In this document: positions 1 to 64,000 of the stretch, piece after piece
How the letters are laid out: every line of letters begins with the position of its first letter
Numbering within the stretch: position 1 is the first letter of the stretch
Assembly: GCA_024679065.1 (NCBI GenBank)
Contig: JAGIQG010000023.1
Coordinates: 43,710,001-43,774,000 of the forward strand
Direction: 5' to 3'
DNA length: 64,000 nt
DNA from: Sphyrna mokarran
Lineage: Eukaryota
The notes under the pieces: generated by a model
Told to the model about the DNA's origin: nothing
Seen by the model: the letters and a program-made list of their open reading frames with translations, nothing else
The model's database searches: none
Position numbers and translations under genes: made by a program

Positions 1-278
1 ACAGTCAGAGATTGCTGATTAGAATGCGAATCCTTACATCTAATACATTGAATAGCAGGTTAGATGTAAGGATTTGCATTCTAATCAGCAATCTCTGACT
101 GTCTGTGCTGATGTGTGCTATTGCAGACCAGAACACTGCACTTGCCTGATGAAGACACGGGAGTGTTGAAAGCTCGCTATTTTACTATCAAATACATCGG
201 TTGGATTAATAATTGGTGTTGCTAAATTCTTACTGAGTTCTTACCACTCCAATCCAACGCCGGCATCTTTACATCATT
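1..278 (+). mobile_element. Penelope-like element pseudo-LTR (family A) with fold-back and hammerhead motif
   Basis: Similar to the 3' region of the GIY-YIG-encoding copy at 51370-51910. Ends in ccaatccaacgccggcatctttacatca. Contains a 43-bp inverted repeat. Confidence 0.8.
142..179 (+). ncRNA. Minimal hammerhead ribozyme motif (weak stem I)
   Basis: CTGATGA 146-152, extra A, stem II GACAC/GTGTT, GAAA 168-171, GCTC. Stem I is only about 2-3 bp. Confidence 0.55.
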
Positions 279-548
279 AATAGGTGGAAGCAGGAAGGAA
301 CTAAAATGAGCAAAATGGCATGTTCTATAGTCAGACCACCAGAGGGAAATGTAAGCATTTGATTATCATTGAGCAAGGCCATACCATGCTTATTTGTGTT
401 ATGATACCAGTAGAGAGTGATCGTGTTCAAAAAGGAATTTGATTCCTAATGACGAACATAAGGTAATTTCAAGACAAGATTTGGGATTTTCATGTTAACT
501 AACAAACTATAAGAAACATTGTCTCTGTAAATATTGTTTAGTTAATGT

Positions 549-845
549 GGGCAGCACAATGCCACAAACATAACATAGAACATTATAGCACAGTACAGAT
601 CGTTAGGCCCTTGATGTCATGCCAAGCTTTGGCTTGGGTCACTGTCTGTGGGAGTCTGCATGTTCTCCTTGTCTGCTCTGGTTTCCTTACACAATACAAA
701 AGGTGTGCTGGTTAGGTGCATTGGTTAAATTCTTCCTCGGTATACCCAAACAGATGCCAGAGTGTGGCGACTAGAGGATTTTCACAGTAACTTGATTGCA
801 GTGTTAATATAAGCCTTACTTGTGACTAATAAATAAATGTTAACT
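549..845 (+). mobile_element. HE1-like tRNA-derived SINE, tail type 2
   Basis: Body gggtcactgtctgtg...tttcc; tail cagtaacttgattgcagtgttaat...aataaataaa. A short inverted CR1 tail is inserted at about 570-628. Confidence 0.8.
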
Positions 846-1014
846 TGTACTCTAAACGGCTGCCTGGCTACTGTAACAAAAAACTCCCTCTGATATTCTA
901 TTCCTTAAGTAGATATTTTATACCCTGGTTGGTGTGAAAAAGTGGCTATAGTAGTGAAAAAAGGAAATGTTACAAATTTAGTAATAAATAACAATATTTC
1001 TTTGGTCATTCCAG

Positions 1015-1168
1015 AGCTTTGCAATCCATTATGTGACTGGTGATTTGTTCAAATGTCCAGCGCAGAATGCATTGGCTCACTGCATCAGTGAAGACTGTCG
1101 TATGGGGGCAGGGATAGCGTGCTCATTCAAGAAGAAGTTTCAATCCGTCAATGAACTGCTGAATCAGA
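1015..1168 (+). CDS. OARD1: OARD1/TARG1 internal coding exon (first identified in window)
   Basis: Acceptor ttccag at 1014 and donor gtaaga at 1169. Translates [51 protein letters not shown], matching the recalled human OARD1 segment YVKGDLF...[21 protein letters not shown]. No start codon found; upstream exon(s) not identified in the window. Confidence 0.95.
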
Positions 1169-2109
1169 GTAAGATATTAGTCATTGGAGAAATAAGTGAA
1201 TTAACTTATTGAAATTCATATGTTTGTCAAAGGTTTAACTCTACCCCAAATTCTTAAAAATCATTCAACTTTTTTCGGAAGTGAATGTGTGGCTAATTTT
1301 CCAGTATTTACACATGCATATAATTGTTACAAAAATTTAGCAGAAGCCTAAAATAATCATGCTATATTCTCCTCAGAAATAAGTTGCTGAAATGATGACT
1401 ATAATTACTTAAATGGTTTGGCATTTCTGTGGAGAGTAACTCACCACCTGCCTCCATAAAGTCTGTCCATCAGTGACAAGGCACACGTCAAGACTGTAAT
1501 GGTATATTGTGTGTAACCTGCATGAGCGCAACCCCAACAACACTTGAGCACATCTAGGACAAAGCAGCCCACTGAAGCACAGTGGGAGCAGTGTGTGCCA
1601 TCTACAGCAGCAACTCACCAAGACTCCTTCAATAGCATCTCAAAGCCATGAGCTTGACCTTAAAGACATGGTTAGCCAACACATGAGAACACCACTACCT
1701 ACAAGTTCCCTTCCAAACTATGACTTGGAGCTACACCACCTTTCCTAACAGCCTTGTGGGTATGTGTATACTACATGGACTGCCCCAGTTCGAGAAGTTG
1801 CCTTGCCACCACCATCTCAAAGACATTTAGAAATGGACAGTAAGTGCTGGCCTCCCTGAATGAATTAAGACAAATATTATGATCTAGTAAGAGATTTGTA
1901 TCAGTGAGACATGACCTCTACCCTCTGTTTTTCAGTCTTCTACATATAAAAGTGATTAATTGTATGGACTTCTTTCATTATCTGTACCAATTTCTTCATC
2001 CACAGGATGATAAATGTGTGGAATTCACTATTTAACAGTAATGTCTGTGTGCAAGGCATTTATTGTCTATTAAAAAGATCAATTTTTAAGGTGTGATTTT
2101 TCTTCACAG

Positions 2110-2168
2110 AAAAGACAACTGGGGATGTGGCAGTGCTGAAGAAAAAGCAAAGATACATTTACTACTTG
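2110..2168 (+). CDS. OARD1: OARD1 coding exon (59 nt)
   Basis: Acceptor ttttcttcacag and donor gtaatg. Continues in phase as KKTTGDVAVLKKKQRYIYYL (human [20 protein letters not shown]). Confidence 0.95.
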
Positions 2169-2339
2169 GTAATGAAGAGAATTTGAGCACTGGAATTATT
2201 TATTTGAAGAATTTAAAATTCACAAGATGTAGAATAAGTATATTAACCCTTTATCTCATTGTCTGAAGACTCCTTCCGTTACTTGTACTTTTGATTTAGT
2301 GGATTGTATTTACTGTTCGCTGTGCATTCTCTTTGATGG

Positions 2340-2872
2340 GGGTGGATTTGGTGCCATTGTGGAGGAAGACCTTGGTTCTGAAGCATGACTCAGACTTCCC
2401 AGTAGCGCGCCATTTCTGTTCACCATTGTGCTGTCATATCCACGTTTCTGTCCTTGGCCTGCTAAATGTTCCGGTGAAGGCTAACACCAACTAGAGGAAC
2501 AGCATTTCATCTCCTGATTAGATGTTTTGCATCTGGAGTCAACATTGAGTTCAGCAACTCCAGAGCATGAATTCTGCCCTCTATTTTTCCCCCAGTGTCA
2601 GTCTACATTTTGTTCTTGTAGTCTTGTTTTCAAATGATCTTTATTCTGCATTTAATATCTACTCTGCACCAGTGCTTGTTTACTGATATCATTACCATTT
2701 GCTTTGTCTTGTCCCATGACATCCCTGATATTTAATTTCCCTTGCCCTCTAAACTATCCCTGATCTTATCTTTTCATCCCTCTTGCTTTTTCAATTATGA
2801 GGAACATAAAACCTATCTCATTTCCACCTCAGTTCAGTTCAGAAAGTAAAATCATACAGGACTTGAAATGTT
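2340..2872 (+). mobile_element. Decayed Penelope-like element (family B): GIY-YIG tail plus pseudo-LTR
   Basis: Frameshifted remnants LPVARHF...SVLGLL...LEEQHFI...GVNIEFSNSR, followed by a pyrimidine-rich UTR. Confidence 0.6.
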
Positions 2873-2927
2873 GGATGGAATTTTCCTCTGAGGCCTAAGC
2901 CCAGTAGTGAGGGAAAGCCAGTGAATT

Positions 2928-3180
2928 TTCTACTGTGCTGACACATGGATTTGGGCCTGTGTCCGCAGGAGTTTGCGAGTTCTCCCCGTGGTTGCGTGGG
3001 TTTCCTCCGGATGCTCCGGTTTCCTCCCACATCCCAAAAATGTGCTCTTAGGCTGATTGGGTAACAAATTGTCCCTATATGGGAATCTTCAACAATAGTC
3101 ATTAAGACGTTGGGACGGTGGCGTGGGCTCGTTGGGCCGAAGGGCCTGTTTCCCGTGCTGTGTTGCTCTTTGTTCTTTGT
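2928..3180 (+). mobile_element. HE1-like SINE, tail type 3 ending (TCTTTGT)n
   Basis: Shared SINE core with a distinct tail also seen at 10162-10470 (-), 15030-15120 (-) and 30419-30608 (+). Confidence 0.75.
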
Positions 3181-5280
3181 ACTGGTGGGAGGATGGGTGA
3201 ACCCCCGTGTGCTTTTCAACTCAGTAATCTGAGGGAGCTTGGCAAATCTTGTGGTAAATGTGGGCAGGAAGTCAGCCATCATGCATTGTCACATGGCGTT
3301 GAAAGTCCTGGTGCCATACTTGAAGGATGCGGGGACAGACATTCAGTCATTGCAGGCCAAGCATTTTGTTGGTCTGAGCTTCCGCAGTTTGTCTTAGAGA
3401 GACTGGCAGATGTGAGCATCCACATCCTGGGACATACAAGGATGGATTTGGCATTGATTGCATCCCACCAGTCATGCTCTGAGAAGCATTCTACCTCCCT
3501 CTATCCCTGCCCTGATTGCAGCTGATGGCAAATAGCACAAAATGAGTGGCAGCTTCATACCTTGCTATGACCTTTATGAGCCCCATGAGTTGGGAACAAA
3601 CCTGTACCAATGCAGGCTTAACCATAGGTGATCACAAATGAGCATTTGAGATTCTGTTGTCACATAATTTGATCCTAAACTTCACTCACCAAAACGATCC
3701 TCATCCCACCTCAAGGAATCTCACTAACAGCGTAGTCAAGATCGGTTTTGAAAAATGGTGTTATCATCTTTTCAAACTCACTTCCCCACTATCTACTCTT
3801 GCTTTATCACCCACCACCTTGTTACTCTACCCTTAACCCACCCAATATCAGTATTCCTCTTCTCTCTCTGTCACTCTTGAACTTCATCCCCTGTTACTTT
3901 GGATCCGATAGTTATCCGTCTCCACATGCATTCCCTCCCATCAGAGTCACCACGTGTTACCATCCCCATGTCCACCTCCCCCCATACAATGAAACATTGG
4001 CCTACCAGACTCTCTGGTTTGCCATTGTTCTCCTCTCCCTTCCCTTCCCTAGGAACTCGTTCACACTTCTGGAAGTCTGCCTCTGCTCCATCTTGCCCGT
4101 GGCAGCACTTGATAGCAGTGAAGTGATGCCAAGGTGCCTAAGAAATAAAGTTGAGACTTGGGTCCAATTGAAAATTTATTCAGCATGGCATTAAGGGGAT
4201 GGAACAAAGATAGGTAAAGAGTTATGATTTAGATTGGCTGATTGAATGCAAAGATGAAAAGTTGTCCTTTATATGGTCCCCTGAAGGGTACAGGGTTTTA
4301 ATTAAGTCACTGAAGGCCTGTTCCTGTGCTGTAATTTTCTTTGTTCTTTATATGGCATAAGCTTGAGGAGCCAAATGGCCTTTTTCTAGTTTCTAATATG
4401 CAGTGCAATGCAAATTTATAGAAATTTTTAAAATTGGCCATTTTGAGAAATGAAAGTATGTCCCCTGCCTCTCCTTAGCTTGTCAATCTGACAAATTTTG
4501 CATTAGTAATTTTTTTTAGTTGAATTCATCCTGCTCATTTTTTTTTAAAAAAAATCCAGCAGCTGAACAGAGCTGAGGGACAGCTGAGTTTATTTTTGTG
4601 TGGTAGATGGATGATAATCACAACTTGTTAAGGACTTGTTGCTCTTTTATTTTGTACAAATGTTGTATTTAGCAGTTGGGTAGGACAGAATTCTCCAGCC
4701 ACTCTGTCTAAAGCCCAGAAATTCCTGCCCAGCTGTCAATGGGGTTTCACGTTCACAACCTGCTGGCTAAAATTCCAGTGGTGGGCGGGATTGGAGAATT
4801 CTAGCCATTGTGTTTGTTTGTACAGTCAATGTTGTACTCATGTTCAAAGAAATGGTTCACTTTTAAGCCTGGTACTAATCAATCCTGAACTCTTGTTTCA
4901 CACAACATCAAGCAGACTTCCTAGCATGTTATGCTAAATGCCAAATGCATGGCCCAGATTTTGTTACAATCATAATTGGGTCAAATTCCTGAAATTTCTT
5001 CCTAATAGCACTGTGGGTGTATCTACATCTCAGCGACTGCATCATTTCAAGAAGGCTGCCCACCATCACCACTTTGGCCCACTAGGGATGGGCAATAAAT
5101 GCTGACCTGGTAACATCTGCATTTCTGTAAATGAATTTTTAAAAAAGCAAAAGAAAAAGTCTTGCATTTATGTAGTAACTTTCAAGACAGTTGAATACCT
5201 TTTGAAATGTAGTTACTGTTATGGGGAAAGCAGTAGCCTATTTGCACACAGCAAGATCCCAGAACTGCAGCGAGTGGCTT

Positions 5281-5412
5281 AATCTGAAATAAAAACAAGA
5301 AAAGCTGGAGAAAGTTAATGGTTCAGGTCATTGGCCTGAAATGTTTACTGTTTATCTGTACAGATGCTTCCTGTCTGGTGAGTAAATCCAGCACTTTGTC
5401 TTTACTTTCTAA
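5281..5412. mobile_element. Fold-back Penelope family-B pseudo-LTR fragment
   Basis: Imperfect inverted repeat centred on ttcaggtca-t-tggcctgaa. Related to 17345-17470 and 31288-31412. Confidence 0.5.
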
Positions 5413-5797
5413 ATCTGCTCTTAATGGTTGAGGGGTAAACATTGACCAACACAATAGCATAAAGTCCTAAAGACATGTCATGATCCTAAAATAATGCATT
5501 GCCACACGATTTGTATGGCAGAGTGCCAAGGAGGAATAGTTTCCATTGCTGCAAGGTGCTTTACTGCATTTTGCTGTAGTTGTGCTAAGAGGTTGCAATA
5601 CCATTGTTCAGCATTTCTCCACCCAAGGCAGTATAATGTGAAATTTCCAAACACAGATAGGTTGTGCTTCACTGTGATGCACATTAATCTCTTTTAATCT
5701 TATTTTGATTTAATGATTTCAAGAATATAAAAAGCCATTTGTAAAGTATGTTTGGTGTTTTAAATAGATGTTAAACTATTAAGAATAGCTTTGTTTT

Positions 5798-6045
5798 TCA
5801 ACTCAGCACCAGGGACCCTGGTTCAATTACCAGCTTGACTCTGCACATTCTCCCAGGTGTTCTAGTTTCATCCCACAGTCCATAGATGTGTGGGTCAGGT
5901 GGATTGGCAATGCTAAATTGCCCCTTATTGTCGGGGAGAAGAGCTAGGGTAAATACTAGGGTTATGGGGATAGGGCCTGAGTGGGATTGTGGTCGGTGCA
6001 GACTCAATGGGCTCAATAATGTCCTTCTACACTGTATGGTTCTAA
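5798..6045 (+). mobile_element. HE1-like SINE, tail type 1 (CR1-like)
   Basis: B box ggttcaatt, core gctaaattgcccc, tail ggtgcagactcaatgggc...ttcta. Confidence 0.8.
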
Positions 6046-6149
6046 GTATTTAATAGCCACTCATCATTGCATTGCTTATGCCATGTGAGTTACAAGGACA
6101 TTTAAACTGAATATTGCTTGATTGATATCAAGTGGTTTTATATTTGCAG

Positions 6150-6262
6150 ATTACAAAGCAGAAGTACTATCAAAAGCCAACTTATGACTCTCTGCAGAGC
6201 AGCCTGGAGGCCATGAAGAGACACTGCCTGAACAATGAAGTCACGCACATCTCAATGCCCAG
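6150..6262 (+). CDS. OARD1: OARD1 coding exon (113 nt), carries the catalytic Lys
   Basis: Acceptor tatttgcag and donor gtacaa. Translates [38 protein letters not shown]; the K of LITK corresponds to human K84. Confidence 0.95.
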
Positions 6263-7599
6263 GTACAAATTGGAAATTTAAATTGGTTTTGCCCACTTTT
6301 CCATTTATCAAATTTCTTGTTTGCCTCATTAGAAAAAAAAACAAGCTAGGTCTTGAAATATACACCCACAGTGCAACAACTTTATATATTAATTGAACCT
6401 TGTAGAGGGCAAAGACGTTGACCAATAATGGTGTTCATTCACAATAACCAAAAGCAGCGTCTAAAGACTGTTGCTTCAATCTACTGAAGCCTAAAGTTCT
6501 GAAGATTGATCTGATCACATCATATATTCTATATTGCCACTAACCTAGGTGAGAGAAATTGTGCAGATTGGAAGGAGAGACTTAAACAGTGAGAGGGATC
6601 AGGTGATGGGAGAATTAAAAGCAATAGAGCAGGGATTTGGCTACAGATAAGAGGGAGCAGAGTTTAACAATAATAATGTATCAGTGAATATGGTTCATGT
6701 CAAGAATAGTTTTAAAAAAAAAGACACTTTCTGGACTAGGCATTAAGATAAACAAGTGACACAAATGTAGATTAAATTGCTTAGATTCAGGTGCCGTTTC
6801 AGAAACATGGGATAGAATTATTCCATGCTGTTACTATGAGAACAATGGCGAGTGGAGGAGGAAAAATTCAACAGGAGGCCTACAAAATCAGTTTTGCGTT
6901 GGTGTTTAATGACGGCAGTATCTTCCATGGGGGATTGGGCCTCGTGTTGGAGGCCTACTGATTTGAATTCCACAAATGCAATACAGCTGCCTGATGCTCT
7001 GCAACACTAGCAAGAATACACCAGTTCAAAACAAGCCTTTGGCAGAGCATACACTGCTATCTGTGGATGAGAAGTTCCAAGTTTGAATCCAACACCAGAA
7101 CAGAAGGAAGGTTCACAACACAGTTTAGTAGGCTGATAATCAGCTCAAATCCTTCCACCATTTCCCCCAGTGGGTGTAAAGATGCTCTAAACAAAAAGGT
7201 GGCATGCAAAAGTTGGGACTTGCCTGACTAAGGCCTAGGGCTGCCTCCAGTGTTTGTGATGGAGACTGCCAATGACCTTGGACCCTGGAACAACACAATA
7301 CAGGGAGGATGGGCATATGTCAAATAGCTCTTCCAGTTTCAGTCACTAAAGAGATCCATCCTTTTCAATGACATTGGGCATCTTTTTAAATATGACAACC
7401 AGATATAATGGCAGGATGAGTGCCATCAAGCCAGCACCACTACAGGATGGAGCAAGGTTCTGAAATGCATTATCAAGAACAAAAGATGTGACATGGTCAC
7501 CTGATGCCCTCTGTAGCAGGAAACACTCCCTGTCCCTTCCCCTGTCCTGGGACTTAACCCCAGATGGCAGAATTCTGCCCATGGTTACAAGGTGACTTT

Positions 7600-9995
7600 G
7601 GAAAATAAATATTCCAGGACACCCAACATTTTGAAAAGATATGTGAAATATAAAAGGAGGAAAAGCCTTGATAGTAAAAACTAATGTAAGAATAATCAGG
7701 AGAGAGAAATCGAAGTGCCATTGGTTTGAATAAATAATAGAAATAATTAAGGTCAGGTGGGAGTAACTTGCCCTGGAACAGAGCGTCAAGCAAGAAATAA
7801 TTTGAACAAAGGCAGTGCAATAATTATGATCTTTAATTTTAATGTAGACTGGATAAATCAAATTAGCAAAGGTGGTTTGGACAGTGAGTTTGTAGAATAC
7901 TTTTAGACAGTTTCCTGGAACAGTACATTGTGGGACTAACTAGGTTTAACAAGTTAAACTGGATTTAATTTGCATCATTATGACAGATCTGGTGGAAAAA
8001 TGTGGTCATAATACAATTGAATTCAAAATTAAACTTGAGCATCCTACTCCAGTCCCAAAGAAGAATCTGAATTATGTAATTGACTTTGTTTACATTTGAG
8101 AGCTGTCTAAGGTTGATTTATAGACTAAAATATATAGTGGTAAATAAACAGGGAAACCTTTTAAAGAAACAATTCAAAATATGCCTCTCAGCACCAGGAG
8201 CGTGGGTTCAATTTCCAGCTTGTCAGTTTGTGTGCAGTTTGCACGCTCTCCCCGTACTGTGTGTGTTTCCTCCCATAGTCTGAATGACGTGCTGGTTAGA
8301 GGATTGACCTGAACAGACACCGGAGAGTGATGACATGGGAAATTTTGCAGTAACTTCATTGCAGTGTTAATGTAAGCCTTATTTGTGACTAATAAATAAA
8401 TTTTAACTTGCAATCAAAACAAAAACTCAACAAAGATTAATTTGTCACTTAGGACATTTAATAGGTTAAAAAAGCTTGTAGTAATGCTCAAAATGGAACT
8501 TGGCCTCAAAGGGAGAGTTCTAGAAACCAGTAAATGAAAAGGAGAGAATAATATAAATGTAGAAAGTGTACTAGCAGGAATATAAAACCAGATAAGATTT
8601 TTGACAAGAATATGAAAGGGCAATAAGTTGGTTCCTTAGAAGTTCAGATAACAGAAATGATCATGGAAATGAGGGAAAAAAGCAGCAACATTGAAATAGT
8701 ATGTCTGTCTTCAGTAGAAAATACTGGTTCTGGAATGCACTGTAAGGAAGTGCATTGCAGGTAAGTTCAATCGAGGCATTAGATGGTCATTTGAATGGAA
8801 ACCAAGGAGAACAAAGCAGGTGAATAGTCCTAAGTCATGTTCATTTGGACAGCCAGTGCAGACAATAGGCTGAATGTTATTGAGTGAGACATCAATGTTG
8901 TGATATCAATTACATACCAAAATAGAAGCTAATCAAGAAGCTCATAAGCTTAAATTATTCATTATTAGCAGAAGGAAATCTTATTGGAAAAATTAGAGGA
9001 CTGTGATGGACTGAGTGAGAAACATTAACTAGAGGAATAGAAAAGCAGTGGCAAATATTCAAACAGTGCATGGGTGAACATCAACAATTGTTTATTACTG
9101 TCTAGCATAGAAATGAAACAAAAGATGGCTAAGCCATGGCTTACAAGCAAAATTAGATGGTATTCGATCCCAGGAAGAGGCATACGTTTTGGCCAGAAAA
9201 AGAAACAGACCTGACGATTGCAAGCAGTTTAGAATTCAAAGGAGGAATAAAGGATTGATTAAGGGGAAAATAAGAGTACGTGGTAAGCTTGCCAGGAACA
9301 TAAGAACTGACTGTAAATGTTTCTGTACATATGTGAAGAGGAAAAGATTGAGGACTGCTAATGTACAAAGAACAAAAAATGTAGGTCCCTTACAGTGAGA
9401 CATGAATCTATAATGGGGAGCAAAAATACAGCTGATCACTAAATACTTAGTTCTGCCTTCACAAAGGAGGACACAAATAACATACCAGAATTGATGGAGA
9501 ACACAGTGGGAGAAACTGAAAGAAGAGTATTAGTAGCAAAATATTGGGGAAATTGGGGCTTTACCAGCCTTAAATCCCATGGCCTGATGACCTGCATCCC
9601 AGTGCATTTAAGAATGCAGACCCAGAAATAGTGATGGATGTGTCGATGGGGGAGGGTGGGTTTAGATAAGATGCTTGTTTGGTTCACTCTTGATGGGCTG
9701 AATGGCCATCCTCCTGCAATACAGGGATTCTATAGTTCAGTGTAATTTTTGTCAAGCTGAGTGAGCAAATGCAGGGCAGATAGTAAGCTTATGGAATTCA
9801 CTTCTACAGAAAGCAATTGAGGTTTTTAAACGTTTTCAAAGAGGAGTTGGATATAGTTCTTGGGATGAGGGAGATCAAAGGAGATGGGGGGAGGGGGGGG
9901 GAGAGGTGAAATCAAGCTATTGAGTTGGATAATCAGCCACACTCCTAATGGCACCGCAGGCTCAAAGCAGCAAATGGCCTACTCCTGTTTCTAAA
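7600..9995 (+). mobile_element. Heavily decayed CR1 ORF2 fragments
   Basis: Endonuclease/linker remnants (KPWLT, KLARNIRTDCKCFCTYVKRK, NVGPLQ) and a CR1 3' tail near 9900-9995; contains nested SINE and LINE pieces. Confidence 0.7.
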
Positions 9996-10679
9996 AGCCA
10001 ACAAATCCCCTCTATTTGATGCCCTACTTCCAGTTGGGAAATTGCTGAGATTTATTACTAAGGAAGTCTTAAAAGTGCACTGAGAAAATCAGTATAATCA
10101 GGCAGAATAAATGTGCTTTACAGAAGGAAAATTCTGTTTTGGTAAATTTTAAGTTTTTTTAGAATCAAAGAACAAAACAGCATGGGAAACAGGCCCTTCA
10201 GCCCAACGAGCCCACACCGCCACCCTGATGTTCCCACCTCTACTCATGATCCCTGTCCATATTTATGGATATAAAACCAAATTTGAGACAATTTAGGGAG
10301 AATTTGTTTTCCCAATTAGCCTAAGAGCACATCTTTGGGATGTGGGAGGAAACCGGAGCACCTGAAAACCCACGCAAGCATGGGGAGAATGTGCAAACTC
10401 CCACAGACACAGACCCAAATCCATGTATCTGCACAGCACAGCGATAGTCACTGAGCTATCATGTTGCCCATCAAATGGTCCAGGTCAAGCATACACTAAC
10501 AACGTGAAGCACTAGGATACTCAAAAAAAAAAATCCAAGAGCAGCCCTCCCATGACCCATCGCCTGTATGCCCCTCGTTAGACAACAAGGTGGACCAAAG
10601 CACCTGTAGGATAAAAACAAGTACATCAATATCATCTATTACACACTTCCCAGGGACTCCCAAGGCTCATGATCCCTAT

Positions 10680-11640
10680 TTTAAATTAGTTTTCTATACC
10701 CCTCCATTCCCATTCTGTTCATGTGTCCATCTAAGTATTTCTTAAATAACTCTAGAATGCCTGCCTCCACCACTTTACTTGGCAGTGCATTCCATACCCC
10801 CACCACCCTCTGTGTGGGGAAAAAAACTCCCTCTAGCATCCAAATTATACCTTACCCCCCTCACCCTAAGCTCGTGACCCCCTCGTGCTATTCGAGTCCA
10901 TCCTAGGAAAAAGCTTAACCCTGTTTACTCTATCTATACCCCTCAATCTTGTATACCTCTATTAGTTCTCCTCTAAGTCTGCATCTTTCTAAGGAAAACA
11001 GTCCCAATTTGCCTAACCTCTCCTCGTAACTCAGACCTTCCATACCAGACAGCATCCTGGTGAACCTCCTCTGCACTCTCTCCAGAGTCTCCACATCCTT
11101 CCGGTAGTAGGGTGACCAGAACTGGATGCAATATTCCAAATGAGGTCTAACCAACGTTTTATACAACTGCAACATTAAAGGCCAGTTCTTGTACTCTATG
11201 CCCCTTCCATATGCTTTCTTCACAACCTTCTCCACTTGCTCTGCCACCTTCAGAGACTTGTTCACCTGCACCCCCAGGTCCCTCTGTGTTTCTGTACTCT
11301 CAATAGGTCTACCCTTCATCATATACCTCCCCCCTACATTCTTTCTCCTGAAATGCATCACCTCACGTTTATCAAGATTGAATTCCATCTGTTCTGCCCA
11401 AGCTACCAGCCTATGTCCTGCTGCATTGCCTGACAATGCTCCTCACTATCCGCAAGTCCAGCCATTTTCATATCGTCTGCAAACTTGCTGATCACTCCAC
11501 TTACTCTCTCTTCCAAGTCATTTATATATATTACAAATAGAAGAGGTCCCTGTACCGAGCCCTGCAGCACACCACTAGTGACCAACCTCCAGCTAGAAAA
11601 ACACCCTTCCACTATTACACTGTCTCCTATTACCAAGCCT
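10680..11640 (-). mobile_element. CR1-clade LINE RT fragment
   Basis: ORFs 11403-11636 (GVLQGSVQGPLLF, KFADD) and 10930-11436 ([14 protein letters not shown]). Confidence 0.92.
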
Positions 11641-11644
11641 GTTA

Positions 11645-11950
11645 CAATTCCCTACAGAGCAGAAGCAGGCCATTTGGCCCATTGAGACTGCACTGACAAC
11701 AATCTCACCTAGGCCCTATCCTCTTAACCCAATGTATTTATCCTGCTAGTTCCCCTGAAAACCAACGAGCAATTTAGCATAGCCAATCAACCTAACCAGC
11801 TTTTCCTTGGAGAAGGGGAGGAAAACAGAGCATCCGGAGGAAACACATACATACTGGGAGAATGTGCAAGCTCCATACAGTGACCCAAGGCTAGAATCAA
11901 ACCCATGTCCCTGGCACTCAGGCAGCAGTGATAACCAATGTGCCATCATA
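11645..11950 (-). mobile_element. HE1-like SINE, type 1
   Basis: Full head, core and tail on the - strand. Confidence 0.8.
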
Positions 11951-12060
11951 TCACCATTCAGGATGTAACTATTTGGGGAAAAAAGGAAACCAGTAGATGT
12001 AACATACCTGGATTTCCAATCAATAAGATTATACCAAGGTGAATATGCAAGATAAGAACT

Positions 12061-12250
12061 CGTCGACTTTTCATTCTTGCGGCGTTTAGCAGGTGTTAGG
12101 GAAAATTCCCTGCTCGGCCCACCTGATGAAGGAATAGCCAATTCCGAAAGCTAGTGGCATTTGCTACAAATAAACCTGTTAGACTTTAACCTAGTGATGT
12201 GAGACTTCTTACTGTGCCTACTCCAATCCAACGCTGGCATCTCCACATTA
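12061..12250 (+). mobile_element. Penelope-like pseudo-LTR fragment (family A)
   Basis: aaataaacctgttagactttaacct...ccaatccaacgctggcatctccacat terminus shared with the other copies. Confidence 0.75.
12119..12157 (+). ncRNA. Minimal type I hammerhead ribozyme motif, intact core
   Basis: Stem I CCAC (12119-22)/GTGG (12154-57); CTGATGA 12123-29; extra A; stem II GGAAT/ATTCC; GAAA 12146-49; AGCT palindrome in place of stem III; predicted cleavage after CUA (12153). Confidence 0.75.
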
Positions 12251-13410
12251 AGAAAAAAGACCCAAAAGGTGGAGTTGATTGCAGGGGGCTAGGTGTGGGA
12301 TGGTGTTTGATCAATTGAGCTGGGTAAAAGTTTGGAGACAGCCACGTCGGGTGCCAAGGTGGTCTGTAGAGATCCTTCAGCCCTTGCTCCTTGCACACAT
12401 TCTCTATGCCACCTCATTCCTCCTGTACCTAACAGTGCAGAAGGCATGTTTTCATTTATTCCATGGAGGGTTTTTCCACAACAGATTGCTAGCCTGCTGC
12501 AAGAGGCTTAAGAGGATGCTGCTTGTATCAAGCATGGCTGACCAGGAGTGTCTCATGCTCTTAATCCTTGCCATTGGCATGTGTTAGGAGGATTTTGTAG
12601 GATGGTGTTATGAATGCCATCAAGTTCTGAGGTGATACTTGAACCTGGAGCTTCTGGCTCAGAGATGGGGACTCTACATACTATGCCACAAAACCAACTT
12701 ATACCTGACCCCTCAGATATTTTTGGAAAAGTGGCTTCCTCAAGCTGAGTGGAATCATGGGTGCACAGTCATAGGATAAGTATTCTATCATTTAGAACTA
12801 GGGTGAGGAAAAATTGCAGAAAGTTGTGGATGTTTGCCATTCTCTACCCCAGGAGGTTGTGAATGCTCCATCATTGTGGGATTCAAGGTAACTGGGGAGC
12901 CAGCAGGAAATTGGACTTGAATAGAATGATCAACCATGATCGTATTAAATAGCAAAGCAGGCTCAAGGGATATGTTGTCTATTCCTGCTCCTGTTACTTG
13001 TGACCTTCAGTGTTAAGTCATGTCTATTAGCTTTAAGATTCTGCCTCACCACAGGAATGCATTGCTTTTTTAAAATTTATTCGTGGGATATATGTGTTAC
13101 TGGGTCACCAATATCTATCCCTAATTGCCTTTCAACTGAGTGGCTTCTTAGGCTACTCCAGGGCATGTTTAAGAGTCACCATATATAGGCCAGACAAAGC
13201 AAAGGCTTTCACTAAAGGATGTTTGTGAACCAGATGGGTTTTTATGAAAATTGACTGTTTTTGTGGTCATCCTTTAGCTTTTCCGGATTTTTATTGAATT
13301 CACATTTTGCATATCTGCTGTTGTGGAACTTGAACCCCACGTTCCCAGGGCATAACCCTGGGTCTCTGAATTATTAGCCCAACTGAAGGGCATTGTTGTT
13401 TTTTCCACAG

Positions 13411-13573
13411 GATCGGATGTGGACTGGATAAACTGAAATGGGGCATTGTTTCTTCAATAATTCATCAAGTCTTTAAGGACACCAATATTGGAATCACCGT
13501 GTACACTCTGGAATCACCTGCGAAGGGTAATTCCCATGTTGAGAGGCAGCTTTCTATCACAAGTTGCATGTGA
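13411..13573 (+). CDS. OARD1: OARD1 last coding exon
   Basis: Acceptor ttttttccacag. Translates [33 protein letters not shown] (D of GCGLD = human D125), then [20 protein letters not shown] and TGA at 13571-13573. Confidence 0.92.
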
Positions 13574-14674
13574 AGGAGGACTCAGTTGGATTATTGCCAT
13601 TGAAAACAACATTAGCTACTAAATACTTACTTCTGACATGTTAAAACTAAGGGTGAAATCTTGTGACAGTGACTCTCGCCTAACAGGAGAATAGGTGAAA
13701 AATCTGCATTGCCTCTGGGGAAAACTTGAAGCATGGAGTAGTTGGCAGTTGAGGGGGCATTGGCAGGCCTTCCCAGGAGAGAAGAATCCTGCCCACAGTT
13801 GTCAACTAATCAGGTTAACCAATTTTCTCAGCACCACCACTGGGAAGATGGTGGTTGTTACCTGATTCCAGAGCGACCCAGCCCAGAGAAGTGATAGCAG
13901 GAGGCATTTCACCAGTTGGGGGCCATGTGATGGAGAAGGGATTTGGCAGTAAGGGTGGGTTCTTGATCCACCACCACCCCCTTTCCCACTTTCTGATGCT
14001 GGGCTCCTTGATCTGAATTTGAACCTCACCTCAGGAGGCCATGAAACCAATAGAGGTTTTCATGCCATGTGCTCACCCTCCCTCTCCCTCCTTCTCCATG
14101 GCATCTGCACCCCCCTCTGCTCAATTGTTGGATGACAGTGGGTTGAGGCCTTGAAGTGGTCAGTCAGCTCCATTTAAGAGCTTCAATGGTGGCAGTGAGG
14201 AATGAGAAGATCACCCACAGTCCATTCCACCACAGACTTGATTTACCCAAATGTGGGGAGTGATGATTCTCTCTCTTTTTGCCCAACCTCTTCCCCAATC
14301 CCTCAACTATTGCTTGCCTCATCAAAATGCTTTCCCTGCCTCCAACTACGTTACTGGAGAGAGCAGAAGATAGGTTCCACCCTTGGTTTCAACTTCATCA
14401 TTATGGGGAAAAATCATCTCTTTAAGTCATGAGTGCTTTTTCTGTAACCTGTTTGAATTCTGTTATTGAGAATTTATTATTTCAGAGTTATGCATTCTGA
14501 ATTTGTCTCCATTTTTGATGCAATCTCCAATTTGTTCATTTGATATTCTTGTGTTTAAAGTATGTAATTAGCTTTTTTTTGTCTTTAATGTTTTCCAATT
14601 ATTAACTTTCCTTAACATTTGAGTTTGCTTGTTTGAGCCTGGAGCTTGGTGAAATGTTTTTTATGGTTTTCTTT

Positions 14675-14680
14675 ATTAAA
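14675..14680 (+). terminator. Candidate OARD1 polyadenylation signal (ATTAAA)
   Basis: ATTAAA follows a long T-rich stretch typical of a 3'UTR and precedes GT-rich sequence, about 1.1 kb after the stop. Confidence 0.4.
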
Positions 14681-17624
14681 AGTTAAACAATTGCTGCTGT
14701 TTAGATATTGACTTGTGTACAGTATGTAACTTGTTCCAGAAACCTACCTATCTTCAGGAAAAGGTTAGGAACTCCAGTTTTGATGGACCTTGGAGTTTCT
14801 GAGCATGTTTAATCAGCATTTTAAGTTATGACTGAGGACTGGCCCAGTGCACCTGCTGAAAACAGGCATGAAAACCCAGACTGTAACTGGCAACAGCATT
14901 GTAGATAAGATTCTCAGGCAAGGAATGAGAAGAGATTACAGTTAAGTTAAAAAGAAAACTTAGTTTGAAAGCAAGAAAAGATCAACAGTTGGCAGATTAA
15001 ATGGAGAGTTCAGGAGAAGCCCTGATGGGCAGAAGAACAAAGAACAAAACAGCACGGGAAACAGGCCCTTTGGCCCAACAAGCCCATGCTGCCACCCTGA
15101 TGTCCCCACCTCTACCCGCTAGTTGGTGACTCCATGCTGTGGCCCATTTCAGCATAGGTAACCATTTAGAGCAGTAGGATTTTGTTTGGCCATGCCAAAC
15201 AACTGAAATAGGGCTTGTTAGTGCTTGAGTACATTTTCTGGAATCCAGGGACATAGAGTCTTGGGAGACAGGTTTAGTATAATACATGGTGTGCTGTCAT
15301 TTGAGACTTCTGTGGTTAGAATTCCAAGGTCAACACTATAAATCCATTGAGAGAATGAGACTTTCAATGAGATGGGTTAACTTGCTAGCTGGAATTTTAC
15401 TGCCATGGAATCTGAGTGGGCAACGGGGCAGACTGTGGAAAGGTCCATTGAGCTCACAATTTTACAGTTTCAGGATGAGTGAGGCCAGAAAATCCCACCC
15501 ACTCTTTCTTGACATCTCAGTGGATTGTTGAGCAATCCACGGACTCCACCTTGGTTGCATCTGCCATTATTATGCTGAGGTCTGTTAAGCCATAGTTTGC
15601 TGGTTAATTCTCATGTAACTTGTATTAACCCTTGATGTTACAAAACATGTTATAAACATATTATAAATTGTTTTATAACCTTATGGCAGCAAGGCTGCCA
15701 CCCCAGGAAGGAATCATTTCTTAAGTTCTGTTTTTTCCGTTCTTTTAGACAGAATGCAGATTGTCTTCACGTGATGTTTAAATTATTTTCTTCTGTCAGC
15801 TCTAATTTTGTCAATTATCTTTTAAATTTGTCCTCTGGTAACTGAGCCTTCTGCCATTGAAAATGTGCTTTTTTATTTACTTTAACCTCTATAGTTTGAG
15901 CACTTCTATAAATCTCATCTTAACCTTCACAAAGAAAAACCTGAATTTCTCTTCCTTGTGACTGAAGTCTTTCACTCCCTGGTACATAGATAAAACATAT
16001 TGCCTATGTCCTGCCCAAGGCTGACAGGTTGGCTTAAAAATATTCCTTGCTTTTAGATTCTGTGTCTCTTTATTTAAAAGCCATCTTCCTTTTCAAAACC
16101 TCTCAAGTATTTTCAAAGACTTGTGAATGCACACACTTTGGCTTCTGATCTTGGCAGTTGGGCTCAACTGACTCTTGATTTTCTACAAGTTTATTGGTTA
16201 TGGTGAGCAGATGAACACACCAGCCAATTAATGTTGGTATGCAGCTCGTGAAGCTGGATGGTCAGTAGGAGGCCTTTCTTGAAAATAGCAACAGGTAATG
16301 CGGTGAGTAAGCGAGGAGAAAGCATCCTAACCTGGAGGCACCAGTTACAATATTCTCAAATTTAAAATGGCCTGTGCAACAGGGCCATTACATTTATGTT
16401 GGGGGAACTCCTCTACTGGGTGATCTGCTACTACTCCCAGGGAGTGGAGTTCTATATGCTTGGAATGTGAACCCCCTGGTTTACCATGGGGAGGCTGCCT
16501 TACTATAATTGAACTTCCCCCACTATCCACATGGCTCTGTATTCTGACTGGAAAGTTCCAACTGGTTGTCTTCAACATACCTTAAGTGCTTTTATCAAGC
16601 TTAATCAACTGCCTGTGGTAAGTGGGCAAGTAGCCCTATTGTATCCCAATTCCAGAAAAAGGCTGGGATGGAGCCTGGAAAACACTGGTTTTAGTGCAAT
16701 TTTTTCCTTGTCGCAGCAGGAGTGAATAATCCTCTTCCATGTCTTTGTTCCTGCACCCACTTTAAAATTATAACATTTATTTTGCATTGCCTCCAAGACA
16801 TGCACTTTCTATGAAAATGAATCACTTCAGATCTTAAAAGCTCATAATTTACCTGCCCACTTCACCATCTGCTTCTGTCCTCCTCCAGGTCTGATACTGT
16901 CCTCCTCAGTCTTTGCCACATTTGAGTTTCTGCAAACTTCAGAACTTATTCCCAAGTCTAAAAAGAACAGTGCTCCCTGGGGAGACCACTTTCCTTCAGT
17001 GTGGAAAAGCAGCTGTTCCCACTTTCTCTCGTCTTTCTGTCCCTGAGCCAATGTTACTTTAATCCCATGGGCTTCAATTTCTATTTAAAATATTGTTGAC
17101 ATTGACTTGAAGGAGATACCAGCTATTACTCAGTAAACTGATAATACTCGCAATGAACTCTCCATGACTGAGCCTTAGTCTGCATAACTGACACAGTTAA
17201 CCTTCCAGGCCAGGACTCTCAATTATATTATCAATGCATTCTACACACAGAATCTGTAAAACCTAACAGTGGCAGATTGAATTAAAACCCTACAGGAATT
17301 AAACAATAGGATTTTTGGGAAAGTCATTCACAGCCAACAGTGCCAAGGCAAAGTACTGCCAGAAATAGAAACTTAAACTGAATAACAAAAAGAAATGTTC
17401 AGGTCCAGCAGCAGCTGTGGAGAGAAAGAAACAAGAATTAATGTTCATGATCTTTTGCTAAACTAGCAAAATTTAGGGATGCAATGGCTTATAGGCAGAG
17501 CCAGCTGAAGCATAGGGTAGAGAATGTGAAGAGGAAAGTCTGTGACAGGCAGGAGTGGTTAAATGGCAGAAATGATTGTGACCAGCGAAAGGACAAGTAA
17601 CGAAACAAAAGAGAGGCTCAACGT

Positions 17625-17905
17625 GCACGGTAGCACAGTGGTTACCGCTACTGCCTCTCAGCACTAGGGACCAGGTTTGATTCTTGGCTCGGGTCACTGT
17701 GGAATTTGCATGTTCTCCCTGTACCTGTGTGGGTTTCCTCCAGATGCTCCAGTTTCCTGCCACAATCTGAAAGACATGCTAGTTAGATGCATCAGCTGTG
17801 CTAAATTCTCCTTCTTGTATCTGAACAGGTGCTGGAGTGTGGCAATTAGTGGATTTTCACTAACTTCATTGCAGTGTTAATGTAAGCCTACTTGTGGCAC
17901 AAATT
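17625..17905 (+). mobile_element. HE1-like SINE, type 2
   Basis: A box tagcacagtgg, B box, core and type 2 tail. Further + copies at about 8185-8405, 23697-23952 and 29110-29475. Confidence 0.85.
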
Positions 17906-18634
17906 TCTAAATGTAACAGTGGAACAGTTTATAGTTCTCCAAGCTTTGTCTAAAATATTTTCACTGATTTTTAAATCTGAAGTTAACACAAATTTTAATG
18001 TGTACAAACTTAAATTGTGATCTAGTCAGGCTCTGGTACTGCGTGTGAATAGCACTCAACTTTAGTCATTCCAATCCCAGTGTCGTATTGCATTGAATTT
18101 ATCTGGATATAAAAAATATAGTATAACTGAGTGCATCCACTCAGCAGCTGACTATATGCTGAAATGATGTCCTTAGAAGTTTATTCATGCCTCTGTCTGA
18201 ACTTTATCCTTTGTCAAGTACTTTATTTTTAACACCTTTTTCATTTTGCACTTGTGACCATTGCAGAGGTAGCTCTTCTGCAAATTTCAATAGTATTTAG
18301 AAAGTGGTATTTATAAAATGCACTCGAACATTGTGTACTATTCCTGAAGCTTTTCTAAAACTATGCAACTCTTGTCATATATTTTTGGCTGTGGGGGTAG
18401 CTGAGCTGCTGTGATCCTGAAATGACTTAGTTTGCTGAGCTGAAGCGGGTTTTAAAACTGGTATCCTGTTGCTGTCTTAGACACAGTGAAACTTGCTTCT
18501 GTCTGTCCCTGCTTTGCAACATTTAACTGGTTGCATCTGACATGGTGTGAAGGGAAAACATGTGTGTTGGAAGCTGAAAGTTTGTGATCATTGCAAACTT
18601 AATTCTTTTAATTAAGTAAATGACAGTATTATAC

Positions 18635-18830
18635 AAGATGTGGAGTTGCTGGTTTTGGACTGGGGTAAGCACAGTCAACACCAGGTTAGAGTCCAACAGG
18701 TTTATTTGGTAGCACAAACTTTGGAAATGCTGCCCCTTCATCAGGTGAATGGATGAAGGAGCAGTGCTCCAAAATCTTTTGTACCAAATAAATCTGTTGG
18801 ACTTTAACCTGGTGTTGAGACTACTTACGA
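18635..18830. mobile_element. Two inverted Penelope-like pseudo-LTR fragments forming a palindrome
   Basis: Arms 18675-18742 and 18752-18818 are imperfect reverse complements. Both contain degenerate hammerhead cores. Confidence 0.75.
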
Positions 18831-21294
18831 TATTATGTATGCTGCATTTCAGAATCATGATTTATTCTTGGGAGGTATGATTCTCCAGTGAGAATGCACT
18901 ATTAGAGATGTGATGTAATTTAAAGGAATTATAACTATAACCTTGGAAAGATTGAATCAGAGCAACTAACTGGAAAAGGCCAATCATGATGGGGGGGGGG
19001 GGAGTAAATGGACTTCTCAAATATTAAGAAATGCTTTCAAATTTAGATAACTGAATAGTGACCCGATTCTGGTATAACTAATCTTGATGCAGATTACTCT
19101 ATCATTCTTGGATGATAACTATCCATTGTGACTGAGAGGACATGTTGAGGGCATAACTTTATTGATGTAAGAAACTTTTAATAAGGTTTGAAACATTGAC
19201 CCGGCAAGGAGCAAAATGTACTTCACTTGCAAGTTCATTGTGTCCTGACACTGGATTATTTATCTGAGATCTCCAATTTGTAATGTATGGAGATGTGAAG
19301 CAAAGTCAATCTAGAGCACACACTAGAAGTAGTAATAACACACACTACAGTTTTCAAATAAATTGTGACCTCCAGTGCAAATAAATATATTGAGCAAATA
19401 CGCTGTTTGTTGCACATCTTTATTCACGTGACATTTCTGAAAAACTTCAATGTAAGGTCGTCATGAGTATTGTCAGTCTGCTCATTTATGAAGCAAATAA
19501 GTCCTGCACATTCCTGAATTTATTATTTATACAGGTAGAGTAACTCCTATCCAGAAACCACTCTAAGTACATAACAGACTCCAGAGCTTTCTGGTTTTAG
19601 GGAAAGATGAGAGCCCCTTAATCCAGTGACTGGGGCAGAAGGGAAATATGTCACAATTGCAAAGCACTTGAGGTTGGCGACTACGCTGCTGCTATTAAAT
19701 CACTTACCATGATGATGGAGGAACTCCAGACCCTTCTAATCTGGATCAGGTGGAAGTAACAATCGCTAAGCCACTAGCAATCTGGGGGAGGAGGAAGAAA
19801 TGTCCAATTTTCAGTTACTGCTGAGTTTTAGATAGTCAGATTTGAAGTATTTTACTGTGGTTTTTCTGGCTTAGTTCAATAATTGCACATGTCAGATGTT
19901 AGCTTGACATGAATCTATTTAATAGAATGTCTGATTTTCCAGAATTTATTGTTTAAGCTTTCACATGTCAGGAATGCCAAGCCCACTACAATGTAATTAC
20001 TTGGAATCCTACTTACAACCACTAACCCTTTATTATAGGAAGACTAGGTCTCGGAACTGTATATAATGTTTCATCCACATCTCAATTCTTGGCCACAGCT
20101 ACCAGTTGATCCAAATTTTTTTGTGATATCCCATGCATGTTCCATTATAAATAGGTACAGTCAATCTTGTGAAGAATGTTGTCTTTGTTCATTAAAACCT
20201 TATGGACCATTTTGAGTTCATTAAAGTTGTTGATCACAAATCTCTTTTATTCATTCTTGGGATGTTGACATCTATTGCCCATCTTTAATTGCCCTTGAAG
20301 ATGGTGAGCTGCCTTCTTGAACTGCTCCAGTCGATATGGTGTAGGTACAGTGAGGCAGGAAGTTTCAGGATTTAGACCGAGCAAAAATGGAGGAATGGTG
20401 ATACGTTTCCAAGTCAGGACGGTGAGCGGCTTGGAGAGAAGTTTGCAGATGGTGTTTCTGCTGCTCTTGTCCTTGGGTGGTAGTCAAGGGTTCGAGAGTT
20501 GCGGTCTGATGAACCCTGGTGAGTTTCTGTAGGACATCTTGTAAATGGTGTACGTGGCTGCCACTGCTCATCAGAGGCGGATAGTGAATGTGGAAGGGAT
20601 ACCAATCAAGCTTGCCATTCAGAATTTTTTTTGTTTCTGAGAGGCATGTAGGCTGTAAAATAGCCCACAAATTAGGATTAAATGCATGTTACCATTATTT
20701 GGCATCTTGCTGATAGTGTAAAGTCCCTTTTTTGGTTCCTATCTGGCTAACCCACTATTAGAATACAGTTAATTTGCTTGTGCAATGAATAGCTTTGATC
20801 ACTTCTTGGGACAATTTGTTCCAAACGTTTGTACACTCTGTTAAATTATACAGCACATGATCTGATTTTTTTTTTCTGAACATCATCACATAGTCCTGTG
20901 AACAACAATAAGATTATGATAAGTTTTTCAGAGCTACTGATATTCAAGGCCTTGAATACCTCAAACTCTTTCAGTTGTCTGTAACATAGCAATCAGCAGA
21001 CATAGTTTGTCCTTATATTTAATATACCATTACCATTTTACTGTGTCGATCTGTATTGTTTACTCCTACTCCTGCAGGTATTATGTGTTGGTGTCCATAG
21101 ACTTCCAGTGGATTGGTCCATGATTAAGCTTGCAGTAATGCAACAGTATGACTGATCAGGAAGCTCTCCCACTCCGACCACCTACCATCCAGCATATTGG
21201 AAAGATTTACTAGCTGATCATCAACCAGTTTGGTCACAATATAAAACCACATTCCTTAAAGCATGACTTGAACCCAGAGCTACTGTCTGAGATA

Positions 21295-22080
21295 GGTAAG
21301 AATTTAGAGATGTAGCAGTGAGGTAGAACTAGGTGTCATCAATCTACATATGTTTTCAAATAACATAATCAAGGCATTATGTGGATCAGAAATAGGAGCT
21401 GGTGAAATATAGATCTATTGGGGGACACCAATAGTAACTGAACAAGTAGGAAAAGAAACATTAGAAGTGCTTCTCTGGTTATGGTTGTAGAAGAACCGAA
21501 CTAGGTGAGTGCAGTCCTACCCAAGTGGATGATAGTGAGGAGGCATTGAAAGAGGATGGTATAGCTAAGTGTGTCAAAGATTGCACATAGAGAATAAGGA
21601 GGCAGACATTTTTTACGGTAACAGGATGTCAGTTGTGCCTTTGATAAAGAGTTGTTTTCCGAAATGTGGCAGGGTAGAAACCTGATTAGAGCAGAGTTCT
21701 AGGAAAGATGGACATGGATTTGGGATATAGGGTAGTGGGAGTTGGCAACAGCATGTTCGTGAACTTTGGAAAGGAAAGGAAGGTTGGATATTGGGACAGC
21801 AGTTTTAGAGGATAGAGGGGTCAATGGTTTTTTTTTTGAAGGAAGTGATTCGAAGGACAGAGTGACAGTAGATAAGTTGAGAGTACAGTTAACAATATTG
21901 GCAAACAATGGAAGCAAGAAGCAGAGTTGGATGGTCATCAATTTAGTGGAAGTAGGAATGGGCATAATGTGGATGCCATAAACAGAAACTCGGAAAGGGC
22001 ACGAGGAGAGAAATTGGAGCACGTGACAACTAGCCAAGGTGGGTTCTTAAAGAAGTTTGGCCAGTGGGATAAAGAAATGG
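21295..22080 (-). mobile_element. L2-clade LINE RT fragment
   Basis: PISNLPFLSKVHEHAVA, matching the L2 motif RPISNLPFLSK. Confidence 0.7.
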
Positions 22081-22399
22081 CACTGAGTGGATACATCAAA
22101 CATAGTGACAATGAAACCTATAAAATTGTTGCATTTATTGCAGGTGAGAGCAAAGAAGAGGGATTTTTGAAGATGGTTTGCACTTAAGAAAAGTACACAG
22201 TGGGAAGGGGAGGGGGTGGCAGGGTTACAATTTTGGAATAAGTTTGGACAGGTCAGCAGCCGTTGCCTCATTGTAATCTGATGATCTGTAACATACCATA
22301 ACTAGGTACTAATAAATCTTGATTTCATCTAAAAGTTAGCCAACAATGAGCAACAAAATCAAATTTCAAATCTCCAGGTCCATACTAATGAATAAGAAA

Positions 22400-22920
22400 A
22401 ACTACAAATGGATTGTTTTACCATAATCACTGTTGTGGTTTCCTTTATCTGAAAAAAGGATGCAATTGCTTTAGAAACAGTTCAGAGAAAGTTCACTTGA
22501 TGCATTGCTGGAATGAAAGATCATGCTTCTATTCATTAGCAGGGTGAGAGGTGATCTTACTGAAGCATAGAAAATCTTGAGGAGACTTGATAGGATGAAT
22601 ACTGGAAAGATGTTCCCTCTTGTGGGGATGACTAGAACAAGGGAACACTTTTTTTAAAAAATAAGATAAATGAGGAGAATTTTTTTTTTGCTGTTTTGCC
22701 TTCACAGTATTCTCTTCCACAGAAGGCAATGGAGGCTGGATCACTGAATTCCAGGTAGCTTTAGATGATACATTTTTGGTTGACAGTTGTTATGGGGAGA
22801 GTGCCAGTCAGGAAAGTAGAGTTAAGACAACACACAGATCAGCCGTGATCTTATCAAATGACCGAGCAGCTTCCAAGGGCCACAAGTCCTATGTACCTTG
22901 ATACATGTTTTGTTTCGATG
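22400..22920 (+). mobile_element. CR1 3' fragment (old)
   Basis: Decayed WFPYLKKD...VQRKFT...RGDLTEA segment. Confidence 0.7.
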
Positions 22921-24919
22921 TGATGAAGATATCGGTGCAGATGGTGCTAATTAAGGAAAATTAAATATTCCAACATAAGATTACCTCAATTAGACAAAAA
23001 TAATCATTATTAAGTATATTGGAGCTGGATTGATTTGAGAACATGCCCATGATGGGAGAAAGTCCATTAACAGCCATTCATTGTAGGGATTGATTATAGT
23101 TAATGGCATGACTGAAATTTTTCAATATTTCACATAATATTTCAGTGCTTTCTCAGCAAACACTCCTTTTCCTTGAACTCTAGTTTTCTGTAACTTGTGA
23201 CACATACAAGTAAGTTTAATTCCAAACTAGTGCATAAGAATATGAGCTTTGGATAATCTGGCCCAGTCCCAGCAGCCCCTTCCACCCTCAACTTTGCTAC
23301 GACATAAGTATGGATACCAATGGTTGCATCTCTGCTGCTTTTCCCAGCAGAAATCAGCTAAAGTCAATGAACCTCGAACCTCAAGCTCAGCTCCACATTG
23401 CTTGGTGCTTTAGTAAACTTCAGAAGGGCCAAATGCCTGTGTCACCCATAGCACCAACATACCGAGGGAGTGATTATTTCACTCATCGAGAGTTAGTTAT
23501 AGCTGTAAATGTAATTTTTCTTTATGAATTCCATTCTGATTATTAAAGACTGAATAGAAAGGGGATAAACTGTAAATCTTGGTACTGGAATGAAGACAAT
23601 AGCAGAGAAACTATTATTGATGAAAGTTTTGAAATTCATGAGTTTGTGTAGGTTTTAGGATAAAAGTGAATGTTACATTCTAACCTTTGTTTATATACAG
23701 TGGTTAGCACTGCTGCCTCACTGCACCAGGGACTCGGGTTGGATCCCTAGCTTGAGTCACTGTGTGGAGTCTACGTGTTCTCCCCATGTCTGCATGGGTT
23801 TCCTCCCACAGTCTGAAAGATGTGTCGGTTAATTGAATTGGCCATGCTAAATTCTCCCTCAGTGTGCCCTAACAGGTGCCGGATTGTGGATTTTCACTAA
23901 CTTCATTGCAGTGTCAGTGTAAGCCTATTTGTGACACTTTTAAATAAACTTGTTCTTAGTCTGTGTTGTATCACTCCCTAATGCCTATAGTGTATTATTA
24001 TTCCTGGAGAAATCATTTAAAGACACCATCATCTGGTATTAATGGAGAAAGATGGTTCCACCAGATGATGAAAAGAATTGAGAAGCACAAAGGTAGGCAG
24101 TCGAAATTTTATTGTAAAACACAAATGTCAATGATGACTATTGGATATTGAATATGATCCTATTTTGTTAATTGTGATATCTGCTACATAACAAGGTGTT
24201 TTATGATACAATTTATTGTAAACCTATGTGAACACATTTTACAGATTTGAGGCAGACCTATATTGAAATAACAGTGCATTATTAGGCTGTTCTGAAACTC
24301 CTTTGCTAAGGTACAGTGACTACTTGCTAAGAGTTGAAGTTGGAGACAGACAAGAAATTATAATTCAACAAACTTTAAGATGCACGGTAAGAGAAATTAA
24401 AGAAAATCCTTTCAGTTCAGTCCAAGTGAAATAGAATAAATGAGTTTAGCTTCTTCCCAGGTGTCCCATTGCATCGTGTAGCATTACTGAAGTGATTGGC
24501 ATACAGCACCCATACTCTATAATAAAGAAAAGTATACAGTTATTCTTTATATATCAGTGAGTGCAGAGCATTGTAAAGATGTTTCTGTTGCGAGTTGGTT
24601 TTTGGTAAATAAATGTTTTCCTCCGATAGTATTCAAGCGGTTGGAACCAGCAGCAAAAGGCTCAGATTAGTGAGCTGAGGACACATATTCAAAACCCAGC
24701 GTGATGCATTAACAGCAAATAAATCTGAAATAAAAAGATTTTCTCCGTAACAGTAATTGTAAAACCTTCAGAATGTTATACATTTCCATCTGGTTCGCTG
24801 CTCTTTTTTAGGAAAGGAAATCTGTCATTCTTAGGTTTACGCGTGACTCCAGACCCACTGTGATGTGATTGACACTTCACTGTCTCCAAAAGAGCCACTA
24901 AATTGTGTCACAGGCAATT

Positions 24920-25606
24920 ACAACCATGACACAGGACTCTGTGCTATAAGGGATGTTATGATGTAAAGATGCCGGCGTTGGATTGGGGTGGTAAGAACTC
25001 AGTAAGAATTTAGCAACACCAATTAATCGGTGTTGCTAAATTCTTATAAGGGATGTTCCCAGAGACATATCAAGATAATAGCTGTTACTGGAGGATCGCT
25101 AACTTCACGAAAGACGCCGCTCTTTCCACACAAACCTTGTTGATCTTCCGGTTAAAAGAATTGTCCTCCGAATGTTGCAGACTGGCACTTTCCAAAGCCC
25201 AGGGCTGTGTGCTGAGAGATGCACAAGCTTGGGGCGGCTGCTACAGAGGTCCAAAGGGGGGAAGGTTCCAAGCCCTTTCAGCCACTCTGAACTGAGGAAG
25301 GTGGAACTGAATAGAACTTACTCGGGCGGCCATATAACTTTCATTGAATGTATACATGAATATTGCATGCACAGAAGCACCTTGATGCAACCTGATCCCT
25401 GCTGGCAACTTAAATACCTCTGTACCATTTGTAATGACCATTTTGAAATGTCTGTAATGTTTCTTTAACTATACTAAAGCACTTCGCGAGTCCAACATAA
25501 TGTAGGTAGAGAACCTGAATATTATTGCACTGTGTATGACAGCCTTTTGTAAGTGTGTGTAATGTTCTTTCAGATGTTTTACAAATAAAATATAGTTTTG
25601 TAATAA
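24920..25606 (+). mobile_element. Tx1/L1-clade LINE 3' end
   Basis: DSVL.GMFP...CYWRIANFTKDA...LLIFRLKELSSECCRLALSKAQGCVLRDA remnant, then a 3'UTR ending aataaaat...aataaa. Interrupted by the mini-PLE. Confidence 0.6.
24958..25044 (-). mobile_element. Miniature Penelope-like insertion with inversion and target-site duplication
   Basis: Reverse complement of the roughly 209-278 terminus. Flanked by the direct repeat TATAAGGGATGTT at 24945-24957 and 25045-25057. Confidence 0.85.
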
Positions 25607-26789
25607 AGTGTTATGCTAGCCTTCTCATTGATGCCTACTACCCATGGATTAATAAAAAGCAATATATTTCAGCATTGCATCATGTACAATAATAATTGAT
25701 GCAGGAATCCTCCCATGTGCACCTGTTTTTAAATGGCATTCAAACTGAACTATTCAGTCACCTCATAATCAACTCAGTTGTAATCCGAACATTTTATTTG
25801 TCGGGTTTTTCTCACTGCAGTTCAACAAATGATATAAAGAATAAGCAGAGGGAACTTAAATTTTTAAAATACCTTTTTAAGAACGTTCTAAAGCATATTG
25901 TAACATAAAGGGTTATTGAGGTGAATTGCAGTTATTTCAGGCTGAGCCTACCATCAGCACACTAACATCAAATTGATGCAGAACTACATACACGTTTGCA
26001 CAGCATTCCACACCAGATATCCACATGTACAGCAAATAAAAACCATTATTAGTGCTTACTGCAGCCAACTCATTGCTGGGACATAATTGGAAAAGTTTCC
26101 ATTCTCATTGTGGACCTGACTGGATTATTTGGTCTTTGGTGTACCCTCCCCTAGACTGGCTGATCTATAAATACTTTGAGACAGCTGAAATTATACACAG
26201 AAATATGAGACCTTCACATCGTTACAGCAACAAAGAGTAAGGTACTACGGGCTATTGGAATTAATTCTAAAGCTGTGGCTGGGTGTTTCCCAGTACTATC
26301 ACAACCTTTTGATTGAATATTCCTATGTGCCAAGTGCTTAAATATAATTTCACCAATTAAATTAATTCCTGATTTTTGAGTAGTTTTGAGTAGTTTCCAG
26401 TCACAGATTTTTCATTCAAAGATGTGCACTTATCTAGATTTAATAGCACGATAGCTTTGACGGCACCTTTGGAGTGACCACCTTCGGTGATACTACCATC
26501 AATTGATTCCAGCATAAACTATGAATGCAATCAAAAATGCAAACCTGGGAAATCATCTTCACTTGCACAATGCAGGTACCGATGCAATGCAGATTCCAGT
26601 TCCACAATCACAGCTTTCTCACCTCTTAAAGGTGGAATTCCACCCCATGAGAGCAAGAGTGATTGATCAACAGAGTGAAAGGGGCAATATTGAATCAGAC
26701 ATCCATTGTACTTTTCTCTATTCCTATTGACTTCACTGCTAGAGTTGGAAATTGAGAAAGATATGTATGATGATTTTATTAAGAATTGT

Positions 26790-27115
26790 TGAGAGATATT
26801 GATCGGGTGGATTCTCAGAGGCTTTTTCCCAGGGCTGAAATGGCTGTCACAAGAGGACACAGGTTTAGGGTGCTGGGGAGTAGGTACAGAGGAGATATCA
26901 GGGGTAAATTTTTCACTCAGAGGGTGGCGGGTGCCTGGAATTGCCTGCCGGAGGTGAAGGTGCATTCAATAGGATCTTTTAAGAGACTTCTGGATAAGTA
27001 CATGGGACTTAGTCAGATTGAGGATTATAGGTAAGCCTAGTAGGTAGAGATATGTTCAGCGCAACTTACAGCCAAAGGGCCTGGTTGTGCTGTAGTTTTT
27101 CTATATTCTATGTCT
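26790..27115 (+). mobile_element. CR1 3' end
   Basis: DRVDSQRLFP...TRGHRF...FFTQRVAGAWNCLP plus tail. Confidence 0.88.
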
Positions 27116-27336
27116 TAAAACCTTTATTCTAGGTGCTAATATATGTAATTGATTCTCTGAAGGATAATAAGTACCTAATTTGTAGGCACCAAAAGGTGCT
27201 AGTCGAACATAGGAAACCATTTAGTCAATGTTAGGCATTGAAGCATAAAAGGTTTGATTGGTGGTGTATTTGATATAAAATGGCTGAACCATCTATGGGA
27301 GTTCTTGTAGAAGTTGTTCAAAACACACACATCATG

Positions 27337-27652
27337 GGGTGGCGCAGTGGTTAGCACTGCTGCCTCGCAGCAGCAGGAACCTGGGCTTAGTTCCGGCCTC
27401 TGGCGGCTGTCTGTGTGGAATTTGCATATTCTCCCCTTGTCTGCGTGGGTTTCCTCTGGAAGCTCCAGTTGCCTTCCCACAGTCCACAGCTGGTTAGGTT
27501 GATTGGCCATGCGAAATTGCTTCTTAGTTTCCAGGGGGGAGGTTAGCAGGATTAATACGAAGGATCACGTGGGTATGGTTTGGTGGGCTGGTTGTCAGTG
27601 CAGGCTTGATGGGCCAAATGGCCCCTTTCTGCATGGTAGGATTCTGTGATTT
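27337..27652 (+). mobile_element. HE1-like SINE, type 1
   Basis: ggtggcgcagtggttagcactgctgcctc head through to the tail. A further copy at about 38215-38570. Confidence 0.85.
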
Positions 27653-27679
27653 GGTGAACCTTTGTTGTGTTTTTATGTA

Positions 27680-28040
27680 ATAATATTCTTCTTAAGATAA
27701 GGGAAACACAACTGCACACACTACTCCAGGTACAGCCTAACCAAATTTGTACACAGCTGAAGCAAATCTTCACTACTCCTGTACTCAAGCCCTCTTGCAA
27801 TAAAGGCCAACAAACCATTAGCCTTCCTAATTGCCCACTGAAACCGCATGTTAGCCTTCAATGACTTATTGATGAGGATACCCAAGTGCTTTTGTCTTGA
27901 CAAACTTTAACCTATCTATCATCTATCCAATAGATCTATTCATCTATTGGAGGAATAGATGTGTACATCTATTCCTCCAACCAAAGTCCAAGTTAGCTTA
28001 CAGTTTCTGCACGTTATATTCTAACTGCTGTGTTCTTGGC
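27680..28040 (-). mobile_element. CR1 internal fragment
   Basis: AIRKANGLLAFIARGLEYRS...LVRLYLE. Confidence 0.8.
27947..27980. repeat. Perfect 16-bp inverted repeat with a 2-nt spacer
   Basis: TTGGAGGAATAGATGT-GT-ACATCTATTCCTCCAA. Confidence 0.95.
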
Positions 28041-30247
28041 CACTAATTTTTTTAATTCTAAGCACTGGATGGACTTAAAACTGGGAGTGTTTCAGATCTG
28101 ACTTTTAGAACCATTCTCAGGCGCCCCATTACACACTCTGCCTGAAAAAATATCAGTGATTCTGAATTGCGCTGCACAAGCCTGTGGACACGGCTTACAC
28201 ACCCAAAACATTGCAGCTCCCATCGGAGCCTTCCACTACATATGCACAGAAAAAAATAGAAAAACAGTCCCCTGCACATCTCTCCTAGACTGGATAATGC
28301 CTCCGCCCTGCCTTGCACAGACGTTGCCCCATCCCACAATATTACTGAACTCCTCCCTCCCCACTACCCAGACCGATAAAGGGTCCTTGCCCCCCCTTCC
28401 TCCTTCTCCCCGCGCTACCGATCACACATAGAGTGACAGCGGATCCCCTTCCTCCTCCCACTGATCACACACAGAGTGGCAGTGGAGGCCCCACTGTGTC
28501 GAACAAATGAACCTCATAGTGACAATAGAATGTGTTAAAGAGGTTTTAAAAGGAGTAATTTGTTCATAAAATTGTTTTCATTACACGCCAATAAATATTG
28601 ATCATCCAGACCCTTTAACGGATCAATTGCAGAAACTGCAAACCCCTTGTGTAGATAAACACTGTGAAATTGACAGAAGAGATCAGAGAGCCAGCGCTAT
28701 CAATCACACAAGTTTCCATACTCCGGTGGATTTCTGGGCTTTCTGCTGAGTCTCATTAAGCACTGTCGGTGGAAAGTCCCAGACATCTATTAAAGGATAG
28801 AGACACCTGAGTCCCAGGAGAAACATTACTTGATTGGCATCTTTTAAACAGCCCGCATTGGCAGCCAGTGGCCCCCTGTAGCTGCCTCTCACGTCTTTCC
28901 CAAATCACCTTATCCATACCCTCCCATCAACAATGGAAGTCCTTCCTCCTGAGGTAGCCATGCCGAGCCAGGAATTTTCCTAATTCCTGCTACCCATCTT
29001 GATGGTGAAAGTCCAGCCCACCTACCTACTACCCTTCAGCCAAATTCCTAACTAGGTCAATAATTTGCCTTCCATTCTACAAGCTTAACTTTAGCTAACA
29101 AATGGACAACAGGGTGGTACAGTGTTTAGCACTGCTGCTTCGCAGCTCGGGAGAACCAAATTCAAGTCCAGCCTCAGGTCAATGTGGAGTTTGTACATTC
29201 TCCCTCTGTCCCCCAGAATACCTTCTAACAATTTACCCACTACAGATATTGGGCTCACCGCCTGTAGGCCCCAGGCTTTTCCCTGCACCCCTTATTAAAC
29301 AATGGCACAGCATTTGCTACCCTCCGACCTTCAGGATTTCCTCTGGGTGCTCTGGTTTCCTCCCACAATCTGAAATTGCATTGACCCAAACAGGTGCCGA
29401 AATGTGGGGAATTTCACAGTAACTTCATTGCAGTGTTAATGTAAGCCTTACTTGTGACTAATAGATAAAATTTTAATACCTGTACAGAAAAATAAAGGCT
29501 TTAACAATTAGTGTCTAATTTTTTGGCAGCACCAAGATCATTCCTAGTCTGCTGAGTGAGGCCCATAATGTTCTGGCTTAATTGATTAGAGTTGAAGATC
29601 TCAGAACCTGTTTCATTCCAATATAATTTTCATTTCCTCATTGTGCCCAGAGCTATTAAAGCCTCTGGCAATAGCTAGCAACCTGCTCTAGAAAAAGAAG
29701 TTTGCTATGGGGACAGATTAAAGTCTGCCTGACGTACCATTAGGTGTGAGAAGAGAAACAATAACTGCCAGAATTGATAAAGGATGGCCCTGAAGGGATT
29801 CTATAGAATTATCTTATTATCACTGTTTTAATAATAAACTGGAGGTGTTTGGATAAACTCAATTGATTTTGTACAAAACAAGCTGAGATTTCATTGAGAA
29901 TATGTTGAATATTTAATGGCAGATCTTGTTGATTGCCTTCAAGAAAGTAGGCCTGAGGCTGTAAAGTTAAACGAGTGAACAGTAAATTTAAACAGATCAT
30001 TGAGAGAATTTTGCTAATCAAAAAGCAATGAAATATCTGCAAAGGTTCGGGCACTAAAGAGAACAGAATCAAATCAGTAAACTCCTGTGAGCAGAATAAC
30101 TTGTATCCCCATCCCAGAACTTTCCTCGAATGGAAGCCACATTTGATCAATTAAGAGCACCATTTTACAAGTTTAAAAAGCATTCTTAGTGCACAAGGAA
30201 GTGTCCAAAACTGCAAATCCTACACTGCCCTGTTCCCAGAGCAACTA

Positions 30248-30735
30248 AGTTTAAGTTCATTTATTAGTGTTACAAGTAGGCTTACATCAACACTGCAATG
30301 AAGCTACTGTGAACATCCCCTAGTAGCCACAATCCAGCGCCTGTATGGGTACAATTTAGCATGGCCAATGCACCTAACCAGCATGTCTTTCAGACTGTGG
30401 GAGGAAACCAAAGCACCCCACATCCCAAAAATGTGCTCTTAGGCTGATTGGGTAACAAATTGTCCCTATATTGGTCCCTATATGGGAATCTTCCACAATA
30501 GGCATAGCCTAAAGTCATGGATATGTCATTAAGACGTTAGGACGGCGGCGCGGGCTCGTTGGGCCAAAGGGCCTGTTTCTCGTGCTGTGTTGCTCTTTGT
30601 TCTTTGTTCACCCGGGGGAAACCCATGCAGACATAGGGAGAATGTGCAAACTCCACACAGATGGTAACCCAAGCTGGGAGTCGAATCCAGGTCCCTGGAA
30701 GACAGCAGTGCTAACCCACTGTGGTACCGTGCTGC
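30248..30735 (-). mobile_element. HE1-like SINE type 2 with a nested + strand type 3 fragment
   Basis: Insert 30419-30608 is flanked by a CACCC duplication. Confidence 0.8.
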
Positions 30736-31287
30736 TCAACTGTCAGTTGTTAAGAACCCAATACCAGGTCGTAACATCAAAGGCTTCCTTTAAATTAAAA
30801 GCTTCCACAGCAGCCTAAGAGTTGGAAAGTAAAATATTATTTTCTCATAAAATATGTTAAATTCTAGTAACTTTCAAGAGTGGGTATTTACCTCGGGGGG
30901 GAGTGAACGCCCCTTATTCCCTCCCACATAAGAACTCAGCTTCTGTCTCAACACAGTGTCAGGTAGCTGCTCTCAATATAGTTATGAATGCTTCTGAGCG
31001 CTGTTATAAACTTACCCTGCAAAATATGCAGTGTCACCAGGGGTATTCAGCAGGGTAGAGAAACAGAAATCACACCGATGTCACTGCACTTTAATGTTCT
31101 GCAGTGTGGTCCTCACGCAATTCCTTTAATTCATCACCAGAAATACATCTCACTCCCGCCAACCTGAAAGGACCAACATCTCATCCTGTAATTCAAAACG
31201 CTCTCAACGCTGATCAGAAAAATCAGTAATTGTCTCACCAATTCTTTTAAATATGTAAAATATAGAACCATCCATAAAATATAAAAT

Positions 31288-31412
31288 AAAAGCAAATTAC
31301 TGCGGATGCCGGAAACTGAAATCAAAAAGAGAAAATCTCAGCAGGTCTGGCAGCATCTGTAAGGAGAGAAAAGAATTTACATTTCATGTCCAGATGATCC
31401 TTTGTCAAAGCT
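31288..31412 (-). mobile_element. Penelope family-B pseudo-LTR fragment
   Basis: aaagcaaattactgcggatgccggaaactgaaa...ctcagcaggtctggcagcatctgt motif; a similar copy starts near 17345. Confidence 0.55.
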
Positions 31413-32599
31413 CTTTTTCCATTTTCCATTTCCGTGCCCATTGTTATCATGGAAATTGTCTGTAAATGCATCACATCATAACTAAACCCTCCACAGTTAG
31501 TGGTGCTGTACTAGGCTGTACCATCTCAACCTTTCTCATTCCATCAGTCTGAATTGTAGGGAAACTACAATTCTCCCAAAGTCCCCAAGTTCTGTGATTT
31601 AACTATGAATAATGGAAAATCAATGCATGTCAAATAAAGGCATCTAATTTTTGAGTTGGAACTGAACTCAGTGCACACTCCCATAGCAATTACACCTCAC
31701 CTCTACCTATTTCACCCAAATTGGGCTGGAATCCTGATGTTGTATGGTCCACCCCTACTGCCAGCAAGCATGGAGAATTTTGGCACAGCCAAAATGCCAG
31801 ACACAGCCACAAGACTGGAGAATCCAACCGTGGGCAAGGTCAGAGAACCCAGATTTTGACGCTCTGGGCAGGATTTACCAAGCAATTGTTTTGCGACAGC
31901 AGGAGGTTGGCCTGCTATTGGCTGGTGGCAGAATTTTCTAGTCCCACAGAACATGCCCCTCACTACTGTGAAATGCATGGTGATGATGTGCTGTCAGCGG
32001 GACTGGAATACCCCACCGGCGGGAAGGACTGGAAAATCTTACCCTTTGTGTGCAATACCACAGGAACTGTTATAGCAGAGCATTTTTTAGACTTCCTGGG
32101 CAGTATGCTGCCCGCTAGCTGCCTCGCTATGTTTTCCCACTGTATTTTTAAACATTTTGAAACAAAAAAATGAAAAGGTGGGTCCCCCGACCCTATGCTG
32201 GTGGGCTGGGCTCTGAATGAGCACACTTTGCCAGCAACCTGACAGATACTCCCACCTCCCACCACCACTGAGCGAACAACCCTCCACTCCAAACTTCCAC
32301 AATGGAATATCCCCTTCCACGCCAGAGACGCCCAACGCAAACCTCCCCAATGGAACGCCCATAGCAGTATCCCACAGTGCTTCTGTTTTCCTGTTGTCAC
32401 TTTTCAGTAATTGTGGTATTGGTAGGGTCTACAAGTCAACCAAAAGCTTAGTCTTACGAATTGCAAATGTTGACGCAATGGTACAAAAATCAATCAAATG
32501 TTAACCAACTGCCACTGTTGGCAACACCACTTTTATCTTTGCTCACCTTGTGTAAACCAGTAAAGCAATCAGGTGTGTCCAGAGCAAAGAATGGACTGT

Positions 32600-32654
32600 G
32601 GGAGGGAGGGAGGGAGAAAGGGTGGGGGGAGGAGAGGGGGGGAGTGGGTGTGGG
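32600..32654 (+). repeat. G-tract cluster (potential G-quadruplex)
   Basis: GGGAGGGAGGGAGGG followed by further G3+ runs. Confidence 0.6.
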
Positions 32655-32714
32655 CAACAGAGAAACTGTGTGGCAACCATGAAACTTTGGAAGGTGTCCG
32701 ACTGCCTCACCTTT

Positions 32715-33249
32715 CTAGGCGTGATGTAGAATTTCATTTAATTTTTCTTCATAGAACATGCTGCTGTCTTGAAGGTCCTCCCAAGGAGCGAAAGCTTCCC
32801 CCTCATTTTCCACGTAGGTGTTCCAGCAGTAGTTATACTCTGGCGCCTTCATGATCCTCAATCGGCACCCAGCCCCGTGCAGTTTCCGCAGACCCTGCTG
32901 GATCTCAGCCTCTTCCCACATGTACAGGCGAGCCATGAAGATGGTGAGCTGGACGTTGGGGCACTTGCTCAGGTACTCAGCCAGTTTGGCGGCGCACACT
33001 GCGCAAGGGCTGGAGGACACGTACCAAATGATGGAGTAGCTCAAGCTGCCATCACACTCTGTGAAGATATCTGTGAAGAAGACGTTTTCTGCGTGTGTGC
33101 CTGCATGCTCATCCTCCACGTATCCCTCCGACCTGTCACAATCCGTGCCCTGTTTCTCCACGGAGTAGCACAGGAAGGTTTTGTGTCGCCCCGAAGAATA
33201 TTCCACATTTTTGAACTGGAATTTGAAGAAAAGGGATGGCATGCGTTGC
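32715..33249 (-). CDS. APOBEC2: APOBEC2 coding exon 2 (cytidine deaminase-like domain)
   Basis: Acceptor cttctttcctttccag. Translates QRMPSLFFKFQFKNVEYSSGRHKTFLCY...HAENVFF...WYVSSSPCAVC...RLYMWEEAEIQ...PWEDLQDSSMFYEEKLNEILHHA*. Contains APOBEC2-specific FKFQF.NVEYSSGR and the HxE/PCxxC zinc motif. Spliced CDS is 669 nt (222 aa plus stop). Confidence 0.97.
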
Positions 33250-34254
33250 CTGGAAAGGAAAGAAGTGGATGTTATTGGATGTAGCAAGAAAATAAAGTAG
33301 TCCTGTCTCATCACTAGAGCACTTAGATAAAATATACAATGGTCAGAAACACTTCTGCATGTAAGCAATTGCATTTGTAAATAGGATATCTTTATATTAA
33401 AAACTCCCAAGGCACTTCATGAGGATTTTTTATAGAATCATAGAATCCCTACAGTGCAGAAGGAGGCCATTCAGCCCATCAAGCCTACACTGACAACAAT
33501 CCCACCCAAGGCCTATTCCCATAACCCCACGTATTTACCCTGCTAATCCCCCTGACACTAATGGGCAATTTAACATAGCCAATCCACCTAACCCGCACAT
33601 CTTTTGACTATGGGTGTTACCATAAAGAAATTGGCACAGAGGGCAGGATTTTTCAGCCACGCTCGCCCCAAAACTGGAGCATCCTACCCGAGGTCAATGG
33701 ATCTTTGCATGGTCTGTTTCTCCCACCCTGCCAGCTAGAATTCCGATGGCCGGTGTGACGGGAAAACTGCCCCCCTCCCCCACCTACTGAAGTCACAGCA
33801 GGAGACCTTAGGGCAGATGATCAAAGGTTTGGTCAGAGGTAGGTCAAAAGAGCATTTTAAAAAAAAAGGCAAGAGATTTGAGGAAAAGATTCCACAGTTC
33901 AGCCCTAAGGCTGAAAGCAAGGCTGCCAATGATGGTGGAAGATCAGCGGGAGCGGGTTGTTGCACCAGAGGATGTGACAGAAATTGGTATAATGTAACTA
34001 TCACTATTCCTAATGCTTTATAGCTGATATTTTCCAGATGAACTCCTTCCAGTTATTTAATCTTGATTTAAACCATGCATCAGCCCCATTCAGATAGTAG
34101 CTCCCTGAAGTCTGAGTAAGAAAGTTGTATGTTTAAACTCCGAGACTAGACTGTATAATCCCAGCCTTCATTTCAATAATGAAGAAATAGAAAATGGCTG
34201 AGGATTGCCCTCTAGATTCGGGACAGAGAAAAAGGTCAGGGAGCTTTGCTCTGA

Positions 34255-34690
34255 TGGCATCTTGTAATTTATGTAGGACTTTATCACATCTGTAAGAAAG
34301 ACCTTGATGCACTTCACAAAAACTGCTTCCGGAGTACATGATCACTACTGATATGTGATAAATGGAAGAGCCAATGCACAGAATCTACGGGCTTTTGCAT
34401 TGTTTGCCCAACCCACCACTAGGGAACCCTTCACATCAGGGTCAACTGTGACAGGACCAGGAGGTTACGCCAACCGAAAAGGCCAGAGGTCCCACAAAGA
34501 ACGATCGGGAATGTTTGTCGAAGGATGAAGCTTGTGCAGGATCTTTACATGAACGGATAAGACACTCTGTGCCTTGGTTTCATCTGAAGAATGGCATTTC
34601 TGACAAGGCAGCATTCCATTGGTACTGTCTGTCTGGGTTATGTGCTGAAGCACTAGAATGGATCCTGAACCCAAAACCAAGGAGGCGGAA
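34255..34690 (-). mobile_element. Ancient Deu-type SINE (SacSINE1/AmnSINE1-like), decayed
   Basis: The - strand has a head ggttcaggatccattctagtgcttcagcacataa...gctgccttgtcagaaatgcc and a tail resembling the consensus tataaatgcaag. A similar tail lies at about 5150-5275. Confidence 0.5.
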
Positions 34691-34950
34691 ATAAATCCAA
34701 CCACGCTAAATCTTGTGGCATTCTCCAGAGAGAAACCTGGCAACATTCGAACCTCAAGCAACATGAAAACAGGATAATTCCCAGTCACAAGGGAAGCAGT
34801 ATTCTGATTAATGTCACTACGGCACTAGCGGTGCATGCTAGTTTATACCATTGTTCCCTATACTTCATCCCTCAACGTATAGCATGTACAGAAAGTAACC
34901 TAAGTATACCGTGAACCTCATATACATGCACAGAATCTTTCAAGGTAGAA

Positions 34951-35365
34951 GGGGCAGCACAATAGTTAGTGCTGCTGCCTTACAGCACCAGGGACCTGAT
35001 TCCCGGCTTCAGTCACTGTTTGTGTGTAGTCTGCACATTCTCCCTGTGCCTGCCTGGGTTTCCTCCGGCTGCTCCGGTTTCCTCCTACAGTCCAAAGATG
35101 TGCTGGTTAGGTGGATTGGCTGTGCTAAATTTCCTCTTAGTGCCTAAAGATGTGCAAGTTAGATGGATTGGCCATGCTAAATTGCCCCTTAGTGTCCAAA
35201 GATGTGCGGGTGAGGTGGGTTGATCATGCTAAATTGCCCCTTAGTGATGAAGGGTACTAGCTTGGGTAAATGCATGAGGATTTGGGGGACAGGTCTTGGG
35301 TGGGATTGAGGTTGGTGCAGGTTCGATGGGCTAAACAGCCTCCTTCTGCACTGTGGGGTAATATG
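34951..35365 (+). mobile_element. HE1-like SINE with internal 3 x 52-bp tandem repeat
   Basis: Units at 35091-35142, 35143-35194 and 35195-35246. Confidence 0.85.
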
Positions 35366-36039
35366 AATTAGCCAGAATCAAATTACTGACTACGTGATAG
35401 CTGTCAATAAAAATATCTGCACATGCCCATAGCTGGAAGAGGCATGTTCTAGAGAACTGTTAAAAGTTTGATATCAATTAAGATTTTTCATGATATGTAA
35501 TTAAATATTTACACAATATCTGGTCAAGGAGCTCATACTGCCTTCTAACAATAATTAAATCAGTTTAAAAAGAAAAGTCACTTCCTTGTATATACTAAGA
35601 GCAATAAATTCTATGCTAGAAAAACAAATTTCAAATTTCACAGTTCCAGTAAGATGTTTAAACTGTTTCCACCAATTTTGCTTTCATCTAAAGCTCATAG
35701 CAGAGTTTCTGTCTCCACATCAAACTGCCCAGTGAGGTCGGCGACACATGGTCTTGAATTTGCAGCACTATCTCTGTGAATGGAATTTCCGACTTATTTT
35801 TAACTCTCCTTATCTCAGCTGTGCTGGCAAGAGGAGACACCAGGGGATCAGTAACAATACTCCCTCCTCCGTCACCACAGTCCACCAACCCGAGCACAAG
35901 GAGAGACGACAGTGTTTATAGGGGAATCCGCCTGGACTTTTCTCACACAGCAAGATGAATTCAGAGGAACAAGGTCATTTTGGGACATTGATCCCATCCT
36001 CTCAGAGCACCAGCCTTCTGTAACACAGGCAGAGACAAT

Positions 36040-36165
36040 GGCTGGAATTTTATTACCTCACCGCCATAGGAATCGGAGCGGGCAAGGGACGCAGTACGGG
36101 AAGGTCCATTAACCTCGGGAAGGATTTTACAGTTTTTGGAAAAGCGAGGCTGTAAAATTCCACCT
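36040..36165. mobile_element. MITE with about 13-bp TIRs and a 3-bp AAT duplication (PIF/Harbinger-like)
   Basis: GGCTGGAATTTTA ... TAAAATTCCACCT flanked by AAT on both sides. Relatives at about 4683-4806, 13651-13794, 15388-15500, 31722-32044, 33641-33773 and 53160-53271. Confidence 0.6.
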
Positions 36166-37509
36166 AATATATTAGAATTACAGAATGGAATCTCTAGTCT
36201 GGCAGCTGCAGAGAGCTTGGCGGGTGGAGGGGAACCTACTTTGACCTGAAGCCGAAAACCAATTTACGACAGCAGGGTGAAATGTAGGAGTTCGGTTCTT
36301 GAGACTTTGGAAGTGAGTCAAAGACTGGTCAGGCTTCTTGATGAATGGAATTGTGAAGCCCCTTAGCGTCTCCTGCATTCTCTTCAAAAAGTCACCTCAT
36401 CAGAGTTAATCCCCATCTCCAAATTAAGTTCCCCGTCAGTGAGAAATTAAAACACACACTTTCAGCTGATTGTGCCTGTGCTCACTCATTAAAAGAATAG
36501 CTATGCCTTGTCCCATGTCAACCTGTGCTGTGTGTTTACAGCTCTGCAGGTCCCTCATCCTGATGGATCATAGAACATAGAATCATAGAACCCTACAGTG
36601 CAGAAAGAGGCCCATCAAGTCTGCACCAAACACAATCCCACCCAGGCCCTATCCCCATATCCCTACATATTATATCCACTAATCCCTCTAACTTCAGCTA
36701 TCCTGGACACTAAGGGGCAATTTCTTGGCATGGCCAATCAACCTAACCTGCACATCTTTGTTCTGTCGGAGGAAACCGGAGCACCCGGAGGAAACCGAGA
36801 CACGAGGAGAATGTGCAAACTCCACACAGAGTTTCATCATCCTGTCTATATCTTCCTGAAGTCTACAACTATCCCCATCACCACCTACTCCTTTGCCAGC
36901 TTTTGTATCATCTGCCAGCCATGTTATGCTGCTCCTTACACTCAGCGAGAGTCAAGATTATTTTTAAATGGAAGGCTGAATTTTCCAGCCCTTCCTGCCA
37001 GCAGGACCTTCCAGTCCCACCAATAGTACCCCTCCCCATCCACCCCCCCAGCGAATTCCACGATGGCACTGCTGACCAATAATGCAAAATGCAGTAGACA
37101 TCAACAGGACTGGAAGATCCCATCAGCAATCAATGGCAACGTGCCATAATGTCCAGCTCAGAATAACAGACACAAGATTGATCCGTAGGTACTGCCACCA
37201 TGAATCATTCTCCTCAAGTCTGAAAAACATCCATCTAACATTGCCCTCTGCCCTCCTGTGACTCATTCAGGTCTTCATTCATATCCTCATTTTCCCCTTT
37301 GTTCCACCGGCTTCCCTGAACCCGAGTAATGGTTTCCAGTAACTTCACCTTAAGCAACGTTAAACTGACTGGTGTGTACTTTCCCAGTGTATCCCTCTCC
37401 CCTTTCTGGAATTGTGCTTTATATTCTGGAATAGCAACCCTGGTGCTCTGGGACTACTCTCAAATCCAATGAGAATTGAAAGATTGTGACCATAGCTTCT
37501 ACTGTAAAA

Positions 37510-37790
37510 CCATAAGACAGAGTATAATTATGACACGCGGCCCCTTGAGTCTGCTCTGCCATTCAATCATGGCTGATATTTTTCTCATTGCCATTCTCCT
37601 GCCTTTTCCCCATAACCCCAATCCCCTCATTAATCAAGAATCTATCCATCTCTGTCTTAACGACACTCAGTGACCTGGCCTCCACAGCCTTCTGTGGCAA
37701 AGAGTTCCACAAATTTACCTTTCTCTGGCTGAAGAAATTTCTTCTCATCTCTGTTTTAAATTATCGTCCCTTTAGCCTGAGGTCATACCC
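37510..37790 (-). mobile_element. CR1 3' end in APOBEC2 intron 1
   Basis: MRRNFFSQRKVNLWNSLPQKAVEA. Confidence 0.88.
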
Positions 37791-39329
37791 TATTATACCT
37801 TTAGTGCACAGTATTTATACCTTTGCTTCCTTTAGCAACCGTGAGTGAATTCTATCTAGACAAGTGACTTACCAACTTTCAGACATGCTAATATTTTTAC
37901 GACATACTGTATTACTTTCCTGCCCTAACTCCTCTTTTAGTGCCACCTTCACACTATCTGCTTGCTGTGTGAAGTTAGATTCAAAATAATCAGTGGCTAA
38001 TGGGCTGATTTTGTTTTTATGCTTCATCACATTAAAAGAAGGATCACCAGCTGAAGACAGAGCAGCAAGATTGGAGGCGAAAGTAGCTGAGGAATTGCTA
38101 CAGAATGCAGGAATACTGCAACTCACAGTATTTCACAAAGTGTTCACAACTGTGAGCAGTGTTGAGTAACAGGTTTAAAAGGCAGAAATAGCTCCATAAC
38201 TGTAGGAAAATCATAATCCGGGTGATTAGCATTGCTATCTCACAATGCCGGGGATCCAGCTTCAATCCCCGACCTTGGGTGACTGTCTGTGTGGAATTTG
38301 CACGTTTGTTCTGTGTCTGCGCAGGCTTCTTCAGGGTGCTCCGGTTTCCTTCCCAGACTCCAAAAGGGTTAGGTTAATTGGTCAGGTCAAATTGCCCCTT
38401 AGTGTCGAAAGATGTGTAGATTAAATGGATTAGCCGTGGTAGATATGTGGGGTTGCGGGGATGGGGCAGAGGACAGAGTCTGGGTGGCATATTCTTTTGG
38501 ACAGTCGGTGCAGACTCAATGGTTTGAACGGTCTCTTTCTGCACTCTTGGGAAGCTATGGTCCTATTCTACAGAGATAGTTAGTCTGAATCTTAAATCTA
38601 AAGTCCCACTGACCTATATTTAATATCTTTGGACTGATTTGGAAAAATCTGGGGTTGGACAAAACTGTTTGCCTTTATTGGAAGATTGTTCACTCACACC
38701 TTAGAAAAAGTCATTGATCATAAATAGTATTCCATGTTTACTTCACAACCTGTACATTAACTCTTTTATCATCAGCCTCCTTCAGTCATCATCTAAACAA
38801 GATTTACACAGTAGCTCACCAACCACCCTCCCTTATAGTAAACAATGGAATCATCCTTCTAAAAAAGGATCAGAACTTGATTAAATGGTTATAGATTCAT
38901 CGCAGTCTGAGAATGTTCAGTCCCTCCAGCTGAATCACTTCTCTCTTGGCTTCCTACAGCCTATACCTCTCTCTCAATTCCCCATTCGAACAACTTAAAA
39001 AGACAATGAACCCAATAAACAGAGGAGGAATGGCTAGATAGAACCAGGCGTTCTTAGTATGAGAGATTTATTCAAATATCTGGACACATATGAATCACAA
39101 AAATAGTGAGCCTGACTCAAAGAGATTGCAAAAAGTAGTGTTGAATATCTGACATGCATTTCCTCCAAACCAGCCTGGGATCACTGAAATTCTCCTATAG
39201 TATGTGTATCTATTGTCGATAGTGTATAACCTCCAAAGTTATACTCCAAAACCCCAAGTAAAGAAGGGCAGAACTGAAGCCAAATCTTTAAAATTTGACA
39301 ATATTTATCATAATTTATTATTAAGTATT

Positions 39330-39710
39330 TATTATCTGGAGCGTAGAAGATTGAGGGATGGTCTTATAGAGGTCTATAAAATAATGAGGGGCATAAATCA
39401 GCTGGATAGTCAATATCTTTTCCCAAAGGTCGGTGAATCTAAAACTAAAGAGCATAGGTTTAAGGTGAGAGGGGAGAGATACAAAAGGGTCCAGAGGGGC
39501 AATTTTTTCACACAGAGGATGCTGAGTGTCTGGAATAAGCTGCCAGAGGTAGTAGTAAAGGCGAGCGCAATTTTGCCTTTTAAAAAACATTTCAGACAGT
39601 TTCATGAGTAAGATGGATATAAAGGGATATGGGCCAAATGCGCACAAAAGGGTGGCATGGACAATTTGGGCCGAAGGGCCTGTTTCCATGCTGTAAACCT
39701 CTATGGCTCT
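39330..39710 (+). mobile_element. CR1 3' end in APOBEC2 intron 1
   Basis: LERRRLRDGLIEVYKI...NFFTQRMLSVWNKLP; same subfamily as 58925-59400. Confidence 0.9.
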
Positions 39711-40758
39711 ATTAACAGAGATACTCATCACAAACACACACCTCCTCACCCAAAGAAGAGCCGGTTCAGTCATTTCCTATTGATGGGAGCACAAGTGAAT
39801 TTATAATTAATGCTCACTAACTACATTCATTTAAATAAAATCAATAGTCAATTAGCAATGCGTAGCCTTGTGGCGGTATTTGATATATCGTTCATGTAAA
39901 ACTACATATTACAATGTATGTAGAAAGAAGTTTTGTATTTAGAGAGCACCTTATGGTAATTCTTCCCTCAAAGGACTTCAGATAGAATTAATTACTTTTT
40001 AGGAAACATATTAATAGTTCATACATATACAAACCCATTTTCATGTTTGCATGTGTACAATACTTGCACATTCCTGTGAACTTATTTGACACAATGATTG
40101 AGGGTCACTTTTCCTTATTGTTTATTCTACAATCGTCTATTGGCAGTTCCAGCCAGAACCCTCTGTGTGCTGTCTGTCACAGACAGACACAGTCACAGAC
40201 AGTCACAGACTGGCCAGCGCTGGGGTACAAACCGAAAGGTTCCTGAAGGCAGGGCTTGCTCTGTGCTGGGAGAGTGAACATGAAAAGCCAGACACTCACC
40301 TTGCAACATCTGTTCAAAAAACTCCGACACACAGGCTTATAAATCCAGAGATAACAGTTGGTGACCAAATACTCCAAGCATTTCTAAGCCTGCTTATAAT
40401 AGCTGGATTAATTCCTGCACTGAAACAGTCAGCAAGTCAATCCCAGTGGAATGTACAGAAAAATATATTAATTCACTAATATCACCTATATATGGTGCAT
40501 ATCAGTGTTTTTAACTTGGGCTTCAGTTTATATTCAATGAATCACTTTCTTTCTCACAAAAAATATTTCTTACTGCACTTGCCAAATTTAAACAGTGTCT
40601 GGCATATCTTGATCAACGGTAAAAGTTCTTTCTATATGATGTATTAGCATAGTCAATAGCTTGGGTTTTACTCCAAAATGAAAAATGGTTTATCAAATTC
40701 CTAACTAATTTTTCCTTCCTTTCTGAAATAGCATTAATGGAAGAGCTTCCACACTCAC

Positions 40759-40892
40759 CCTATAATTGTTTCAAAGGGCCCCAGTTCGGGGAGTTCCAAT
40801 TTCTCTGTGTTAGTCTCTCCATCTGTTTCATCTTCTGCAGGTTTCTCATTTGCAGCCGCCTTATTTTTTTCCTTGGTCACCTTTTCAGCCAT
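40759..40892 (-). CDS. APOBEC2: APOBEC2 coding exon 1
   Basis: ATG at 40892 in context acaATGg. Translates MAEKVTKEKNKAAANEKPAEDETDGETNTEKLELPELGPFETIIG (cf. human ...IELPPFEIVTG). Donor GG|gtgagt is phase 2, compatible with the next exon. Confidence 0.93.
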
Positions 40893-41130
40893 TGTGGACA
40901 GAATCCCGACAGCTCAGTGCACTGTGATCAGACTGAAGACAGCTCTGCACTCAGCAAGCCAGTCCACCCTGTCATATTAATCCACTCACACTAAATAAGG
41001 GAGCAAAGGAGGAGGCGAGTTCCTCCAGCCCAAAATAAACCGCGGTCAGTTCATTCCATCAGTCACAGGCAGCTCTCCCCAAGCTACACATTCTTCCCAT
41101 TGGATGCAGTGTTTTCTTTCCAACACAGTG
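40893..41130 (-). promoter_or_regulatory. Putative APOBEC2 5'UTR and proximal promoter
   Basis: Repeat-free segment directly upstream of the ATG. On the - strand it has an AT-rich TATA-like TTAATAT (about 40974-40980), a TGACAG motif, and a CArG-like CCTTATTTAG with one mismatch (40991-41000). Confidence 0.4.
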
Positions 41131-41134
41131 TAAG

Positions 41135-41703
41135 GTTTATTTATCAGGCTTACATCAACACTGCAATGAAGTTACTGTGAAAAATCCCCTAATCATCATA
41201 CTCCAGCGCCTGTTTGGGGGCGCTGAGGGAGATTTTAGCATGGCCAATCCAGCTAACCAGCAGTTTTTTTCGACTGTGTGGGAGGAAACTGGAGCACGCA
41301 GAGGAAACCCACGTAGACATGGGGAGAATGTGCAGACTCCACATAGACGGTGACCCAAACCAGAAATTGAACTCGGGTCCCAGGAGCTGTAAGCCAGCAG
41401 TGCTGTTCACTGTGCTTCCGGCATTGTTGCAAATAGGTTTACATTAACACTGCAATGAAGTTACTGTGAAAATTCCCTAGTCGCCACACCCTGTTCGGGT
41501 ACTCTGAGGGAGAATTTTGCACGGCCAGTGCATCTAACCAGCACATCTCTCAGACTGTGGGAGGAAACCAGAGAATCTGGAGGAAACCCATGCAGACACG
41601 AGGAGAATGTGCAAACTCCATATAGACAGTGACCCAAGCTGGGAATCGAACCTGTGTCTCTGGCGCTGTGAGACAGCAGTGCCAACAACTGTGCTGCGCC
41701 CAT
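41135..41703 (-). mobile_element. Two tandem HE1-like type 2 SINEs upstream of APOBEC2
   Basis: Copies at about 41135-41420 and 41432-41703, each with head, core and tail. Confidence 0.85.
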
Positions 41704-42440
41704 AGTTGTTCCTGCTCTTCATCCTTCACTTTGCTTTTAGCCTTAGCTTGAATATTTTATCAAAATAAAACATACCATCGCTTCTTCACAAATGTACACT
41801 TCTGAAAAGAACGACAAATCATTTCTTTAATCTGTGTGGGGTACAACTCCATCAGTAGTAGTTGGTATCTTGCCCAACTGACTGTCCTTCATGTGCAAGC
41901 ATTTATTTATAAATTTATTCAATCACATCTCCTGCCAGATCCTCTTCTTACTCAGTGCTCATGCTCTAACCAGGAGGAGTCTCTAGATGATGTTGAGGAA
42001 CCAGAAACTCGATTGACATTTTCCTCTCTTCAGTGTAGACTCTTCGAGACTAAACTGCAGCACCTTAACCCATTTCAGTTGGCAATCTCTCCCTCAGTTA
42101 GTTTGTCAACACTGAATCTAAGGATGTTTTAGTGTCTCGAGTAAGTTTCATTCCCTATCTCTTCCTCCTCCTCACTTTCTCACTACAATATTACAATAAA
42201 ATATTTTATTGACACAATTTGGGCTTTTCTGAGTTTTAAAGGTTATGGTGAGACTCAGAACAAATTAGAACAAAGCCACTCAGGATGATTTCAGGAAGAG
42301 CTACGCACAAAATGTAGCGAAAATCTGAACCACAAAACTAGGGTGGCACAGTGGTTAGAACTGCTGCTCTATGGCTTCAGAGACTTGGGTTCAATTCCAG
42401 CCTTGGCTCACTGTCTGTTGGAGGTTGCACATTCTCACTC

Positions 42441-44199
42441 TTTTATATATTTTCAATACATAAAAGATAAGAGAGAGGCAAAAATAGCTATTGGACCCCT
42501 GAAAAATGAGGCTGGAGAAGTAATAATAGGAAACAAAGCAATGGCAGAGGATCTGAATAGTTACTTTGCATCAGTCTTCACAATGGAAGACATCAATGGG
42601 ATGTCAGAGTTCCAGGAGAGTTAGGGGACACAGGTGAGTGTAGTGGCCATCACTAAGGAATAGGTTCTGGGAAAACTGAAGGTGGATAAATCACCTGGAC
42701 CAGATCGACTACACCCCAGGGTTCTAAAAGAGATAGCTGAGGAATTCGTGGAGGCGTTGGTAGTGATCTTTCAGGAAGCAGGGAAGGTACCAGAGGATGG
42801 AAAGTAGTTAATATAACACTGCTGTTTAAGAAGGGAAGGAGGCAGCAGAAGGGAAATTATAGGTCAGTTAGCCTGACTTTGTTCATTGGCAAGATTTTGG
42901 CGTCTGTTATTAGAGATGTAGTTGGAAGTGCATAATAAAGTAGGACGGAGTCAGCACAGCTTTGTCAAGGAGAGGTCGTGTCTGACAAATCTGTTACTTT
43001 GAGGAGGTAACAAGGAAGTTAGATAAAGGGGAATCAGTGAACGTGATTTATTTAGATTTTCAGAAGGCCCCTGACAAGATGCCACATAGGAGACTGTTAA
43101 ATAAGCTAAGTGCCCATGGTGTTAAGGGTTAGATCCTGGCATAGGTAGAGGATTGGCCAACTGGGAGCAGGCAGAGAGTGGGGATAAAGGGATCCTTTTC
43201 AGGATGGCAACCAGTGACTAGTGGTGTGCCTCAGGGGTCAGAGCTGGGACCACAATATACATTAACGATTTGGAGGAAGGACTGAAGGCACTGTTGCTAA
43301 GTTTGCAGATGATGCAAAGATATATAGAGAGACAGGTAGCACTGAGGAAGCAGGGCAGCTGCAGAAGGACTTGGACAGGTTAAGAGAGTTGGCAAAGAAG
43401 TGGCAGATGGAATACAATGTGAAAAAGTGTGAGATTATGCACTTTGGAAGAAGGAATGGAGGTATAGACTATTTTCTGAATGGGAAAATACTTAGGAAAT
43501 CAGAAATACAAAGGGATTGGGAGTCATTGTTTAAGACTCTCTTAAGGTTAATGTGCAGGTTCAGTCGGCAGTTAGGAAAGCAAATGCAATGTTAGCATTC
43601 ATGCCGAGAGGGTTAGAACACAAGAGGCTGTATCAGACTCTGGTCAGACCTTATTTGGAGAACTGTGAGCAGTTTTGGGCCCCATATCTAAGGGAGGATG
43701 TGCCGGCCTTGGAAAGGGTCCAGAAGAGGTTCACAAGAATGATCCCTGGAATGAAGAGCTTGTTGTATGAGGAGCAGTTGAGAACACTGGGTCTGTACAC
43801 ATTAGAGTTTAGAAGGATGAGGGGAGGATCTTATTGAAACTTACACAATACTGCAAGGCCTGGATAGAGTGGATGTGGAGACGATGTTTCCACCAGTAGG
43901 AAAACCTAGAGGGCACAACCTCAGGCTAAAGAGACGATCCTTTAAAACAGAGGTGAGGGGAATTTCTTCAGCCAGAGAATGGTGAATCTGTGGAATTCCT
44001 TGCTGCAGAAGGCTGAGGAGGTCATTGAGTGTCTTTAAGACAGAGATGGATAGATTATTGATTAATAAGGGGATCAGGCATTATGGGGAGAAGGCAGGAG
44101 AATGGAGATGAAAAAAAATCAGTTATGATTGAATGGCAGAGCAGACTCGATGGGCCGAGTGGCCTGATTCTACTTCCATGTCTATGGCCTTATACTCTT
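42441..44199 (+). mobile_element. CR1-clade LINE, 5'-truncated and decayed
   Basis: KSPGPD, GNYRSVSLT, GVPQGS, KFADD and VRPYLENCEQFWAP remnants; inserted in a SINE. Confidence 0.92.
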
Positions 44200-44999
44200 A
44201 TGGTTTGCTCTGGTTTCCTTCCACTGTCCAAAGGTGTGCAGGTTAGGTTGATTGGTCGTGCTAAATTACCCCTTAGTGTCCAAAGATGAGTAAATTAGGG
44301 AGATTAGCCATGGTAAGTGTGTGAGGTTACGGGATAGGCTGGGGGAGAGAGCCTGGGTAAGATTCTCTGCCACAGAGTTGGTGCAGAATTGATGGGCAGA
44401 ATAGCCTCCTTTTGTGACGGGGTCAATTGAAAAGTTCACAACTGAGACTGTTTTTTTATTAGGTAAAAATATTAAGAAATATGAAATGAGGTGAGTAGTT
44501 GGAATCAGCCATTGGTTAATGATTTTAATAATTTGTTTGTGGGATTAATGAACCAGAATTGAGGCCTGTTCACTGTTCCTATGGGTTCTCTACATTCTGA
44601 TAATGGCACCATTATCAATTATTCTAAGAGGCAGAAGTTTGAAATCCATCAATTATTCTGATTGTTCCTTTACTTTACAATCTTTTCTGTAGGCCCAATG
44701 ATTTAGATGTTTATCCTTGAGTGGTATAGCCTAGGAATGTCCACTCATTCCCTATAACCTGCACTGTGTTAGCTTATATTAATAAAAGGAGTGCCACTGC
44801 GATGGTAAGTATCGGACTCCTGATATCAGAATGTTCTTTACACTTGATTGTTATGTAGTGACCTGTAGAAATAGTGGATAGATCAAGCCTGAGTGAAGTT
44901 GTCCTCCACAATAAAGAGCTGATTGACTTCTAACATTATATATGTTTCTAGTAAATAGGTTCCTATGTTCTGATTTGATTTATTATTGTTACATGTATT

Positions 45000-45345
45000 C
45001 ATAGAATCATGGAAACCCTACAGTGCAGAAAGAGGCCATTTGGCCCATCAAGTCTGCACCAACCACAATCACAAACAGGCCCTACCCCATATCCCTATAT
45101 ATTTACCCACTAATCCCTCTAACCTATGCCTCTCAGGACTCTAAGGGGCAATTTCTTAACATGGCCAATCAACTTAACCCGCACATCTTTGGGCTGTGGG
45201 AGGAAACTGGAGCACCCGGAGGAAACCCAGGCAGACACAAGGAGAATGTGCAAACTCCACACAGACAGTGACCCAAGCTGCGAATCGAACCCAGATCCCT
45301 GGAGCTGTGAAGCAGCAGTGCTAACCACTGTGCTACTGTGCCACC
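45000..45345 (-). mobile_element. Full-length HE1-like SINE type 1 with target-site duplication
   Basis: Flanked by TGTATT at 44994-44999 and 45346-45351. Other - copies at about 33434-33615, 36568-36830, 52231-52525 and 53643-53930. Confidence 0.88.
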
Positions 45346-46162
45346 TGTATTAGTATACAGTGAAAAGTATTGTTTCTTGCATGCTGTACAAACAAAGCAT
45401 ACCATTCTTTCCACTTTTCTCCTTCTGCTTTTCTACTGTTTTCTCTACTTTCTATTTATTTCCCCATTTGGTTCTGACCTTTTTGTTTATTTGACACTTT
45501 CCTCTCCCTAAGTATTTCTTCCCCAATCCTGCGTGGTTTCCCCTGTAAATTGTCCACAGTAATAGTTGAGCAAACACATTTTCTCTATTTATTAAATGCA
45601 CTTTTAATCCATCGACAGCTGCCTTTTCTGTGCAAAATCCAACTGGCAAGTCAAGACAGATATCTCAGCCAATGGTGAATAGATCTCAGATTTAGGGTGT
45701 AGAACAGTTTCTCGACATTATAGGACATGCAGTACCTGCGCACTGACATTGGAACCTGCACAGTCTAATGCGCAGCTTAGAGTGCTGTGTACAGACACTT
45801 CTAATAACTTTTCTTTTAGTAATTGAGATTGTGGCAAAGCTGTGAAAAAAAACAGGGGTGGGAAGTTACTGAGTGCTGGTCCAATGAACCAAATGGGGAA
45901 GTGTGACACCGCAATAATGGAAAGGTTTCGGGAAGAAATAATTTCTCTTAAAATAGAATTATGTGAAGTGATGATATCCAACTGGGAATGTGATTGATCC
46001 TCAAGTCATGTGAAGTCATTAATTGTATCTGAAATTTGCTTTTTCCTGGCTTGTCAAGTGAGTAACACCCATAACTCCTGCTGCTGCTGCTGGCTTTGCA
46101 AAAAAGCTATATGGTGACCCAGTGGTTAGCACTGCTGCATCACAGCCCCAGGGATGTGGGTT

Positions 46163-46552
46163 CATAGAATATAGAACAGTGCGGTACAGTACAGGCCCTT
46201 CGGCCCTCAATGTTGTTCTAAGCTATGTCTGAATCCAAGATCGAGCTATCCCACTCCCTATCGTTCTGGAGTGCTCCATGTGCCTATCCAATAACCATTT
46301 GAAAGTTCCTGAAGTGTCTGACTCCACTATCACAGCAGGCAGTGTATTCCACACCCCAACCACTCTCTGAGTAAAGAATCTACTTTGGACATCCCTCCTA
46401 TATCTCCCACCATGAACCTTAAAGTTATGCCCCCTAGTAACAGCTACATCCACCTGAGGAAATAGTCTCTGCATGTTCACTCTATCTATCACCTTCATCA
46501 TCTTATAAACCTCTTCTAAGTCACTTCTCTTCCTTCTCCGCTCTAAAGAGAA
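46163..46552 (-). mobile_element. CR1 3' end inserted in a SINE
   Basis: TRGHNFKV...FFTQRVVGVWNTLP plus tail; splits the SINE into 46113-46162 and 46553-46805. Confidence 0.88.
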
Positions 46553-47399
46553 ATGAGTGATTGAATTCCTGGTTGTGATTCTGTCTGTATGGAGTTTGCA
46601 CGTTCTCCCTGTGTCTGTGGGGGTTTCTTCCAGTTTCCTCCCACAGTCTGAAAGACATGCCAGTTAGTGCATTGGCTGTGCTAAATTCTCCCTCAGTGTA
46701 CCAGAATAGGCACAGGAGTCACAGGTGGCAACTAGGGGATTTTCACACTAACTTCATTGCAATGTTAATTTAAGCTATTTGTGACACTTATAAATAAACT
46801 TTAAATCTTAAGATGGGGGTGGCTAATGCCTTGTCCTAACCAAAAGACAGAGCCATAATGGACTTTTACACAGTCAGTGCAAAGCTAGGGGACCTAAACC
46901 AATGGTGTTGATCAGTATGAAACAACTTGGAGCAAGGAAGGAACCAGAGTTCTTACTGCTGGCCATTATCAAACAATGGAAGTGTCTTTTCTGTGGGTGT
47001 GACTGCGCGATATGCAATTATGCTCCAGCTTTGAGTGAATTGTGCCTGCTGTACTGGGTTTGCAAGGGTTAATATGTGGCATTGCTTATAAAGCACCTCC
47101 CAGAACGAAGATGTGAGCAAAGTCATGTAGAATCGTGTAGAGAATGTGCATCTCTGCAGTGTAATTCTTATATGTGTATTGCTGTACACAGTTCAGTTGT
47201 CGCTAAGGAAACAGTTGTTGTTTAGATATACCAATGCCTCAGCAATCTTTCCTCAGCTAGACTAACCAACATACAGCAGTGTCCACTCGGAAAATGTGCT
47301 GAAGGGTATTCGATACTTTAGAACTCTTACCCAGCAATGGGTCAGAAGAGAAGGACGTCAAGTTCTGATGTTTATGATAAGAATCTGAAGCTTCAGCGA

Positions 47400-49230
47400 A
47401 ATACAGCAAAGGCTGATTCCTGGGATGGCAGGAATATATGGCAGGATGGCAGATATAAGGACAGACTAATTCAGTTAGAGTTTCGAAGAGTGAGAGGGGA
47501 TCTCATAGGAACTTATAAAATTCTGACAGAGTTAGACAGGGTAAATTCAGAAATCATGTTCCTAACGTTCCCTTGAAGAAGACTGGTTTTGAAATTGCAG
47601 GGGCCCTGACAGATATATTTAAAATATCCACGGATGAGGTGCCGGATGATTGGAGGATGGCTCATGTTGTTCTGTTGTTTAAAAAAGGCTCAAAAAGTAA
47701 CCTGGGAAATTATAGACCAGTAAGTTTGACATCAGTAGTAGGTAAATTATTGGAAGGAGTACTAAGAGATAGGATCTACAAATACTTAGATAAACAGGGA
47801 TTTATTAGCGAGAGTCAACATGGTTTTGTGAGTGGTTAGAGTTTTTTGAAGAAGTTATCAGGAAAGTGGATGAAGTGAAAGCAGTGGATGTTGTCTACAT
47901 GGAGTTTAGTAAGGCCTTTATAAATCAAAGTACTGAGTATAAGAATTGGAATGGTGAGGTTGTATAAGTCATAGAACATAGAACATTACAGCGCAGAACA
48001 GGCCCTTCGGCCTTCGATGTTGTGCCGACCAATTAAGAAAAAGCAATGACCCTCTAACTTAAACCATTCCCTTTTCGTCCATAAACTTATCTACTAACCT
48101 CTTAAACGCCACCAAACTTGGCGCATCTACAACTGCAGCAGGCAGGGCATTCCATACCCTTACCACCCTCTGGGTAAAGAACCTACCTCTGACATCCGTC
48201 CTATAACTACCACCCCTTAATTTAAAGCTATGTCCCCTCGTGCTAGCTTTCTCCATCCTAGGAAAAAGGCTATCACTGTCCACCCTATCTAAACCTCTAA
48301 TCATCTTATATGTTTCAATAAGGTCTCCTCTTAGCCGCCTTCTTTCTAACGAAAACAACCTCAAATCCCTCAGCCTCTCTTCGATGAGGCTGAATTTAGA
48401 GTATTGTGTGCAGTTTTGGTCACCTAATTACAGGAAGGATGTTAATAAAATTGAAAGAGTGCAGAGAAGATTTACAAGGACGTTGCCGGAACTTGAGAAA
48501 CTGAGTTACAGAGAAAAGTTGAATAGGTTAGGACTTTATTCCCTGGAGCATAGAAGAATGAGAGGTGATTTGATAGAGGTGTATAAAATTATGATGGGTA
48601 TAGATAGAATAAATGTAAGCAGGCTTTTCCCACTAAGGATAGAGGAGAAAAAGAAATTAGAGGACATGGGTTAAGGGTGAAGGGAGAAAAGTTTAAGGGA
48701 AATATTAGGGGGAGGTTCTTCACACAGAGAGTTGTGAGAGTGTGGAATGAGCTGTCGGATAAAGTGGTAAATGCAGGCTGACTTTTAACATTTAAGAAAA
48801 GCTTGGACAGGTACATGGATGAGAGGGGTGTGGAGGGATAGATTCTAGGTGCAGGTCAGTCGGACTAGGCAGAAAAATAGTTCGGCACAGTCAAGAAGAG
48901 CCAAAGGGCCTGTTTTTGTGCTATCGTGTTCTATGGTTCTATGGTGAGGGAGTCCAAAATTAGGGGTCATAATTTGAGGATAAGAGATGGGGAGAAATTT
49001 CTTCACCAGGAGGGTGGTAAATGTGTGGAATTCACTTCCACAGAAAGTAGTTGAGGCCAAAACATTGTCTGATTTCAAAAAGAAATTCTGGGACTAAAGG
49101 GATCAAAAATATTGGAGGAAGAGGGGATCAGGATATTGAATTCAATGATCAACCATAATCAAGATGAATGAGGGAGCAGGATCGAAGGGCTGAATGGCCT
49201 CCTCCTGCTTCTACTTTCTATGTTTCTACA
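47400..49230. mobile_element. Three nested CR1 copies
   Basis: Outer + copy split near 47568/48942; middle + copy about 47570-48942 (GNYRPVSLTSVVGK); inner - copy about 47969-48383. Confidence 0.85.
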
Positions 49231-49690
49231 GAGGGTTAACTGAGCTGCCATCTTGTTGGTGCACATTAACCATGACCGTAGTGAACCAAACCATCAGCAA
49301 ACGCTATTGGGTCTATGCTCCTGATTATGGTCTCCTCTCCTATTTTAGCCCAGTGATTCCCTTCCATTTTTAGAAATGCTGTCTGCGGCGTTCAAATCAG
49401 TGGCATGGTCTGAGCCATAAACTTTCATTGCCAGTGAAACTCTATCAACGGCCAATTCTGATCTGCCTCATCATCAAAATGTGACTTCACTTTGGCAAGT
49501 CTAATCCAGGAATCCTCCGAGGCTGGAGCAAGGAGCAGGTACAACCACTGAACTGAAATCATCTGAGAGCAGGAAGATCGTAATTATACTGAAAGGATAA
49601 AAACCAGCACAAAATCTGTGCTCTGATAATACATTTAAGATTTATTTATTAGTCATAAATCGGCTTAAATTAACACTGCAATAAAGTTAC

Positions 49691-50116
49691 TTTGATTTGA
49701 TTAGATTTATTATTGCCACGTGTATTAACATGCAGTGAAAAGTATTGTTTCTTGCACGCTGGACAGACAAGACATACCATTCATAGAGAAGAAAAGGAGA
49801 GAGTACAGAATGTAGTGTTGCAGTCAGAGCTAGGGTGTAGAGAAAGATCAACTTCATGCAAGGTAAGTCCATTCAAAAGTCTGACAGCTGGAGGAAAGAA
49901 GCTGTTCTTGAGTCAGTCGGTACATGACCTCAGATTTTTGTATCTTTTTCCTGAAGGAAGAAGGTGGTAGAGAGAATGTCCGGGGTGCCTGGGGTCCTTG
50001 ATTATGCTGGCTGCTTTGCTGAGGCAGTAAGAAGTGTAGACTGATTCATTGGATGGGAGGCTGGTTCTCGTGATGGATTGGGCTACATTCACAAAGTTTT
50101 GTAGTTCCTTGCAGTC
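49691..50116 (-). mobile_element. Rex1/Babar-like LINE 3' end
   Basis: YTSYCLSKAASIIKDP.HPGHSL...LPSGKRYK..RLKNSFFP.AVRLLN pattern with an (ATCAA)n tail; inserted into a SINE. Confidence 0.75.
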
Positions 50117-51369
50117 TTACAGTGAAAATCTCCTAATCACCACACTCCAGTGCCTATTTGGGTACATTAAGGGAGAATTTAGCATGGCCAATTTATCAAA
50201 CCAGCACATCTTGGGACTTGGGAGGAAACTGGAGCTTGTAGAGGAAACCCACGCAGACACGCGGAGAATGTGCAGACTCCACACAGACAGTGACCTGAGC
50301 CAGGAATCGAACCCAAGTCCCTGATGCTGCGAGACAGCAGTGCTAACCACTGTGACTTCGAGCCACAACACATTATCTGAAAGTTTGGTTTCCATGTATA
50401 ATTTGCTGATTACCATAAATTGAATTTGCCTGGAGGCTGTGGACAAACAACTGCAGATTTAACACACAAGCACTGATTAAAAGCAATATTGATGAAGCAT
50501 TTGAGGTTGGCAATCTTCCCAGTTTGGCCAGATGTCTCCAGGGGTTGAATATCAATCTCCAGGACACTGCTGTGTGGAGAAAACTCATCAAGATATTTTA
50601 AAAAAAAGATTTTTTTGTCATTTTCTTTGAACATGTTCAATATTGAAATTTGGGGAGGGGGAGTCCGGTGGTGTGGGGAGTGGGCAGTGACGGGGGCGGG
50701 GGGGCTTATTGGCTGACAATCAAGCATCATCCAATGAGTCTTGAGGCTTTCTAATTGGTGTAGGAAGGCAATGCGTCACAAAGATGGCTGAAGTGTTGGC
50801 TAAATAATGGCTGGACTATGGGACAGGTCATGACTATTTAGCAACTGTGGAGCAGTAAATGTGGGCTCCACGCCCACTAACAGTTTGGAGTGGGCTAGCT
50901 AACACACAATGACTGGCTTCTGGTGAGCACGTTTTTGGACGCAAGCCCAATCAAGTGATGTTCAAGTGAACAATCAATGTCGTTGAAGCCTTGACAAAGA
51001 GGTGAATTCTCCGGCTGTTCCTGTGGACAGGGTCTTCTGACCACACCCCCGCGTGCTGACAGTGCACCCCGCAGCATGGAGTGCAGTCAATGCGAAATCC
51101 CATTGACAATGGCAGGACTAGATAAATCTCGCAGTGACGAATTGTGTGCCATCTCCGACTGTGAGAAACATTCTTTGAGGAGGATGGAGAATCTCTCCCC
51201 CCCCCAAGAGTCCCAGAAAGTCTCCCAAAAAGTCCCTGTCTCCAAATGCCATCTTCAAACATTCCTCTCTGATAGGTGAGTGCTTGTGTCTTGACGTGTG
51301 ACCAGTTTGATGGATGCCTCAGGCTTTCCATAGTTATTTGTCTATGCCATGGGGCTGCCTCTGAGCACT

Positions 51370-51910
51370 GTAAGAGGTCTGACAACACCAATTTTAAATC
51401 CAACCGATTTATTTGATGGTAAACCCACAAGCTTTCGGCTTTTGTAGCCTTCCTCAGGCGAATGAGGTGTCCTGGTCTGCAACAGTACACATGTCAGCAC
51501 AGACAGTTTACAGATTACTGATTAGAATGCGAATCCTTACACCTAACCTGCTATTCAAGTGTTAAAGTGGCTAACAATGTGAGTGGAAGGAGCACTGAAC
51601 ACACGTTAGAGAGATGTGTATTGCCTCCAGACAGCACAGTAAGTGAGGTTTTTTGCTAACCCAGGCAAGTCATGGGGGTTACAGATAGTGTGACACGAAG
51701 CCAAAATCCCTGTTAAGACCGTCCTTGTGTGCAGAACTTGGCTATCAGTCTCTGCTCAGCGACTCTGCACTGTCGTGTGTCGTGAAGGCCCCCTTGAAGA
51801 ACATTTACCCGAAGGTCGGAGGCCGAATGCCTGTGACCGCTGAAGTGTTCGCCAACAGGAAGGGAACAGTTTTGCCTGGTGATTGTCGAGCGATGTTCCT
51901 TTCATCCAAC
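51370..51910 (-). mobile_element. Penelope-like element 3' end: GIY-YIG endonuclease C-terminus plus pseudo-LTR
   Basis: The - strand reads HRSTITRQNCSLPVGEHFSGHRHSASDLRVNVLQGGLHDTRQCRVAEQRLIAKFCT, then after a frameshift DGLNRDFGFVSHYL*. This fits the PLE GIY-YIG tail pattern (HF...H...E..LI..F...GLN). Confidence 0.85.
51424..51462 (-). ncRNA. Minimal hammerhead ribozyme motif in PLE pseudo-LTR
   Basis: The - strand reads TTCGC CTGAGGA A GGCT ACAAA AGCC GAAA GCTT GTGGG. Stem I pairs using G-U wobbles. Confidence 0.7.
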
Positions 51911-52579
51911 TGGGAACATCAGGGCCAATCTTTTGATTGTTAATGGAAGGACGCACTTCACACAGTTGTGCTAACTCAATGCTTACTAACTGCACACTCT
52001 CTGGAAGCCTAAGATGAGGGATTTAATGGCCATGCATTTTACCAACTCACCAATAGGCAGCTTGATGGGATTAACTCCCTGATTCAAGTATCATAATACA
52101 GTGTCACATAATCTTAAGGTAACTCACATCTTCACAAGGATTTTTGATCAACTGAAGATCTTAATAAAAAATAATCTCTATTATCAGAACTCCCTAAAAC
52201 AAATCAGGTCACCTCTATACCTCTCAACAACATAGAATCACTATAGTACAGAAGGAGGCCATTAGGCCCATTGTACTGATTACAGTTCCACCCGGACCCT
52301 ATTCGTTTAAGCCAGTACATGAACCCTGCTAATCCTCTTGACACTATGGACAAAGGCTAATCAATCTAACCCAGACATCTTTGGGCTGTGGGGGGAAATT
52401 GGAGCAAACCCACACAGACACGGGGAGAATGTGCAAACTCCACACAGACAGTGACCCAAGCCAGGAATCGAACTTGGGTTCCTGGAGATGTGAAGCAGCT
52501 GTGCCAACCACTGCACCACCCACGTAGCCAGGAACATCCTGCCTCTTTCTATTCATCTGTTTCAATAATGTAGGGCTGA

Positions 52580-53310
52580 CAATGAGGACTGTGGATAAAG
52601 ACTCGCTGGCACTCCAACTCTGCATCTTGTTCTTGCACCCACTGCTCTGTCCTTGACCCTCTGTGATGCCCCACTGAAGCCCAGTGCCAGCTGGAAAAGC
52701 AGCTTCTCATCTCTTGATGGGCAGGTTGCAGTCCCCAAGACTCAATGTTGAATTTGTCAGCTTTAGATTGTGACTTTCCTCTTCCATCTTCAACTATTTT
52801 TCTTTTTTTAAATTATTCCATATATTGCCCCAATGCAGCCCCCAACCCATTCCTCACCCCACTCCACCCCTCTCCACTTACACCAGGCCATACTCCCAAC
52901 TCTTCCCACTCCTATCACTCACACCAGAGCATCAGTTACTTCTCCTTAAAGTTGCTAGTTTTTATTGTGGTCCCTAAAGCTCTAACACAATCTCCCTCCT
53001 ATTTACTCTACTGCCCCCTTAACGTTGCAGGGCTATTTAGCACGGCCAATCAAACTAACCTGGACATTTTTGGGCTGTGGGAGGAAACCAGAGCACCCAG
53101 AGGAAACCCACACAGACACGGGGAGAATGTGCAAATCTCCATTCTAATGAAGAGTCTACAGGTGGAGTTTTACAGGCTTGTTCGACTTGACACCAGAAAA
53201 TCCCACCTGAGCTCAACAGGTATCACCATTGTCCGCCCCTCGCCCACTCTGATTCCGTGGTGGGTGGGGCAGTAGACTCTAAATGTTAACTCCGTTTCTT
53301 TCGTGATAGG
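52580..53310 (+). mobile_element. Decayed Penelope-like element (family B) interrupted by a SINE and a MITE
   Basis: EAQCQLEKQLLI...LNVEF remnant. Dead hammerhead ctaatga-agagtctac/gtagactct-aaatgttaac at 53144-53290. Confidence 0.55.
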
Positions 53311-54896
53311 TGCTGGGTTTTTCCAGTGCCCATTGTCCTGTACAGTATTGAAGTTTCGCAGTGGAAGTGGGGGATGAATTCTCTGTAATCCGCTCTCTGA
53401 GGAAAGCAGATAATTTGTCAATTCCAGGACAATTGGATACAAAGCAGCAGATCCAGCCGGGGCTGATGGATGATCCACAGAAAGGTGGGGAGGCAGGAGA
53501 CGGATGAATAAGTAATACTGCGTAGTTAGTAACAATGATCCCATCACCACTGCGTCAGGATTGCCCAATCAGCGCACTGCCTTCCTGTTGGCCTAAATCT
53601 TTAACTCAGGAAGTAGGTAAAGTACATACTGAATTGATCATTATAGAGTCCCCAGAGTACAGAAGGAGGCCATTCGGCCCATGGTACATCGAGTCTGTAC
53701 CAACAAAACCCCACCTAGGCCCCTCTATTTCTGCCACCCCTACACATTTACCCTGTTAACTCTCTAGTGTCAATTTAGCATAGCCAACCAACATAACCCA
53801 CACATCTTTGGACTGCGGGAGGAAACCCATGCAGACACAGGGAGAACGTGCATAACTCCATACAAATCGGACCCAGGTCCATGGCATTGCGAGGCTGCAG
53901 TGCTAACTTCTGCATTACCAACCTGCCCTATCGCACTGCTCAACAAAAGGCCAATCGCAAATATAAATATGTTAATCAGACAGGACAGCTCTGCAATGGG
54001 ACAAAGGCATCGGCTGAAAGCTTCTGTTGCCCAGGAACTCAGTAACTCACTTGGTGCCATTCCCCTGTCTGCTTCTACCTGCACTCAGCAGGTACTCAGC
54101 ACTGCCAGTGATCCCTGCAATGACGTTGTGGTATTCACTTATTGCTATTGACTGGATCCTTCGTGATTCATTTGCAAACACTGTTACTCTGACCTTTTGC
54201 TAAGTTTGGATGAGGTGAATCATCTCGCTGCAGAGTATCAAATCCTACGAGCTGCACCACACCCAGCAGAGTTTGGCCTACTTATCTCCACAACATGCCT
54301 CTTTACAATGAAATGGAGAACAGCAGATATGCACCAAGTTATGCTATACGTATTTATCGCCTCTCCTATAAATACTCGTGTCTATTTCTACAGCGAACTC
54401 CATAGAAGATCACCTTCCCGTTTTAGCTGGTTGCCAGACACTGGGACACATTGTGAGTTTATTGATCCACAGTTAGCCCTGTGTCTCAGAATCTTCACGC
54501 GACAGCTGAGAATGAAGCTGAGGGCATCTCGCAGGGGGCAGAGTTCAGGGAAAGCTCCACATACCCGCTAGGAACAGCATGTTACACTAGATGTGAGTCT
54601 GGCCGGAGACCTGACAACAAAATCACACACAACATGAGAAGAAAAGGAATAGGATACGGCATTTCAAGACTGTTGTGTCTTTCAGTAGGACGTTAGCTGA
54701 TCCGCTTGTGGTCTTAACTATACATTCCTGTCTGCCCCCAGTAATCCTAGACTCCCACATCGATCAAAATCTGTCTAACTTAGTCTTAAATACATGAGAA
54801 GAGAATTCCAAACACTAACGACCCCGGTACGGGAAGAAATTCCCCCTCATCTTCATCTAAAGTGGGAATTCCTTAATTTTAAACTACATATCTTAG

Positions 54897-55258
54897 TTTG
54901 ATTTGATTTATTATTGCCATATGTATTAGTAAATAGTGAGAAATATTGTTTCTTGTGTGCTATATAGACAAAGCACAGTACACAGAGAAGGAAAGATGTG
55001 CAGAATGTAGTCACACCTAGAGTGTAGAGAATGATCAACTTAATGCCAGGTAGGTCTACTCAAAAGTCTGATGGCAGCAGGGAACAAACTGTTCTTGAGT
55101 CAGTTGGTACATGACCTCAGACTTTTGTATCCTTTTCCTGACAAAAGGAGGTGGGAGAGGGTATGTCCAGGGTGAGTGAGATCCCTTAATTATGCTGGCT
55201 GCTTTTCCAAGGCGGCTGGAAGTGTAGACAGAGTCAGTAAATGGAGGCTGGTTTGTGT
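54897..55258 (-). mobile_element. Rex1/Babar-like LINE 3' end
   Basis: Near-identical to 49691-50060. A third fragment at about 44970-45410 is split by a SINE. Confidence 0.75.
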
Positions 55259-55610
55259 GGGGGTTACAGATAGTGTGGCATAAATCTCCATGGACTTGCC
55301 TGTGCTTGCAACATCTCACTTACTGTCTTGTCTGGAGACAATACACATCTCTTTAACCTATGCTTAATGCTATCTCCACTCACATTGTCTGCACCTTTAA
55401 GATTTGATTAGCTGTAAAGACTCGCATTCTAAACTGAATGTGTGCCTTTATATGCCCTGTTTGTGATCAAAACTCTCCACTCATCTGACAAAGGAGCAAA
55501 ACCCCACAAGCTAGTGGTGTTTGCTTACAAATAAACCTGTTAGACTTTAACCTGGTATTGTGAGACGTCTTACTGTGTTTACCCCAGTCCAACACCAGCA
55601 TCCCCAACTC
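55259..55610 (+). mobile_element. Penelope-like pseudo-LTR (family A) with short 5' inversion and decayed hammerhead
   Basis: Starts with ggggttacagatagtgtg (the ORF end in inverted orientation), then runs antiparallel to 51370-51680. The core has decayed to ctgacaaaggagc...caagctag. Confidence 0.75.
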
Positions 55611-55619
55611 AACACGGTA

Positions 55620-56850
55620 TCAGTAGAAATGAACATGGCACAGTTCTTGCGGAGACAAAGTGCTATCTTTACATTGCGGATACTCTCCAACATCGTGAGT
55701 AGCACTGTCATCGTGTGAAATGCGATAGATTTTTGAAGAGATCTAGCAAGTCAAAACTGGGCATCCATGAGGCACTGTGGGCCATCAGCAGCAGTGGAAC
55801 TGTACCCCAGCACAACCTGTAACCTCGTGGCCCAGCATATCCCCCATTCAACAATTACCACCACGCTAAGGGATGAAACCTGGGTCAATGAAGAGTACAG
55901 GAAAGGTAAGACAGGAGCAGCACAAGGCATTCATAAAAATTAGACATCAACTTTAAAACAGGACTACTCATGATCCAAACAGTGGAAGCAGCATGCCATA
56001 GATAGAATAAAGCAATCCTACAACCAATGGATCAGATCTAAGCTCGACAGTCCGAACCGTGAATGGTGGAGGACAATTAAACAGCTCACTGGAGGAGGAG
56101 CTCTATAAATATCCCCCTCCTGAATGATAGAGGAGCTGGCACATGAGTGTGAAGGATAAGGCTGAAGCATTCACAATGATCTTCAGCCAGGAGTGCCAAA
56201 TGGATGATCCATCTCAGCCTCTTCCAATGGTTCCCAGCATCTGAGATATCAGTCTCCAGCCACTTCCATTCACTCCATGTGATATCAGCTGAAGGCACTG
56301 GATACTGCAAAGGCAAAGGGCTCCGACAGCATTGCGGCTATAGTCCTGAAGATTTGTGCTCCAGAACGTACTGCGCCCATAGCCAAGCTCTTCCAATGCA
56401 TTTACAACACTGGCGGTTACCCAGCAAGGTAGAAAACTGCCCCAGCCTTGTCCTATCCACAAATCCAACTCGGCCAATTAATGCCCCATTAGTCTACTCA
56501 CAATCATCAGTGCACTGATGGAAGATGTTATCACTTGATTCCAGTGCTATCAAGTGGCACTTACTCAATCTATAGTCTGCTGTGTTCCAGCAGAGCCACT
56601 AGCTCCTGGCCTTATTACAGCATTCATGCACATATGGATAAAAGATCAAAATTCAAGATGAGTGTGACTGCCCTTGACATCAAGACAGCGTGTGGCATCA
56701 AGGAGCCCCGGCAAAACTGGATTCAATGGAAATCAAAGGGAAAACTCTACACTGGTTGGAGTCAAACCCTGGCACAAAGGAAGGTGATTGTGGTTGTTGT
56801 AGGACATCACTGCAAGAGTTCCTCAGGGTAGTGTCCAAGACCCAACCATC
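55620..56850 (+). mobile_element. Second LINE family (CR1/L2-related), decayed RT region
   Basis: KAKGSDSIAAIVLKICAPE...LAKLFQ-like and VTALDIK remnants. Its 3' part recurs at about 1400-1870 (+), 4980-5140 (+), 20250-20600 (-) and 59463-59910 (+). Confidence 0.65.
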
Positions 56851-56879
56851 TTCATTGATGACTACAGAGGGACGATCTC

Positions 56880-59400
56880 CAGAGACAATCTGGTCAGGGG
56901 AAGGCATGAGAAAGCACTAGTAAGAAGGATTAGGGAGAATTCTGAGATACTCTATCAGTACAGTAAGGGGAAGAGGAGAACCAGGGAAAGAAGAGGGCTT
57001 ATTAGGGACTACGGTGGCAATCTGTGCATGGAACAATGATAGGGTGTTAAATGAATGTTTCATATCTTCACTTGGGAGAAGGAGGATTTCGGTACAGAAT
57101 TTGAGGAGAGGAGCTGTGAAGGTCTTGAACAGTTTGACGTAGAAAATGACAAGATATTGGAGGCTCTGGCAGACTTAAAAGTGGACAAATTCCTATCTCT
57201 GTGGGAGGCAAGGAAGGAAATTACATGAGTTTGACCTTCTCCGGCCACAGTGGGAGGCTAATGTGCTTTCACTCCTCAAGAAATGTGGTAAAGATAAACC
57301 AGGGAATTACAGACCGTGAGACTCCTATCAGTGGGAAGAGTTTTCCTATTGGGGAAAACTCTTAAGCAGAGGATTAATCTTCACCTAAGGTTTGATTAGG
57401 GATAGTCAGCATGGCTTTATCAGAGGGCGGTCATGCTTAATGTATTTGATGCAAGTTTTTGAGGAGGTGACCAAGTGTGCAGATGAGGGAAGTGCAATTA
57501 ATGTAGTTTATATAAATTTCAGAAACTACAGAGAAAGTCAGATAGCAGTGTACTCCCACGGAGTGGGGGGGGGTTTCATTCAATGATTTTTATTTGACTA
57601 GAGATTATCTCTCACACAATGACAGGACTCACCCCAATGGAATTATTAATGAGACGGAAGCTTTGGACAAAACTAAACCGACTGTTCCCAAAACTAACAG
57701 AAGGGTGAAATCCCATTAAGAGAAGCAGAAGAAGAAATATGATCTGTACTTGGAGTATTGTGAGCAATTTTGGGTCCCATATCTAAGGAAGGATGTGCTG
57801 GTCTTGGAAAGGGCTCAGCAGCAGTTGGTAAGAATACCCCTGGAATGAAGGGCTTGTCACATGAGGAATGGTTGAGGACTCTGGGTCTGTACTCATTGGA
57901 GTTTATTGAAACTTACAGAATCCTACAAACCTGGAATAGAGTGGACGTGGAGAAGATGTTTCCACTGGTAGGAAAAACTAGAACCAGAGGGCACAACCTC
58001 AGGCTGAAGGGATGATCCTTTAGAACAGAGATGAGGAGGAACTTCTTCAGCCAGAGAGTGGTGAATCTGTGGAACTCTTTGCTTGTGGAGGCTGGGTCAC
58101 TGAGTGTCTTTAAGACAGAGATAGATAGATTTCTGATTAATAAGGGCATCGGGGGTTATGGAGAAAAGGCAGGAGAATGGAGATGAGAAAAATATCAGCC
58201 ATAATTGAATGGAGGAGCAGATTCAATGGGCCGAGTGGCCTAATTCTGCTCCTATGTCTTATAGTCTTAAAGCACGTTCACAACCGGTAACCATGTGAGG
58301 AACTTTGGAAATGGTTTTTGTTGTGTCTCTGGGATCATAATGGGAAAAACAGGCTTGTGTATTATAAGGACCAGGGCAAAATTATCAGGAAACACCTGAA
58401 CCATCTCAGGTGTAGGGATCTGTGTTGGTGCAGGACACATTACCAGTCATAGGGACTACCCGTGCCAGCATTGAGCCATGGCTAGCAGTACCCCCCCATG
58501 CCTGTCCCTCCAGATGACGAGGACCACTGATTCGGAGATGGAAATGAAAGAGACTGAAGCAAGACCTCAGGAACAACTGGTGTCAATGGAGTTATGGCGT
58601 TCCCTTTGGAAGCAAACATCTCCAATACATTTTACAGCCCTGATCCAGTCCCGCTTCCAATCGATCCCGGGCGATAGCTAAGCAGCAGAATAGCATCCAA
58701 CCCAATCCCATCCCCTACTCCAGATGGTTGGGGTGCTGGGGAAGAAAAGGGGGGAAGGGATGTTATGATGGCCACAGGGGATCGTCAATATGTCCGCCTG
58801 TGGGCCTTGTAGAATAAAGCCCGCCAAATTTAAAAAAGCAGCGAGGGAGTTTAAAACAAGCTGGTTCCACTCAGACCAATAGACTGGGGGCTTGACTATA
58901 TACTGTAGCCACTCAGCAGCAAGTTGAACACACTAGAATGCTACCAGGATTTGATGGCTTGAGTTACAAGGAAAGATTGGATAGACTGGGACTTTATTTT
59001 TCAGAAGTGTAGGAGGCTGAGGGGTGATCTTATAGAGATCTATAAAATAATGAAGGGCACAGGTCAGCTAGATATCTTTTCCCAAAGCTAGGGGAATCTA
59101 AAATTAGAGGTCATAGGTTTAAGGTGAGAGGAGAGAGATACAAAAGGGTCCAAAGGAACAATTTTTTCACACAGAGGGTGGTGAGTGTTTGGAACAAGCT
59201 GCCAGAAGTGGTAGTAGAGGCTGGTACAATTTTGTCTTTTAAAAAGCATTTAGACAGTTACATGGGTAAGATGGATATAGAGGGATATGGGCTAAATGCG
59301 GGCAATTGGGACTAGCTTCGGTTTAAAAAAAAGGGCGGCATGGACAAGTTGGGCTGAAGGGCCTGTTTCCCTGCTGTAAACCTGGATGACTCTATGATTG
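56880..59400 (+). mobile_element. Cluster of CR1 fragments (about 56880-57520, 57745-58270, 58925-59400)
   Basis: SQHGFIRGRSCL; TRGHNL...NFFSQRVVNLWN; NFFTQRVVSVWNKLP. Intervening sequence unassigned. Confidence 0.8.
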
Positions 59401-59462
59401 TACATCAAGGTGATTGGTGACTGGTCTTGGTAAGATTATTACCGTAATTACTATTTGCCTAG

Positions 59463-59910
59463 ATGGGTGCAGCTCCAACAACACTCAGCAAGCTCGACAC
59501 CATCCAGGACAAAGCAACCTGCTTGATAGGCACCCCATCCACCACCTTTAACATCTACTCCCTCCACAATTGGCATAGAGTGGCAGCCATGCATACAACC
59601 TACAAGATGCACTGCAGCAACTCACCAAAGCACCATCAACAGCACCTTCCAAACCTGCAACCATCTAGAAAGACAAGGGCAGCAGATACGTGGGGACACC
59701 ACCATCCTCTCCAAGCCACACACCTTCCTGGAAATACATCACCATTCCATCATTGTCACTGGGTATAAATCCTGGAACTTCCTCCCTAACAGCACTGTGG
59801 GTGTACCTACACCAGGTGGACTGAAAAAGTCAGTTCACCACCACCTATTCAGAGGATGGGCAATAAATGTTGGCCTCGGCAGAAAAGCTAACATCCCAAG
59901 GAAGAAGAAG
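59463..59910 (+). mobile_element. 3' end of the second CR1/L2-related LINE family
   Basis: MGAAPTTLSKLDTIQDKATCLIG...SLHNWHRVAA..YKMH; tail ggatgggcaataaatg. Confidence 0.75.
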
Positions 59911-60648
59911 TTTTAAAAATTAAGCGGTAGAAGGCGGATGAGTGAGTCTGATCCTGGTTCCACACTCAAACCAGCGTTGGTCTGAGCAGTATGCAGGGGA
60001 CAGTGAGGGCATTTATTCCCAAGGCACTATTGGAAGCCATGCTACTTCTCAGTGAAAAAGCTGTCCCCCAGGAATTCCAACATCTCTGTCCAACCTTGGA
60101 TTGTAGTTTGTACAAAACAGGCACAATATTACCTTGTTTTCTTTGAGGAGCCTATGAAATCCCTACCAAAAGTCATCATCTCCCTTATACTGATGTCTCT
60201 GTGTAAGCAGAGACTCTGACCTGCAGATCCAGCAGATAGAGGTCCGAGCACTCTTTACAACTCTGCCGGGGGACTCCTGACTGTTTCTCTGTATAGTAGG
60301 CAGGTAAATAAATCCCTTTAAATTTTCCCAGACTCAAGGTCTACTTACATGCATCACCCTGAACAAGGACACAACTCTGGGCCCAGTATGGGATAGGAAC
60401 TCAACCACACAATTAAACTGAACCTCCAAAAAAAACCAGCAAGTGTCCCCACTCTAATGTTTAGGATGAACATTAAATATTTATTGGACTTGAGGATAGA
60501 AATTTCTAAGTGGCAGTGGTACTTCAAGAGCGACTTATAAAATTTTATTGCTTCCTCGAGTCGGGGCAGCACGGTAGCACGGTTAGCACTGCTGTCTCAC
60601 AATGCCAGGGCCTCGGGTTCAATTCCAGCCTTGGGTCACTGTCTATGT

Positions 60649-62440
60649 CTTCTTTAGATATGTTAAGAATAGAAGATTGGTTAGGGCAAGATTAGGGCCA
60701 GTCATAGACAGCAGTGGGAAGTTGTGCGTGGAGCCTGAGGAGATTGGAGAGGTACTGAATAAATATTTCTCTTCGGTATTCACGCAGGGTGATGTAAATG
60801 TAGTTACGGAGAACACTGAGGTACAGGGTAGCAAACTGGAAAGTATTGAAGTAGATAGGGAGGATGTGCTAGATATTCTCGAGGTTTGAAGTTGGATAAG
60901 TCCCCTGGGCCGGACGGGATTTACCCTAGGATTCTCTGGGAGGCAAGAGAGGAGCTTGCAGAGCCTCTGGCTCTGATCTTCAGGTCATCGTTGGTTACGG
61001 GTGTGGTTCCGGAGGACTGGAGGATAGCGAATGTGGTCCCGTTGTTCAAGAAGGGGAAGAGAGACATTCCAGGGAATTATAGGCCAGTGAGTCTTACTTC
61101 TGTGGTGGGCAAAGTGTTGGAGAGAATAATTAGGGATAGGATTTATACTTATTTAGAGAGTAATGAATTGATTGGAAATAGTCAGCATGGTTTTGTGAAG
61201 GGTAGGTCGTGCCTTACTAACCTCATTGAGTTTTTTGAAAAAGGGACTAAGGAGGTGGATGGGGGTAAGGCGGTTGATGTGGTATATATGGACTTTAGTA
61301 AGGCGTTTGATAAGGTGGCCATGGAAGACTTCTGCAGAAAATGCAGATGTATGGGATAGAGGGTGATTTAGCTAATTGGGTTAGGAATTGGCTAGCAGAT
61401 AGAAGACAGAGGATGGTGGTTGATGGGAGATATTCATCGTGGAGTTCGGTGACAAGTGGTGTACCTCAGGGGTCTGTTTTGGGGCCCCTGCTGTTTGTAA
61501 TTTTAATAAATGATCTGGATGAGGGTATTGAAGGATGGATTAGTAAATTTGCAGATGACACTAAAGTCGGTGGAGTGGTAGATAGTGAAGAGGGGTGTTA
61601 TAGTTTGCAGAGGGACTTGGACAGTTGCAGAGCTGGGCCGAGAGGTGGCAAATGGAGTTTAATGTGGAAAAGTGTGAGGTAATGCACTATGGCAGAAATA
61701 ATAAATGTGTAGAGTATAGGGCAAATGGTAGGATTCTTAGTAGTCTAGATGAACAGAGGGCTCTTGGTGTGTATGTGCATAGATCCCTGAAAGTAGGCAG
61801 TCAGGTCGAGAAGGTTGTTAGGAAGGCATATGGAGTCTTGGCTTTTATTGGTAGAGGGATTGAATTTCGGAGCCGCAACGTCATGTTGCAACTGTACAAA
61901 AACTCTAGTGCGGCCGCACTTGGAGTATTGTGTGCAGTTCTGGTCCCCACATTATAAGAAAGAGGTGGAGGCATTGGAGAGGATACAGAGGAGGTTTACC
62001 AGGATGTTGCCTGGTATGGAGGGCAGGTCTTATGAGGAGAGGCTGAGGATTTGAGGTTGTTTTCCTTAGAAAGGAGGCGGCTAAGAGGGGACCTTATTGA
62101 AACATATAAGATGATTAGAGGTTTAGATAGGGTGGACAGTGATAGCCTTTTTCTAGGATGGAGAAAGCTAGCACGAGGGGACACAGCTTTAAATTAAGGG
62201 GTATGAGTTATAGGACGGATATCAGAGGTAGGTTCTTTACTCAGAGTGATTAGGGAGTGGAATGCCCTGCCTGCAGCTGTTGTAGATGCGCCAAGTTTGG
62301 TGGAGTTTAAGAGGTTAGTTGATAAGTATATGGAAGAGAAGGGAATGGTTTAGTTTGGAGGGGCATTGCTTTTTATATTGGTCAGCGCAACATCGAAGGC
62401 CGAAGGGCCTGTTCTGTGCTGTAACGTTCTATGTTCTATG
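60649..62440 (+). mobile_element. CR1-clade LINE, 5'-truncated, ORF2 RT domain with frameshifts
   Basis: [73 protein letters not shown]; ends in a (TTCTATG)n tail. Confidence 0.95.
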
Positions 62441-63499
62441 TGGAGTTTGCACATTCTCCCTGTGTCTGTGTGGGTTTCCTCCCACACTCCAAAGATGTGA
62501 GGTTGATTGGCCATGCTAAATTGACCCAAGTATCAGGGCATTAGCAGGGTAAATATTTGGGGTTACTGGAATAGGACATGGGAATAGGAATGGGTGGGAT
62601 TGGGGTGGGTACAGACTCGATGGGCCGAATGGGTCAATCTGAACATTTCCGTGTTTTCAGCTACCCAGCCCCAGTTGAATGTAGATGCTGCCCTCTACAG
62701 ATAATTACTATATAGTACAAGTAGAGATTAACATTTATTTTAGCACCTTTACACATCATCAAAACTTTACAACAAGCATTGACTTTGCTCTAAGGAGTGC
62801 AGGAGTGTTGACATGTCCTGAGTGGATAAAAGGGTGTCAAGGTATCAACAACACCCCCTGTGCAAATTACATTTTTCTAATTGGCTGCAGTCAGACACAG
62901 ACTGTTCTGCTCTGATATTCTTGTTGACGCCTATGTGAAATCTGATTGTTGCCACAACACATCCAGCTCTGGCTGTTAACTCTAAAGCAGGCCTCGCCCA
63001 GCTCTGAGTTCACACTACAGCACAAACTCAGCATTGTTCCTAATTGTCTGTCGTTTCCGACCCTTTTCCCTTCTATTCCTGCAGGTGACTCCTCTCGCTG
63101 TGATAGTCCCTGGGGTGCCAGCACCCTCTGGCACCCGACACAAATCGTCGCGGACTTGCTCTGATGTCCAACTCAGGGCGGCTTTGTGACAATCCAGTTA
63201 ACTGCAGGGAGGAGATAAAGTTGAGCCGCGTCTGAGCAGTGACTCAGCTGTCCCCTAGAGGCAGAGTGATTGTGTTATCTGTCAGTGAATTTACAAACTC
63301 CTTTCATTATCTCAAAGTAAGGCAATGATCTAGAAAGTGGCCTATTTATTTAAATGAAACACAGCCTGTGCATGGTCCTGTAATAGCTGTGAGGCACATC
63401 AATAACTCGACAGGTTAAAAATAAATTTATTGTGAAACAAACTATACACAGAGCAGAGTGATGAATGCCACTTTCCAATGCAAACGAGGGACAGCTTGC

Positions 63500-64000
63500 T
63501 CTCAGACCCACCATGTCTGGCTGACCAGGCCTCTCCCCCGGGTTTAACTCAGCTGAAGAACGTAAGGTTTGTCGTGACTGGCATCGATCGCAACGCCTGG
63601 CCAGATTTTCAATATTCTCATCAACCCCTGGCCACCGAGTATGATTTCCTGCAAGTATCTTCATTTTGGTGTGAGCTGGATGGACACTGAATTCCTGCAG
63701 CAATGATCCGCTTGCTGAGGATCACTACTGGAGCTCCCCGCAGTGACGCTCCCCCCCTCACAGTTCAGTCTTTGTGGGATGGTTTGAATTGGTCTGACTT
63801 AGCCAAGCGCCATGCACAGAGGAGGATTCAATTTATCCTGCACAGTACTGTGCTCTCACTGAGTCCAATTTCTAACTTGTTTAAATGATAACGGCAGAGT
63901 GTGTAGGAGATTGAGAGCTGGCATTATCTCTCATCGGAGGTTGCGATACACTTTGAGACAGAGGGAGATGACTTTAAGGCTTCTGCGTTCGAGATTTGGC
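63500..64000 (-). mobile_element. Gypsy/Ty3 LTR retrotransposon pol remnant (RNase H end to integrase zinc finger)
   Basis: NAEAL.HLPL...LHTLPLSFKQVRNWT, then HPAHTKMKILA...WPGVDENIENLARRCDRCQ (H2C2 integrase zinc-binding pattern). Confidence 0.75.

Follow-up and report, generated by a model that had tools for sequence, protein, structure and literature searches.

Minimal hammerhead ribozymes (min-HHRs) lie in the end repeats of metazoan Penelope-like elements (PLEs), with thousands of copies in each of the coelacanth and Xenopus genomes, according to the accessible text of PMC4209133. They are type I hammerheads with an extra base between A9 and G10.1, a G10.1-C11.1 pair, a short helix I of 4-5 bp and a helix III that is missing or replaced by a short palindrome; most are solo copies and some form opposite-strand pairs. 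In the same text, the S. mansoni min-HHR monomer showed no detectable cleavage, dimers and trimers cleaved at a low level, and a possible need for host factors in vivo is suggested. Endonuclease-bearing (EN+) PLEs of the Neptune clade are described, in the available part of PMC8557442, as having a single frame with a reverse transcriptase (RT), a CX2-5CxxC linker and, at its C-terminus, a GIY-YIG endonuclease, and their copies show 5' truncation, inverted partial copies, two 3' end points and a tail of 30-40 bp. Type I hammerheads of likely retroelement origin also reside in sense orientation in introns of the amniote genes RECK, CTCL/C10orf118 and DTNB, where they are conserved across species and have been shown to cleave (PMC6155905 and PMC10761166, accessible portions). 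Finally, animal non-LTR retrozymes carry a hammerhead derived from PLE end repeats and occur as dispersed monomers, many of them intronic, and the accessible part of the report defines them by tandem units (bioRxiv 10.64898/2026.07.22.740005).

Here we report on a minimal type I hammerhead motif at positions 12119-12157 (plus strand) of a 64,000-nucleotide stretch of the Sphyrna mokarran genome (the window), found by direct reading, folding and descriptor search. With residues numbered by the hammerhead convention and PMC4209133 (as far as accessible), stem I is formed by CCAC (12119-12122) and GTGG (12154-12157), and CTGATGA (12123-12129) supplies core residues C3 to A9 and is followed by the extra A12130 (together 12123-12130), which is unpaired between A9 and G10.1. 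Stem II and its loop span 12131-12145 (GGAAT 12131-12135, loop 12136-12140, ATTCC 12141-12145), with G12131-C12145 as the G10.1-C11.1 pair. The segment 12146-12153 consists of GAAA (12146-12149) and GCTA (12150-12153) and holds G12 to A14, the AGCU palindrome (12149-12152) and H17, which is A12153. The core CUGANGA, GAAA and UH is complete, and all five pairs of stem II and all four of stem I are Watson-Crick. Helix III is replaced by AGCU, i.e. one pair closing a 2-nt loop. The layout is as first described in a sequence-only reading of the window, its letters and stems having been verified, and the cut that this reading placed after 12153 agrees with the position predicted from H17 (12153/12154). 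Compared with the known class, stem II has 5 bp as against 7-8 bp in Schistosoma, and the 2-nt palindromic insert of AGCU resembles the D. virilis-type variant (PMC4209133, accessible text). Judged by its letters, the motif shows those hallmarks of min-HHRs that can be tested on sequence.

On its own, the loose core pattern is poorly specific, with matches in 18 of 100 shuffles. The full descriptor (core, both stems and palindrome) matched the window twice, at 12123 (+) and 51457 (-); in the shuffle control any match was seen in 2 of 200 sequences and one as good as that at 12123 in none of 200. In folding calculations the isolated 39-mer forms both stems at -9.1 kcal/mol (z -1.98; 9 of 200 shuffles equal). 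A hammerhead model search, as proposed in the sequence-only reading, was thus positive at 12123 (+) with the full descriptor and negative with Rfam: no hammerhead reached the gathering score in the whole window, nor E≤10 in 11500-12800. Given the clear evidence from the descriptor and the family, we take the missing Rfam match to be a limit of the models.

A repeat of 131 bp (12118-12248, +) opens with the motif in its first 40 bases; by alignment this repeat is the 5'-truncated, solo 3' end of a PLE, made up of pseudo-LTR and tail. A search of the 2.77-Gb genome with this repeat gave 4,262 candidates, and the best of the 40 that were scored cover the same 131-bp span at 87-92% identity; 12118 and 12248 fall at modal 5' and 3' ends of family copies. 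No target-site duplication was found at 12118-12248 (the longest word common to both flanks is 5 nt), there is no tandem array around it, and no second copy of the same subfamily with a core was found within the host gene OARD1.

Longer family copies reach as far as 1.47 kb upstream of the repeat, and this extension translates to RT-end pieces, a C-x4-C-x2-C linker and an endonuclease; because these copies run on into an RT and GIY-YIG-like frame, the hammerhead sits in a PLE end repeat. The RT/endonuclease frame has 35,907 candidates in the genome. Two loci of a sister subfamily, L121 (3045-5534, -) and L122 (2366-4849, +), retain near-complete open frames, 829 and 827 aa long. RVT_1 was recognised in them with E-values of 5.6e-7 and 2.4e-9, above the cut-off, and a candidate GIY-YIG match had E≈4e-4 and 21 bits, just under the cut-off of 22.6; Pfam gave no relevant match on six short frame fragments. 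The linker between RT and endonuclease (CX2-5CxxC) reads C-x4-C-x2-C in L121, L122 and L004. L121, which is 78% identical to the 12118-12248 subfamily over 1,488 nt, bears a hammerhead 3' of its frame and starts, at the 5' end, with an inverted copy, and the open frames of L121 and L122 suggest recent activity of the sister subfamily. The original designation was right in calling the motif a minimal type I hammerhead of Penelope type, AGCU being its palindrome. On sequence grounds the element is a PLE, probably endonuclease-bearing, with Neptune-type features, the clade being assigned by the linker motif rather than by a tree. At the family level the likeness to Neptune EN+ PLEs comprises the single frame with RT, linker and a putative GIY-YIG domain, 5' truncation, the inverted partial copy and the 30-40 bp tail (PMC8557442, available part); unlike these, only the last 131 bp are present at 12118-12248, and the near-complete frames belong to the sister subfamily (78% DNA identity).

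At 30 loci the repeat had an inverted partner in 16 cases, inverted and direct partners in 2 and none in 12, i.e. 18 of 30 with an inverted partner. Among 90 copies the 3' end falls at 12211-12216 in 38 and at 12248-12250 in 30, about 35 nt apart; two such 3' end points and inverted partners are known for PLEs (PMC8557442, available part). The 5' end lies at 12117-12122 in 14 of 90, as in the copy studied here. We also observed that in 36 of 90 the 5' end is at most 17 nt upstream of the catalytic core (equivalent to 12106-12122), short repeats blurring the exact point. The 5' ends just beyond the core look as if reverse transcription tends to stop past the ribozyme. That 5' ends at the cut site are a trace of past cleavage was considered and rejected, since only 4 of 90 lie at 12154-12155, which is too weak.

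Other ends of the family occur nearby. A sister-subfamily element end at 142-274 (+), 12 kb upstream, has a sense minimal hammerhead at 146, in which 10.1-11.1 is G-U and stem I is damaged and non-complementary to the 12119 copy. It falls within a head-to-head pair of sister-subfamily Penelope ends at -144 to 275 (G000:C805, spanning the window start), which is 94-97% identical to the near-complete element L121 and therefore younger. At L123 7833-8188, some 1.8-2.2 kb ahead of the window start, lies another inverted pair of Penelope ends, one arm having a descriptor-positive hammerhead antisense to OARD1. A Penelope 3' piece at 51383-51907 (-) combines the end of the endonuclease frame with the descriptor-positive hammerhead at 51457, and more decayed family ends without an intact core are found at 18638-18828, 55294-55606 and 24960-25024.

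The host gene was identified through an exon at 1015-1168 that matches OARD1/C6orf130 in the PDB (a solved human protein; E 6e-20). The coding exons on the plus strand are 1015-1168, 2110-2168, 6150-6262 and 13411-13573, those other than the first having been placed by short motifs and splice sites. Since the flanking coding exons end at 6262 and start at 13411, the last intron is 6263-13410 (+; 7,148 nt), and the last coding exon is 13411-13573 (+). The motif lies on the sense strand of OARD1, about 1.26 kb ahead of the last acceptor, so that the orientation and the position in a roughly 7.1-kb intron before the last exon stand as initially read. Within the element, AATAAA at 12169-12174 (+, sense to OARD1) is a possible candidate for a cryptic polyadenylation signal. 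A contig of run X2 begins at 13408, with 140 of its letters aligning elsewhere. The last OARD1 exon runs about 24 codons beyond the human C-terminus. Further downstream, an APOBEC2 coding exon was recognised at 32715-33416 (-; Pfam E 1.5e-60); the two genes stand tail to tail here, as at the human locus. Some 3-4 kb upstream of the window there is a CpG-island-like kilobase (GC 0.62, CpG ratio 0.63), which is likely the OARD1 promoter.

Intact cores are frequent in this genome. With an 11-nt variable insert, exact intact-core matches number 281 (control 0), and the exact subfamily pattern was matched 38 times with all five stem II pairs kept in 35. If about 40% of the copies were intronic, as for Xenopus retrozymes, and half of these sense, we would expect some tens of intact copies in sense orientation within introns. 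The decay of the core was measured on the first 90 suitable places among 245 matches to a downstream anchor outside the ribozyme; 57 of these span the motif without gaps, and 33 truncated, inverted-junction or indel copies were left out. Across the 57 copies non-CpG changes affect 34 of 513 core positions (6.6%) versus 74 of 972 in the 3' flank (7.6%; p 0.53), so the excess conservation of the core over its flank that had been sought across genomic copies is absent. Catalytic G8 and G12, both in CpGs, were each changed in 16 of 57 copies and C11.1 in 19 of 57. The core was intact in 11 of 57 versus 12.5 expected under independent sites, and core plus both stems in 5 of 57. At the C11.1-G12 step the first 100 of 503 listed matches, counted by eye, read CG in 31, TG in 33, CA in 34 and TA in 2, the lethal change being as common as the mild one. 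C11.1-G12 and C7-G8 being CpG steps, the catalytic guanines of genomic copies tend to be lost spontaneously. Divergence is higher in loop 2 than in the core (31/285 versus 34/513, p 0.04), and core A residues are steadier than free A (4/285 versus 14/228), yet stem II A/U are equally stable and core C and G have no such stability. Taken as sequence statistics, these counts indicate that the core decays at neutral rates after insertion.

Between subfamilies stem II covaries. Among 20 distinct inserts from 30 of the 281 loci, counted by script and with relatedness not corrected, pair 4 was Watson-Crick in 16 versus 10.1 when shuffled (p 0.003) and pair 3 in 16 versus 13.0 (p 0.03); pair 5 showed no covariation in these inserts (p 1.0). 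Such covariation between subfamilies is a sign of selection during the element's active period.

At 12 of its 131 positions the 12119 copy departs from the subfamily majority, a thirteenth difference being an artefact of the gapless majority. Three changes fall within the 39-nt motif; all are harmless and two of them restore a pair. N7 is U where the majority has C, and because this change removes the CpG, G8 lies outside a CpG in this copy. The innermost pair of stem II is U-A in place of C-G, a double change that amounts to an event of about 1% for a named copy. It looks compensatory, yet U-A was found in 4 of 503 copies, which is chance level: from how often each site is changed singly (8 and 10 in the first 100, by eye) about 4 are expected. 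A separate U-A subfamily was rejected: the other three U-A copies are without the downstream changes of the 12119 copy as a set, and the diagnostic 30-mer of the 12119 copy is unique. Given neutral core decay and U-A pairs at chance level, the 12119 copy is likely a lucky survivor and not selected, and the family statistics may be compatible also with selection on a single copy.

Contigs from sequencing run X4, of a relative with flanks about 10% different, bear on the age of the insertion. One matches 11977-12125, its remaining 37 letters no longer aligning, and a second joins 12248 to 12648. The insertion is therefore probably shared with this relative and may be that old, and the core there is probably not identical to that of the 12119 copy, both being weakly indicated. 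A 313-nt contig from run X2 (presumed RNA) matches window positions 12127-12232 with 2 differences (best fetched paralog 9), and its first 207 letters align elsewhere; possibly it is chimeric via 39 nt common to many copies.

Folding was predicted with nearest-neighbour energies, which hold no tertiary contacts, proteins or co-transcriptional order. With at least 40 nt of natural flank the probability of stem I falls from 0.95 to 0.04 or less, and a hairpin at 12154-12167 (+), competing for the 3' strand of stem I, forms with a probability of 0.91-0.97; stem I is thus predicted to be displaced in context because 12154-12167 folds a hairpin of its own. The double-hammerhead fold of a homodimer has -16.3 kcal/mol versus -18.2 for two monomers, and the 4-bp AGCU duplex contributes about -2.5 kcal/mol. 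No compatible dimer partner was found on the sense strand between 4 kb upstream of the window and position 15100. The only sense core of comparable quality in this range is that at 146, and a heterodimer with it was discarded, the crossed stem I yielding a single Watson-Crick pair in each direction; in the copy at -1938 the core is altered.

We consider the motif a PLE end-repeat hammerhead that remains in the OARD1 intron within a truncated insertion of 131 bp and is likely neither active nor selected at this place (probability about 0.88). In RNA of an active element, the AGCU palindromes of two end repeats on the same transcript would pair, with an exchange of stem I strands and a cut after H17 that processes the element RNA, and selection on the ribozyme would have acted at this stage. 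After insertion each copy would decay, fastest at the C11.1-G12 and C7-G8 CpGs, and the 12119 copy likely survived by luck, aided by an early C7-to-U change that freed G8 from its CpG. In OARD1 pre-mRNA the motif would be transcribed with helix III not formed and stem I mostly folded away, and it would then leave with the spliced intron. The proposal that it could cut this pre-mRNA is disfavoured by a core no more conserved than its flank, the solo copy, the lack of a transcript partner in the range searched and the predicted displacement of stem I.

There is a small chance that the copy is competent by accident and unselected, cleaving slowly when dimerised or chaperoned with no effect on the gene. 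All catalytic bases are present, the 39-nt motif has just its three harmless differences from the majority (88 of the 131 positions aside) and dimers of the class cleave weakly in vitro (PMC4209133, accessible text). Two nascent transcripts, however, would have to meet via the 4-bp duplex of about -2.5 kcal/mol before splicing, with stem I predicted to be mostly displaced.

Still less probable is a domesticated intronic ribozyme, selected to cut OARD1 pre-mRNA with protein help or in a dimer of nascent transcripts and so to tune splicing of the last intron. The sense strand, the distance of 1.26 kb to the last acceptor, the complete core and the compensatory-looking U-A pair are in keeping with it, as is the retroelement origin proposed for conserved amniote intronic hammerheads (PMC6155905, accessible part). 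Compared with these, however, the 12119 copy is without helix III, has hundreds of like copies and bears no sign of constraint: intact copies occur at the frequency expected from neutral decay and U-A doubles are at chance. In addition, the X4 contig stops aligning at 12125, the homodimer is less favourable than two monomers, and in reporter work a hammerhead cut within an intron reportedly left splicing intact, a faster ribozyme blocking it (PMC2995048, accessible part). Equally slender are the odds that an old Penelope insertion was recruited and cuts only when nascent transcripts meet via AGCU or a chaperone holds the core; if true, this would mean transcription-rate-dependent control of OARD1 output and the first domesticated minimal hammerhead. 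A look-alike arisen by chance, or a unit of a non-LTR retrozyme without relation to PLEs, which the missing Rfam match might favour, is dismissed with next to no doubt and the motif is real, as the shuffles, the 281 exact core matches (control 0), the solo truncated end with no tandem array and the continuity of longer copies with an RT/endonuclease frame refute both.

As read here, the locus holds a single fossil of an already known class of ribozyme and is of little consequence. We found no description of this PLE hammerhead family from sharks in the literature searched or in the searchable supplement of PMC4209133; the other supplement and subscription papers may contain one. The analysis yields as by-products a measured neutral baseline for judging any claimed domesticated copy in this genome and the identification of C11.1-G12 and C7-G8 as CpG steps. 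If the 12119 copy did cut OARD1 pre-mRNA, minimal PLE hammerheads would act in host genes, a question dating from 2014.
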